Source: Eledone cirrhosa
Taxonomy: Eukaryota
Length of the DNA stretch: 64,000 bases
Reading direction: 5' to 3'
Assembly: GCA_964016885.1 (NCBI GenBank)
Contig: OZ024741.1
Coordinates: 38,440,001 to 38,504,000, forward strand
In this document: positions 1-64,000 of the stretch, piece after piece
Position numbering within the stretch: position 1 is the first letter of the stretch
Layout: each line of letters opens with the position of its first letter
Program-made: the position numbers and the translations under genes
The notes under the pieces: model-generated
Seen by the model: the letters and a program-made list of their open reading frames with translations, nothing else
The model's database searches: none
Told to the model about the DNA's origin: nothing

Positions 1-540
1 ACCTTAATATTATTAAGAATAATATACTTGATCTATTTAAGCACCATAACCTAAAAATTGAATTTGAAAACAACGTCAAACTAGCTAACTTCCTGGATAT
101 ATCCCTTAATCTTGACACCGGCCTATATTACCCTTACCATAAAGGCAATGAGAATCTAAATTATGTTAATTTTAAATCTAACCACCCCATTAACGTTAAA
201 AATGCTATAGTCAGTAATGTTGAAAAAAGAATCTCAAATCTACCCTCTAATAAAGTTATCTTCGACGCTAATGCCAATTATTATAATAATACGCTTTCCA
301 AAGCCGGTTATCCTGACAAAATTAAATACAGTAAAGAAAACAATCATCGAAGGACTTATAGTAAAATAGTTAGTTATGAACATTCCAATAACTTAAATAA
401 AAGACCTAGATACAAAAATATGATTTGGTACAACGCTCATTTTTCTCTATCTATTACTAGTAATATTTCTAAACTATTTTTAGGACCTTAGATAAATGCT
501 TCCCTCCCTCGCATATCAATAGTAAGATCTTTAACAAACT
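1..540 (+). mobile_element. Penelope-like element, RT C-terminal/thumb fragment (runs off window start; interrupted by a SINE)
   Basis: Frame from nt 3 reads ...KLANFLDISLNLDTGLYYPYHKGNENLNYVNFKSNHP...EKRISNLPSNKVIF...AGYPDKIKY...MIWYNAHFS, then a frameshift to LDKCFPPSHINSKIFN. FLD, SNHP and IWxNxxFS are PLE RT motifs. From memory this resembles the Naiad rather than the Neptune type (unverified). Confidence 0.85.
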
Positions 541-722
541 TGGGGAGAAGGGAAAGTCGATTAAATAGACCCAGTCTGTTACTGGTACTCTATTTTATCG
601 ACCCCCGTAAGGATGAAAGGCAAATCTAACCTCGGCGGGATTAGAACGCAGAACTTAAAGGGCCGTAACTCTCTGTTACAAAGCATGTTGTCCGGCGCTT
701 AACCGATACTGCCAACCACCAC
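541..722 (-). mobile_element. tRNA-derived SINE, family A
   Basis: Reverse complement of the TGGCAGTATCGG A-box, B-box-like segment and GCCTTTCATCCTTACGGGGTCGATAAAATA core shared by about 25 copies in the window. Confidence 0.85.
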
Positions 723-1014
723 CCTTACCCTAATTATTAATAATAACAAAAGAATAGAAAAAATATATATATTTGCAATCAATCTATCCATCCGCTTGTC
801 CAGTTATTTCAGTATTTTAACCACCCAGTACCATCCCACCCGCCTCTGTAGACCGTCTCTTTTGTTGTATTTCTTATTCCTTATTTTATTTTCTGCAGTT
901 CCCATCTTTGTCATCAACTCTCAGCTTCGACTGTCACTATTTCTCCAATTTTCTTCTTTATATGTTTATGCCCCCCCCCCTCTCTCTGTCTCTCTCTCTA
1001 TATATATATATATA

Positions 1015-1211
1015 GGAACAAGTATGACCCCGACAGCAGAACTCAAGCCGTTTCGACGACTATTTCTGAACATTTTAGTCCAGAAATAGCCGTCGAAACG
1101 GCTTGAGCTCTGCCGTCGTGGTCATACTTGTTCCGATTACCCACTCTACTACCCTAAGTATTGAGTACTTTGGTGCGTTATGGTCCAGCTGGTTCCTTAC
1201 CACAATTCCTT

Positions 1212-1213
<2 letters not shown>
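1015..1213. repeat. Foldback element, copy 1 (54-bp arms 1015-1068/1081-1134 plus an ~80-bp tail), flanked by (TA)n
   Basis: Near-perfect inverted repeat; homologous copy at 18537-18731. Confidence 0.85.
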
Positions 1214-1255
<42 letters not shown>

Positions 1256-1376
1256 TTATATATATAATATAGGGCGACTGACTGAGGTGAAAGCAGCTAG
1301 TTGGTCAGTCGTCCTCTTGTGTTTGATTTTTTAGCCCCATGGATTTTATCTGTTATGTTCCTTTGTTATATTTCGA

Positions 1377-1434
1377 ATACCTGATGATATCACCGGATTC
1401 ATACGGAACCCGGTCATTGAAATGATCATAGTAT
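1377..1434 (+). ncRNA. Minimal type I hammerhead ribozyme (PLE pLTR type)
   Basis: ATAC-CTGATGA-[stem II ACCGG/CCGGT]-GAA-ATGATCAT (palindromic stem III)-A-GTAT, followed by AATAAA. Confidence 0.75.
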
Positions 1435-1630
1435 AATAAACCTTTCAAGGATTTACACCAGTCCAGCCTCCTGTTATTTTATAATAATTAACACCGTACT
1501 CGCACCACCAACTACACAAATGAAGACAGGTGAACTGCATTACGTTGAGTACTCTCCATAATATTACATCAAGATTTACCATACGGAATAACCAGCTCTA
1601 TCCAGTGGTGAACCAACAAACCTAAATAAA

Positions 1631-1684
<54 letters not shown>

Positions 1685-1778
1685 AATACTATCTAACCAC
1701 ATTTTTGCATATATATCTATGCTCACTACTCCCATTTTCTCCTTACCTCTCCTGTTTCTCTCGCTCACTCTCTCCCCT

Positions 1779-1826
<48 letters not shown>

Positions 1827-1830
1827 TCTT

Positions 1831-1867
<37 letters not shown>

Positions 1868-2286
1868 CTATCTTACCACCTATCTGCATATCTATCTATA
1901 CTCATTTCTCTCATTTTCTCCCTACCTCTCCTGTTTCTCTCCTCCTCTTCTTCAACCCATTATAAATATATCTGCAGGTGCCGACCAAAGTCTGTTATGT
2001 CTATAATAGTCTATGATAGGAAACTTCTGAAGCAAATCTGTTCAAATGAAGTTATTATTGGAATTCCCGCGAGACTGAGTTTTGCAGAAGCTAAGACAAC
2101 GCTGAGCATTTCACTGTTCTGTGATGACAGTTCAGTCACAGTCTGGGACTGCATGGTCGTATCAAAGAGAATCACTTGTCAGACATGTTTCCTTTTAATT
2201 GGCATGGAAAACAGAAATTATTGAGACTCAGGAATGAAGAAAATATTAAAACAACTCATCTTCCTAACATAGAAACACCAATGTGT

Positions 2287-2288
<2 letters not shown>

Positions 2289-2318
<30 letters not shown>

Positions 2319-2595
2319 TGTATGTATGTATGTATGTATGTATGTATGTATGTATGTATGTATGTATGTATGTATGTATTATGAATGTATGTATGTATTA
2401 TGAATGTATGTATGTGTGCATGTATGTATGTGTGTATGTATGTATGAATGAATGTATGCATGACTGTATGTATGTGTGCATGTATGTATGTATGTATGAA
2501 TATATGTATGTATGTGTGCATATATGTATGTATGTGTGCATGTATGTATGTGTGTGCATGTATGTATGTATTTATGTATGTATATATGTATGTAA
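2289..2595. repeat. (TATG)n microsatellite, degenerate
   Basis: Direct reading. Confidence 0.95.
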
Positions 2596-2599
2596 ATAT

Positions 2600-2885
2600 C
2601 ATCTTGGTTAAGAGAGTGGGACTGGCTTTGTACAGTGCCTTTGCTCACCATAAAAGCTTCACGGCACAGGCATTGCTTTATATCTGGAGATTTCTCTGCA
2701 CTTGTCGTCACATGGTACCATGGGCCCAGCACTATGTGTCAATAGTGGTCGCAAGTGTAGTGTTTGTACCAGAGTTTTCAAGTCGCTGGCTGGACTAAAA
2801 AGTTACACTCCTTCAGCGCATCGGTAGTGGTTCTCCTAGATGGATATAATGTAGTGGCCGTACTCGAAAACGAGTTGGCAGCCAC
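2600..2885 (-). mobile_element. Possible highly decayed LINE RT C-terminal fragment
   Basis: Minus frames give LVQTLHLRPLLTHSA and RNLQI*SNA, weakly like LYKxxIRPxLxYxxxxW...KLQxIQNxA. Confidence 0.25.
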
Positions 2886-3493
2886 CACCATATATGTATG
2901 TATGCTTATATATATATGCATGTATGCATTTATGCATGTATGTATGTATGTATGTATGTATGCATATATGTATTTATTTAGGTGTGCATGTATGTATGTA
3001 TGTGTGTTTGTATGCATGTAAGTGTATATATATGTACGTACGTATGCAAATGTGTATATGTATACATGTATGTATGCATGTATGTATGCATATGCATGCA
3101 TACACACACGGATATATGTATACATACATACACATATACATACATACATATATAAAGTCATACATTCTTACTTAAATACATACATAGATACATAATTAGG
3201 ACATTACAAATACAAACCATTAATGGAACTGTAAGAATATGTAGAGGATTCCAGAAATTTATCATATAATTGTATATATACATGTATAGATATATAAATA
3301 TATATTCATGCACATATTGAAAGATTGAAGAATAACATGGTCGGCTGTACAAAAAGGGTTTTATTCCTCGTATTAATAATTGTTTCATTGATCAAAGGCC
3401 ACTAATCAGTCGAAGTTGCGTCACTCGACCTTAAATACAGTGTGTGTCTCTGATAGATTCATCGAGCTCAAAACATAAAAAAGAAGTATATAG

Positions 3494-6400
3494 ACATCCA
3501 TAGCACAGCCATACACACATACACACACCCATACACTAATATATATAATGACATCCATACAGACAGACATACAGACATCCATACATCCATACAGTAGTAT
3601 ATATAATGACATCCATAGCACAGTCATACACACATCTACACATCCATACAATAGTATATATAATGACATCCATAGCACAGCCATACACACATCCATACAT
3701 CCATACAGTAGTATATATAATGACATCCATAGCACAGCCATACACACATCCATACATCCATACAATAGTCTATATAATGACATCCATAGCACAGTCATAC
3801 ACACATCCATACATCCATACAGTAGTATATATAATGACATCCATAGGACAGTCATACACACATCCATACATCCATACAGTAGTATATATAATGACATCCA
3901 AAGCACAGCCATACATACATCCATACATCCATACAGGAGTATATATAATGACATCCATAGCACAGCCATACACACATCCATACATCCATACAGTAGTATA
4001 TATAATGACATCCATAGCACAGCCATACACAAATCTACACATACATACAGTAGTATATATAATGACATCATAGCACAGACATACACACATCCTTACATCC
4101 ATACAGTAGTATATATAATGACATCATAGCACAGCCATACACACATCCATACATCCATACAGTAGTATATATAATGACATCCATAGCACAGCCATACACA
4201 CATCCATACATCCTTACAGTAGTATATAGAATGACATCCATAGCACAGTCATACACACATCCATACATCCATACAGTAGTATCTATATAATGAAATACAT
4301 AGCACAGTCATACACACATCTATACATCCATACAGTAGTATCTATAATGACGTCCATAGCACAGTCATACACACATCTATACATACATACAGTAGTATAT
4401 ATAATGACATCCATAGCACTGCCCTACACACATCTATACATCCATACAGTAGTCTATATAATGACATCCATAGCACTGTCATACACACATCCATACATCC
4501 ATACAGTAGTATATATAATGACATCCATACCACAGTCATACACACATCCATACATCCATACAGTAGTCTATATAATGACATCCATACCACAGCCATACAC
4601 ACATCTATACATCCATACAGTTGTATATATAATGACATCCATAGCACAGCCATACACACATCTATACATCCATACACTAGTATATAGAATGACATACATA
4701 GCACAGTCATACACACATATATACATCCATACAGTAGTATATATAATGACATCCATAGCACAGTCATACACACATCCATACATACATACAGTAGTATATA
4801 TAATGCCATCCATAGCACAGTCATACACACATCCATCCATACATACAGTAGTATATATAATGACATCCATAGCACAGTCATACATACATCTATACATCCA
4901 TACAGTAGTCTATATAATGACATCCATACCACAGCCATACACACATACATACATACATACATACAGTAGTATATAGAATGACATCCATAGCACAGTCATA
5001 CACACATCCTTACATCCATACAGTAGTATATATAATGACATCCATACCACAGCCATACACACATCCATACATCCATACAGTAGTCTATATAATGACATAC
5101 ATAGCACAGTCATACACACATCTATACATCCATACAGTAGTATATATAATGACATCCATACCACAGACATACACACATCTATACATCCATACAGTAGTAT
5201 ATATAATGACATACATAGCACAGTCATACACACATCCATACATCCATGCACTAGTATATATAATGACGTCCATAGCACAGTCATACGCACATGCATACAT
5301 CCATACAGTAGTATATATAATGACATCCATAGCACAGCCATACACACATCTATACATACATACAGTAGTATATATAATGACATCCATCGCACAGTCATAC
5401 ACACATCTATACATCCATACAGTAGTATATATAATGACATCCATACCACAGCCATACACACATCCATACATCCATACTGTAGTATATATAATGACATCCA
5501 TAGCACAGTCATACACACGTTTATACATCCATACAGCAGTATATATAATGACATCAATAGAACAGCCATACACACATCTATACATCCATACAGTAGTATA
5601 TATAATGACATCCATAGCACAGCCATACACACATCCATACATCCATAGACTAGTATATATAATGACATCCATACCACAGCCATACACACATCTATACATC
5701 CATAGAGTAGTATATATAATGACATCCATAGCACAGCCATACACACATCTATACATCCATACAGTAGTATATATAATGATATCCATAGCACAGCCATACA
5801 CACATCCATACATCCATACACTAGTATATATAATGACATCCATACCACAGCCATACACACATCTATACATCCATACAGTAGTATATATAATTACATCCAT
5901 CGCACAGCCATACACACATCTATACATCCATACAGTAGTATATATAATGACATCCATACCACAGTCATACACACATCAATACCTCCATACAGTAGTATAT
6001 ATAATGACATCCATAGCACAGTCATACACACATCCATACATCCATACAGTAGTATATATAATTACATCCATAGCACTGTTATACACACATCCATACATCC
6101 ATACAGTAGTATATATAAAGACATCCATAGCACTGCCATACACACATCCACACATCCATACAGTAGTATATATAATGACATCCATAGCACTGTTATACAC
6201 ACATACATACATCCATACTGTAGTATATATAATGACATCCATAGCACAGTCATACACACATCCATACATACTGTAGTATATATAATGACATCCATAGCAC
6301 AGTCATACACACATCCATACATCCATACAGTAGTATATATAATGACATCCATAGCACAGCCATACACACATCTATACATCCATACAGTAGTATATATAAT

Positions 6401-9400
6401 GACATCCATAGCACAGCCATACCCACATCTATACATCCATACAGTAGTCTATATAATGACATCCATAGCACAGCCATACACACATCTATACATCCATACA
6501 GTAGTATATATAATGACATCCATAGCACAGTCATACACACATCCATACATACATACAGTAGTATATATAATGACATCCATACCACAGTCATACACACATC
6601 CATACATCCATACAGTAGTATATATAATGACATCCATAGCACAGTCATACACACATCCATACATCCATACTGTAGTATATATAATGACATCCATAGCACA
6701 GCCATACACACATCCATACATCCATATAGTAGTATATATAATGACATCCATAGCACAGCCATACACACATCCATATATCTATACATCCATATAGTAATAT
6801 ATATAATGACATCCATACCACAGCCATACACACATCAATACATACATACAGTAGTCTATATAATGACATCCATAGCACAGCCATACACACATCTATACAT
6901 CCATACAGTAGTTTATATAATGACGTCCATAGCACAGCCATACACACATCCATACATCCATACAGTAGTCTATATAATGACATCCATAGCACAGACATAC
7001 ACTCATCCGTACGTCCATACTGTAGTATATATAATGACATCCATAGCACATCCATACACACATGCATACATCCATACAGTAGTATATATAATGACATCCA
7101 TAGCACAGCCATACACACATCCATACATCCATACATCCATACACTATTAAATATAATGACATCCATAGCACAGCCATACACACATCCATACATCCATACA
7201 GTAGTATATATAATGACATCCGTACCACAGTCATACACACATCTATACATCGATACAGTAGTATATATAATGACATCCATAGCACAGCCATACACACATC
7301 CATACATACATACAGTAGTATATATAATGACATCCATAGCACAGCCATACACACATCCATACATCCATACAGTAGTATATATAATGACATCCATAGCACA
7401 GTCATACACACATCCATACATCCATAAAGTAGTATATATAATGACATCCATAGCACAGCCATACACACATCTTTACATCCATACAGTAGTCTATATAATG
7501 ACATCCATAGCACAGACATACACACATCCATACATCCATACTGTAGTATATATAATGACATCCATAGCACATCCATACACACATCCATACATCCATACAG
7601 TAGTATATATAATGACATCCATAGCACAGTCATACACACATCCATACATCCATACAGTAGTATATATAATGACATCCATAGCACAGCCATACACACATCT
7701 TTAGATCCATACAGTAGTATATAGAATGACATCCATAGCACAGCCATACACACATCCATACATCAATACAGTAGTCTATATAATGACATCCATACCACAG
7801 CCATACACACATCTATACATCGATACAGTAGTATATATAATGACATCCATAGCACAGCCATACACACATACATACATACATACAGTAGTATATATAATGG
7901 CATCCATAGCACAGCCATACACACATCTATACATCCATACAGTAGTATATATAATGCCATACATAGCTCAGTCATACACACAGCTATACATCCATACAGT
8001 AGTATATATAATGACATCATAGCACAGCCATACACACATCCTTACATCCATACAGTAGTATATATAATGACATCCATAGCACAGCCATAAACACATCCAT
8101 ACATCCATACAGTAGTATATATAATGACATCCATACCACAGCCATACACACATCCATACATCCATACAGTAGTATATATAATGACATCCATACCACAGTC
8201 ATACACACATCTATACATCCATACAGTAGTATATATAATGACATCCATAGCACAGTCATACACACATCCACACATCCATACACTAATGTATATAATGACG
8301 TCCATAGCACTGCCATACACACATCTATACATCCATACAGTAGTATATATAATGACATCCATAGCACAGCCATACACACATCTATATATCCATACAGTAG
8401 TATATATAATGACATCCATAGCACAGTCATACACACATCCACACATCCATACAGTAGTATATATAATGACATACATAGCACAGTCATACACACATCTATA
8501 CATCCATATAGTAGTATATATAATGACATCCATACCACAGTCATACACAAATCTATACATACATACAGTAGTATATATAATGACATCCATAGCACAGTCA
8601 TACACACATCCACACATCCATACACCCATCCATACATCCATAAAGTCGTATATATAATGACATCCATAGCACAGTCTTACACACATACATACATCCATAC
8701 AGTAGTATATATAATGACATCCATACCACAGTCATACACACATCCATACATCCATACAGTAGTATATATAATGACATCCATACCACAGTTATACACACAT
8801 CTATACATACATACAGTAGTATATATAATGAAATCCATACCACAGCCATACACACATCCATACATCCATACACTAGTATATATAATGACATCATAGCACA
8901 GCCATACACACATCTATACATCCATACTGTAGTATATATAATGACATCCATAGCACAGCCATACACACATCTATACATCCATACAGTAGTATATATAATG
9001 ACATCCATACCACAGTCATACACACATCTATACATCCATACAGTAGTATATAGAATGACATCCATAGCACAGTCATACACACATCCACACATCCATACAC
9101 TAGTGTATATAATGACGTCCATAGCACAGCCATACACACATCTATACATCTATACAGTAGTATATATAATGACATCCATAGCACAGTCATACACACATCC
9201 ACACATCCATACAGTAGTATATATAATGACATACATAGCACAGCCATACACACATCCATACATCCATACAGTAGTATATATAATGACATCCATACCACAG
9301 TCATACGCACATCTATACATCCCTACAGTAGTATATATAATGACATCCATAGCACAGCCATACACACATCTATACATCCATACAGTAGTATATATAATGA

Positions 9401-12290
9401 CATCCATAGCACAGCCATACACACATCTATACATCCATACAGTAGTATATATAATGATATCCATAGCACAGCCATACACACATCTATACATCCATACAGT
9501 AGTATATATAATGACATCCATAGCACAGTCATACACACATCTATACATCCATACAGTAGTATATATAATGACATCCATAGCAGAGCCATACACACATCCA
9601 TACATACATACAGTAGTATATATAATGACATCCATACCACAGCCATACACTCGTCTATAGATCCATACAGTAGTATATATAATGACATCCATAGCACAGT
9701 CATACACACATCTATACATCCATACAATAGTATATATAATGCCATCCATACCACAGTCATACACACATCCATACATACATACAGTAGTATATATAATGAC
9801 ATCCATAGCACAGCCATACACACAGCTACACATCCATACAGTAGTATATATAATGACATCCATAGCACAGCCATACAAGCATCTATACATCCATACAGTA
9901 GTATATATAATGACATCCATAGTACAGCCATACACACATCTATACATCCATACTGTAGTATATATAATGACATCCATAGCACAGCCATACACACATCTAT
10001 ACATCCATACAGTAGTATATATAATGACATCCATAGCACAGCCATACACACATCCATACATCCATACAGTAGTATATATAATGACATCACATCACAATCA
10101 TACACACATCTATACATCCATACACTAGTATATATAATGACATCCATAGCACAGTCATACACACATCCATACATCCATACTGTAGTATATATATAATGAC
10201 ATCCATACCACAGCCATACACCCATCCATACATCCAGAAAGTGGTATATATAATGACATCCATAGCACAGCCATACACACATCCATACATACATACAGAA
10301 GTATATAGAATGACATTCATAGCACAGTCATACACACATCTATACATCCATACAGTAGTATATATAATGACTCCCATAGCACAGCCATACACACATCTAT
10401 ACATCCATACTGTAGTATATATAATGACATCCATAGCACAGCCATACACACATCCGTACATCCATACAGTAGTATATATAATGACATCCATAGCACAGCC
10501 ATAAACACATCTATACATCCATACAGTAGTATATATAATGACATCCATAGCACAGTCATACATACATACATACATACATCCATACTGTAGTATATATAAT
10601 GACACCCATAGCACAGGCATACACACATCTATACATCCATACTGTAGTATATATAATGACTTCCATAACACAGCCATACACTCATCTATACATCCATACA
10701 GTAGTATATATAATGACATCCATAGCACAGTCATACACACATACATACATCCATACAGTAGTATATATAATGACATCCATACCACAGTCATACACACATC
10801 TATACATCCATACAGTAGTATATATAATGACACCCATAGCACAGCCATACACACATTTATACATCCATACAGTAGTCTATATAATGACATCCATAGTACA
10901 GCCATACACACATCCATACATCTATACAGTAGTATATATAATGACATCCATAGCACAGCCATACACACATTTATACATCCATACACTAGTATATATAATG
11001 ACATCCATAGCACACTCATACACACATCTATACATCCATACAGTAGTAGATATAATGACATCCATAGCACAGCCATACACACATTTATACATCCATACAC
11101 TAGTATATATAATGACATCCATAGCACAGTCATACACACATCTATACATCCATACAGTAGTATATATAATGACATCCATAGCACAGCCATACACACATCA
11201 ATACCTCCATACAGTAGTATATATAACGACATCCATACCACAGTCATACACACATCTATACATCCATACAGTAGTATATATAATGACATCCATAGCACAG
11301 TCATACACACATCCATACATCCATACTGTAGTATATATAATGACATCCAAAGCACAGCCATACACATATCCATACATCCATACAGTAGTATATATAATGA
11401 CATCCATAGCACAGTCATACACACATCTATACATCCATACAGTAGTATATATAATGACATCCATAGCACAGCCATACACACATCCATACATCCATACAGT
11501 AGTATATATAATGACATCCATAGCACAGTCATACACACATCTATACATCCATACAGTAGTATATATAATGACATCCATAGCACAGTCATACACACATCTA
11601 TACATCCATACTGTAGTATATATAATGACATCCATAGAACAGTCATACACACATCTATACATCCATACTGTAGTATATATAATGACATCCATACCACAGT
11701 CATACACACATCTATACCTCCATACAGTAGTCTATATAATGACATCCATAGCACAGTCATACACACATCTATACATCCATACAGTAGTATATATAATGAC
11801 ATCCATACCACAGCCATACACACATCTATACATCCATACAGTAGTATATATAATGACATCCATAGCACAGCTATACACACATCTATACATCCATACAGTA
11901 GTCTATATAATGACATCCATACCACAGGCATACACACATCTATACATCCATACACTAGTATATATAATGACATCCATAGCACAGCCATACACACATCCAT
12001 ACATCCATACAGTAGTATATATAATGACATCCATAGCACAGTCATACACACATCCATACATCCATACTGTAGTATATATAATGACATCCAAAGCACAGCC
12101 ATACACATATCCATACATCCATACAGTAGTCTATATAATGACATCCATAGCACAGTCATACACACATCTATACATCCATACAGTAGTATATATAATGACA
12201 TCCATAGCACAGCCATACACACATCCATACATCCATACAGTAGTATATATAATGACATCCATAGCACTGCCATACACACATCCACACATA
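3494..12290. repeat. 57-bp minisatellite array, about 154 copies
   Basis: Consensus ATGACATCCATAGCACAGCCATACACACATCCATACATCCATACAGTAGTATATATA (57 nt = 19 codons), which explains the periodic MTSIAQPYTHPYIHTVVYI ORFs. Confidence 0.98.
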
Positions 12291-12597
12291 TAGACAGAGA
12301 CATTTACCATTTTGTCTAACTTCCCATGAAGTCTTCTTCTTACGTTTGAAAATAATTCTCTCTCCATTGATGAAAATATTAAAAAATAAAACCAAAAGAA
12401 CATACATAATAATTGTTTCTACTTTTGGCACAAGGCCAGCAATTAAATCTTTTACGATTAAGGTAATTATCGTCCGGCGACATTTTAGTCGCTCTCTCGA
12501 CATACAAGAGATGCCGGGTTCGATTCCCCGCAGGCATTTCTGTCCCTTTTCCGTCTCTATTAATGTACCTGATTGATTAAAGCTATTATTTATACTT

Positions 12598-12785
12598 TGG
12601 TTTGGCAGTATCGGTAGAGGGTCAGACGTCATGCTTTGCAAGCAAAGAGTTACAGCCGTTTATTTTCTGAGTTGAAATCCCACCGAGGTTAACTTTGCCT
12701 TTCATCCTTATGGGGTCGATAAAATAAAGTACCAGTAATGCACTGGGATAATTGCTGGCCTTGTGCCAAAAGTAGAAACAGTTAT
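12598..12785 (+). mobile_element. SINE family A
   Basis: A-box, B-box-like GAGTTGAAATCC, core and GTAGAAACA tail. Confidence 0.9.
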
Positions 12786-12875
12786 AGTTCTCTGCATTGA
12801 GGAGGCTAAATTTTCAAATATCCTCTTTCCTCGTGGCTTTCTGCTTCAGCAAATATAAGTATTGTAGTTAGATAA

Positions 12876-13080
12876 TGATTTCTAGTATAGGTACAAGGCG
12901 GATTTGGAGGGTTGGGAAAGTCGATTAAATCGACCTCAATACGTTACTGGTGCTTTATTTTATCGACCCCGTAAGGATGAAATGCAAAGTTAACCTCGGT
13001 GGGATTTGAACTCATACCATAAAGGGCCCTAATTCTATGCTGCAAAGCATGGCGTCAGACCCTCTACCCATACTGCCAAT
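12876..13080 (-). mobile_element. SINE family A
   Basis: Reverse-complement match to the family consensus. Confidence 0.9.
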
Positions 13081-13489
13081 ACATAATAATGGCATTTTGG
13101 CTTTATTATACAGAAACTCCGTAACAGGATGGCTGCAGCTTGATAACGACTGTCTTCCTCATTTTGGTGACTGTTGCGGTCCGGCTACGTATACCGAGTT
13201 TGAGAAGATGGGTGGTCCGCGTTTGGTTAACCGAATTTGGAATTTGGAGAGTGAGTGAGATTTGGTTTGACAGGAGTCAGGGGTACAGTTTGGCCTTTAG
13301 TTTAGGGTGTTTGGTGAGTGTTAGTGGAGCAATGACGGTCTTATTTACGTATATATTTGTGTGTGTTGGACTTTCAGCGACGTGTGTTCCAGCTGTTCGA
13401 CAACAGAGTAACCTGCAGGTGAGGTTAATGCGCATGGAATTGAGCATTTCATAGACACTTGTATCCTTAACATACTTCTCAGGGAGATT

Positions 13490-13672
13490 CGGCGAACACA
13501 GTGTATGACATGACTAACTCTGTGAATTAGAGGTACAACTAGTTTTTATCAACTGAGCTGGCAGGAACAAATTGGAATAAAGTGCTTAAGGACGTAACGC
13601 ACCGCCGGAAATCAAACTCGCGACCGTACTGTCGTTTGTGAAAGACCTAATCAGACAGCCAGGCGCATTCAC
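13490..13672 (-). mobile_element. SINE family B, degenerate
   Basis: Reverse complement resembles the tRNA head plus GCGTTACGTCCTTAAGCACTTTATT segment seen at 41541 and 43001. Confidence 0.55.
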
Positions 13673-13914
13673 ATTTATACATACATATACACATGCAAAC
13701 ATACGTGCATACATACATACATACATACATATATGCATACATACATGCAAAAATACAGGCACATATCCATACATACATACATACATATAAACAAACCTTT
13801 TACCAAAATGCTAAGTACTGCGTTCGTACTCGGGGAACATATGATTACGAAGCGAATCTTTTCAACCACTTGGGCATGCCTGCATCATTAAATATTTATA
13901 TCTATATACTGTAT

Positions 13915-14377
<463 letters not shown>

Positions 14378-14729
14378 CTGCTTTGAGGTTTTACATATTG
14401 TTTCATATTTCATGCATTCGCAACTGACTCACAAACTGCACCCAATGTGTATATGACGGCTACTTCAAAGTAAGGCCGCAACCTTACATCAAAAAGGTAT
14501 CTCAGTTAATATGCGTAGTCTAATGCTTGTGTTTCATTGATATGCACCTAAGTATCTTATAATATAACTCTATTCTGGTGCATTCACATACACATGCATT
14601 CACAAGTGTGCAAACAACAAAACAAATGTGCATACACACTATAACACCCTCACACATGTTCATATATCAATATCCATATAGATTACTTCACTTAATGTGT
14701 CTCGACTCTATTATATAGATGCTTTCCAG

Positions 14730-15110
14730 GAAGCAAATCAGAACGTTGAAAGCCTTCCACATTCGATGTATGCAGTGTATCTTTGGAATCTCTTGAAAAG
14801 ACAAAAATATTCATACTGAAATCTTTAGGTGCGCTCAATCCATTAGCATTGAAGTACCAACTACGTTGGACTGGGTAAGTAATCGGTTTAGATGAATCCT
14901 GAATACCAAGAATAGCGTTTTAAGGTGAGTTACCTGCGGAATTTCCTCAACGTTGTAGTCCCAAGAAGCGTTGGAAAGACCAATTGAAGGGCACCTTAAC
15001 TATCTGTGAAGGAGTCGCTGTGGACCGAAAAATGATATAGCTGTATATGATAGTATGCAATAGTTCGAACGTGAATGCCCTAAGCGAAGGCAGCCCGTCA
15101 CCATTGACGA
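14730..15110 (+). mobile_element. RTE-clade LINE 3' ORF remnant
   Basis: Translates with stops as IRTLKAFHIRCMQCIFGIS*KDK...LRWTG*VIGLDES*IPRIAF*GEL...PKKRWKDQLK, the typical RTE C-terminus. Confidence 0.75.
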
Positions 15111-15261
15111 ATTCAGTCACCTATAAGAATGTAGGTTTTTTATCTACTTCCGGCTTGTCCTGTATCTCTCTCTTAGAGGCGTGATCAAGATATCTGACGG
15201 AGTGCAGCAACGTCATCATCGAATCATCATAAATCGATTGACGGCCAATCACTATATCTTA

Positions 15262-15334
<73 letters not shown>

Positions 15335-15453
15335 GATGTCACATAAAATTATATGTGTACTTGTTATAGCTTAATTGATATAAGTTAATATTTTGTCTTG
15401 TTTGTTAATCCACTGAACAGTGCTTTAGCTTGAGTCAGACGCTGTGACCCCAA

Positions 15454-15520
15454 GTGGACCAGCAGTACCGTTGGTAGGGTTCGAAACTGCCAAAGTCCAT
15501 CTCAACGGCCGATGACCCCT
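15454..15520 (+). ncRNA. Candidate non-circularly permuted hammerhead (substrate-GAAA-C box order), compact form
   Basis: GCAGT-A-CCGTTG (15462-73) ... GAA-ACTGC (15483-90) ... CAACGG-CCGATGA (15503-15). Extra helices GTGGAC/GTCCAT and AGGG/CCCT. Confidence 0.65.
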
Positions 15521-15688
15521 GGAGTCCTCCGTATTTCGTTTGTATTATTATTTTTTAAAAATAATTTTAAAATAATATATATATATTTTTTAATTTTCCC
15601 TTTTGCCTTGTTTTCGTTTGTTGTCTTATCCTAACTTAGTTAATTTACCTAAGTTTATCATATATATATATATATATAGGGAGAATGA

Positions 15689-15735
<47 letters not shown>

Positions 15736-15744
15736 AGAATGAGA

Positions 15745-15782
<38 letters not shown>

Positions 15783-16036
15783 TATACATATATATATATA
15801 TAAACACACTAGCAAAAACATTGCCCCCGGGCAGATTTCTGCTTGTGTAAGTATACGTGTATTTCGTAATGTATTTATCAATGAATGTAAAAGGAAAACG
15901 ACATTTTTGACATGAAAATGATACCAACTTGTGCTGACGTATTTTGTCTTGCTGTTTATATAATCTAATACAACATATAATTTCTACAAGATGGTGACCT
16001 CAAACGTAATTTATCAAAGATGTCATATGAACCAAT

Positions 16037-16233
16037 ATTGGTTTCTAATTTAGGCCAAAGTCCAATATTGTGGAGGAAGGGAGAGTAGATTACATCGACC
16101 TCAGTTCATTACTGGTACTTTATTTTGTCTACAAAGTAAGGCAAAGTTAACCCCGGCAGGCCATAAAGGGCCATAAACTCTATGCTGCAAATCATGTTGT
16201 CCAATGCTTTACCAATGCCACCAATCCACCGCC
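16037..16233 (-). mobile_element. SINE family A, diverged
   Basis: Reverse-complement match with internal deletions. Confidence 0.75.
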
Positions 16234-16507
16234 CTGTAGGCACCAATAATCAGTGGAGGTATGATTAAAATAGCCCAGCAAAGCACATTCGATGAGATTC
16301 GAAGCCATGCTAATTTTCGAATAAACAAGTATTGTTTTTTAAATTAACTTTCGGATATCCCATAATCTTTCAATTAAAAGAGCGCAGTGTAGTGAATCGC
16401 TTATAATTAAAAGGCAAATTTCTTTCGCGGCGGGATTACGATATGAACCTGCAACGACTTGTTTGACTTTGCAGTTTATTTATTTATTTCAATATTTAAC
16501 TACAAAA

Positions 16508-16942
16508 AGGGCGCTGGATTGGCAGTATCGGTAGAGAGTGGGACGCCATGCTTTGCAGCATGATCTGAGTTCAAATCCCGCTGAGGTTAACTTTGCCTTT
16601 CATCCTTACGGGGTCGATAAAATAAAGTACTAGTCACGCACTGGGATCGATTTAATTGACTTCCTCTCCCCCAAAATTGCTGGCCATGTGCCTATATAAG
16701 AAACCAATATTTAACTACAAAAAGGGCGGTGGATAGGCAGTATCGGTAGAGAGTCAGACACCATGGTTTGCAGCATAGAGTTACAGTCCTTTGCGGTCTG
16801 AGTTCAAAATCCCACCGAGGTTAACTTTGCTTTTCATCCTTACGGGATCGATAAAATAGGGCACCAGTAACATACTGGGGTCGATTTAATCGACTTTCCC
16901 ATCCCTCCAAATCCGCCATGTACCTATACTAGAAATCATTAT
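16508..16942 (+). mobile_element. Two tandem SINE family A copies
   Basis: Two heads near 16510 and 16725; AATATTTAACTACAAAAAGGGCG is duplicated at 16491 and 16706 (TSD-like). Confidence 0.9.
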
Positions 16943-17212
16943 CTAACTACAATACTTATATTTGCTAAAGCAGAAAGCCAGGAGGAAAGAGGACATTTGA
17001 AAATTTAGCCTCCTCAATGCAGAGAACTATAATAATTGTTGATAAGTATAAATAATAGATTTAATCAATCTGGTACAGGAATAGAGACGGAAAAGGGACA
17101 GAAATACTTGCAGGGAATCGAACCCCGCATCTCTTCTATGTCGAGAGAGTAAGTTTAAACATTAGGATAAAATGTCGCCGGACGATAATTACCTTCATTT
17201 TACAAGATTTAA
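16722..17212. repeat. Right arm of the composite inverted duplication
   Basis: Reverse complement of 12443-13080 without the 12598-12785 SINE. Confidence 0.85.
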
Positions 17213-17516
17213 GTTAGAAGCTTAAGGCTTTTAGAAGATTTATGTCTATATGTCTCTTATACTCTTCGGAAGGTCATGTGTGTTACTACCTCCAAAATCC
17301 CACCTACATAAATCTGAGTTCTTCTGCCTATGCAAAAAACCCATATTTCCCGACGCTTGTATGTATGTTCCTATAATTCCTAGGGGAATCGTGGGGACAC
17401 CGTATTGCGACGTTAAACCTTGCGGAACCCATCTTTTCTCCAATCCAAGTCTGAATACAGCAGATTCTTCCAGAGAGAGAGGTGGTGGTGGTGGGGGGGG
17501 GGGGGGGGGGGGGGGG

Positions 17517-17660
17517 TAGACCCCAGTACTTGATTGGTATTTTTTTTATTGACCTCGAATGGATGGAAGGCAAAGTTGACATTGGCGTGATTTGAACTCA
17601 GAGAGCAGAAAGCCGAATCGAATACCACAGAGCACTCTATCAAACGTTCCAACGTCTCTG
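17517..17660 (-). mobile_element. SINE family A, old copy
   Basis: GGATGGAAGGCAAAGTTGAC...GATTTGAACTCAG. Confidence 0.7.
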
Positions 17661-18098
17661 TTAATTCGCTACCTTTTCCCTACGTTTAATTTCTCTAAAC
17701 CTTCCACTGATGTCAGTACTAGCTGGCACATTACAGAGTTATTAGTTATTTCACATTTACGGTGGGTGTTTTAATGTGCCTTAAGCTGCTACGCCTATTA
17801 TTATTAGCGACATGATTATTGCATTATTGGCGACTGCACGACACGCCTTTATCATAAAGAGCCAACTAAAAACTCCTTTGAACTAAGCCATCAATACTGT
17901 ACGCTTCAATGAATTCATCCGTACCATCCCACAATTTTTATAAACGACGCATTGGCTACAATATCTCTCTCTAGCTCACTTTCTCCTGCCGGTGTTGTTT
18001 TCGCTGTGTCATTGAGTCATTGACGATAAACATGTACGAGTGAAGTCAAGCTTGCTGCTCTTGGATCCAGCATATAATACCAATACAAATATCTTACT

Positions 18099-18153
<55 letters not shown>

Positions 18154-18236
18154 ATAATAATAACTTTGAAGACTAAAATTCAAAGAGGGATCGATAAGGA
18201 TAAATATATATCAAATATATAAGAACCGTAGAGCAA

Positions 18237-18382
18237 ATATTTATTAAAATAACAGATTAAAGTTTAAGCAACGAATCGCTGCTTGCACCCTTAACGGGAA
18301 TTTCTGAAAAGAGTTTCAGAAGATCCCGTTAAGGGTGAAAGCACCGATTCTTTGCTTAAACTTTAATCTGTTATTTTAATAA

Positions 18383-18386
<4 letters not shown>
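18237..18386. repeat. Foldback of the CAGAAGA-hammerhead family (73-bp arms, 4-nt loop)
   Basis: Arms 18237-18309 and 18314-18386; (TA)n on both sides. Confidence 0.85.
18312..18362 (+). ncRNA. Hammerhead-like motif with CAGAAGA core variant
   Basis: AGTTT-CAGAAGA-TCCC/GGGT-GAA-AGCA...TGCT-T-AAACT. Confidence 0.5.
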
Positions 18387-18446
<60 letters not shown>

Positions 18447-18536
18447 CCTTACTATTATATATATACAGTGCGTTCCAAAAAATGTATACTCACATCAACC
18501 GGGGACACCTTATATATGTATATATATATATATATA

Positions 18537-18731
18537 GGAGAATGTTCAGGACCACGACGGCAGAGCTCAAGCCGTTTCGAGGGCTATTTCTGAGTCCAGA
18601 AATAGCCGTCGAAACGACTTGAGCTCTGCCGTCGGTGTCCTGAATATTTTCCTATAAACCACTCTACTAACCAAAGTATCGAGTACTATGGTGCGTTCTG
18701 GTCCACCAGGTTCCTTACCACACTTCCTTCG
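18537..18731. repeat. Foldback element, copy 2 (arms 18537-18592/18597-18652 plus tail)
   Basis: Homologous to 1015-1213. Confidence 0.85.
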
Positions 18732-19059
18732 TTATATATATATATATTATTTCCATTGGGTATTTCATACGCAGTATCTCGATGCAACGTATATACACAC
18801 ACAAATTCACAGACATGCGCGCACACATAGACACACAAACACACTGACATACTCATACACGCAGATACGCGCGCATATACACACACATATATGTATGGTA
18901 AAAATATATTTGTATAAATGGTGGGTGTGTAACGGAGACCTCAGCCATATGTGTATAAACATACGTATTTTTAATATGTAGACATCTAATCAGGCCAGAA
19001 AATACGAAATACGAATTTCCCTGTAAATTGAAATAATGAGAAGCACCATTAATCGATGT

Positions 19060-19133
<74 letters not shown>

Positions 19134-19283
19134 ACATATATGCACGTATCAGTTATATATATATGCATGCTACTGTACGTCTGTATACATATATGTATGT
19201 ACGTATACACACATACTTACATTTAAGTAAGTGCCATACTAAGAGTGAGAAATGAAATTTCGTTTTCATTTTATTTCAACTTA

Positions 19284-19368
<85 letters not shown>

Positions 19369-19428
19369 CACACACATTATACATATACACATATACACGT
19401 ATATATATACATATACATATATATATAC

Positions 19429-19505
<77 letters not shown>

Positions 19506-19536
19506 TATATATACATATATATACATATATATACAT

Positions 19537-19583
<47 letters not shown>

Positions 19584-19652
19584 CATATATACATATATAC
19601 ATATATACAGTTTCAGAAGATCCCGTTAAGGGTGAAAGCAGCGATTCTTTAC

Positions 19653-19685
<33 letters not shown>

Positions 19686-19772
19686 AATATATACATAAAT
19701 ATATATACATATATATATACATATATATACACGTATATATATATGTATATACATGTATATATATATATGTGT

Positions 19773-19828
<56 letters not shown>

Positions 19829-19844
19829 TAAAATAACAGATTAA

Positions 19845-19895
19845 AGTTTAAGCAAAGAATCGCTGCTTTCACCCTTAACGGGATCTTCTGAAACT
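19845..19895 (-). ncRNA. Hammerhead-like motif with CAGAAGA core variant (intact copy)
   Basis: Reverse complement reads AGTTT CAGAAGA TCCC GTTAA GGGT GAAA GCAG CGATTCT TTGC TT AAACT. Confidence 0.55.
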
Positions 19896-20773
19896 AACAA
19901 AGTCAATCTGTAAACGCAGAACTGAATATTTCAAAAAACGTTGCAACCGGAGGAAGACAGGAAGACGATAGTTTGGTTCGTGGTAACGTTCGCTGGCAAA
20001 GAACAGGAAAAAACGAATAATATGTCATTAATAGGAGCGGTGATAAAATAAAGTACCAGTAATGTACTGGATAATTGCTGGCCTTGTGCCTAAAATAGAA
20101 ACAATTAATAGGAGCGGTGAAAAACAATTACGCGCAAAGACAGAACCACGTTTATGGTATAAAAGAGGTCGTAGACTAATGTTCTCTGAAGTGGTGCATA
20201 GAGACGTTCTCTGGCAATGAACGAAAAAACGAAGATAATAAGTCATATGTGGTGCGTGGAGAACAATAGCACGCAAAGAAAAGCCACGTAAATGGTATAG
20301 CATAAGTCGTAGACTAAAATTCTAACTAGGAGACCGAATGAATCTCCGCTACAGAGTTAAGAACAAAGTAAATAAATACAATACAGAAGTAATAGAAACA
20401 AATAAATACATACACGCAAACAGATACGTACATACACAAGCATACGCAAAACCTTACCATAGGTATACAAAACCACACACATATAAATATATGTGTGTGT
20501 GTATGCTTGTGTACAAATAAATAAATAATTATATAAACGTATATAAGTAAATAAATACGTATATAACAAGCGCACACGCATACCTACATATAAATACACG
20601 AATGTTCGGAGACGTAAGTCAACTAAAACAAGAAGTACACATATACACACACCCGCCATACGTACGAACCTGCATACTCACGCAGACGTAAAACTCCCGT
20701 ATACACATAGCCAAACCCTAAATACCAGAATGTGTAAAAATTATACGCCATAACATATATATAAAAGAAAACT

Positions 20774-21085
20774 TTTTTCGCTCTACATAGCTGAATACAA
20801 TAAATGTAATCTCAGTTTTTCGAATATTAATAATAACATTCGATTCGTTTGCAATTATGCAAACAAGCCTCATTTTTAAAGCCATGTCAGTAGAATGAAC
20901 CCCTCATTGTTGCTCTTGTGTTGGCATGTAAACAGAACTGCAGACATTAATATTTCCAGGTTCATTCAACTGACATGGCTTTAAAAATCAGGCTTGTTTG
21001 CATAATTGCAAACGAATCGAATGTTATTATTAATATTCGAGAAACTCAGATTACATTTATAGTATTCAGCCATGTAGAGCGAAAA

Positions 21086-21087
<2 letters not shown>
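20774..21087. mobile_element. Foldback MITE, ~128-bp TIRs around a ~57-bp spacer, in (TA)n
   Basis: Arms 20774-20902 and 20959-21087. A second copy with the same spacer lies in the opposite orientation at 24582-24885, and a partial copy at 28455-28547. Confidence 0.8.
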
Positions 21088-21155
<68 letters not shown>

Positions 21156-21362
21156 TGATATTTCGCTCCTTATAACAGTCTTTCCTCTATCTCTGTTTGG
21201 TTGAGCACACCTCTCTGAGTGGTTTTGGGCTGCCCTTTCTAGCAGCTCGTCCCTCAGAGACCACTTGTTCACTGCTCTTAAACACGTTATGACCTCTCTC
21301 TCCCATGTGTAGCTGTACGGTCGCTTTAAATTCTCTTAGTGTTGTCTGAAATGTATAGCCTT

Positions 21363-21445
21363 ACACACGCTGATGAACTATGGGTTATTTCATTTCTGTC
21401 AACAACTTACTGGCGAAACAGATCTCTTTGGATCTGTACGTGTGT
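21363..21445 (+). ncRNA. Full type I hammerhead ribozyme
   Basis: ACACACG-CTGATGA-[stem II]-GAAA-CAGATC/GATCTG-TA-CGTGTGT: perfect 7-bp stem I, stable stem III, GUA cleavage triplet. The first stem II pair is an A-C mismatch. Confidence 0.85.
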
Positions 21446-21610
21446 TATACAGATATAGAGGTATGTATTTACACTTTAATTTATATTTTTAATTATCGTG
21501 TGTCTACTCTGCCTTTCATAGGTTATAGATTCCATACACTGGTGGTTTTTCCCTGTTTTATAGATAGCGCACTGTATCTCTCTCTAGTGTGTTACCTTTT
21601 CAACATATTG

Positions 21611-21748
<138 letters not shown>

Positions 21749-21752
21749 GTGT

Positions 21753-22027
21753 GGAGGCACGTGGCCTAGTGGTAAGGGTGTTGGACTTACGATCATAATG
21801 TCGTGGGCTCGATACCTGGGCTGCGTGTTGTGTTCTTGAGCAAAACTCTTCATTTCACGTTGCTCCAGTATACTCAGCTGAAAATGAGTACCAGCAATAG
21901 ATGGAGGTTTAATCCTGCGATGGACCGGCATCCTGTCCAGCGGGGAGTCTTGTACTCTCAGTCGCTTCACGCCATGAAACCGGGATAAGCACCGGCCAAA
22001 TGAGCCCTCTGGCTTAAGACAGACTTT

Positions 22028-22034
<7 letters not shown>
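21753..22034 (+). mobile_element. tRNA-derived SINE, family B (CORE-like middle)
   Basis: A-box TGGCCTAGTGG, B-box GGCTCGATACC, TTCTTGAGCAAAACTCTTCATTTCACGTTGCTCC segment, (AGACTTT)2 tail. Confidence 0.85.
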
Positions 22035-22065
<31 letters not shown>

Positions 22066-22073
22066 CATATATA

Positions 22074-24519
22074 CGGGTGTGTATGATTGTGTATAGAAGA
22101 TTATATTAATAAAAGGAATTCCAACTTTGTCTGATTTACTCGTTTTATTTAAAATCCTTTAAAATTATAATGATATTACCGTCAAATATAGACCACAACA
22201 TCATGAAGAAGATCAACAACCTGGCTTCAAAATTCTACAACTCACTTACTGATAATGAAAGAGACTACATCACCAGTTTTGAGCCAAAACCCAGCAACTT
22301 TTGTGGCTTACCGAAAATTCATGTCAAAAGAAATCCAACTGGCAGTAAAAGAATAAAAAAGTGAGTATATTAAATTACTACACCCCAAAGACTTAAAACT
22401 TAGACCTATTATAGCTGGTCCAACATGCCCTACCCACCGTCTAAGCAATTTTGTTGACATTATTTTGAAACCACCATGTATTTCCATACCCAGTTTCATC
22501 CCAGATGATATCGACTTCCTGTCCCAACTTCCCAAAACCACGGAAACGAATTTACTTCTACTTAGTTTTGATGTGGTAAGCATTTACACCAACATTATAC
22601 ATGATTTAGGAATAAAGGTGGTTAAATACTGGGTGGAAAAACAGAGAGTAGTGATACCCACCTGATTCACAGTGCCATTTATATTAGACGCAGTCAGACT
22701 TATTCTGGAAAACAACATATTCTTCGTCAATGGAAAGAATTACATCCAAATTAGAGGCACAGCGATGGGGACGAAGTTTGTTCCCGTTTACGCGAACTCT
22801 GTAATGGGATAATTAGAACAACAACTCAACCAAGGGATAGAGGAAAAATATAGAACTGAATTTAGAAAGTACATTGAAAAGTCTTGGAAGAGATACTTTG
22901 ACGACTGTTTCATCATCTGGACAGAATCTCCAGATACTCTGGATGAGTTCAATATCCTTCTGAATAACCTACACCCATCTCTCCAATTTACAAAAGAGAT
23001 GAGTAGTACCAAATTACCATTCCTAGATATAATGGTAATCAAAAACGACACCACCATTACCACGGATATATACTATAAACACACAGACACCCATCAATAT
23101 CTGAATTTTAAGCCGTGCCATCCACCTCATATAAAACGCAACATCCCATACTGCCTAGCCAAAAGAATTTGTACCATTGTAGAAGATACCAGGAACAAAC
23201 GCCTAACAGAACTGAGAGAATTTTTGCTCAAACAAAAATACCCACCTCTACTTATAGAAAATGGCATACACTGGGCTATAAAAATACCTATACAACAACT
23301 TAGGTCAACCCAAGGAAGAAGAAACCAAGAACTGGTCATACCATTTATAATGACACACAACCCATGTCACCAGAATATCTTTAACACCGCTAAAGCAAAC
23401 CTACCGATCATTGCTCAAAGTAATGAATTAAAAAGTTTAATCACAGACCGATCTTTGACTCTTAGTAAAAGACAGCCGAAAAATTTGAATCAATTACTAA
23501 CAAAGGCAAAGTTTTCCCTTAATAACAAAGACCAATCATTAACTGTATCTAAATGCAATGATAGTCGATGTGGCACATGTCAATCCATACACACTGGTCA
23601 ATATATGAAAACAAAAACTGGAAAAAATATTCCCGAAACCAAATATGAACTGCAAAAGCAGAAATCTAATTTACTGCATTAAATGCCCGAATTATGAAGA
23701 ACTATATGTCGGTCAATCTGGAAATGCACTATCGGAACGTGCACGGGTGCACCGACAGCAAATCAGAGACCCAAATGTCCGTCAGATACCCCTGAGTAAC
23801 CATCTAGCAACATGTGGTCAGAAAATATTTATAATATTTCCATTCTACAAACTACACAGCCCAAGTGAAATCAAGAGAAAAATTAAAGAAAAGAATTTTA
23901 TTGATGAATTCCAACCCAAGCTAAATGAAAATAATAATGCTTAGGGGTATTACTTCTACTATGACTACGCCTATAACCATGTCGACTGCCACCACTAACA
24001 ACAATAACAATAGTAATAATAAAAGTGATGTTGATGTTGATGATTACTGAAGATTTTTTATAAAAACCCTAGTAAATCCTATTTTCATCATTTCTAAAAA
24101 TAGCAAAACAATTGAAGCTTTGGATAGGGTCAAATAGATGTCGTTATACATGCTCAATCAGACCTGATGCCTAAACTAATCAGCTTTAGTAATCTAGTGA
24201 AACCACACAGCGATTGGTCGAAATACAGTTTGCAAAACTTAGCATTCTGTAGCCCCTTTTTACTGTATATAAGGCTCAGATTTTAGCCATCTCATTACAG
24301 TTGAATATTGACAACTTGACTGTCACCACTGAATATGAACCTGCGATTGCGAAAGCATGAAACTACTTGTTCAATTAACACTTAACATTTAATGTTCTAC
24401 CATAATATTTCATTCTAATATCATTATAATTTTAAAGGATTGTAAATAAAACGAGTAAATCAGACAAAGTTGGAATTCCTTTTATTAATATAATCTTCTA
24501 TACACAATAATACACACCC

Positions 24520-24522
<3 letters not shown>
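22074..24522 (+). mobile_element. 5'-truncated Neptune-type Penelope-like element with inverted terminal repeat
   Basis: 22074-22178 is the reverse complement of 24418-24522. It encloses the decayed RT-GIY-YIG ORF and is flanked by (TA)n. Confidence 0.93.
22179..23944 (+). pseudogene. Disrupted PLE reverse transcriptase-GIY-YIG endonuclease ORF
   Basis: GLPKIH, LRPII, SFDVVSIYTNI, QIRGTAMG, RYFDDC (22891), LPFLD, CHP, Cys linker CNDSRCGTC, then NLIYCIKC...YVGQSG...R...H...PKLN. At least 2 stops and 2 frameshifts. Confidence 0.93.
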
Positions 24523-24581
<59 letters not shown>

Positions 24582-24583
<2 letters not shown>

Positions 24584-24885
24584 CTCTATATGGCTGAATA
24601 CAATAAATGTAATCTGAGTTTCTCGAATATTAATAATAACAATCGATTCGTTTGCAATTATGCAAACAAGCCTCATGTCAGTTGAATGAACCCGGAAATA
24701 TTAGTGTCTGCAGTTCTGTTTACATGCCAACACACGAGCAACAATGAGGGGTTCATTCTACTGACACGGCTTTAAAAATGAGGCTTGTTTGCATAATTGC
24801 GAATGAATCGATTGTATTTATTTATATCCATCAACTCAGATTACATTTATTGTATTCAGCCATGTAGAGCGAAAAAAGTACTCTT
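24582..24885. mobile_element. Foldback MITE, copy 2
   Basis: Same TIRs and spacer as 20774-21087, reversed. Confidence 0.8.
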
Positions 24886-24912
24886 TATATATATATATAT
24901 ATATATATATAT

Positions 24913-24948
24913 GCAGCGATTCTTTGTTTAAACATTAATGTTATTTTA

Positions 24949-25042
<94 letters not shown>

Positions 25043-25450
25043 TAAAATAACAGATTAATGTTTAAACAAAGAATCGCTGCATTCACCCTTAACGGGATCT
25101 TCTGAAACTAAAAATATCAATCTGTGACCGCAGAAGTAGATATTTCGAAAAACGTTGCAACCGAAGGAAGACAGGAAGACGATACTTTGGTTCGTGGAAA
25201 CGTTCCCTGGTAAAGAACGGGAAAAAATGAAGATAATACGTCATAATTAGGAGCGAGGAAAACAATTACAATTACTTCGCTTGTAACGTTTTTCGAAATA
25301 TTTACTCTGCGTTCACAGAGTGATATTTTTAGTTTCAGAAGATCCCGTTAAGGGTGAAAGTAGCGATTCTTTGCTTAAACTTTTATCTGTTATTTTAATA
25401 AATATTTTCTCTATGGTTCTTATATATTTGATATATATTTATCCTTATCG
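24913..25450. repeat. Three alternating-orientation pieces of the CAGAAGA-hammerhead family
   Basis: + 24913-24953, (TA)n, - 25037-25273, + 25275-25450; motif at 25331-25381. Confidence 0.8.
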
Positions 25451-25503
25451 AGAAAACTGAACTATCCACAAGTGTTTTTTAACCTTCATATCATGTCCTC
25501 CTG

Positions 25504-25570
25504 TTTTATCTGATGAAAACACAAATATTATTGCATGATGATATTTGTTTTTGAAATGCGCATAATAAAA
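25504..25570 (+). ncRNA. Minimal type I hammerhead ribozyme
   Basis: TTTTAT-CTGATGA-[CAAATATTA/TGATATTTG stem II]-GAA-ATGCGCAT (palindrome)-A-ATAAAA. Confidence 0.8.
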
Positions 25571-25600
25571 TACATGGAACTCTTTTAACCATCTTTTGTT

Positions 25601-25643
<43 letters not shown>

Positions 25644-25744
25644 CAACCGTTTCTTCCATAGATTATAGATTCCATAGACTGGTGGTTTCCCTATTTTATT
25701 GATGGCGCACTATCTCTCTCTAGTGTTACCTTTTCAACATATTG

Positions 25745-26358
<614 letters not shown>

Positions 26359-26405
26359 AGTGACGAAAACATAAGTCAATTGCATGAACTCATAGTCCTT
26401 TATTT

Positions 26406-26461
26406 ACTGCTATATATATTTCGATGATAGCCATTGAATGTCTATGACCTCATCAGGAAGT
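26406..26461 (-). ncRNA. Minimal type I hammerhead
   Basis: Reverse complement ACTTC-CTGATGA-stem II-GAA-ATATATAT-A-GCAGT. Confidence 0.7.
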
Positions 26462-27191
26462 TTGTCAGTTCTTAGATATGCCAGGACATATGAGCTTGTT
26501 AGGAATAATTTAATATTGTCACCAGGAATAGTCTTAATTCTCATTGGCCAGTTTGTAGGTGCTAGTAGGGTTAGTATATGACCTCAAAGAGGCAGGTGGT
26601 GTTGTAAAGTTCAAACCGTCAGGCAAGATGACAATAGTTCCATATGACTGATTTTCACACAAAGCATTCCTGGTCAGATATATATTCAATTAAGGTTAAT
26701 AGTATGACTCTAACCATTATTTTAAGTATTACAACCCCACATTAATTCCTCAATTTGTATGTGTGGATGTGTGTGTGTGCCTGTGGAGGTGGGTGTGAGT
26801 GTACGTGCAAGCCAACCTACATAAGTAAATTTTCTACTCTAACCATAATTTTCAGTAGCACCACTATACATAAATTCCTCAATTTAAGAATGACCTGTAG
26901 TATCTATTTCATACTATTAACCTTAATTGAATATATATTTGACCAGGAATGCTTTGTGTGAAAATCAGTCATATGGAACTATTGTCATCTTGCCTGACGG
27001 TTTGAACTTTACAACACCACCTTCCTCTTTGAGGTCAAATACCAACCCTACTAGCACCTACAAACTGACCAATGAGAATTAAGACTATTCCTGCTGACAA
27101 CATTAAATTATTCCTAACAAGCTCATATGTCCCAAGGCTCTGATACCATCAACACTATAAACACAGAGCTGGCATATCTAAGAATTAACTA

Positions 27192-27247
27192 ATTGCCTGA
27201 TGAGGTCATAGCCATTTAATGGCTATCATCGAAATATATATAGCTGT
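27192..27247 (+). ncRNA. Minimal type I hammerhead
   Basis: ATTGC-CTGATGA-[ATAGCCA/TGGCTAT]-GAA-ATATATAT-A-GCTGT. The consensus of the two arms restores stem I as ACTGC/GCAGT. Confidence 0.7.
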
Positions 27248-27379
27248 AAATAAAGAATTATGAGTTCATGCAATTGACTTATGTTTTCGTCACTATTATA
27301 ACTCCGGAACTTATATCTTCGTTGAGTGCTCCCTATCCGCATACTGAAGTACTGGATTTTACCAACACTTACTTCCTTG

Positions 27380-27469
<90 letters not shown>

Positions 27470-27596
27470 AAGTGTTAAAACGATCAAATTCTAATTTAGA
27501 ACACTTATTAGTTGACAATTATTTCTTCCAGAGGCAAGTCTGGAATCATCGGAGCATAAGGAGTATCGAAAATGTGTATATATATATGCATATGAT

Positions 27597-28345
27597 AATC
27601 GGAATTAAGAGTATTCCGCAGTTCACAGTAATAATAATCATATTAGCTCAAAGAGGAATAGAGAATTTTCTTCTGAGCTCAGATACAAATATATTACACA
27701 AAGAGAAGTGTGTTACACAGTGAGATGTGTGTAAAGAATTATTACAAGTGAGTTTTACCGTTACTGTATAGAAAACAATATCTACAGGTTTAGCAATTAA
27801 ATAGAAAAAAACTAAGTCAGAATCAAATCACTGAAGTAGAGTTTTAAATTACCAACCTTATAACTATAAGTTTGCTGATACGAATCAAGTTCGTTTCCCC
27901 ACAGAAATGTGCAGTTTAACAGCCACAGGTTTATCAGTCAGCAAATGTGGATTCTGTTTACTACACATCTAACCTCATGGATAGAGAGAAAGCTGATATA
28001 CACGCTGCCCAGGATAGGGCGAAATCACGTGTTATTTGCATCAAATAACGGCTCTCATGGATTGGGGAAAATGCTAAAGAGTGCAGCCCAAACATTCGAA
28101 TTTATTAGCTCAACAATTTGGAGTTCGTTAAGTGTACGATAATCGGCATTAAGAGTATTCCGCAGTTCACAGTAATAATAATAATATTACCTCAAAGAGA
28201 AATAGAGAATTTTCTTCTGAGCTCAGATACAAATATATTACACAAAGAGAAGTGTGTTACACCGTGAAATGTGTGTAAAGAATTATTACAAGTGAGTTTT
28301 ACCGTTACTGTATAGAAAACAATATCTACAGGTTTAGCAATTAAA
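27597..28345. repeat. Partial tandem unit, 544-bp period, between (TA)n tracts
   Basis: 27597-27803 recurs at 28141-28345; a degenerate hammerhead-like motif lies at ~27989-28040. Confidence 0.8.
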
Positions 28346-28352
28346 TACACAG

Positions 28353-28457
<105 letters not shown>

Positions 28458-28544
28458 AAAGAAAACTTTTTCGTTCTACATGGCTGAATACAATAAATGT
28501 AATCTGAGTTTTTCGAATATTAATAATAACATTCGATTCGTTTG

Positions 28545-28599
<55 letters not shown>

Positions 28600-28694
28600 A
28601 TATTAACAAATGGAAACTATATTTATAAAACCATATTTATATCAGTTATAAAAATATTTTGCTTGTTGTATCCCAACAAATTAAATATAACCTC

Positions 28695-28760
<66 letters not shown>

Positions 28761-29042
28761 GATAAATATATATATATATTTTTTTCTCTCTCTCGTCTAC
28801 GATTTCACAGAACTTATGTTTACCGAATTCACGGACTAGACCCCTTTTTCCTCCCGTTAGACCTGTGCGAAATTCATTCCTTGCTCACATTTCAACCAGG
28901 TTTGATGGTTTTTATTCTCTCTCGTTCACGATTTCACCGAACTTATATTCAGGGAAATTTGGGACTTGACTCGTTCTTCCTCACTTTTCGTTGCTTCACC
29001 GTCTTTGTTTGTTTACACTCTCGCTGTTCCCTTTATTTACAT

Positions 29043-29144
29043 GTCCCAACGTCTTTCTTTAGCCGTTGCTCGCACCAACCGGAGGTATATGGTCTTTAAA
29101 GCGAAGAAATACCGATGATGCTTGGAAGAACACTGATGAAGGAC
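29043..29144 (+). ncRNA. Candidate non-circularly permuted hammerhead, extended form
   Basis: GGTAT-A-TGGTCTT...GAA-ATACC...AAGAACA-CTGATGA, plus GTCC/GGAC, CAACG/CGTTG, TCGC/GCGA and CCAA/TTGG. Confidence 0.65.
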
Positions 29145-29151
29145 CACTTTA

Positions 29152-29187
<36 letters not shown>

Positions 29188-29191
29188 GTAC

Positions 29192-29262
<71 letters not shown>

Positions 29263-30175
29263 GTACAGATAAAAGTTTATGCAAAGAAACTCTGCTTTTA
29301 CCCTTAACGGGATTTTCTGAAAGTGAAAAAAGAAAAAAATCAACCTGAGGACGCAGAAGTAAATATTTCAAAAAACGTTACAACCGAAGAAAAACAGGAA
29401 GATGACATGTTAGTTCATGAAGACGTTCTCTGGCGATGGACGAAAGATGCGAGAATAATTACGTCGTTATGTGGAGCGAGAAGAAGAATTTCTTGCAAAG
29501 ACAAAAACACATTTCTGCTATATATATATACTGGTCTCCCTATTACCCGAACATGGAACCTCGTTCTTCCCCAAACACTTACATTCACATCAACACACAC
29601 ACAGACACGTACACCTACACACATATACACATGCCCCCTTGAGTTCTCCCCGCTCGGATCCCTTGCCTCCCTCTTCCTTCTCCCCCCCCCCCCTACGTCC
29701 ACCCACCACCACCACCCCTACAGGCGTCACACCCTTTCACCACTTGTTTCATTTTCAATTTTTAACCCCCCCCCCCCTTTTAATGTCTTGCCACTACTCT
29801 CCCTTACACCCTCGGAACTCTTTTCCTGCCCAATTTTTCTCTTCATGAAAAGCTTATGCCCGAAACGCCGCCCGCACCTCACTCTCATGCGTGAAACTAT
29901 TATTAACAGTTTGTACTGTCTCTTCGCTTCGTTTTTTTTTTGTTTGTCTGTTTCAATTATTATATATATATATAATGGGTAGTTCATTAGATTCGGGGTT
30001 GATTAACAATGAGAAGATCGAGCTGGAGTCATGTCTATAGCATTTATATACATCTTGAGCCACCCATCTGTGAAATGATCACAACTCTTTATAATCAATA
30101 AAGACATTAATATATATATAGCATTCAATTAAAAATCGATTGACATATACATATATATATAATAAATGATGTGTT

Positions 30176-30220
<45 letters not shown>

Positions 30221-30271
30221 CTCTTCCTTCTATGTTGTTTACTTGTCTCACTCGCTTTACGCGTTTCACTT

Positions 30272-30373
30272 GTCCCAATAGATTATTTTAGTTATTGCTC
30301 GCACCAACCTGAGGTATATGATTTTTAATGCGATGAAATACCAATGATCGTTGGCAAATCACTGATGAGGGAC
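30272..30373 (+). ncRNA. Candidate non-circularly permuted hammerhead, extended form
   Basis: GGTAT-A-TGATTT (30313-24), GAA-ATACC (30335-42), AAATCA-CTGATGA (30356-68), GTCCC/GGGAC, TCGC/GCGA, CCAAC/GTTGG. Confidence 0.75.
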
Positions 30374-30431
30374 TAATTTTATAATATGTAATCCATGTGC
30401 AACCATGCAGTATTCTTCTCCCCATGTTTTT

Positions 30432-30503
<72 letters not shown>

Positions 30504-30644
30504 AATCGATTTTTAATTGAATGCTAATAAATGCTCGGATTTATCCCTTAGAATCTTTGAGTTTATTCTACAGAGGGTATGGCGCATGTTTCTCAGACAT
30601 GACATCCTCAATTTAATGTTGGTTATATATATATATATGTATAT

Positions 30645-30965
30645 TCAGGGAGTGTAACATAAAGTTACTGTAGGTTCAGCCAGGTGAGCACTCGATGTTT
30701 AGATTCACGTAGGTAGCGAAGTGTAGAGCTAAACAGAGCGTAAATATAATCATACAGGAACGTTTTGTTATGCCTTCATTACGTTTATTGATTGGTGACG
30801 CGCGTTTTGCTACTGATCAGCTCATTACAACAGCAGAGGTCCGACGAGCTTTTGATTCAAGAGTCAGGCCAAATCGATACAGATCGAACCTTGAGCTGAT
30901 CAATAGCGAAACACGCGTCACCAATCAATAAACGTAATGAAGACTTAACAAATCGTCCTTGCATT
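30645..30965. repeat. Dispersed repeat with an internal foldback (30763-30824/30891-30952); deleted copy at 35231-35435
   Basis: Direct comparison of the two copies. Confidence 0.75.
30838..30922 (+). ncRNA. Type I hammerhead-like motif with long stem II (CCGACGA core)
   Basis: GGT-CCGACGA-GCTTTTGATT...GATCAATAGC-GAAA-CACGCG-TC-ACC; the inverted arm has the palindromic ACGCGCGT. Confidence 0.5.
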
Positions 30966-30983
30966 ATAATATATATATAAAAC

Positions 30984-31067
<84 letters not shown>

Positions 31068-31114
31068 CGTTAAGGGTGAAAGCAGCGATTCTTTGCTTAA
31101 ACTTTAATCTGTTA

Positions 31115-31146
<32 letters not shown>

Positions 31147-31757
31147 CAGGGTTTACTATTCAACATTTTAATTCTAATTGTATTGCTTTTGTTAATATTA
31201 CAAACTGTAACCTCCTTCATTATTTCTGATAGGGCATTTTTTTTCTTAACAAGAAACTTTCGAATTGAACTATACATTTGAAATAAGGGACCTACATATG
31301 TTTGGCGCACGTTGTTGTTGTGTGTGTGTGTGTGCCTGTATATGTATATATGTATATGTGAATGCACGTATATATCTGTATATGTATGTGTATGTATTTA
31401 TGTATGTATTCATGCATGTATATATGTATGTATGCATATATGCACGCATTTATATACGTATGTATGTATGTATGTATGTATGTATGTATGTATGTATGTA
31501 TGTATGACTCCGTCAATATGTTCGTGCGATTAAATTTTCACTCAGAGAAAGAGGGATTGGGAAAACCGTTAAATAATCTGGTAAGATACCTTGTGGCATT
31601 TTGCTTCAGGTCTTATATTCAGAGTTGACATCCGACCGAGGTCAGAGAGAAGCTGTTAAATTAAGACGCAGACGGTACAAGTACAATATCCTGTCTATTG
31701 TATTATCTATAAATTCCTGTCTATAATAAGTCTGTCTGTTTGTCTCTCACTTTCTCA

Positions 31758-31912
31758 CAGAGAGGGAGAGAGAGGGGGAGAGAGGGGGAGAGAGGGAGAG
31801 ATAGAATGAGTGGAAGAGAGATAGAAAGTGGGAGCGAGAAAGAAGTGAAAGAGAGAAAGAGAGATAGTGAGTGGAAGAGAGAGTGAGAGAGTGGGAGAGT
31901 GAATGGAAGAGC

Positions 31913-31960
<48 letters not shown>

Positions 31961-32001
31961 AAAAGAGAGAGAAGAAGAGTGGGAGAGAGAGAGATAGTGA
32001 G

Positions 32002-32046
<45 letters not shown>

Positions 32047-32215
32047 GAGAGAGAGAAAAGAGAGAGATAGTGAATGGAAGAGAGAGAGAGAGATAGACAG
32101 AGAAGGAGAGAGAAAAGAGAGAGATAGTGAATGGAAGAGAGAGAGAGATAGACAGAGAAGGAGAGAGAAAAGAGAGAGAAAGAGTGAAAGAGATATATAG
32201 ATAGAGAGAGAGAGT
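31758..32215. repeat. GA-rich polypurine tract
   Basis: (GA)n with recurring GATAGTGAATGGAAGAGA subunits. Confidence 0.9.
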
Positions 32216-32544
32216 CGGGCAGACGGAGAGAGGCAGTAAGTGAAAGGATGAGGTGGAAGTAGTAGAAGCGATATAATCACTGAGGGGTTCTAAGAATGAG
32301 AAAACAAGCAAAATTATCAGTTATCCATAAATCTCAATCTTAACCCTTCTGACACCAAACAGCTTGAAACCGTTCCTGATTCAATGATAGTAAGCTGTTT
32401 GTTTTAAAGTGTTCATATTTAGATTCATATCTGCCATCATAATTTTATGTAAAAAAAAAAAAATTTTATGATTCAATCACCTACTTAATAATGGAAAATC
32501 CTAGTTTTTTTTTTTTTATCAAAATTAATTTAAAATCATAAACG

Positions 32545-32965
32545 GTGGATATGGTGGCTTGGCAGTATCGGTAGAGGGTCGGATGCCATGCTTTCCAGCA
32601 TAGTTACGTTCCTTAACGATCTGAGTTCAAATCCCGCCGAGGTTGACTTTGCTTTTCATCCTTACGGGGTCGATAAAATAAAGTACCAGTAATGCACTGG
32701 GTATTTGCTGGCCTTGTGCCTAAAGTCGAAACAATTATTAGAAATATAATTGTTAAATTTGTAGAAACATTAGAACGTTGGACAAAATGATTTGTAGTGT
32801 TTATTTACGTCCCTTCACTTTCTAAGTTCAGGTCTCGTGGTGGTTAACTTTACTTTTCATACTTCTGGAGTCGATAAAAATAAAGTACCAGCCAAGTACT
32901 GGCGTTGATTTAATCGATTTTGCCCACCTCACAAAACTAACGGCCTTGTGTCAAACTTTCAAATA
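32545..32965 (+). mobile_element. Two tandem SINE family A copies (young plus old)
   Basis: Consensus matches at 32545-32740 and ~32760-32965. Confidence 0.85.
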
Positions 32966-33587
32966 ATATTATTGTTTTCTTACAAAACGCGTAATTGCTC
33001 CTCGAAAATAAGAAAAAAAATCAAACAAACAGCATGGTGGAAGAAAAGAAGGACGTAAGGGAAGTGAGGAAGAAAGACAATGAAGTGAAGTCGTGTACCG
33101 AACGAGTAAACGAACCCAAAGCATCGACAAATTTTAATGCTCATTCGCTCCCATCCCAAACGCCTCTACTTACCACAGACAATACCCAGCTCTCTATCAC
33201 TGAAAGCTTGCGCTAACCGAGACTGCTGCTGTGTGCATGTAGCGTGGTTCTATGTAGTACTGCTGAAACTGCCGACAAATGTAGCTGTAACCCGAGAATG
33301 GTGAGAAAGGAAGCCCAAGCTACCGTTTGCACATTTATTTAATTCTCGATATACACCATCACACAAGGATTGTGTGAAAAAGCCGTGACGCAACAAAAAC
33401 AAATTCTCGCCAAAGAACAAACAATTTTCATTGGTTCCTCATTATTTGGTTTGATTTTCTAATCTTTGATTCTTGGCAATCTTGTTTCTTCAAGTAACTG
33501 AATATATAAAGGAATATCTATCTATCTATCTATCTATCTATTTATCTATTTATCTATCTATCGTGCGCCCTTGTGGTTAATAAAGAA

Positions 33588-33665
<78 letters not shown>

Positions 33666-33844
33666 GTGTATGTGCGTATTCTTTTCTTTTTGTTGTTCTT
33701 TTACATTTTCAATCAGTAGGCTGCGGCAAAGCTAGGGCACCGTTTGTACATATATTTTCAAGTCTTGCACTTAATTTGTCAATCTTATTTTGTTGAACTG
33801 CTAGGTAACGGGACACAAACCTGAATACATGGACACACATACAG

Positions 33845-33984
<140 letters not shown>

Positions 33985-34109
33985 TTGTAGTAAGGTTTCT
34001 TGGATGTGCCCATAGGCGGTATGCCGGTTGAGCACTCTATGCTCCTTCGGAATAGAGTATGATAATATGGAAAACGAAAAATCAGTGATGCATCGGAACA
34101 CAATTTATT

Positions 34110-34202
34110 ACGTATTACAATTGTTCCTCCGTCGAACAGCTCGAGCTGCGATCTGTTTGTGGATCGAACCTAACTCTGCATTCGCAAGTTCCTCAGATAC
34201 GT
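34110..34202 (-). ncRNA. Type I hammerhead-like motif, probably inactivated
   Basis: Reverse complement ACGTAT-CTGAGGA-long stem II-GGA-ACAATTGT (palindrome)-A-ATACGT; the GAA box is mutated to GGA. Confidence 0.55.
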
Positions 34203-34287
34203 CTAGTGATTTTGAAGCAAATCCTCCTTATTTAAATTAACTTTATCTGTTCAACGCTTTATAAGAGTCTGAGAGATCGGCTTCTTT

Positions 34288-34329
<42 letters not shown>

Positions 34330-34467
34330 AAGCCGATCTCTCAGCCTCTTATAAAGCGTTGAACAGAAAACGTTAATTTATATAATGATGTGCTCATGCG
34401 CAGGATGCTATAGAATAGCATATAAAATAGGGCAAAGACTCTGAAAAGAGGAAAAAAGAAGTTGCCT

Positions 34468-34545
34468 TTGGCTGCTATAAGGAATCGAACCCCACATCTC
34501 TCAGATACCGGCTAGGCATTTTAACCCATTAAGCCAAGGGACAGT
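34468..34545 (-). pseudogene. tRNA-like sequence (SINE head or tRNA pseudogene)
   Basis: Reverse complement has the A-box TGGCTTAATGG and B-box GGTTCGATTCC; acceptor and anticodon stems are imperfect. Confidence 0.55.
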
Positions 34546-34729
34546 GACAACGCTTACTGTCTTAAATTAGCTGAATCCCAGCTTTCAGATGTCGACAGAC
34601 ACCATATGTAAATACAGAAACAGTGTGTATACATAGCCGGTCACTCGAACTCTTATAAAGAGCTGACAATATAAAGAATGATGAACTCAAGCACAGAGAT
34701 GCTATAGAATAGTTTATAACACACACACT

Positions 34730-34765
<36 letters not shown>

Positions 34766-35186
34766 AAAACATATATTGTCGGGCACCCTGCTGACGAATT
34801 GTAATTATCCGGGAATGTGTAACATTTACTGATGTTACGTAACCTTCTGCATACAACTCTTCTAATAACTGTTATAGGCGGATGATTGTAATGAAACGGA
34901 ATTCCATCCAGGGGAGAGATCAGTGTAACCAATATCTGAAATTGCCATAAAACTCACTAACTAATTGTGTTAGCTCGGATATGCAAAGAGCAGCCTATCA
35001 ACTGCACATTTGGTATTTCATTATTGAGTGTGCGAGCTATGATCGGTGGTCACTAAAATAAATTTGGTGACTTCTTAATCTTTCTCTCTCCCTGTCTGTC
35101 TTTCGCGATATATATATATGCGACCTGCTTTGCGCAGTTTGCGGCCCTCAATCTCTCTCTCTCCCCCTCTCTCTCTCTCTGTCTCC

Positions 35187-35218
<32 letters not shown>

Positions 35219-35433
35219 AGTATATATAAATACAGGGAGTGTAAGGTGAAGTTACTGTAGGTTCACCCAGGTGAACACTGGATGCTTAGGTTCACGTTAG
35301 TGGCGAGGTGTAGAGCTCGTTCATCCCGTCATTACAACAGCAGAGATACGGCGAGCTTTTAATTCCAGAGTCGGGCCAGATCGATACAGATCGAACCTTG
35401 TAAACGTAATGAAGAATTAACAAATCCTCGTTG

Positions 35434-35479
<46 letters not shown>

Positions 35480-36766
35480 ATATGCAATCTACTTTGCGCG
35501 TTTTCCGTCCACCAAATTCCACTCACAAGGCATTGGTCACTCCGAAGCTATATTAGAAGACACTTTTCCAAGGTTTCACGCAGCGGGACTGGGTCAGTCC
35601 CAACTAGTTACGAAACGAACTCCCTAACCACTCAGCTATGTTTTAAATTTCTTTTATTCGTTGTTATTTTTCTTTTCATTATTTAATTAGTCCAGGACGG
35701 TGAAAACGTTGGTTGTTAAATACGTGAGAATAGTAAATTGAATGCCTTGCAGAATTTACTAACATCCCTTTATGTACTGAGTTCAAATCGTATGTTTTGT
35801 GAATCAGGTTGAAAATACACCTTCCTTTAATCATCTTGTCTGACCTGTCGAATATCCCCGTCCGACGGGGAGATCTCCCACCCACTTTGGGGTGGGTGAG
35901 AGATATCTTCTCGTGAAAATTGGTATAGCTTTCATTATATAAAATCTCCCCATTTTGCCTCATTTCTCTCCCTTTTGGGGCACTTTTTTTTCGTGATTCT
36001 CGCCCTTTGGGTTTTTAGAGGCTGGCTGTTCTGTTTTTATGTTCTAAGTTGAAATCGTATGTCCTGTGAATCACGTTCAAAGTACACCTTCATTTGTTTA
36101 TCTTGTTCTGAATAGCAAAGCTCTTACTTGTATAGTTTGGCATTCATGTATGCTTCAATAATTTATTTTAGACACGATATTAGAAGACAGACCCCCCGTG
36201 AACATTTGTAATACATTAATTACACGAAGAACTGATTAATATGCAATTATTTCATGGAAGAATCGTTTTAGCTGTGCCACACCCCACAGAAACAAACAAA
36301 AACACAAGCAGAAATATCACGCTCCGGTCGGTTTCCCTCTACCGTGAATTAGCCTATGTGTGTAAGTATGTATGTGTTAGTGTTAGTGTGTGTGTGTGTG
36401 TGTGTGTGTGCGTGTGTGTGTGTGTGTGTGCGTGTGCGTGCGCGTGCGTGCGTGCGTGCTTTAGTTTGTTTCGTAATTAATATATCAATGAAAACAAATG
36501 TATGAAAAGGAACAAAGTACATTTTTTGTTATTCGAGTGATACCCACTCACTGTGACATATTTCATCTTGTGGTTTACTTAATTTAATACAACGACATTT
36601 ATTCTCTACAAACAAGTGACGCCCAACTTAAACGAAGATAGGATATGAACAAATTTTCTTTCGTGAAGGTAGAACGATATGGACTCTGTGCAATATGTTT
36701 GATTTTGCAGTTTATTTACTGTAACACACGTACAATATGTGCTGCATAGCAATTTGTATTTATTAT

Positions 36767-36958
36767 AGGTGGATTGGCAATATCGGTAGAGGATCGGACG
36801 CCATGCTTTGCAGCATAGAGTTACGGCCCTTTACGATCTGAGTTCAAATCCCACCGAGGTCAACCTTGCCTTTCATCCTTACGGAGTCGATAAAATAAAG
36901 CACCAGTAATACACTGGGGTAATTGCTGGCCTTGTGCCGCAAGTAGAAACAATTATTA
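36767..36958 (+). mobile_element. SINE family A, full length
   Basis: Near-consensus copy. Confidence 0.92.
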
Positions 36959-37350
36959 TAGATTTCTTGGTATCAATATTTTCCTCACGCTATTTTTAAT
37001 TGTTTCGGTGACCAGGTCGTAAACAGTGCACCAGAAGTTTCGACAGCAAGAAATCGTAATCTATAAAGCTCAGTGTGTGGTCATGCTCCTTCGTTATAGA
37101 AATCTACGATATAGAATTTCTTCAATTGAAATTTACAATTCAGTATTCGAAATAGTTTCGATTGCGTCTTGACGCAGATCATTTTTTCAATTTCACCCAC
37201 AATTACGCAAAAAATAGATACAACTCAATATTTTACGATTTTTCTCTCTCATTTAAACTGTTGAACTCTTTCTACTACCGTTCAAAATCTATACAACTTC
37301 ATACTTTCTGCTACTTTCTCTTTCCAAGCTTGATGGTGATACTGTCCGTT

Positions 37351-37665
37351 CACACCACTCCCTACTGTCTTAAATTTAGAAAACACATATCCTCTATGAG
37401 GTTACTAAACCTGCTAGAAACAGCAGTTAACTCTCCCCCATATCACACGCCTCCCTACTGTCTTAAATTTAGAAAACATATCTTCTATGAGGTCACTAAA
37501 CCTGCTAGAAACAGCAGCTAACTCTCCCCCATATCACACCACTCCCTACTGTCTTAAATTTAGAAAACACATATCCTCTATGAGGTCACTAAACCTGCTA
37601 GAAACAACAGCTAACTCTCCCTCATATCACAACCCTCCCTACTGTCTTAAATTTAGAAAACACAC
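37351..37665. repeat. ~92-bp tandem repeat, 3.4 copies
   Basis: CCCTACTGTCTTAAATTTAGAAAACA recurs four times. Confidence 0.93.
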
Positions 37666-37919
37666 AGACAACCATGCAGAACAACTCCATCGCAGCTCTG
37701 TTGTTCGGCTGGCATCGTCTACGCGCGTGTTGCGCAGGTACTGTGAAACAATAAATTTCAACACTTTTTTGCACAGAGATAATATCCATAGGTGAAACTA
37801 CAATTGTCACTGCTGGCGCAGCTCATGCTTCCAGGTCTGCAATTCATTCACCCAGTGCCTGGCAGACAAAAAAGTGCTGCCATAAAATGGGTGGTGCAAC
37901 CTAACTTTGGTAACTTAAT

Positions 37920-37950
37920 GACCCCGAGCAACGCCGGGCTTTAATGCTAG
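37920..37950 (+). mobile_element. Helitron 3' terminus (5' end not located)
   Basis: CCCGAGCAACGCCGGG hairpin, then CTAG|T; similar to the end at 53034. Confidence 0.65.
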
Positions 37951-38493
37951 TAATTGATAAATGTGACAGAAGGGAATAGTTTTTGAATTATTTTTGAATG
38001 GTTAAAATGATTGTTCCATAAAGTAATTACTTAGTTTTAGTCCCTTATCATTTACATTACTATATATTTACTATTGCATTTTCACGGTAAACACTTTACC
38101 TCACATAATTATCTCACAAAATATTGAATCTACAATATTTTGATATTATTTATTTTGATAACAATACCTTAACATAAATATGAGCAGCCAGTTATGGCTG
38201 GTTTGAACAGAAAAAGGTGAGAGAATTCTGGCTGGATATGGCTGGTTTAAATACTAAAGGGTTAATACATTGTCTCAGATCATGCCATTTGCTTAAGTGG
38301 TTCAACTGTGGCTAATCAGTGTTTGCATTCTTCTTGGACAACATGCGTATCATCGAGAGACAGGATTTGTAAGCATGTACGACTGCTGGTCTTTCACAAA
38401 GCCCTCTATCGAGACGTATATCTCGGTGGGACAGCTCATGGTCAGTCATAACCGAGCAGGGCTCTTTCTCTTTTTCTTTCGATTTAATTCGTT

Positions 38494-38950
38494 AAGGCGC
38501 ATGGCTTAGTGGTTAGAGCCTTGGGCTTGCAGTCGAAAGATTGTGAGTTCAATTCTAGTGCCGGGTGATGTGTTGTTTCCTTGAGCAAGGCACTTTATTT
38601 CACGTTGCTCCTGTTTACTCAGCTGTAGAAATGAGATGGTAGGACACACAATTTGTTGATTTAGTTAATATTTTTCGGGTTTTGCCAGTCGACATTTCTT
38701 ATTACTTTGTATTACTATCATAATTATTTATTGTTATACCGAGTGCTTTCCCTTTGTTGTCGGACAAAATGTTTTGCAGGATTCTTTTGGGTATTTTACC
38801 GTTCGAGTTCAAATCCCTCCGAGGTCAACTTTGCATTTCATCCTTCCGGGGTCAATAAAATAAAGAACCATTCAAGTATAAGGTACGATTTAATCGACTT
38901 TCTACTTCCATTCAAATTACAGGCCTTGTGCCTAAATTAGAAATCATTAT
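38494..38950 (+). mobile_element. SINE family B head (38494-38640) and SINE family A (38740-38950)
   Basis: A/B boxes and family cores. Confidence 0.75.
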
Positions 38951-39477
38951 TATTCAACAAACAGTAGTGGTAAACTGATAAATACTTTCCACTCAATCTT
39001 TAATGTAAACATTTTTTTTTCGTCAAATGTAATAAACATGTTTAAAGAAAGTCATTTGATTTCATGCCATCTGAGAAAAAAAGAAACCAGCATCACACAT
39101 TTATAACGGAATAATTATGTTAACCAGAAAGAAAAAAAAGGCTTTAAAGAGAATACTTTAAAAATCGTAATTTTATAATTGAAAGCAAATTAAAAGCAAA
39201 TGTTTCTCTACATTTGCAGATGTGAATTAAAATGAAGTTTTCTTCTTTTCTTTTTTAAGAAAAGAATTTCTAATTTAGGCAAAAGGCCAACAACTTTTTG
39301 GGAAAGGAAAGTCGATTACATTGAGGATGGAAGGCTAAGTTGACTTCGGTGAGATTTGAGTTCAAAGAGCTGGAATAAGTATTATAATGACATCATATCC
39401 AACGCTCTACCAATTCTGCCAATCCACCACTCTCTACGATCTAATTTAGGCAAAATCCCGACAATTTTGGGAGTAGA

Positions 39478-39700
39478 GGAAAGTGGATTATTACGACATG
39501 TGGTTAGAATGTCTCAGGAAAGAATCACTGGACAGATCTTACAGGCAAAACCAACCGGCCGGAGACCCTGGAGTAAACCACGAATAAGATGGTTGGATAA
39601 CATCTATGAGCTTGGCTGATCTCGCTTGGAGATACAACCGGATCAATTGGAGACGGTTGTATCTGACAGGACTCACTGGAAAAAATATTTGAGGACACTG
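39478..39700 (+). mobile_element. RTE-clade LINE 3' fragment
   Basis: HVVRMSQERITGQILQAKPTGRRPWSKPRIRWLDNI; same family as 50870 and 57010. Confidence 0.85.
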
Positions 39701-39745
39701 CCCCTTCCCACTCCCTGTCCCCCATCTTTCTCTCTCACTCTCGAG

Positions 39746-39806
39746 AGAAGAAGAAGAAGAAGAAAAAGAAGAAGAAGAAGAAGAAGAAGAAGAAGAAGAA
39801 GAAGAA

Positions 39807-39838
<32 letters not shown>

Positions 39839-40010
39839 AGAAGAAGAAGAAGTCGATTATACCGACACCAATACTTTCCTGGTACATTATTTTATCGAAC
39901 CCGAAAGGAAAACAGAAAGACAAAGTTGACCTCGGCGGGATTTGAACACAGAACTTAAAGAGCCGTAACTAAATACTATAAATCATGTTATTGACGCTCT
40001 ACCGATTCTA
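39746..40010 (-). mobile_element. (GAA)n/(GAC)n tract followed by SINE family A (39853-40010)
   Basis: Direct reading; reverse-complement SINE core. Confidence 0.75.
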
Positions 40011-40064
40011 CCCTATGTCTATTCCACCGCTCCGAAAAGAACGATTTATTTATTAACCACAAGG

Positions 40065-40147
<83 letters not shown>

Positions 40148-40163
40148 ATATATATATATATAT

Positions 40164-40307
<144 letters not shown>

Positions 40308-40326
40308 ATATATATATATATATATA

Positions 40327-41357
<1,031 letters not shown>

Positions 41358-41364
41358 TATATAC

Positions 41365-41420
<56 letters not shown>

Positions 41421-41540
41421 TTCGTTTCTGAATTTGTTTAGCAAGATTCTTTATCTGAAATCGTGTGTTGAAACCGATATTGTTATACTTTGGGAGGGTC
41501 ATGTTGCCAATAAGAAACACACGCACCATATATATATATA

Positions 41541-41688
41541 TGAAGGCGTGTGGCTGTGTAGTTAGAGAATTGGATTCGCAATCGTGAGGTTGTGAGTTCG
41601 ATTCCCGGACCGGGTGGTGCGTTATGTCCTTGAGCAAGATACTTTATTTCACGTTGCTCCTTCGACCTGGAGTTGTGACGGATAAATA
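41541..41688 (+). mobile_element. SINE family B variant; inverted copy at 42766-42914
   Basis: tRNA head with GTTCGATTCC; reverse-complement match between the two copies. Confidence 0.8.
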
Positions 41689-41930
41689 TAAATACCTTAG
41701 ACAATCGAATAAAGATCCCTTTACGATCTGAGTTCAAATCCTGCCGATGTTAACTGTGCCTTTCATAATTACAGGGTCGATAAAATAAAGTACTGGTAAT
41801 ACATAAAGAAAAAGAAAGTAACATTGTAACTACTATAAATGAGAGGAAAGAGAGGGAAAGGACCAGTATTATTAAACAACGAAAGAAAGGTGAACGTTGA
41901 GTCAAACAGAACCTCCCATACATGGTATAT

Positions 41931-42546
41931 ATCGTTTGGTAAATCACTGATGAGGGACTCACTTTATAACATGTTATCCATGTGCAACCAGCAGTATTCT
42001 TCTCACCCATATTTTTCATATATTTACCCAAACTGCAATTCTGTGTTTCTCTCTTTCTCTCTTACTGCTCCCTCGTTCTCTCTGTTTCTCTTACTTTCTT
42101 TCGTCCCCTCTGCCATGTCAGTTAACTCTTTCTCTCTACTGACCTCTTCCTCGCACTCCCACTCACTCAGTCCCTATTTCTCCCCTTCTTTCTTCCTCCC
42201 GTTCGCTGGGAAAACGGTTTTCATTCTTTCTTACACCGGATTCACTAGCGAAAGGTCTGTTTTCTGACTTGCTCATATATTCACACAGCTTATGCTGAAA
42301 GAATATCTATGTTGCTTGTGTTTATTTCCATCTTCGGTTAGCTTTCCCCTGTGTTGTTTACTTGTCTAACTCGCTTTACGCATTTCTATCGTCCTAATAA
42401 CTTATTTTAGTTATTATCGCTCCAACGTGAGGTATATGATTTTTAATGCGATGAAATACCCATGATCGTTTGGTAAATCACTGATGAGTGACTCATTTTA
42501 TAACATGTTATCCATGTGCAACCAAGAGTATTCTTCTCACCCATAT

Positions 42547-42552
<6 letters not shown>
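41931..42552 (+). repeat. Partial tandem unit, 534-bp period, carrying the permuted hammerhead
   Basis: CTGATGA at 41947 and 42481 with ~90 bp of shared context. Confidence 0.85.
42391..42492 (+). ncRNA. Candidate non-circularly permuted hammerhead, extended form
   Basis: GGTAT-A-TGATTT, GAA-ATACC, AAATCA-CTGATGA; hairpin TAATAAC/GTTATTA; TCGC/GCGA. Confidence 0.7.
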
Positions 42553-42598
<46 letters not shown>

Positions 42599-42622
42599 AT
42601 ACTTTGGGAGGGTCATGTTGCG

Positions 42623-42695
<73 letters not shown>

Positions 42696-42910
42696 ACAGT
42701 CGATCGACGTTCGTCAAATCGGACCGAGGAAACAGTGTTTCCATTTGTCTTTCCAATTGCTAATACTATTTATCCGTCACAACTCCAGGTAGAAGGAGCA
42801 ATGTGAAATAAAGTATCTTGCTCAAGGACATAACGCACCACCCGGTCCGGGAATCGAACTCACAACCTCAGGATTGCGAATCCAATTCTCTAACCACACA
42901 GTCACACGCC

Positions 42911-43000
<90 letters not shown>

Positions 43001-43004
<4 letters not shown>

Positions 43005-43302
43005 GGCGCATGGCTTATTTATTAGAGCATTTAGCTTGCAATCGAAAGGATTCTCGGACCGCGTGATGCGTTGTGGATAGAGCAAGATACTTTATCTCAC
43101 GTTATCCAGTTTTCTTAACTGTAGAAATGAGTTGCGACGTCACTGGTGCCAAGCTGTATCGGCCATATCCTTTCTCTTGGACATTATCGGTGGCGTGGAG
43201 AGGGGACGCTGGTCTTCCACAAACAACCTTGCCTGGACTTGTGACTCGGAGCGAAAGTTTCTAGGTGTAAATCCCATGGTCATTCGTGACCGATGGGGGT
43301 CT
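43001..43302 (+). mobile_element. SINE family B-related copy
   Basis: tRNA-like head plus GAGCAAGATACTTTATCTCACGTT segment. Confidence 0.7.
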
Positions 43303-43519
43303 TCTCACAGATATTGGGATTCATTTGTTATTGTTGTCCAGATATTGTGATTCATTTGTTATTGTTGTCCAAATTACTGTTCTTAAACCCACTAACTGGT
43401 CATTTGTTATTGTTGCCATGATTGTTTTTATTGTTAGAGAGGGAGGAGAATCAATGGTTCTGATAAGCTAATATCACGTTAAAAGAGCTATACCCCTTTT
43501 ATTATCAACTTCTAAAAAA

Positions 43520-43750
43520 AGGACGGTGAGTTGGCAGTGTCGGGATGTCCAAGGTCAACTTTGCCTTTCATCCTTACGGGGTCGATAAAATAAAGTACCA
43601 GTAATGCACTGGTTCGATTTAATAATTTTTTCCCTTCCTCCCAAATTGTTGGCATTGTACCTAAATCAGAACCCATTGGTGGATTGGCAGTATCGGTAGA
43701 GCGTCAGACCCCATGCTTTGCAGCATAGTGTTATGGCCCTTTATGTTCAG
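43520..43750 (+). mobile_element. SINE family A fragments
   Basis: Core plus tail, then a second head. Confidence 0.8.
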
Positions 43751-44366
43751 AGATGGTTTTCCAGGTATCCGGTCCAAATATTTTCCAGTTTCGTTTATTA
43801 TTATCACTAACAGAAAAACCACCCTTGGGGTGGTTTTCTGCTAGCATGTGTAGTGTCTATATTGATATTATACACAAGTATATATACATGTAGATATGAT
43901 ACATCAAATAAAATTGTAATTGACAATATAAACAGAAATCGAACGAAGACTGTGGTACACTGTCTTATGTAATCAGTAACGTAATCCATGATACACTAAA
44001 AAAAACGATATTATATATAAACTGCATTAGGAGAAAACTAGTGACAGAAAATTAGTATGTTTATTTAAGTGATCGCCAACGGAAGTGTTGACATCACACA
44101 CTCTCTCTTTCCATATATATGGTAGTTGAAGTGGTGGTGGTGGTGGTAACGATATACCGGAAATGCAACTTTGAAAAGAAGTCAATTTTATATTATTTAT
44201 TTTTACGAAATTATTTTTGTTTACGAAATTTAGTAGATAAATTATGTAATATTCCTTCATTATTTATTCAAAGTAATCCAACTTATTTTACTAAGGAGAT
44301 AAAAAAAAACCGTACGCAGTCCCGCAGACCTTCCTTTATTATAGTTTAGATTATTAACAGAAAAAA

Positions 44367-45700
44367 GTTACGCCTCTTTATGTTCTGAGTTCAAATAACG
44401 CCGAGGTTAGGTTTGCCTTTCATCCTTACGGGGTTGATGAAATAAAGCACCAGTAATGCATTGGGGTAATTGCTGGCCTTGTACCAAAAGTAGAAACAAT
44501 TATAAATAAAAAAAAATGGTTGTGATTTTTTGTAATTGACGCGCAAAACTACATCTGTGTAGAAATCTTAGGAAAAAACTGTTCTTCAAATAGGAAAAAA
44601 ATCCTACCAATCTACTACCCTTAACATCAACAACGACAACAATAATAAAAATGACGACGATGATGATGATAATGACGAAATTTATTTAAGCAGGAAACAA
44701 GTAAGCGTAAGAGCCTATTCATAAAATCTCGGTTACGTACGTAATTTAGTGAATAATTTCTCAGTACATAATTTTTGTACATTATATTATACATAGAGAG
44801 ACCTATATATTCCCATAAGAAAATGATTTAAAATTAGGTGCGGCCGTATTGCGGGTTTATATAGTAAGTTTTTGGTGAACCGAGACCATGACCCATATTC
44901 AGTAAACCACAATGAGACATGTCTAGCGTATTTGTTGCGGTTCTTTACGTTTTGAGTTCAAATTCCGCCAGACGCAATTTTACCTTTGATCTTTCTGGTG
45001 TCGTTGAAATAGATAAAAAAATAACCACCAGTGACGTATTGGCGCCGCCAATTTAATCTACCCCCCCCCCCCCACAAAAAAATGGTTGGCCTTGTGCCTA
45101 AATCAGAAATCATTATTATTTCGATTGGCAGTATCGGTAGAGGGTCGGACGACATGCTCTGACGCATAGAGTTACGGCCCTTGCCATTCTGAGTTCAAAT
45201 CCCACCGAGGTTAACTTTGCTTTTCATCCTTATGCGGTCGATAAAATAAAGTACCAGTAATGTAAAATAAAGTACCAGTAATTGCTGGCCTTGTGCCAAA
45301 AGTAGAAACAATTATTATTAGAGAATCGAGGTCAGTGGTTTAGCAGAATCGTTAGAGCGACGGATGAAATTCTATGCTGCATTTAGTTACGGCTCTTTAT
45401 GTTATAATTTTCAAATTCAAATTACGCCGAGGTCCACTTTGTCTTTAATCCTTACGTGGTTGTTAAAATAATGTGCCAGTAACGCACTGGGGTCGATTTA
45501 ATCGACTTCTCCCTTCCCTTTAAATTACCGGCCTTGTACTAAAAGTAGAAACAATTATTGGCGATGAAGTGGCTGAATCGTTAGAACATATGTCAAAATG
45601 ATTTGCGAGATATTTACGTTCTGAGTTCAAATCCTACCAAGGTCAAATTTACCTTTCATTCTTCCGAGTTCGATCAAATAAAGTACCAGTTAAGTACATC
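44367..45700 (+). mobile_element. Cluster of five co-oriented SINE family A copies
   Basis: Copies at ~44367, 44930, 45123, 45330 and 45560. Confidence 0.85.
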
Positions 45701-46199
45701 GTGATACAATGTATTTTAGTTTGCTTGTTATTTCTTAATCTATTTAGAGAACTGTTTTGTTTAAATTTTCATAGTATCCTGTGGTTAAATTCGTCGATTT
45801 CATTTTCTTTTCAGCCCCTACCCCTGGGATATATTTGTATCTTACATCATATACGGTTCCGTTTTTTTAAATTTAAAAATGGCAGTAATTAACTCACAGT
45901 CTATCCACAAAATGGATCAGCCAAAATTGTTCATCTGCAAAAGAAAAGAACCAATACGTAGCTTTTATTGCGGATTATCACGTCACCTTTTCCCATTTGG
46001 CTGGAGCGAACGCCTACATCATCTCCGTAATCCATTACTACCTGAACATCGTGCTTTCAACCATTTCACCTTTGATCGCATGCGTTTCACCTCTTAGGTT
46101 TTCCTTCTTCGGTGTTCAAAATCACTGCAGAGAGAACTAGTTATGCTATGACTGGTGATTCGCAGATATGGGCTGAGACTGCGACATCATTCTTGGGCG

Positions 46200-46610
46200 T
46201 TAATGAAAATCATTGGAGGACTTGTCGGGTTTGTCCCAATTGAGCGCAGGGTGACGAAGCCGTCCTACACGCACTTGTTTAGTATCCTAAAACGCTGACT
46301 TGTTGACCTATATCGAACAGCTGCTGATTCGTGTAGAACAGATCTGGATAAGTCCATTGTAAAGATTGTCCCAACGCCTTCCTTTGACTAAGAAGGGCAG
46401 GCAGTTCTTATATGCCTGGTAGCCTTGGCTAAAGAGGTTGTGTAGAGAACGAAATTAAAAGGCATGAAGATAAACACGTTCCTGTTTGGTCAAGCACTAA
46501 TTTACTTCAAAAGGAAATCGTGGAAAGGGAGGGAAATGCTTCCTTCCAACAAATTTGTCGAAATGTGGATGAGAGTGGCCAGCATGATTTAAGTGGGCGA
46601 GCCTGCTTTG
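46200..46610 (+). mobile_element. L1/Tx1-type LINE C-terminal remnant
   Basis: RVCPN*AQGDEAVLHALV*YP (decayed CCHC knuckle) ... CLVALAKEVV; homologous to 47340-47590. Confidence 0.65.
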
Positions 46611-46881
46611 AGAACGTATTAGCAGATTGGAAGTGAAAAACTAGATATATGCCTTAGTGGTCAGAGTGACTGTGGCTTTTAATGTTTTTTCCCACATGCA
46701 GCCTTCGGAAGTTTCCTCGCTATTGACGAAGTTTATTGTTACAGCTTTTGATTTTGTTTTTATTTCCTATTTTTAATCATTACTATAAACAGTCTATATT
46801 TATATTTTTGCGCCGTCTTTAGTTTTTCTTTACAAAACACATCACAGACAGGCACACCCCCAACCACACACTTTGTGGTTA

Positions 46882-47072
46882 ATAATTGTTTCTACTTTTG
46901 GCACAAAGCCAGCAATTACCCAGTCCATTACTGGTACTTTATTTTATCAACCCCTTAAGGATGAAAGGCAAAGTTAACCGCGGCGAGATTGAACTCAGAA
47001 TGGCAAGGGCCGTAACTCTATGCGTCAAAGCATGGCGTCCGACGCTCTACCGATACTGCCAATCAACCGCCC
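46882..47072 (-). mobile_element. SINE family A
   Basis: Full reverse-complement copy. Confidence 0.9.
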
Positions 47073-47339
47073 TTTGTGGTTGATAATGGAATCATTATTA
47101 TTATTATTTGTTTTCCAAGATTTTTTTAATATAAAATCGTGTGTTGAAACAGATATTGTTATATTTGGAGAGGGTCATGTCTTAATATTGCCCCCCCCCC
47201 TCCCCTCCCCAAAGTAAAACACACTGTTTGGATTGGTCTCAGTATATGATTTTATATTTCCATAAATAATTTAACTGGCAATCAATGTTTATCATTGATT
47301 GACCAACAATTAAAAAGTTCGAGACAAACTCTACAGCCA

Positions 47340-47590
47340 CAGAAGTACTGTCAGGCGGACCTGTCCGAGATGTGCGTAGATCAACGAAACTGTTCTGCAC
47401 ACACTCATCCAGTGTCCCGTGCATTACCATCTTGTGGAGTTTTGTCGAACAGATATCGCATGTAAGATGGATCGAGTTCATCGTGAAGATCACCCCGCCG
47501 CCTTCTTTTGGGCGGGGAGGGCAGGCAATGATCTTCTGTCTGGTAGCAAAAGAGGTTGTGTGACAGATGTGGCTGAAAGGACGGATGACA
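47340..47590 (+). mobile_element. L1/Tx1-type LINE C-terminal remnant
   Basis: RTCPRCA*INETVLHTLIQCP (CCHC knuckle), then LWSFVEQ...FCLVAKEVV. Confidence 0.75.
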
Positions 47591-47747
47591 GTGATAATTG
47601 TATTGTTTATTGTTATTTGTTATGCTGGTTTTTACACTATTTTATGTACCTCCGCCCCACTGTCCCTGTGTTTATATCGTCCTACATGTTCAGGCACTTG
47701 TGGCCAATAAATAAATAATAATTATTATTAGTGTTGTTCTTAATGTT

Positions 47748-47965
47748 AGTGGATTGGCAGTATCGGTAGAGCACCGGACACCCTGCTTCGTGGTATAGAA
47801 TTACGGCATTTTACATTCTGAGTTCAAATCCTGTCGAGGTTAGCTTTGCCTTTCATCCTTACAGGGTCGATAAATCAAGTACCAGTAATGTACTGGAGTC
47901 GATTTAATCGACTTTACCCTATACCTTCAAATTGCTGGCCTTGAACCTAAAGTAGAAACAATTAT
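47748..47965 (+). mobile_element. SINE family A
   Basis: Full copy. Confidence 0.9.
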
Positions 47966-48238
47966 TAATGTTGATTATACGTACGTATGTGACGCGTTGC
48001 TTCTTGGTGTAAAGAGGAAACGATTTATTTATTTCACGCCTGCATTGTTTCACTTGCGTAATCTTGATCATGGAAAACGCTTGAACGTCACAGCTTCCTA
48101 TTTCATTCTTTTTCCACTAAAAAATGATATTTCATACGTAAAAGTCATTTTAGAATAACAAGCAGCTAAATATAAATAAACAATTCCAAACACATACACA
48201 ATTTTTGAGGTGTTCGTACATACAGACAGACCCTAGGA

Positions 48239-48305
<67 letters not shown>

Positions 48306-48924
48306 TAAGAAACACACATCTCTTAGATATGTGTCATATGCTAATGTATAAAATGTATAAAATGTCATGCTTAAGCGAGCATCAAATGATTTGGAGCGTG
48401 AATTTGTCTTACATGAAAAGTTGTACAAACAGCATATTTTCTATAGCTGCACCTATTTTCCGTCACACAGTGAATCGGAAATGATGTTTATCTAGGTAAT
48501 CTAGACATAAGGTCATATATTATTGCTGTAGGGTAGAATATAGTGGATTATATTGACATGGGGAGTGATGAAAGACAAAGTCCCTCTTTTGTGTGATTTG
48601 AACTCAGGGCGTAACTAAATAACGAGACAGATTTAATCATTTGTCGGTCTATCGAATCAGCCACCGTCATCATCTTTCCTAATTAGAAATATTAGCTTCT
48701 AATTTTAGGCTCAGAACCAGCAATTTTGATGGCCTGGGTGGGCTAAGTCAATTAGTTCGAACAAGTATTGACTGTTACTATATTATATATTTTATGGATC
48801 CCAAAAGGATAAAGAAGGAAAGTTGACTTCTGCGGGATTTGAAACCAGAACATAAATATATATATATATAGCTTAAAATGGAGTGGGAATAAGAAGAAAG
48901 CAAGAACGGGGGGGGGGGGGGGGG

Positions 48925-49028
48925 ATTCCTCATCAGTTGTCTACTGGGGGTCTCGGATATTTCTACGCTTTAAAGACAAGATATCTACTGCCCAGAGCGT
49001 CAATAACTGGATACGTTATTGGGGAAAC
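48925..49028 (-). ncRNA. Candidate non-circularly permuted hammerhead (AUC triplet)
   Basis: Reverse complement GATAT-C-TTGTCT...GAA-ATATC...AGACAA-CTGATGA. Confidence 0.7.
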
Positions 49029-49622
49029 GGAGGAGGGAGGGACGGAAAAAAAAGGGAAGAGAAGAGAGAAAACAGTGAAAAAACAACAACAATGCGACCA
49101 ACTGTGAAGGCGAGAGAAAAGACACACGTCTGACCCCAGTGAGTTGTAAGTGAGAAAAGGACTACTAGAGGGTGGGGCGAGGTAAACAATGAGGTGGCAA
49201 GTAGAGAGAGGATGAGTGTAAGTGAGAGCTACCTTAAGCTACCTTAAATAACAACTACACAGCCATTTCTATTCTCCATATATTTTATCATGTTTTCGCT
49301 GTGACCCTTCTTCTCTCCCCTTCTACCTACCTATTTCGCTACTATTTACTCTCACCCCTCTTTCTTCCTCACCCTTTCTCCCTCTCACTTTCACTCATCC
49401 TCTCTCTGTCTGCCACCTCATTGTTTCCCTCGCCTGACCCTATAGTAGTCCTTTTCTCACTTAAAACTCGCTGGGGTCAGACGTGTGTCCTTTCTCTCGC
49501 CCACACAGTCGAGTGGTTTTGGATTTTCTTACCGTAAGTTGCTCGCACATTGCTCGGTTTGTTGTTTTTTGTCGCTGTTTTCTCTCTTCTCTTCCCTTTT
49601 GTTTTCCTTCCCTTCCTCCTCC

Positions 49623-49728
49623 GTTTTCCCAATAACTTATCCAGTTATTGACGCTCTGGGCGGTAGATATATTGTCTTTAAAGCGTAGAAATATCCGACA
49701 CCCCCAGTAGACAACTGATGAGGAAAAC
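49623..49728 (+). ncRNA. Candidate non-circularly permuted hammerhead, best-paired copy
   Basis: GTTTTCC/GGAAAAC, CAATAAC/GTTATTG, ACGC/GCGT, CTGGG/CCCAG, GATAT/ATATC and TTGTCT/AGACAA are all perfect. GAAA at 49688, CTGATGA at 49715. Confidence 0.78.
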
Positions 49729-49809
49729 TCTCCCCGTTCTTGCTTTCTTCTTATTCCCACTCCATTTTAAGCTACCTTAAAAGCAACTACACAGCCATTT
49801 CTACTCTCC

Positions 49810-49859
<50 letters not shown>

Positions 49860-50192
49860 CAGACAGACAGCAATACATAGACAATGGTCCTCAAACTATA
49901 GTCAAGGTCTAATACGCATGACGCACTTGATAACCTTACAGCTGTATAAAAACAAATACACACATACTTTTTCCTATATCTTCAATACTTATCTCTTCTT
50001 CAAAAACACTTCAACATAGTAGCCTCAGGCTGACCCCCCCCCCCCCCCCCTACACCTTTTTTTCAAGATGCTGACTAACAGCCCTTGCTTCCTCTCCTGT
50101 CTAACGTTTTCCTCGTTTTCGTTTTTTTTCTTACTCACGTCAATCTTCCTAATACTTCTCCCTTCTAAACATCCTCTTTTTTCTCTCATATT

Positions 50193-50234
50193 GTATTTTC
50201 TAATGAAAGATTGACGTCTGAAACGTCAAAATAC
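50193..50234 (+). ncRNA. Minimal PLE-type hammerhead, core mutated (CTAATGA)
   Basis: GTATTTT-CTAATGA-AAGA..TCT-GAAACGTC-AAAATAC; 7-bp stem I. Confidence 0.65.
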
Positions 50235-50864
50235 TTTTCATAATATCAAGCATAAAACTAATATATCATCATTGGATTGTATTGTTTTCGTTTTATTTTA
50301 TTAATTTTTCCTTGTTGACTTTTCTTATACATATATGTGTGTATTTGTGCGTGTGTGTGAGTTGGTGTGCACGCGTGTGTGGGTGTGTGCGCATGAGTGT
50401 GCGTGTGAGTGTGTGTGTCTATGATCTTCGCGCTAGTGAGTCTTGTCTCAATAATTTCACATAAGTAATCAGAATTCATACAAAACTTTCACTAAACAAA
50501 AGCTTCTTTTGGCTTAATTTTTTTTGATCTTTTGTGTTTCAAATTACTTTCTCTTTTTAAGATAGAGACTTTGAAGACTAAGTGAAAATAGTAATTATGA
50601 GCCGGAGGTGTTTCTGATGTTGTGAAAGACGATATTAACTACAACACCCATCATGCATCATATAATAGTTATGTAGCGATATTTGGCATCATGGCTGAAC
50701 AGTTCAAAAGTTTGAATCATATCACAATACCCTGGTAGTTATCCATGAAAGGTGACCAAGTCTTCTTTTATAATTCCATTCACATTTATGATTCTTTATT
50801 ATTATTCTTCTCTTCTTCTTCGTTCGCTTATTCTTGAGAAGGTCATGGAGGCAGAGTCCTCAAA

Positions 50865-51220
50865 CACTCCCCTCAGCGGGTCTTGTCAGAAGCAACCGTC
50901 TCCAACTGATCCGGCTCGATTCCCGAGCGAGACTAGCCAAGCTCATAGATGTTATCAAACCATCTTTGTCGGGGTCTACCCCTAGGTCTCCTACCTGTTG
51001 GTTTTGCCCGTAAAATCTGTCCGGCGGTTCTTTCCTGAGACATTCTAACCACATGCCCATAGTATCGGAGCTGAGATCTCTCAATTCGGAAAAGTAACGG
51101 CTCTCTCTGGAATGACTCTCTGATCCCCGAGCTATGCACTTTATCGAGTAACGTTACTCCAAATACCGAAAGAATACGATCGCGAAATCAAACGGCCCGA
51201 AATGGGATTCCTCCGAAGGG
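50865..51220 (-). mobile_element. RTE-clade LINE 3' fragment
   Basis: LLFRIERSQLRYYGHVVRMSQERTAGQILRAKPTGRRPRGRPRQRWFDNI. Confidence 0.88.
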
Positions 51221-51824
51221 TCATCTTTACTATTGAAATATTAAATCATTTCAACTACTTAACAGCTATTCTATTTCATCGGCTTCTGGATGATGTAAGG
51301 CAAAATTGATCTTGACTTGGTTTGAAAATAAAGGACTGTAATTGAATACCACAATATAGTTTATCCAAGGTTTTACCAATTCTACGCAGAAAACCGGAAC
51401 AAATATCATCAATTTTAATCAACACTCTAACAACAGAATTTTGTGTAGCGAAACATGACTGCTTTCGGGCCCAGAGTCGTGTGGAAAGAACTCTCTCAAA
51501 ACTCAAGGAGGCTAAAGTTTTTTTTTTTCTAATGCAGGCTCTTAGATACTCACGTGCCTCTCCCTGGTTATCCGGGCCTAGAATCGTTGTAGAGGCTGAA
51601 CCCCACTCATTTGAAGCTCATCTTACGACTATATCACCGTAGTTGCAATCACGTCGGATAGAAAACTTGCTCTATTTATTTCGGTTCTTTGCGCTCAAAT
51701 TCCACTGAGGTTAACTTTGAAACTCATCTCAATGTCGGGGTCGACAAATAAAGTATCAGTCCAGGACTGATATAATTTCTTCTTCTCACACTCCGTATCT
51801 GTCCCTTCTCTCTCTCACACACAC

Positions 51825-51863
<39 letters not shown>

Positions 51864-51900
51864 ACACACACACACATATCTCTCTCTCTCCCTCACACAC

Positions 51901-51970
<70 letters not shown>

Positions 51971-53033
51971 TACACACACACACACCTCTCTGTCACACAC
52001 AGACACCCACTTACTATTTCTCCCTGGAAGAATTCGACTATGTTCAAATGGATGGGCTTCGCTTAGAGTTAAAATGTGTTAAACGATGGCTTCCCCTAGG
52101 ACAGTATCAGGAGATGTGGGACCCCAAAAAGTAATCAGTCCCTACAGTGCCACAGTTTACATGGTGGTATATATTCTCAGTGGCAGTTTCACAGCAGAAA
52201 GAATTAATGGCTTGTATATAATAAACAAAATCATTACAAAGAAAGCATGCCTTTCTTGTACTTATTTATCTACCCCGTTCTGGTGTCTGAAACACTTTTC
52301 TTGTTATATGTCGAGCAATATATCTGACCTTGCAATATGAATAATGGTGTTTTAAAAATAATGGAGATTATGTAAATGCTGAGATAACATTTCACTCGGC
52401 GTCTGCTACGCTTCAAATCTCTTAAGCTACAGGTGATCATTTTTTTTTGTTGTAAAGAATATCTCTATACGACTGCAAAAATAATTGTTTTGAAAGACAT
52501 TTAAAACAGGCGAACAGTGTACATTTTGCAATAAAAACATCACACACACATATAGACACACCACACACATACACATACACACACAGCTTTCTCTCATACA
52601 CACATACACACACACACACATCTCACTCACACACACATACACCTCACACACACACAACCACACATACACACACACCTCACACATACATACGCACACACAC
52701 ACAAAGACGCGCGCGAGCACACACACACACACGTACACTCACACATACATACACACATAAATGTATAAATACATACAAAAATGTTTGCATACACGATCAT
52801 ATGAATATATTCATAAGAAGGTTTAGGAGGCCGACGCAGAAAATAACTGCAATTACAGTCAATTGCCATGAAATAGCTTATAAAAATTGAGTATCGACCC
52901 TTAGTGACGGAAAAATGTTGACAGCGGCCACTACCAAGAATTCCGTATCTCTGTGAAATACTGAGTTCGTTACTTCGTAGCGGCCATTGGAAACATTTAT
53001 TTCTAAAGGTCTTTACCCAGTTTTTATAATCTA

Positions 53034-53591
53034 CTAGCAGTGGTACCCGGCGTTGCACGGGATAAGGTATTTTGGAACGCGGGCAACTTGCGAACTAAGC
53101 AATCCTATGTCTTTGCGGCTGCAGTTCAAAGAAGACTTATCCGAGGACTACAAACGTCGGGCGCAACTGTAATACTCTGACATGGAATGAACCAATTGTG
53201 CTTTGATTGACATTGAGGACAGAGTTGCATCACTCGGTGGAAATGATTTGAGGTTTTTCACCTAATGAGGGCCCTAGGCCATAAAAAAGTTGGATTTTCT
53301 TTGCTCACAATATGAAGAAGAGACTGACTAATACATAGTTACAATTTCAAGGTAACCGGTCTAACGTAACGCCTAAAAAAACCCTAAAAAGCTGAACAAA
53401 CGCAGTTTTTCACCTAATACAGGCCCTAGGGGATCAAAAAGTTGAATATTTTTATGTGCATAACACTCCCTGAAACATAAGTAATACACATGTAAAGTTT
53501 GAAAAAAATCGGTTGGGTACTTCTCGAGTTTTAGGGATTCAAACTCACAGACACACACACAGACAGACATCCTCAGTTTTATATATAGAGA
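53034..53591 (-). mobile_element. Non-autonomous Helitron
   Basis: Minus strand A|TCTCTATATATAAAACTGAGG ... CCCGTGCAACGCCGGG hairpin ... CTAG|T. Confidence 0.85.
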
Positions 53592-54523
53592 TTTTGTAAC
53601 AACTGACTGTCCCTGCAGTTATTTTCTGCGTCTGAGCTTCCTATATCTTATAAATTTATGTCCTCAGCGCTTAGTACGCACCCACACAAGCTCCAACACA
53701 CACAGCAAACTGCAATTAACGAAATACTTCCATCTGTTCTCTGGTGGTATCCTGCATCTCACAGACTGTAGTCTATAGAGCCATGTTCACATAACCAGAC
53801 GACTTCCAGAGAAGATATATGGACCTAAAAGTTAATGAGTTCAAATGTAGATTTACTCAGTTCGTAAAATCCTTTAGGTGCAGGAAGAGGGCGAGCTCTA
53901 CCGCACTGTCCTGTTCATGTAGGGCCTCCGTGACGAAGGGCACACATTTGCAGTATTATGTGGAGTATTCTGGACAAAATACCCCCATACCATATCGCAG
54001 GGGGCAACAGACAACTTCTCAGCCGCCACAAGATGTTACCTTTATTTTAAAAAAAACCTTGCGATATCCGTCAAAAGGAAAACTGACCTAATGTTCAAAC
54101 CAATGGCCATAAAGAACAGCCTAGTTTCACCTGGCTGACGTGTATATGTGGGAAAAACACCATCATCCGCGACAAACCACACACATCAGAAAAACAGCAA
54201 CATCAGACCAACCAAAGAGTCACCATATACATTAATGGAACATACAGTTCGACAGTGACATCAGATATTCAGAACAGAAGCACTACCAGACACAATGGCG
54301 TCACAAAGGTGTCCATTGTCATTGGATTCCAACAGAATTAATGGCAACACAGAGAGGCAAACCTACCCACACTTGACCATTCCTCGCTCCATGCATGTCC
54401 ATTGTTCGCCACGTGCTCGACCATTCTGCTAGGAACATCATCACGTGACCTGAACCAACGAATAGTTCCCTTAATTGCATTACTCCAGACACAATTCACC
54501 ATTTTGTTCTACATCTCCTCAAG

Positions 54524-54573
54524 TGCATCTGATGACAGAGACGTGTTTTCGTCTTGAAACCGCTGGTAATGCA
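54524..54573 (+). ncRNA. Type I hammerhead ribozyme
   Basis: TGCAT-CTGATGA-[GAGACG/CGTCTT]-GAA-ACC GCT GGT-A-ATGCA; GUA triplet. Confidence 0.75.
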
Positions 54574-54647
54574 GTTATGTCAAACTGTTAAAATAGATAC
54601 CCAACACACACGCACACACAAGCGCACACGTACACACATACACACAC

Positions 54648-54685
<38 letters not shown>

Positions 54686-54850
54686 TCATGGTGACATATA
54701 TAGAGCAGTCAACAAACAATAGGTCGTGTATACTCATATATTTAAAGAAAGGTGGTGGTAGGAAAGACCAGAGAATTGTATACACATACACACAGACGCG
54801 CTTATCTGTAGATATACATAAACATACATAAGAACACACACACACACACA

Positions 54851-54959
<109 letters not shown>

Positions 54960-55146
54960 ACCTATTTATCTCTATATATATATATTAGAAAGAGAGAATC
55001 TGCGGCGCTGAGACCAAGGAGAACTCTAATCATGGGAGTGCTCAATGCATGGGTAGATGCAGATGGGTATAGAGATATATAAAACCCCTAGTGCTGTGAG
55101 GTTTTTTTTTAATGAAAAATAAACGAGATGTCCTACGCGCGTGAAA

Positions 55147-55247
<101 letters not shown>

Positions 55248-55576
55248 CATATGGTGAGGTTTATGCATGCATATATGTATATTTACGTACGTAGATATTA
55301 AGTGCATGTATGTGTACGTGGCCCAGCCCAGGAACATGTATACGAAGTACATGTATTAATTTGACTATTCAAGTATGTTCATGACTTATACAACCATATG
55401 CTTAGAAATTGTATGTGCGTAGTTATTTACAAATACGCACACACTCTCATGCGCCCAAATTCACATGCACGAAATACACACACACACACACAACACACAT
55501 GTGTGTGTGTGTGTCTGTGTGTGTGCGCAGATATATGAATGTATATCAATCTATCTATCCATCAATCTCTCTCTCT

Positions 55577-55697
<121 letters not shown>

Positions 55698-56028
55698 TGA
55701 TGTGAGAGAGAATGTATCTATGTATGTATACATTAGCTCCAATTTTAACATGCGGTTTAATATTTAAAACGTCAAACAAATTGGCCATCTGTATTCATTG
55801 AACTCAGTGATGCAGAAACAATATTTCCGCTACATTTTTGGGAGCAACACCATATAAATCATATGTTTTAAAACTTCTCCAAATGCTCTCAAGTTGCAAG
55901 AATTTCTGCCTATTGCATTGTGTGTGTATCTCTGTCTGAAATGTCAACAACATCAAATAGAAACACAACACAAAGTAAGTGCGTAAAAAATAATCAAAAG
56001 AAGTTATAACAATATATATATATATATG

Positions 56029-56113
<85 letters not shown>

Positions 56114-56199
56114 ATATATGTGTATGTGTGTGTATAAATATAAAGATATATATAAAGATAGATAAATATATATATATATAAAATATATATATATAATTA

Positions 56200-56248
<49 letters not shown>

Positions 56249-56253
56249 CTATT

Positions 56254-56330
<77 letters not shown>

Positions 56331-56680
56331 CATATATATATATACGTATATATCGCAGAAGTAAAGAAACGGAACACATGTAAAGCGAAGTAAATAAAAA
56401 AAATCGGAATAAATCCTAAAAAGTAATTATAAAAAACAGTAGTATACTGAAGCGAAACCAACAATATTTGAAAAACAACAATAGTGGAAACTAAGATAAA
56501 ACTATAAAAAATCTGTGTAAAGCAGACAAGAGGAAGGAAAAAACAACAAAAGCAAATGGCTGCTGCGCTGTTATGTTTTGTTTGTTAGGAAAGCGATAAA
56601 AATCTGTCCAAAGGATATAAGTATGCTATTTCTTACTCACGAGAAACTCTTCGTTTTAGGTCGACCACACAAAATACAAC

Positions 56681-56744
<64 letters not shown>

Positions 56745-56856
56745 AATATATATATATATGTATATATAATATATATATATATATATATACATAAATATTA
56801 TATATACATATATATATATATATTTACATACATATATATATATATATATATGTATT

Positions 56857-56924
<68 letters not shown>

Positions 56925-57009
56925 ATGTATATGTATATATGTATATATATGTATATGGATGGCTGGAACAGGTAAAAGAGTAAAAGAGTAATATTATATA
57001 TATATAAAT

Positions 57010-57490
57010 TCTTCGCCCATCTATTCCAGAGAGGGTCGTAGGGACAAACTCTTCAAATATTCGTACCAGCGCGTCCGACCAGAAGCGCCATCTTCAATTG
57101 ATCCGGCTGGATCACCAACAGAGACCAGTTGAACTCATGTATGTTATTAAACCATCATGCTCGGGGTCTACCCCTGGGTCTCCTGCCGTTTGGTGTTGCC
57201 CGTAAAATATGTCAGCGATTCTTTCTTGAGACATTCTAAGCTCATGCCCGTAATATCGAAGCTCAAACATCTCAATTTCGAGAAGTAGAGGCTCTACCTG
57301 GAGCGCTTCTTTATCTCCGAGCTACGCACTCTATCGAGTAACATTAGACCAACAAACCTTCAAGTGAACCCCATTTTAGCCGCTATCGGTTGTTACCCAA
57401 GATTTATGACCATAGGTAAAGGTTGGCGCGAAAACCGAATTGAAGATAGCGATTTGGTTTTTACACCAACCTCGCTTCTTCTGATTATCG
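57010..57490 (-). mobile_element. RTE-clade LINE 3' fragment
   Basis: Nucleotide homology to 50865-51220 (GGGGTCTACCCCTGGGTCTCCT, GCCCGTAAAAT, GAGACATTCTAA). Confidence 0.85.
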
Positions 57491-57516
57491 ACATTGAGTA
57501 TATACATATATGTATG

Positions 57517-57550
<34 letters not shown>

Positions 57551-57562
57551 CACACACACACA

Positions 57563-57629
<67 letters not shown>

Positions 57630-57694
57630 ATACACACACACACACACATATATATATGTATGTATGGATGTATGTATATATATATATATATATG

Positions 57695-57748
<54 letters not shown>

Positions 57749-57934
57749 CATATATATATCAGTTTAACATACCTCTGAGAAATCGACTTTCTTTAATCTT
57801 TCAAATCACTCCAAGGTCGATAAAATAAAGTATGAAGATTTATTATTTCTCCTCCTTCTCTTCCTCTTTCCCGCACCTCCTTTTCTTATTCTTTTTGTCA
57901 CTCCTTCTCCGTCTCCTCATCCTGCTCCTCCCCT

Positions 57935-58345
57935 CCCCCAACACCACCAACTCCACTAACATTACCACATACTCCTACTCCTTCTCCACCCCCCAACACA
58001 ACCATTACCACCACCCCCAGCACCACCACTATATACTTCTACTCCTTCTCCTCCACCTCCACCATCGCCCCCAACACAACCATTACCACCACCGCCACCG
58101 CCACCGCCTCCGCCACCATCGCCGCCTCCGCCACCATCACCGCCGCCACCGCCACCAACCACCACATCTACCACCATCACCACCTCCACCACCACAGACC
58201 ACCGCCACCACCACCACCACCACCAAAACAAAACAAAACAAAATTTAACAAAAACCTCAAAGCTCCCCACCACCCCACCACCAGCAGCAGCACCACCGTG
58301 CCGCCGCCACCACCACCACACCAACACCGCCACCACCACACACCA
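57935..58345. repeat. (CAC)n/(CGC)n trinucleotide low-complexity tract
   Basis: Direct reading. Confidence 0.9.
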
Positions 58346-58714
58346 TGGCCATGTGACTAAGGTTAGATATCAGTGTTATTATTATTAATGCTATTATTGT
58401 TGTAGAGAAACAAAAGTCATTGTGTAGATCTTAGGAAAAACCTGAGACGTTATTTGCATTTCCTGACGATTGAAGACGTAGAATTCTTATAAAGGTGGGC
58501 GGCTGACTTGAAATTAAATCTATTTCCACCCTTCTTCTCCTTTTGTGTTTCATCTGCCATAATGATATACTGCAGGCAAATGTTGTATACCGACTAGAAC
58601 GTGCGAAATGTCAGTGATGGCTGAACTGACTTCACGATTTACACACATCACATAAACACACACAGGTATGGACATACACACACATACATATATATATAAA
58701 TATAATATATGTAT

Positions 58715-58768
<54 letters not shown>

Positions 58769-58804
58769 ATTTATTTATATAAATATATATATATATATAC
58801 ATAT

Positions 58805-58915
<111 letters not shown>

Positions 58916-59440
58916 CACACACACACATACACACATATATATATAAATAAGCGTACACACAACATACATGTTTAGATATATGTAAAATAAATGTATCGGA
59001 TATACCTAGGAAGACATAACATATTGTAATATTGTACATGTTTAGCGGAATGAAGATATATAGGGTATGTTCGGTTGTATACTCACGTAATCTCCCGAAG
59101 AAGTAGAACAGCATCTGGTTTAAGTATTCCTCAACAGTAAAGGGGATTTGTTATTATGTAGTTGATGCATATGTGGACAATCTTCATATAAATATGCATA
59201 GATTCTATTGCCCGATAAAAAAATCTCTCTCTGGTGTTGTGCTACAAAAAAAGTATCCATTTTATTTCCACAACAACAACCCATTTTTCTACTGAAGCTA
59301 TGGTTCCTATGATAGGCCCCATACTCATCACAGGGTCGATTTTGAGGCATTATGTTTTTAGCCAGATATCTTTTCTGTCGTCAAGACTTTAGTCGCCTTT
59401 TACGCCTTGCTGGGATACTGTTTATTATTAAGTTACATTA

Positions 59441-59852
59441 GGGTGGTAGATTGGCAGTATCGTTAGAGCGTCAAACACCATGTTTTGCAACATCGAGTTA
59501 TGGCCCTTTATGATCTGAATTCAAATCCCGCCAAGGTTAACTTTGTCTTTCATCCTTACGGGGTCGATAAAATAAAGCACCAGTCACATACTGGGATCGA
59601 TATAATCGACTTTCCTCTCCCCAAAATGACTGGCCTTGTGCCTATACTAGAAATCATTATTAAGGTGGATTGGCAGTATCGGTAGAGGGTCGGACGCCAT
59701 GATTTGATGGATAGTGTTACGGCCCTTTCCATTCTGAGTTCAAATCCCGCCCAGGCTAACTTTGCCTTTCATCCTTACGGGATCGATAAAATAAAGTACC
59801 AGTAATGCACTGGGTAATTGCTGGCCTTGTGCCAAAAGTCGAAACAATTATT
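59441..59852 (+). mobile_element. SINE family A head-to-tail dimer
   Basis: Two full copies; TTATTAAGTTACATTA flanks the pair. Confidence 0.9.
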
Positions 59853-60689
59853 AAGTTACATTAATAGAAATGGATATGACGGTGAATTGGCACAATTGTT
59901 AGAACGTCGGATATCATGCGTTATGGTAATCGTGTTGGCTATATGCGCTCTGTCGGATATCATGCGTTACGTTATTCGTGTTGGCTATATGCGCTCTGTG
60001 TTCAACTCCAACCGAGATCAACTTTACCTTTCGTCATTTCAAGGTCGACAAATATAATACCTGTCCGGTAATGAGGGCGATTATTCCTCCCTGTCACATT
60101 CTTTCTCTCTATTTCTTACTCTGGAAGAAATCAGTTTATGTTCAAACACGAAGTGAGATGTGCTCTTGTTACGATGGTGCTCCTACAACTCTAGCAAGGG
60201 TTGAGCACCCATGGACAAATGGGTGGAATAGAAAAGACTTGTGGGTGAAATTAGGTAGTCGGAAACTGTTTTGAAGCTTGTCGGGTGGATTGTATCTGTA
60301 ATTCTAAGAGTCAGCCATATATCATATTTTGTGCCACGCTGGTTCGATATAGGAATTGCGTTAAGGGTACACGTATCTGTGGAATACTCAACCACTTATA
60401 GGTAAATACATGTTCAGCTGACCGAACAATTGAATGCTCATCTTCGAAACCACAGGAAGATCCATTATAATCACACTCCCCTCACCAGCATTACCACCAG
60501 CACCATCTTAACTATCACCACCACTACCACCACCACTGCCGCCGCCGCTGCCACCACCAAAGACACTTTCGCAGCTGCCACCACCACCAAAGGCGCTATC
60601 ATCGCCGCCACCTCCGCCACCATCAAAGTCGCTCTCGCCGCTGCCACCACCACAACCTCATCCACCCCAACACCCCAACACCCCAGCCC

Positions 60690-60925
60690 CGCAGGAAACT
60701 TCAGTATTTTGGTTATGTCATCAGGGACAAAAATCTGACTACCAACATCTTTGAGGGACGGATACAGGGGAAGAGGGCCAGGGGACGGCTGAAAAAGAGA
60801 TGGACAGATGATATTAAGGAATGTATAGGAGGAGGTTTGGTGGAATGAATGGCAATGGCAAGAGACAGGAAACGATGGAGGGTGCTGGTCCATAAGTCCA
60901 TGACGTGCGACCCTCAGATATGAGG
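60690..60925 (+). mobile_element. RTE-clade LINE 3' fragment (separate family)
   Basis: RRKLQYFGYVIR...IFEGRIQGKRARGRLKKRWTDDIKEC. Confidence 0.85.
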
Positions 60926-61277
60926 GTGGGATGATAAGGAAGATCAAGAAGCTCGCTTCACAGAGGTTTGATACTACTGTGTAACGATATTTTGGCTAAG
61001 TGCCTGTTACCATAGTTGTAAGTGAAATTAGGTAGACGGAAACTAGTTGGAAGTCTGTGAGATGGACTATACAAGTAGTTCAGAGAGACAGTTTTGTCCC
61101 AAAATGTGGCCCGCCTAATCTCTCTGCGAATTATATTAAGTTACATGTGTCTGTAGAATACAGTCACTTACACGTACATTTAACAAATAGGTTATTCCCT
61201 TGATCAAACAACTGGAAAACTCTCCGTTGAAACCGACGGATGTCCATTTACTTTTTAAAGATTATTATGAATTAAAT

Positions 61278-61463
61278 AGGTGGATTGGCAGTATCGGTAG
61301 AGGGTCGGACGCCATGCTTTCCAGCATAGTTACGTCCCTTTACGATCTGAGTTCAAATCCCGCCAAGGTTGACTTTGCCTTTCATCCTTACGGGGTCGAT
61401 AAAATAAAGTACCAGTAATGCACTGGGTAATTGCTGGCCTTGTGCCTAAAGTAGAAACAATTA
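61278..61463 (+). mobile_element. SINE family A, young, with TSD
   Basis: ATTATGAATTAAATAG duplicated on both sides. Confidence 0.93.
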
Positions 61464-62383
61464 TGAATTAAATAGATCCAAAATATCTTAGTTCAACATT
61501 CTGTGTTTTAATAAATGAAAATTAACATTTCCAGTGATACGCTCATTTCATTGTTGTTTCATCATTTAGTCAGCAGTAGAAGAATACCTCCCATATGACC
61601 ATTCTCAGGGGTTTTGAGATTGTGGAATAAGGAAAGGAAGTTATCCTCCCACTGGAGACCTAACACAAATGTTTAATCACACAGCCATGACAGTGTGAGG
61701 TTGTTTTACATTTGACTCGCCTTGGGACTACACCAGCTCAAGAGTAACATTTCATGTTGCAGATTCTATCGATGTTAGAAATCCGTTATCCTACTCTTTT
61801 GGTGTACTTTGACTTGAAATTGATATTTTCTATTGTAGTACCCTGGATGCAGTATGGTCTAATAGTTAAGATGTTCACTTCACAATCCTAAGATCCCGGG
61901 TTTAATCTCGCTGTGTGACATCTGGGAAGTTGTCATTGATCCAACCTTTGTGTGTGAAGGTAGGTTGGTGGAAACTGTATAGGAGACATTCTAATTGTAT
62001 CTAACTCAAATATCTGGCTAATCTTGTCACATATATTGCAGTGCTGTCTGAGAACTACATTAATGCTACCTTGTCTACAGAACATTCAATCGCTTAACAC
62101 GTTAAGTTGATCGAACTGCATGCTCATCATCGAAACCAACGATAAATCCATCAAATGAGTGCATGCATGTACGTGTGTATATAAGTGCGTGCCTTTGTGT
62201 GAATGTGTACATGTACGTGTGTATATAAGTGCGTGCCTTTGTGTGTGTGTGCGTGTGTGTGTGTGTGTGTGTGTGGTGCTGGTTTTTTGTTAGACAGTTT
62301 TGTATTTCTCAATTCTAGTTATTTGCTTTATCTTTTATTTCTCTCAGTTGGCACATATATTAATATATATGTTCTTATATTTA

Positions 62384-63262
62384 CCGTATATGCTCGTATA
62401 TAAGCCGAAAATTATGTGATAAAAATCGATGGTAAACGGGGTCGACTTATTTTCGAGGTCAATATTTTGACGATTTTCACCAACTTCAAAATTCTACGTA
62501 AATGAAGTGCAGAAATATTTTCGCTTTGACGGTGAATATTACACAGGTTTCATTTTCGACATGAATATGGCCTTCAAAACGATTAAAAATTGTAAAAAAA
62601 TCATTACGTAATGGAGTTGTGAAACAAAAACTATACTCTAAACGGCACCCTCCGAGGAAACGCCTTCTCCATTCTGTCCGTCGGGGCTGTGGGGAGTCCA
62701 GCACGTGGAACCCCATTTGCTTACCATACAGAGAGATGGGGAGGGAGATAGAGATGGAGGCGATGACAATGGGAGTTCGGCTCTTCCACGTTCGGACCAT
62801 ATCCTTGTGGTTGTGTTCATTAAGCAGTTAATCAGTCATTAAGCTCCCTTTTGCATCTGTCTGACGGTCACTTAATTTGTCTGTCAGTCAACGACACTTA
62901 ACATTTTAAATATCAAAATATTTAAACTTCACGAGAATTTCAAAACCTCACAATCTAGATATAATTGTTTCTACTTTTGGCACAAGACCAGCAATTACCC
63001 AGTGTATTACTGGTACTTTATTTTATCGACCCTGTAAGGATGAAAGGCAAAGTTAACCTCGGCGGGATTTGAACTCAGACCGTAAAGGGACGTAACTCTA
63101 TGCTTCAAAGCATGCTGTCCGACTCTCTATCGATACTGCCAATCCACCGCCTAATCTAGATATAATGTGTTAATTATCTGCCTCGGCTTATAAATGGGGT
63201 TTAGGTTTTTGCTTATTTTTCACACATGAGATAAGTGTCGTCTTATATTCGAGTATATACAG
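62384..63262. mobile_element. Tc1/mariner-superfamily (Tc2-like) non-autonomous element
   Basis: TA|CCGTATATGCTCGTATATAAGCCGA ... TCGTCTTATATTCGAGTATATACAG|TA: imperfect TIRs with TA TSD. Confidence 0.75.
62961..63152 (-). mobile_element. SINE family A nested in the MITE
   Basis: Full copy; TSD AATCTAGATATAAT. Confidence 0.92.
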
Positions 63263-63496
63263 TAGATTTCTTTCTCGCAATATTATATATAAGTTGATAT
63301 GATTTATCGTCTTGAAATATTGCTGTTAACTCTGACATAATTCTATGCTTCTCCAACACAACAAAACAAGCAGATGTTGTACACCATTCTATGCTTCAGT
63401 AACTTTTATATAATCTGCTTTTTCACTACTCTCTCAAAATCTCTTCTTATCTATTTATGTTTACACCAACATAAACAGTAGCAACCAAATGAGAAC

Positions 63497-63497
<1 letters not shown>

Positions 63498-63537
<40 letters not shown>

Positions 63538-63632
63538 TTGGCAGTAGTAGTAGCAGTAGTAGTAGCAGCAGTAGGGGCAGCAGCATCAGCAGTAGTAGGA
63601 GCAGCAGTAGTAGTAGCAGCAGCAGTAACAGC

Positions 63633-63690
<58 letters not shown>

Positions 63691-63788
63691 TTGGCAGTAG
63701 TAGTAGCAGTAGTAGTAGTGGTAGTAGTAGTAGTAGCAGCAGCAGTAGGCGCAGCAGCATCAGCAGTAGTAGGAGCATCAGCAGTAGT

Positions 63789-63884
<96 letters not shown>
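63498..63884. repeat. (AGT)n/(AGC)n trinucleotide microsatellite
   Basis: Direct reading. Confidence 0.95.
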
Positions 63885-63885
<1 letters not shown>

Positions 63886-64000
63886 AATAGTTAGACCTAC
63901 GATAGAGAAGGGCAATTACATACTTAAATGAGCCTTTTGTTTTATTTTTCACCGGCCTCACGTTTATTTTCCCATGTCGGTAGGAGTTGACTGAAGGTCG

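Follow-up and report, generated by a model that had tools for sequence, protein, structure and literature searches.

The question raised by this locus is what kind of self-cleaving RNA, if any, is encoded at positions 15454-15520 of a 64,000-nt stretch of the Eledone cirrhosa genome (GCA_964016885.1, contig OZ024741.1, positions 38,440,001 to 38,504,000, forward strand; the whole stretch is referred to as the window). A sequence-only reading had described these 67 nt as a compact, minimal hammerhead ribozyme with permuted blocks and a simple stem II, AGGG/CCCT. The stems I (6 bp) and III (5 bp), the GUA triplet, the GAAA, and the core with U4C that it named were all confirmed in the sequence, and the extra helix was located at 15452-15459/15495-15502. 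The motif is of the non-circularly permuted hammerhead type, as proposed, and its helices pair across ten families. The boundary and stem II were revised: the RNA module of the window copy covers approximately 118 nt (15408-15525; 97-128 nt in the other families), so it is neither minimal nor compact, and the 5' strand of stem II lies upstream of block S (Table 1). This is likely a new hammerhead topology, decayed in the window copy and carried by F1, a non-autonomous retroelement inserted in TA microsatellites. The architecture as drawn is very probably right.

Table 1. Features in the window, with the pairing found in the copy under study (position 1 is the first letter of the window).
Feature	Position	Strand	Remarks
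F1 copy	15335..15660	+	5'-truncated, between (TA)n tracts
Closing helix IIa, upstream strand	15408..15416	+	partner: bases after the core
Hairpin IIb of the four-way junction	15417..15445	+	basal pairs 6/6 (15417-22/15440-45)
True stem II (IIc), 5' strand	15446..15451	+	5/6 pairs; single mismatch at 15480
Stem I-II interaction helix (pseudoknot), strand 1	15452..15459	+	7/8 pairs
Block S	15462..15473	+	stem III 3' strand, H17 = A15467 inside the GUA triplet, stem I 3' strand; stem III 15462-15466/15486-15490, 5/5 pairs
Block G	15477..15490	+	stem II 3' strand, GAAA 15483-86, stem III 5' strand
Interaction helix, strand 2	15495..15502	+
Stem I 5' strand and core CCGAUGA	15503..15515	+	core 15509-15515, U4C at 15510; stem I 15468-15473/15503-15508, 6/6 pairs
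Closing helix IIa, downstream strand	15516..15525	+	IIa decayed: distal pairs 5/6, junction pairs 1/2
F2 copy	49615..49745	+	same architecture, canonical core; inverted partner at 48926-49036, minus strand
F3 copy	42380..42510	+	young family, same architecture, canonical core
F3 relatives	30261-30389, 29070-29152, 41931-41976

The blocks of the window copy follow the order S-G-C. In the F1 alignment, 15446-15451 forms the complement of the strand that precedes GAAA, this upstream strand follows the hairpin 15417-15445 with zero gap, and the hairpin follows the strand 15408-15416. G15446 would be the 10.1 base, and the cut is predicted 3' of A15467, from hammerhead chemistry and by analogy with known hammerheads (PMC10085705).

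An ordinary minimal 67-nt type-SGC hammerhead with a contiguous stem II would also have its blocks in S-G-C order and a linker of 3 nt (PMC10085705), and the AGGG/CCCT helix can form in the window copy (4/4 pairs), but three unpaired bases would then separate it from G12 and precede GAAA. The sequence-only reading had named paralogues as the check on its helices; in 52 F1 copies, the upstream IIc was paired in 280/310 cells and the stem II originally proposed in only 161/207. The latter has no counterpart in other families. Across ten representatives, a contiguous stem II was paired in 15/40 cells, with the first position paired in 1/10 families, whereas the upstream hairpin abuts IIc without a gap in 10/10. 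A contiguous stem II is therefore regarded as very improbable. Under the split arrangement, a 67-nt construct is predicted to be inactive, position 4 changed or not, because the strand supplying the 10.1 base is missing from it.

The ten representatives were F1, F2, F3, and H1 from E. cirrhosa, a 38-locus family from a metagenome collection, and the loci L145, L185, L189, L245, and L248. They were intact, hand-picked copies. Pairing helped to fix the registers, and for 6/10 the search pattern had partly demanded IIc; subfamily H2 and locus L110 (decayed; automated assignment failed) were left out. Pairs were found in 50/50 cells for stem I (up to five pair types per position), 40/40 for stem III, 50/50 for IIc, 39/40 for IIb, and 20/20 for IIa, together 199/200. 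The pair under G12 was G-C in 8/10 representatives (A-U in F2 and F3) while the base after A9 was free (C, G, U, or A), which identifies IIc as stem II. The interaction helix is predicted to have 4-15 bp in the other families. GAAA, an invariant A15.1-U16.1, and an H17 other than G were present in all ten, and the core CUGANGA was canonical in 9/10, U4C being found in the window copy and most F1 copies. The linear order C, S, G was not found: the core comes last, and only the stem II and interaction strands precede S. Nor did the pairing support an unbroken block C with a stem II strand directly after CUGANGA, the first contiguous pair forming in 1/10 families.

F2 and F3 (the larger family of the sequence-only reading) form the same six helices as F1 with different sequences; F2 has one unpaired base before GAAA. 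BLAST similarity between F1 and the other window families was absent, so the earlier view that the locus independently supports their fold was borne out. A further decayed family of the same arrangement was noticed in the E. cirrhosa genome (L110, 1400-1640, minus strand).

Chance complementarity in a repeat-rich window was weighed with shuffled sequences, covariance models, and folding. A basic descriptor (core, GAAA, stems I and III, S-G-C order) gave 5 window matches versus 12 in 100 dinucleotide shuffles; the fifth is presumably the window copy, this test giving a count only. The full six-helix descriptor gave 4 window matches versus 1 in 100 shuffles, and the window copy was not among the four owing to its stem II mismatch. 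Folded by itself, in a program that does not handle pseudoknots, the 67-nt stretch was no more stable than its shuffles (z 0.12), and Rfam gave no hammerhead covariance match in 15370-15545 (one unrelated match, E 6.4). Over the whole window, the Rfam search was swamped by microRNA matches on AT repeats. Minimum free energy folds of F1, in which pseudoknots are not modelled, did not yield the proposed structure. Against chance stand the six-helix counts and the recurrence of the same helices in unrelated families and other organisms, and the pair variation across families refutes it; its probability is practically nil.

F1 is a dispersed repeat of the 3.0-Gb genome, with 1692 first-look candidates (not copy counts), of which 40 were scored and 30 retrieved. 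The full unit is approximately 490-550 bp long and inserted in TA tracts, with a tandem spacing of approximately 490 bp at one locus (L030). Circularly permuted partial tandems and inverted truncated copies were found; no ORF was seen in the units, nor an EN and RT ORF in cis. The copies differed from the majority by 10.9% on average (52 copies), the window copy by 6.8%, and the differences look like neutral decay. Stems I, III, and IIc and the core were all intact in 6/52 copies. The F1 units, window positions 15335-15352 included, also carry a TGACGTCA palindrome and TATA-like boxes, which lie approximately 70-110 nt before the ribozyme and may form an internal promoter.

U4C had been read as either decay or a variant. 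Exact genome-wide counts of the position 4 context in F1 were 103 CCG, 39 CTG, and 18 CCA; C4 is the majority state of the family (103/160 exact matches), so the variant half of that reading stands and decay of the window copy does not account for it. Since CpG decay on the opposite strand yields CCA, roughly half of the CTG copies could likewise have arisen by decay; there may also be a minority lineage with U4. A natural U4C hammerhead variant was much slower in vitro, yet supported viroid infectivity (PMC3088659). The window copy is probably a weak or dead ribozyme, an aged relic, and useful cleavage by it is doubtful. In F1, the final two bases of the core and the three after them (15514-15518) can alternatively pair with the stem II 3' strand 15478-15482 (210/260 cells), which would hide G8-A9 and could act as an off state.

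First-look candidates numbered 2197 for F2 and 1041 for F3 (again not copy counts). The top F3 matches were 98% identical, and the tandem spacing was 533 bp. When 5' truncation points were compared with the predicted cut site, 2-3 of 11 F1 loci (28 rows) appeared to end at the site; in F3, approximately 13 of the 40 loci in the first 100/603 rows (hand-counted) appeared to do so, but a TATA microhomology merges five to six positions. PLE ORFs near two F3 copies (L081, L082) were considered as partners and rejected as chance neighbours, since TA tracts and other sequence intervene.

The same module was found in coding elements. On the metagenome contigs L145 and L189, it sits where an RLE-type retrotransposon ORF ends, a flank also found in L185; at L145, the ORF of another copy starts approximately 110 nt after the core, and Pfam gave RVT_1 and zf-RVT, both below the cut-off. 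The same ribozyme was also noticed at an RLE-type ORF end on a further contig (L193). An RLE domain search of the E. cirrhosa genome gave 150 scored matches, and 30 loci were retrieved. The H1 ribozyme region lies right after the ORF in 21/30, with a IIa of 12 bp; the H1 unit is approximately 3.6 kb long with the split-core ribozyme after the stop codon (L252-L281 and L282, G000:C2:317446500-317456000). Five of the 30 (L253, L266, L274, L278, and L280) were assigned by eye to a decayed second subfamily, and a strict automated six-helix test was passed by 5/30. At H1, RNAfold recovered IIa (12 bp), the hairpin, the interaction helix, and stem III.

On the 3' side, the RLE copies stop at a fixed point approximately 30 nt beyond the ribozyme, and the 3' product is missing from their 5' ends; judging from these ends, the template was no released cleavage product. 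A head-to-tail arrangement was found in 2/20 H1 regions, and head-to-tail copies occur at L282, L296, and L145. The RLE domain received no name from a PDB sequence search and the protein atlas; by its motifs, the element may be HERO-like. A self-cleaving motif at the element boundary is common to these and other ribozyme-bearing RLE-type (R2-superfamily) LINEs, but R2 has a 5' HDV-like ribozyme, whereas the loci described here have a permuted hammerhead after the stop codon.

The metagenome collection was scanned with a pattern that demanded IIc, GAAAC, and the core only, and at least 120 loci and one viral-contig match were obtained. Among the matches listed, block S was present in 31/121 collection loci, and 38/121 belonged to one family; the viral match had no block S. 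In the other 83 loci, again among the matches listed, the junction was present in 5/5 with block S versus 14/78 without it, and one of these 14 was a decayed L185 relative. At L112 and L113, the pattern matched and the upstream parts were absent.

Among published hammerheads, type SGC (HRIMA-1 and variants; Eckert et al. 2023, PMC10085705) shares the S-G-C order, the short stem I-II linker, the I-II helix, and the core. Its block C is unbroken; here, the stem II 5' strand lies upstream of S, and a four-way junction sits at A9/10.1. The type-SGC RNAs came from metatranscriptomes and from no known-organism genomes except one GCS candidate (PMC10085705), while those described here are genomic repeats in animals. 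Type CSG, known from five soil-DNA sequences (PMC10085705, supplementary table), has the same strand cycle: interaction strand, I, core, II, interaction strand, III-H-I, II-GAAA-III. Here, the opening of the cycle lies between A9 and 10.1, and two additional helices close it. The published non-circular permutations (SGC and CSG) assume no break between A9 and 10.1 (PMC10085705). At this step, PLE hammerheads normally have an extra base (PMC4209133), and a viroid tolerates one (PMC3705267), which indicates that the step is flexible.

Animal non-LTR retrozymes and PLE hammerheads, as described in PMC4209133 and bioRxiv 10.64898/2026.07.22.740005, are likewise arranged as tandem, non-coding units a few hundred bases long, each with a single hammerhead, and are proposed to pass through circles. 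Those hammerheads are type I, often minimal and dimer-dependent, whereas full stems and a non-circular topology missed by type I descriptors are found here; F1 and F3 thus have the non-coding tandem unit of a non-LTR retrozyme without its type I hammerhead. No description of the split-core design was found in the literature searched (hammerhead permutations, Naiads, RLE/HERO, and junctions; mostly outside subscription journals), nor a mention in the available parts of PMC13725137, PMC13282606, PMC7650587, and the 2026 retrozyme preprint. If confirmed, the design would break the published rule against interruption of the CUGANGA block and would extend non-circular permutations from a few environmental contigs to the genomes of animals, probably in large copy number.

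Naiad Penelope-like elements offer a comparison. They were reported without canonical hammerheads, and the accessible part of the article has 10 'HHR_core' and 8 'HHR_half_core' labels (PMC8557442). In the available parts of its supplement, examined by eye and non-exhaustively, the split form was seen in the 3' UTR of 10 Naiad consensi: Naiad_Plae; Naiad_Obim and Naiad_Ovul, at their ends, and Naiad_Esco, also at its end but as a loose match; three records that end ahead of Naiad_Aacu, Naiad_Anas, and Naiad-1_Movir (names taken from the next header); the record before Naiad_Plae; and records in supplement parts 8 (with a 2-bp stem I) and 19. The complete type CSG was seen by eye in five consensi in parts 13-15, including the end of Naiad-2_Nbra. 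Neither form was seen in the shown ends of Naiad_Omin and Naiad_Dcar, in a supplement table of at least 54 rows, and the F1, F2, and F3 motifs were not found in the available supplement. The apparent want of hammerheads in Naiads would gain a direct answer, and the soil-DNA CSG examples may, as a guess, derive from Naiad-like elements.

F1 resembles Naiads in its bias for TA insertion sites and in its partial tandems and inverted truncated copies, traits given for Naiads by Craig et al. 2021 (PMC8557442), and differs in that no ORF was seen in it. No autonomous partner of F1 was found with RT patterns in the genome or with BLAST against the RLE loci, to which F1 showed no BLAST link. Of two degenerate patterns for a Naiad RT, the first had 0 matches in the E. 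cirrhosa genome and the second 17, none Naiad-like once translated; Naiad RT motifs were absent from the retrieved loci. We lean towards a Naiad-type PLE as the F1 helper, an RLE-type LINE being an unlikelier candidate.

In the model that we draw from these pairings, IIc would stack under G12, the bases after A9 would cross into IIa, and IIa would stack on IIb to give the four-way junction. From the wiring, the core would be transcribed last, and cutting would need the whole module. Stem I would lie wholly in the 3' product, and stem III, IIc, the interaction helix, and IIa (approximately 25 bp) would bridge the cut, so that the RNA would stay nicked or religate rather than fall apart. Genomic copies would keep the whole motif since the products would stay paired after the cut. 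In head-to-tail F1 and F3 transcripts, two cuts would free a monomer, which might form a circle and template more than a single round of reverse transcription; this fits the circularly permuted partial tandems of both families. Cutting of tandem transcripts and circle formation have been proposed for PLEs (PMC4209133, available in part).

By analogy with hammerheads, intact members, of which F3, F2, and H1 supply natural copies, are strongly expected to cleave. The fold might now serve mainly as a 3' structure recognised by the reverse transcriptase, with cleavage slow, reversible, or lost, as could be argued from the whole motif being kept by genomic copies, the amplification of F1 with C4 as the majority state (103/160 exact matches), and the approximately 25 bp that would keep the products joined. 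However, CUGANGA, GAAA, A15.1-U16.1, and an H17 other than G are kept in 9/10 otherwise different families, which points to selection on catalysis; such a role alone is improbable, though compatible with the explanation preferred here. On balance, we favour that explanation. A wider reading, somewhat more probable than not, is that this topology, beyond the six block permutations, would be active and widespread in animals, would be, together with CSG, the missing ribozyme of Naiads, would be shared with RLE elements, and would make a reversible nick that keeps the products together instead of releasing them. One ribozyme design would then be found on two unrelated retrotransposon classes, and a ribozyme with products that stay paired could serve RNA circularisation.

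A minus-strand HDV-like motif was considered and rejected: its apparent G-U opening pair is merely the complement of H17/C3, and P3, P1.1, and J4/2 were not seen by eye. Ordinary type I, PLE-style hammerheads are suspected by eye at core positions 1381, 27197, and 54529 (plus strand) and 26456 (minus strand), and some type I-like motifs in the window have a palindromic stem III. A 289-aa Penelope-like RT fragment lies at 22813-23682 (plus strand), with no significant Pfam match; by its motifs, it is presumably Neptune-like. The window also contains a 57-bp satellite of approximately 154 copies (3493-12289) and a near-perfect inverted repeat flanking a TA tract (34232-34380).

Follow-up and report, generated by a model that had tools for sequence, protein, structure and literature searches.

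Protein-less PLE-type repeats with a predicted permuted hammerhead in a 64-kb stretch of Eledone cirrhosa DNA

Four partial tandem repeats and their surroundings

The stretch of DNA analyzed here, termed the window, comprises 64,000 nucleotides of the Eledone cirrhosa genome (contig OZ024741.1, positions 38,440,001 to 38,504,000) and is AT-rich animal DNA crowded with microsatellites and satellites. The initial annotation described four unrelated islands in this window, each consisting of one unit plus a partial direct repeat, without an ORF, abutting (TA)n and containing an intact or degenerate hammerhead. Self-alignment of the window confirmed the four partial tandems, with E values of 3e-13 to 5e-99. 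The direct repeats were located at 41931-42026/42465-42559 in island A (41931 to 42552, plus strand; period 534, 94%), 49234-49288/49767-49820 in island B (period 533, 91%), 27591-27803/28135-28347 in island C (period 544, 97%), and 40316-40531/40942-41157 in island D (period 626, 97%). All four islands adjoin (TA)n, and the longest ATG ORF in the majority dimer of each family was 36 to 105 aa, in agreement with the reported lack of an ORF. The families have no coding capacity, and their units have a GC content of 36 to 44%, within the limit of <50% that applies to retrozymes.

The islands were, however, not all unrelated. The A and B units align (58% over ~450 nt, E value of 1e-8) and have one RNA fold in common; in the unit comparison, families C and D matched neither A/B nor each other. 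An inverted piece of B, the minus-strand sense of the island at 27597, and two further A-type copies had been overlooked. The insertions and the hammerheads of families C and D are as follows.

27598 to 28347, minus strand (sense): family C insertion, a 544-nt unit plus a 206-nt partial unit
27874 to 27942, minus strand: canonical type I hammerhead of family C, with G8 changed to A in the window copy
28779 to 29161, plus strand: truncated copy of the older A subfamily A3 (636-nt unit), with a ribozyme at 29036-29152 and the short 3′ end
30217 to 30433, plus strand: truncated copy of subfamily A1b, with a ribozyme at 30265-30381
40327 to 41150, plus strand: family D insertion, a 626-nt unit plus a ~200-nt partial unit
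40778 to 40913, plus strand: candidate type I hammerhead of family D, with a U3-A8 core (UUGANAA) and long stems II and III
41931 to 42552, plus strand: family A insertion (young subfamily A1), a 5′-truncated partial unit plus one full 534-nt unit, with its 3′ end on (TA)n
41931 to 42018, plus strand: partial upstream A1 unit (unit positions 447-534), with only the 3′ strand of stem I plus CUGAUGA (41941-41953) and without the cut site or GAAA
48869 to 49228, minus strand: 5′ piece of the B insertion in inverted orientation, which ends at the shorter 3′ end of family B and has a second ribozyme copy at 48917-49032
49234 to 49812, plus strand: family B insertion (older), a 47-nt partial unit plus a 533-nt unit, with a permuted hammerhead at 49619-49734 and a predicted cut after 49671

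The window contains five complete permuted-ribozyme copies. The focal A insertion has just one, as its partial upstream unit is without the cut site and GAAA.

A motif scan for a canonical CUGANGA followed by GAAA within 60 nt detected none in any of the four islands, CUGAUGA being the sole part of the motif that it recovered in A and B. Scans of islands A and C alone against Rfam detected no hammerhead, only weak snoRNA or intron matches, and the best 150 of 228 rows obtained with the whole window belonged to microRNA and snoRNA models, most of them on simple repeats. The presence of hammerheads was borne out in part. A canonical type I core is present in the majority sequence of family C, where stem I is of 8 bp and stem III is full; the window copy is broken by the G8A change. 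Family D has a candidate, with N7 varying and a majority that folds as a three-way junction. With full stems III, the ribozymes of families C and D are predicted not to need dimers. The core of A and B, on the other hand, is not degenerate but complete and permuted, as described below.

Other repeats were noted in the window. A 57-bp unit is repeated ~154 times (91% matches) in an array at 3493-12289, with some frames open for 600 to 700 codons of repeat. Inverted SINE-like copies, 97% identical and ~1.1 kb apart, lie on either side of the A island at 41528-41688 and 42767-42927, and the same 25-nt end of another PLE-like family occurs inside TA runs at ~41481 and ~42595. Another ORF-less, TA-flanked repeat, a fifth family of like kind, forms an inverted pair (26198-26707, minus strand; 26909-27467, plus strand), each arm of which has a type I hammerhead-like core with a palindromic stem III and CUGAUGA at 26456 and 27197, respectively.

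Dispersed copies and insertion ends

First-look candidates in the genome numbered 3,027 for A, 2,379 for B, 1,118 for C, and 2,836 for D, spread across many contigs (40 scored for each). Compared with the family majority, the A1 copies had a median identity of 99.1% (30 loci), and 20 loci per family gave medians of 89.8% in B, 94.5% in C, and 97.4% in D. In a window full of microsatellites and satellites, the islands might have been local tandem duplications in unstable TA-rich DNA, but this explanation is refuted by the dispersed copies, with 1,118 to 3,027 first-look candidates per island on many contigs and a common 3′ end, and has practically no chance of being correct; single-copy duplications, which the initial annotation had named as grounds for abandoning its reading, were not what was found.

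The 3′ ends of all 30 A1 loci were at unit positions 531-534 beside a TA run, these being the best-scoring loci and biased to long copies, and within the upstream unit the 5′ ends of these loci were scattered between positions 22 and 456. An alternative, shorter 3′ end was located 38 nt earlier in B and A3 and ~85-90 nt earlier in C, with none being detected in the A1 and D loci examined. Inverted 5′ pieces were present in 6 of 20 B, 12 of 20 C, 2 of 30 A1, and 0 of 20 D loci. At each 3′ end, the sequence of the element itself continues into the next unit as TAT or TA, which matches the target. Insertion into (TA)n is itself a PLE-type feature, target-site duplications being unreadable inside TA runs.

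A position-ordered sample was taken from one contig. Thirty-nine of its 65 elements were well assigned; the other 26, on the badly bounded A2 unit, were left out. Fifteen of the 39 cross a unit junction and 24 are no longer than one unit, with most 3′ ends lying 72 or 110-115 nt past the predicted cut. A pile-up of 5′ ends at the cut, hinted at by 7 of the 30 best-scoring A1 loci, was absent from the position-ordered sample, in which no 5′ end lay within 15 nt of the predicted cut, and was dropped. The initial annotation had asked whether copy boundaries are circularly permuted. They are not, as each family has one or two fixed 3′ end sites and 5′ ends that are truncations, as in PLEs, with no pile-up at the predicted cut. 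Arrays of three to ~four units exist (L194 and L186). Two or more complete ribozymes in tandem are present in L177, L186, and L194, compared with one in the focal insertion. L186 is an array of ~four A1b units, one of which has an internal deletion.

Traits listed for PLEs comprise partial tandems, a fixed 3′ end with 5′ truncation, inversions, a 30-40 nt tail, and (TA)n (PMC8557442). The families exhibit a partial tandem with a fixed 3′ end, 5′ truncation, an inverted piece, an optional tail, and (TA)n, and the islands are very probably non-autonomous PLE-type elements. The Naiad elements described in that paper have in common with them the (TA)n target, partial tandems, 5′ inversions, and the 30-40 nt tail, but Naiad has an ORF whereas the families here have none; in the available part of the same source, non-autonomous PLEs are noted only for Chlamys, e.g., MRC1. 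The families also resemble non-LTR retrozymes (PMC7229834; bioRxiv 10.64898/2026.07.22.740005) in being ORF-less, a few hundred nucleotides long, and of <50% GC, in having one hammerhead per unit and a range from monomers to multimers, and in their proposed PLE origin. Unlike the retrozymes of those two sources, most copies here are dispersed and of 0.3 to 2 units, with PLE-type fixed ends and inversions. The element type, a non-autonomous, hammerhead-bearing PLE derivative, is already known in outline.

A predicted permuted hammerhead in families A and B

Comparison of the A and B majorities revealed all of the core letters of a hammerhead in the order cleavage block, GAAA block, and CUGANGA block (S-G-C). 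The parts of the focal copy are as follows.

42391 to 42492, plus strand: permuted hammerhead of the family A focal copy, with a predicted four-way junction
42391-94 with 42489-92, plus strand: helix y, one mismatch in the focal copy
42395-42416, plus strand: hairpin h
42417-20 with 42448-51, plus strand: helix a, in the role of stem II
42422-26 with 42468-73, plus strand: helix x (interaction strand)
42431-35 with 42456-60, plus strand: stem III
42436 to 42437, plus strand: site of predicted self-cleavage (after U16.1-A17), placed from the analogy to hammerheads
42437-42 with 42475-80, plus strand: stem I
42453-56, plus strand: GAAA
42481-87, plus strand: CUGAUGA

The strand before GAAA pairs upstream (helix a) and not with the strand after CUGAUGA, which itself pairs with an upstream strand (helix y). 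The upstream strand of helix a is followed by the x strand and preceded by the hairpin and the partner of y, an arrangement predicted to bring the core, the hairpin, and helices y and a together at a four-way junction. Canonical type I and type II readings of A/B were rejected, as the stems do not form. With one change in helix y and one complete ribozyme, the focal copy itself probably cannot release a unit-length RNA.

The fold was scored on 24 copies from six subfamilies. For 32 pairs in six helices, 93.9% of 768 cells were paired, compared with 24.9 to 46.1% in controls with slid partners, the structure having been derived from the same sequences on which it was scored. Fourteen pairs had a two-sided change, including three in stem I, one in helix a, one in stem III, and four in helix x; as most two-sided changes separate A from B, these represent few independent covariation events. 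For the measure of further pair types, the real alignment fell below all 500 shuffles, and the register of helix y has to be shifted by one base to pass from A to B. A homology-free descriptor produced 131 hits, 116 of them with helices a and x, versus 0 to 1 in ten shuffles, in a scan of 0.79 Mb made up of the window and of loci chosen for holding family copies. Among 81 position-ordered copies chosen by a pattern without the CUGANGA block, this block was intact in 73, N7 was U in 61 and C in 20, and the core-flanking pair was A-U in 38, G-U in 32, and U-A in 5. A 30-nt degenerate core pattern had 8,338 exact matches in the genome and none for the reversed control, a count that refers to one pattern and may miss distant families with the A/B fold; a pattern scan of metagenomes was empty. 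Deviations at core and other positions were 0.004 and 0.009 in A1, 0.004 and 0.010 in A3, and 0.041 and 0.073 in B (small counts), the core thus deviating about half as often. These analyses point to a conserved A/B fold that is in all likelihood real, and the predicted ribozyme would probably self-cleave.

A bulge of three nucleotides with tandem G.A, between stem III and helix x (42427-42430 and 42461-42467), has kink-turn-like letters in 12 of 12 A rows, resembling the kink-turn consensus. The opposing GA is present in just 2 of 12 B rows, and similar letters occur in octopus Naiad ends.

The A/B fold could instead be real but catalytically dead, acting as a protein-binding scaffold for the RT particle, with a kink-turn-like element between III and x. 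A core interrupted between A9 and stem II, as it is here, would suit a scaffold, as would the bulge and tandem G.A found in every A row, albeit with the opposing GA in so few B rows. Such a role is improbable, since the conserved letters are those needed for catalysis, N7 and H17 vary as they do in active hammerheads, and in A1, A3, and B the core deviates at approximately half the rate of other positions (on small counts).

The predicted A/B hammerhead is closest to the type-SGC hammerhead HRIMA-1 and its variants (PMC10085705), with which it has in common the S, G, C block order, all core letters, a short linker between stems I and II, and an extra helix tying these two stems together. Covarying stems (I, II, and III), together with the I/II helix, were all found in A/B, but the contiguity of CUGANGA with stem II was not. 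In type SGC, the 5′ strand of stem II follows CUGANGA, whereas in A/B this strand is situated upstream of the cleavage block, with helix y and the hairpin as its tether. Furthermore, cleavage has been shown for type SGC and is predicted for A/B. Splitting of a hammerhead block was assumed by Eckert et al. (2023, PMC10085705) not to occur. Retrozymes are defined by a type I hammerhead (PMC7229834), and A/B, with the order S-G-C and a non-circular permutation, differ from this definition and would be missed by such descriptors. The focal family therefore differs from both retrozymes and type SGC, as it lacks both a type I hammerhead and contiguous blocks. The A/B wiring was not found described in the literature searched, including the available parts of Forgia et al. 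2023 (PMC10162972) and PMC13725137, and the supplements of Eckert et al. could hold closer SGC variants.

The published Naiads were inspected for this layout. Craig et al. (2021, PMC8557442) found no canonical hammerhead in them, and 8 of 54 are marked "HHR_half_core" in their table. By eye, the ends of Naiad_Obim and Naiad_Ovul in File S5 of that paper have the A/B strand order with other letters, the family A hairpin loop, and a 6-bp helix a directly before GAAA. The crustacean Naiad_EuTe has the layout 3′ of the ORF; its letters are unrelated, its stem III is 10 bp long, and its linker is of 3 nt. Neither Naiad_Ppla nor the incomplete Naiad_Omin exhibits it, so that three of the five published Naiad 3′ ends inspected do so.

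If A/B cut, the known occurrence of non-circularly permuted hammerheads would extend from environmental RNA to an animal genome, in >8,000 copies, and the three hammerhead blocks could no longer be assumed to be indivisible. The scoring of Naiads as being without a hammerhead or as having half a core would also be explained.

The mobilizing enzyme and the RNA template

None of 120 family loci had a PLE ORF joined to the unit. Six Neptune- or Poseidon-type proteins from the genome matched 6 of the 120 loci, either on the other strand or several hundred bases off the unit. With a longest ORF of 36 to 105 aa, the families also lack the ORF with RT and GIY-YIG that marks an autonomous PLE. The initial annotation had offered solo pseudo-LTRs as one identity for the islands, and copies that always adjoin PLE ORFs would have made them ordinary pseudo-LTRs. 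An identity as solo pseudo-LTRs, or as stubs from the 3′ UTR of some undiscovered autonomous PLE, would be in keeping with the likeness of the sub-unit copies to 5′-truncated PLE ends and with the >10,000 first-look GIY-YIG candidates in the genome, of which 150 were scored and 50 loci examined. However, the 3′ UTRs from these 50 loci matched none of the four family profiles, the 120 family loci were free of a joined ORF, and in tandem copies the 3′ end of a unit runs directly into the first base of the next with no ORF in between. This last junction indicates that the unit is the whole element and not a pseudo-LTR, and a solo pseudo-LTR origin is very unlikely.

Searches for a Naiad parent gave mainly remnants. 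Peptide motifs of Naiad (N-terminal GIY-YIG, CxC, and DKA) were absent from the window and from loci L001-L170. The genome contains 92 Naiad-like RT matches, mostly with stops or partial; no permuted ribozyme was detected downstream of the 24 Naiad-like RT remnants checked, and no intact Naiad was found in the genome. Nothing in the genome matched an exact motif taken from the octopus Naiad end or the initial RT pattern, a looser RT pattern identified six decayed places, and a Naiad-like stretch had no match in a protein database, which is weak evidence. A Naiad enzyme as the present mobilizer can be proposed only tentatively.

Neptune-type ORFs of 844 to 1,096 codons are present in the genome. 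As judged by eye, five Neptune 3′ UTRs (L122, L123, L130, L133, and L134) carry minimal hammerheads with a U3-A8 core and a palindromic stem III, these hammerheads following long microsatellite-filled UTRs. The U3-A8 core variant is known from the minimal hammerheads of PLE pseudo-LTRs (Cervera & de la Pena 2014, PMC4209133), and family D resembles these in its core, although the pseudo-LTR hammerheads sit in ORF-bearing elements. The common U3-A8 core is a hint that family D rides a Neptune. Mimicry of a Neptune-family 3′ end by A was considered and rejected, as the local score was not significant (shuffle P values of 0.07 to 0.14).

Any insertion longer than ~115 nt reads through the cut site, so that its template was either uncut or re-joined. 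Non-majority variants are common to neighboring units 2 to 13 times oftener than between loci. Lineage variants were found in both neighboring units in 150 of 209 cases (68/77 in C, 44/51 in D, 22/31 in A3, 16/45 in B, and 0/5 in A1, the last being an artifact of TA sequence at the 5′ junction), and 34 private variants were common to neighboring units. These shared variants are compatible with repeated copying of one unit, as would happen on a circle, and also with homogeneous tandem masters. A circular template with run-around copying is thus about evenly balanced. Circular RNA has been shown for retrozymes (PMC7229834; bioRxiv 10.64898/2026.07.22.740005), whereas the families here are known from DNA sequence; of nine Xenopus retrozyme dimers, only one cleaved.

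Alternatively, the same PLE-type elements might have linear, uncut transcripts as templates, produced by a small number of tandem master loci, with any cutting serving just to trim and no circle being formed. Uncut RNA was the main substrate of the Anolis Poseidon enzyme in vitro and cleavage was not needed (PMC11167929). The arrays of three to ~four units in L194 and L186, the 24 copies, out of 39 sampled, that do not exceed one unit, and the within-insertion differences of A1 (18.8 per kb, inflated by one foreign piece, versus 18.3 between loci) would also suit a linear template. Against this, 5′ truncation alone would only shorten each round, so that longer-than-unit copies would need regenerating, and neighboring units share variants 2 to 13 times oftener than loci do, with the high concordance of C (68/77), D (44/51), and A3 (22/31). 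Copying from linear transcripts is rather unlikely.

The overall reading that we prefer, with a probability of roughly 0.7, is that the islands belong to families of protein-less, multi-copy repeats mobilized in trans by a PLE enzyme and that the focal family has an S-G-C hammerhead predicted to cut after 42436. A copy with two or more units would be transcribed, the ribozyme would cut once per unit, and the monomer may, at about even odds, be re-joined into a circle. A PLE enzyme would then nick a TA run and start copying from a fixed position within the RNA, 72 or ~110-115 nt beyond the cut, at which the RNA itself reads TAT(AT); the end positions are observed, and the chemistry is proposed from Anolis Poseidon, for which priming was reported to be internal, from two fixed sites located downstream of the hammerhead (Frangieh et al. 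2024, PMC11167929). The two 3′ ends of the families match these two priming sites, Poseidon differing in bearing an ORF. Copying would proceed around the unit and stop at random, giving the observed products of 0.3 to ~4 units, at times with an inverted 5′ piece. The low concordance of B (16/45) and the ~1% divergence of A1 alongside decayed Naiad remnants count against this explanation. Insertion of ribozyme-processed RNA by a PLE RT, as suggested in the initial annotation, therefore stands as far as non-autonomous, ribozyme-bearing, PLE-style insertions are concerned and fails with respect to permuted ends.

A wider scenario would have Naiads and their protein-less parasites sharing a seventh hammerhead wiring, an SGC ribozyme interrupted within the catalytic block and closed again through a four-way junction, which would cut and circularize RNAs of ~530-640 nt. 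These circles would be copied round by PLEs and, in this genome, would have outlived their Naiad parent and now depend on another PLE clade such as Neptune; this is speculative and on the unlikely side. Being small, young, and free of protein, the families offer material for asking whether circular RNA gives rise to PLE tandems.

Additional PLE-type remains were observed in the window. A decayed Neptune-type PLE with an RT plus a GIY-YIG at the C terminus (Pfam E value of 4.7e-7) is located at 22085-24520; its 580-nt 3′ UTR ends on (TA)n, an inverted copy of its own tail is present at the 5′ end, and a relative with a 636-aa open frame occurs at locus L124. Many short palindromic insertions, including those at 18237-18386, 20755-21105, 24542-24912, and 34225-34388, lie beside or around TA runs and are probably tail-plus-inversion stubs of PLE-type elements.

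Follow-up and report, generated by a model that had tools for sequence, protein, structure and literature searches.

Hammerhead ribozymes have been divided into three blocks, C, G and S, which were defined and assumed to be uninterruptible in the available text of Eckert et al. (2023; PMC10085705). The same source describes non-circular orders of these blocks, including type-SGC, which cleaves at 0.007-0.19 per minute, and type-CSG, with two examples. The 583 examples of the type-SGC class come from metatranscriptomes, and the genomes of known organisms yielded just one GCS candidate. A pistol-like pseudoknot hammerhead, in which helix II is swapped for a distant upstream pairing, is also described and cleaves fast (Zhan et al. 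2024; PMC11300833). Among mobile elements, animal non-LTR retrozymes (PMC7229834; Li et al. 2026, 10.64898/2026.07.22.740005) are non-coding tandems with one hammerhead per unit, and retrozymes together with the pseudo-LTR hammerheads of Penelope-like elements (PMC4209133) occur as dispersed monomers to multimers with a Penelope-like insertion structure. In the accessible portions of these sources, such hammerheads are of type I (C-G-S) only. A non-LTR retrozyme is also expected to yield monomer RNA in linear and circular form, and a non-autonomous Penelope-like element to have sequence in common with the pseudo-LTR of an autonomous RT/GIY-YIG element. Penelope-like insertions are marked by partial tandems, 5′ truncation, adjacent inversion, an optional tail and microsatellite targets (PMC8557442), and by internal initiation of reverse transcription, again with an optional tail (PMC11167929).

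The stretch of DNA analysed here (the window) is 64 kb of the Eledone cirrhosa genome. A first-pass annotation, made from its sequence, had claimed five copies of a hammerhead-like motif (29043+, 30272+, 42391+, 48925- and 49623+) in which a UH site is followed by GAAA and then by CTGATGA, that is, in the order S-G-C. Each copy was found where it had been placed, and the box order was seen in 5/5. The fully paired copy, of subfamily A, occupies 49623-49728 (+), and 40/40 scored genome matches (the best 40 of 2064 candidates) have 94-100% identity to it. It opens with the 5′ strand of a closing helix, Pa (49623-49629, partner 49722-49728), and a hairpin, HP, with a 7-bp stem (49630-49650) that is also present in the minimum-energy fold. 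The 5′ strand of helix Pb (49651-49654, partner 49683-49686), read as the displaced stem II (10.x) strand, and the 5′ strand of helix Pc (49656-49660, partner 49703-49707), which bridges stems I and II, come next. Block S (49666-49677) comprises the stem III 5′ strand (49666-49670), H17 (49671) and the stem I 5′ strand (49672-49677), with the predicted cut 3′ of H17. Within 49678-49695, a linker (49678-49682), the Pb 3′ strand and the unpaired 49687 lead into block G, with GAAA at 49688-49691 and the stem III 3′ strand running to 49695. Within 49703-49728, the Pc 3′ strand and the stem I 3′ strand (49709-49714) precede CUGAUGA (49715-49721) and the Pa 3′ strand (49722-49728), which makes up a split block C.

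The second subfamily A copy (48923-49028, minus strand) lies in the inverted arm of the same insertion and has C at H17. The subfamily B copy (30272-30373, +) is within a 5′-truncated insertion (30217-30433), a B-like copy (42391-42492, +) is terminal in a partial tandem (41931-42559), and the subfamily C copy (29043-29144, +) is within an insertion at 28780-29161. When the window was searched by BLAST with three of the copies, the five and a sixth were recovered; the latter (41931-41958, +) is 5′-truncated to the stem I 3′ strand, CUGAUGA and the Pa strand, and lies upstream of the 42391 copy, at a distance of one unit (about 534 bp). The cut sites predicted earlier, 3′ of 49671 and 3′ of 30318, fell at the same positions on re-parsing, and the remaining ones are predicted 3′ of 48980 (minus strand), 42436 and 29089. 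All helix pairs that had been cited are present in the sequence (e.g. stem III GGTAT/ATACC vs GATAT/ATATC). The further claim that all pairings are kept in the five copies holds for 49623+ and fails for three: stem I of 29043+ is broken, with just 2 consecutive pairs beside the core, and the closing helix Pa is damaged in 42391+ and 48925-. Family members outside the window are mostly intact.

CTGATGA alone is not enriched in the window (13 seen vs 10.8 expected). A descriptor requiring UH, GAAA and CUGANGA in order, with pairing of stems I and III, matched 4 times in the window, always at a true copy, and never in any of 30 shuffles; shuffled controls of a 400-kb genome sample likewise gave 0 in each of 10. 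The copy at 29043+ escapes the descriptor because its stem I has decayed. The window copies are real, not a chance arrangement.

The suggestion of at least two diverged subfamilies was borne out, as the family splits into at least nine in the host genome (3.0 Gb; 2996 Mb). Searches with one copy as query each returned 40 scored matches out of longer lists of first-look candidates (A 2064, B 1510, C 1834, D 1648, E 546, H 1758, K 906 and J 950), totals that are not copy numbers and may overlap between subfamilies. Subfamilies D, E, G, H, J and K were found as bystanders in loci fetched for others. Both J (L214:700-880, minus strand; L027, L240-L257) and K (L159:1215-1365, +; L226-L239) lie outside the window and have a GUC site, CUGACGA and an 8-bp hairpin. 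Of 40 stretches of 10 kb sampled without bias, 2 contained copies of the A-H type, 3 in total, which extrapolates to a genome total of roughly 10^4 (about 22,000; Poisson range about 4,600-66,000). For subfamily E, the best 40 of 546 candidates are all full-length and 100% identical, so this subfamily spread recently. The whole core pattern is kept in 195/216 non-redundant A-H copies, which were selected as top matches.

Relatives were also sought elsewhere. Variants of E- and C-like units, compared with L136:1330-1930, occur in sequencing runs X14 (organism G) and X15 (organism F), and the family therefore occurs under at least two organism labels. In all, 15 runs matched, 10 of them at a share of just 0.04 that is probably due to the simple repeat of the query, and two runs guessed to be RNA (X1, X6) yielded 0 unit-like records. 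Exact-pattern scans of viral contigs, metagenome contigs and prokaryote genomes found no relatives; they say little on range, since few animal genomes were covered and the patterns were tight.

In 9/9 subfamilies the order from the 5′ end is Pa, HP, Pb, Pc, stem III strand, H17 and stem I strand, followed by a 4-5-nt linker, Pb, GAAA, stem III, Pc, stem I, CUGANGA and Pa. The hammerhead core is present (C3-U4-G5-A6-N7-G8-A9, G12-A13-A14, the A15.1-U16.1 pair and H17). Its letters are invariant across 8 A-H representatives and kept in J/K, with variation only at N7 (U/C) and H17 (A/C). The NUH rule invoked in the first pass is obeyed, H17 never being G in the 12 representatives parsed. The six helices had been described as covarying, and an automatic alignment of 8 natural A-H representatives (30 pairs, 240 cells) agrees: 98.3% of cells are paired, against 25-46% in slid-partner controls, and 16/30 pairs have double-sided changes, with at least one in each helix. 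No shuffle (0/500) matched the observed pairing and covariation, in a comparison where the sequences are related (8 lineages plus J/K), kinship alone can beat shuffles by the tool's own warning, and the structure was read from the sequences later scored. One-sided pair changes in the alignment are G-U on the motif strand. Double-sided changes affect 5/6 pairs of stem I and 2/5 of stem III, both with 100% of cells paired, as well as 3/4 pairs of Pc; 3/4 pairs of Pb are invariant throughout A-H. The two unpaired Pa cells are an effect of the automatic alignment, in which subfamily A is out of register by one column.

Judged from their sequences, J and K are a stronger structural test than the A-H alignment. 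Most of their helix sequences differ from A-H, yet all six helices are kept; both have a GUC site and C at N7, and double-sided changes distinguish J from K in Pa and stem III. Pb has 5 bp in J/K and stands directly against GAAA, with a G-C pair (C11.1) at its base. In A-H, Pb usually has a mismatch at 10.1/11.1, and Pa has a canonical G-C at its base. There is precedent for tolerance at this place, since helix II of an axolotl retrozyme is reported to carry a U-U mismatch at its base (PMC7229834). The ribozyme is more conserved than the remaining unit in 21/21 subfamily pairs, the remainder being often near shuffled identity. Among nested minimum-energy folds, those of A, B, C, D, H and K contain both Pa and HP, and those of C, E and J contain Pc along with stem III; competing hairpins appear in those of A, B, D and H, by a method that does not model pseudoknots.

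Direct pairing between the strand after A9 and the strand before G12 amounts to 0-2 bp in 12 representatives, short of an ordinary stem II. Each of these two strands pairs instead with a separate upstream segment, giving Pa (4-7 bp by comparison) and Pb (4-5 bp), both covarying. The first-pass description of a plain stem II replaced by a multi-helix junction, here Pa, HP and Pb, therefore fits, as does that of S-G-C as a non-circular permutation, the order having held up on re-analysis. The annotation had also pointed out that such permutations were reported recently; the S-G-C order itself is not new, because it was published as type-SGC and shown to cleave (PMC10085705).

With type-SGC (HRIMA-1 and SGC variants; PMC10085705) the family shares the S-G-C order, an identical core, a 4-5-nt linker from stem I to stem II and a helix, here Pc, that bridges stems I and II. 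The strand after CUGANGA completes stem II in type-SGC, whereas here the completing strand is 5′ of the cut site; the partner of the bridging helix is likewise in the 3′ tail there and 5′ of the cut site here. Unlike in type-SGC, CUGANGA continues into an extra helix, Pa, next to HP. The resemblance to type-CSG runs through the stem II strand, bridging strand, stem III strand and cut site and, further 3′, through the stem I strand, a short U/A linker, the stem II strand and GAAA. Linker and strand order agree piece for piece with the available SGC and CSG alignments. Type-CSG is opened after stem III; here the same cycle would be opened between A9 and 10.1 and shut by Pa. The pistol-like hammerhead (PMC11300833) has a loop pseudoknot on one extra stem-loop, whereas the family here is non-circular, with a predicted four-way junction and two extra helices.

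The prediction that standard hammerhead searches would miss the motif was accurate. Rfam at the gathering score found 0 hammerheads in the window, a weak test as the type I motifs of the window were missed too. There was no hammerhead among 21 matches for 48800-49900 at E<=5, and three J/K loci gave 0 Rfam matches. The type-SGC search conditions, as applied from the RNAMotif files of PMC10085705 (a block C without interruption, and a stem II that joins CGAAA with CUGAUGA(U)G), were passed by 0/273 A-H matches and 0/32 J/K stretches, 305 copies together, the 273 counting overlapping loci twice. By its predicted fold the family resembles the type-SGC hammerhead and yet falls outside the type as defined. 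In the openly searchable literature, neither a core-opened form nor an animal genome with a non-circular hammerhead came to light, and an earlier description is possible. Weinberg 2015 is said to be the discovery paper of the pseudoknot-containing hammerhead and to treat hammerhead variants, which Lunse 2017 reportedly describes as well. In its accessible text, PMC13725137 (2026) cites for variants only Weinberg 2015, Eckert 2023 and Forgia 2023 (PMC10162972), and the accessible portions of PMC6765202, PMC6155905 and 10.64898/2026.09.16.752053 hold no relevant description. What appears new, with no description found, is the split core and the retroelement setting, type-SGC being from metatranscriptomes and the present family in the retroelements of an animal genome.

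In the reading preferred here, the RNA would be the non-circular SGC/CSG/GCS cycle opened between A9 and 10.1, within the catalytic core, since Pb and Pc are wired as in CSG and Pb abuts GAAA in J/K. Pb would be stem II, its 10.x strand supplied from upstream of the cleavage site. A9 would run into Pa stacked on HP, and the core, Pa, HP and Pb would form a four-way junction. A different stacking of an equally active ribozyme is a real rival, because A-H mostly have a mismatch at the base of Pb and G-C at that of Pa. Pa would then be the true stem II, a type II-like end clamp in which A9 is often followed by one unpaired base, and block G would be split, with GAAA delivered by Pb stacked on HP. 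The unpaired base does occur, in C, D, E, G and H, and can be compared with that after A9 in the Penelope-type hammerheads of PMC4209133 and with the SGC of PMC10085705, as far as these sources are available. In J/K, however, it is Pb that adjoins GAAA directly, with C11.1, and the 4-5-nt linker and Pc put Pb at the place of stem II in SGC (PMC10085705). On this evidence the alternative stacking is unlikely.

That the family RNA cleaves at all is likely. The opposing reading, in which a hammerhead-derived fold would not cut alone, or only with the protein of the element, and would be retained because it binds protein or clamps the ends for mobilisation, is rather improbable. The 10.1/11.1 mismatch and the AUA or AUC site in A-H would suit it, as would the competing hairpins of the nested folds, the protein dependence of the anole element's hammerhead (PMC11167929) and the weak activity of Penelope-type minimal hammerheads (PMC4209133), as given in the available text of both. 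Yet no variation is seen at G5, G8, G12 or their neighbours, and the changes at N7 and H17 are of the kind that a cutting ribozyme tolerates, with G absent from H17 in the representatives parsed. A very doubtful third reading treats the RNA as a normal type-SGC ribozyme whose direct stem II is very short and whose 5′ helices serve as an accessory or switching domain. J/K can form 2 bp after one unpaired base, and hammerheads whose stem II is one base pair long cleave (PMC3088659, in its accessible part). Against this, direct stem II has 0-1 bp in 9/10 parsed A-H copies, the 2 bp of the tenth belonging to a decayed copy, vs the longer covarying Pa and Pb. A chance arrangement within a repeat, multiplied by copying, is practically dismissed: the copies are related by descent, for which reason copy number is not independent evidence, but double-sided changes occur in all six helices though the flanking unit is often near shuffled identity, the fold is identical in J/K, and the descriptor gives 0 in shuffles.

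Each motif lies in a non-coding, pyrimidine-rich (67-71%) unit, with a tandem spacing of 459-849 bp within subfamilies and a longest ATG frame of 20-56 codons in six unit consensuses. Insertions are variably 5′-truncated, often with an inverted arm, and 39/42 inverted neighbour pairs are in divergent orientation (overlapping loci counted twice). The whole subfamily A insertion of the window (48869-49820) consists of an inverted, 5′-truncated arm (about 48869-49228, minus strand) joined to a partial tandem in forward orientation (49234-49820). The insertion borders on (TA)n at either outer end, one arm stopping about 50 nt past the ribozyme and the other about 90 nt. Among 207 non-redundant copies having enough downstream sequence, 55 were binned as running into the next unit, some of them, chiefly 16 of H, probably through alignment over-run. 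A microsatellite stands at the end of 141 of the 152 terminal copies, with each subfamily favouring one to three distances of about 20-150 nt past A9; because copies were retrieved through the ribozyme, any that stop at the cut site would be under-counted. Most subfamilies, including K, share a short A/C-rich motif that lies downstream of the ribozyme by 30-80 nt; in the window it is at 49783-49795, near the preferred 3′ ends. It is possibly a binding or initiation site for the mobilising protein.

These units carry the Penelope-like insertion marks listed in PMC8557442 and PMC11167929, as far as available. Non-coding tandems with one hammerhead per unit are shared with animal non-LTR retrozymes, and dispersal as monomers to multimers is shared with retrozymes and Penelope-like pseudo-LTR hammerheads; the hammerhead is permuted S-G-C here vs type I in those described. 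Stem III is often weak and cleavage dimer-dependent in known retrozymes, as far as described, whereas stem III has a full 5-8 bp here. Unit length exceeds the typical 150-450 bp of retrozymes and falls inside the 51-972 bp given in the available text of 10.64898/2026.07.22.740005. The carrier is most likely a retrozyme-like, non-autonomous Penelope-like retroelement. Sequence, pairing, covariation and copy structure of the family are established.

The genome holds many Penelope-like RT/GIY-YIG remnants. No autonomous element with the motif as its own terminal repeat was present among 46 stretches with Penelope-like ORFs in the fetched loci and the window (about 1 of 2996 Mb). Two loci with the motif near a Penelope-like ORF and no flagged microsatellite were rejected as a partner, being insertions into or beside remnants. 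The window itself contains a broken Penelope-like element at about 22100-24520 (+), with RT, a Cys-motif linker and GIY-YIG, which we take to be Neptune-like. An inverted piece of its own 3′ end lies at 22106-22176, and a 92%-identical copy, in locus L109, has a Pfam GIY-YIG match. The 3′ region of the window's element has no copy of the S-G-C motif and no intact hammerhead; a stretch similar to the A/C-rich motif (about 24193-24210) is lost in the L109 copy.

Other repeats of the window include a sequence at 21148-21613 (+) that was suspected to be a second S-G-C family and rejected as a classical type I (C-G-S) hammerhead. Its motif (about 21365-21443) has a long stem III and is missed at the Rfam gathering score, and the repeat is abundant (1447 first-look candidates), in tandems and inversions. 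Minimal Penelope-type type I hammerheads with a palindromic stem III are at about 25505-25570 (+) and 54524-54585 (+). Many type I families exist in the genome, with 95 C-G-S descriptor matches in 225 loci and the window. A tandem array of about 8.8 kb (3473-12297) has a period near 57 bp and about 91% identity between offsets. A SINE-like dispersed repeat of about 200 bp occurs at 540-745 and about 20 other places, for example 12590-12785, 16515-17032 and 59422-59851.

Taken as a whole, the explanation held to be probable is that of a core-opened non-circular hammerhead in a Penelope-like/retrozyme carrier, which would cut tandem transcripts into end-clamped monomers and be mobilised in trans. 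Cleavage, stacking, circles and the identity of the mobilising protein are what we infer from the family's sequences. Read-through transcripts of tandem units would be cut once per unit, and given the full-length stem III a monomer should suffice for cutting. The two ends of the monomer would stay paired through about 18-24 bp in stem III, Pa, Pb and Pc; since the cut ends re-pair through these four helices, ligation to a circle would be favoured. A Penelope-like RT/GIY-YIG protein acting in trans may copy circles or uncut multimers into microsatellites, with insertion starting 20-150 nt downstream of the ribozyme. For the anole Penelope-like element, cleavage is protein-dependent and dispensable for insertion in vitro according to the available text of PMC11167929, and circles are therefore not required for insertions. 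The more specific layout, beyond the six block orders, of a core-opened four-way junction that is active as a protein-free monomer, clamps its ends through the helices and circularises efficiently, is advanced tentatively as a serious possibility.

Non-circular hammerheads have so far been a few hundred metatranscriptome sequences with unnamed hosts, and the link between CUGANGA and stem II was presumed unbreakable in the available text of PMC10085705. If true, the present explanation would extend the topologies known for the hammerhead fold by thousands of copies and nine diverged lineages in a tractable animal genome, and natural variation would be available for structure work on a four-way-junction hammerhead. 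It would make testable why Penelope-type elements keep hammerheads, by setting monomer cutting with end-clamping against dimer-only cutting. Retrozyme surveys using type I descriptors under-count such elements. The motif would be the first non-circularly permuted ribozyme shown to drive a large animal retroelement family, and may be a sign of a whole layer of such elements overlooked by type I-based scans.
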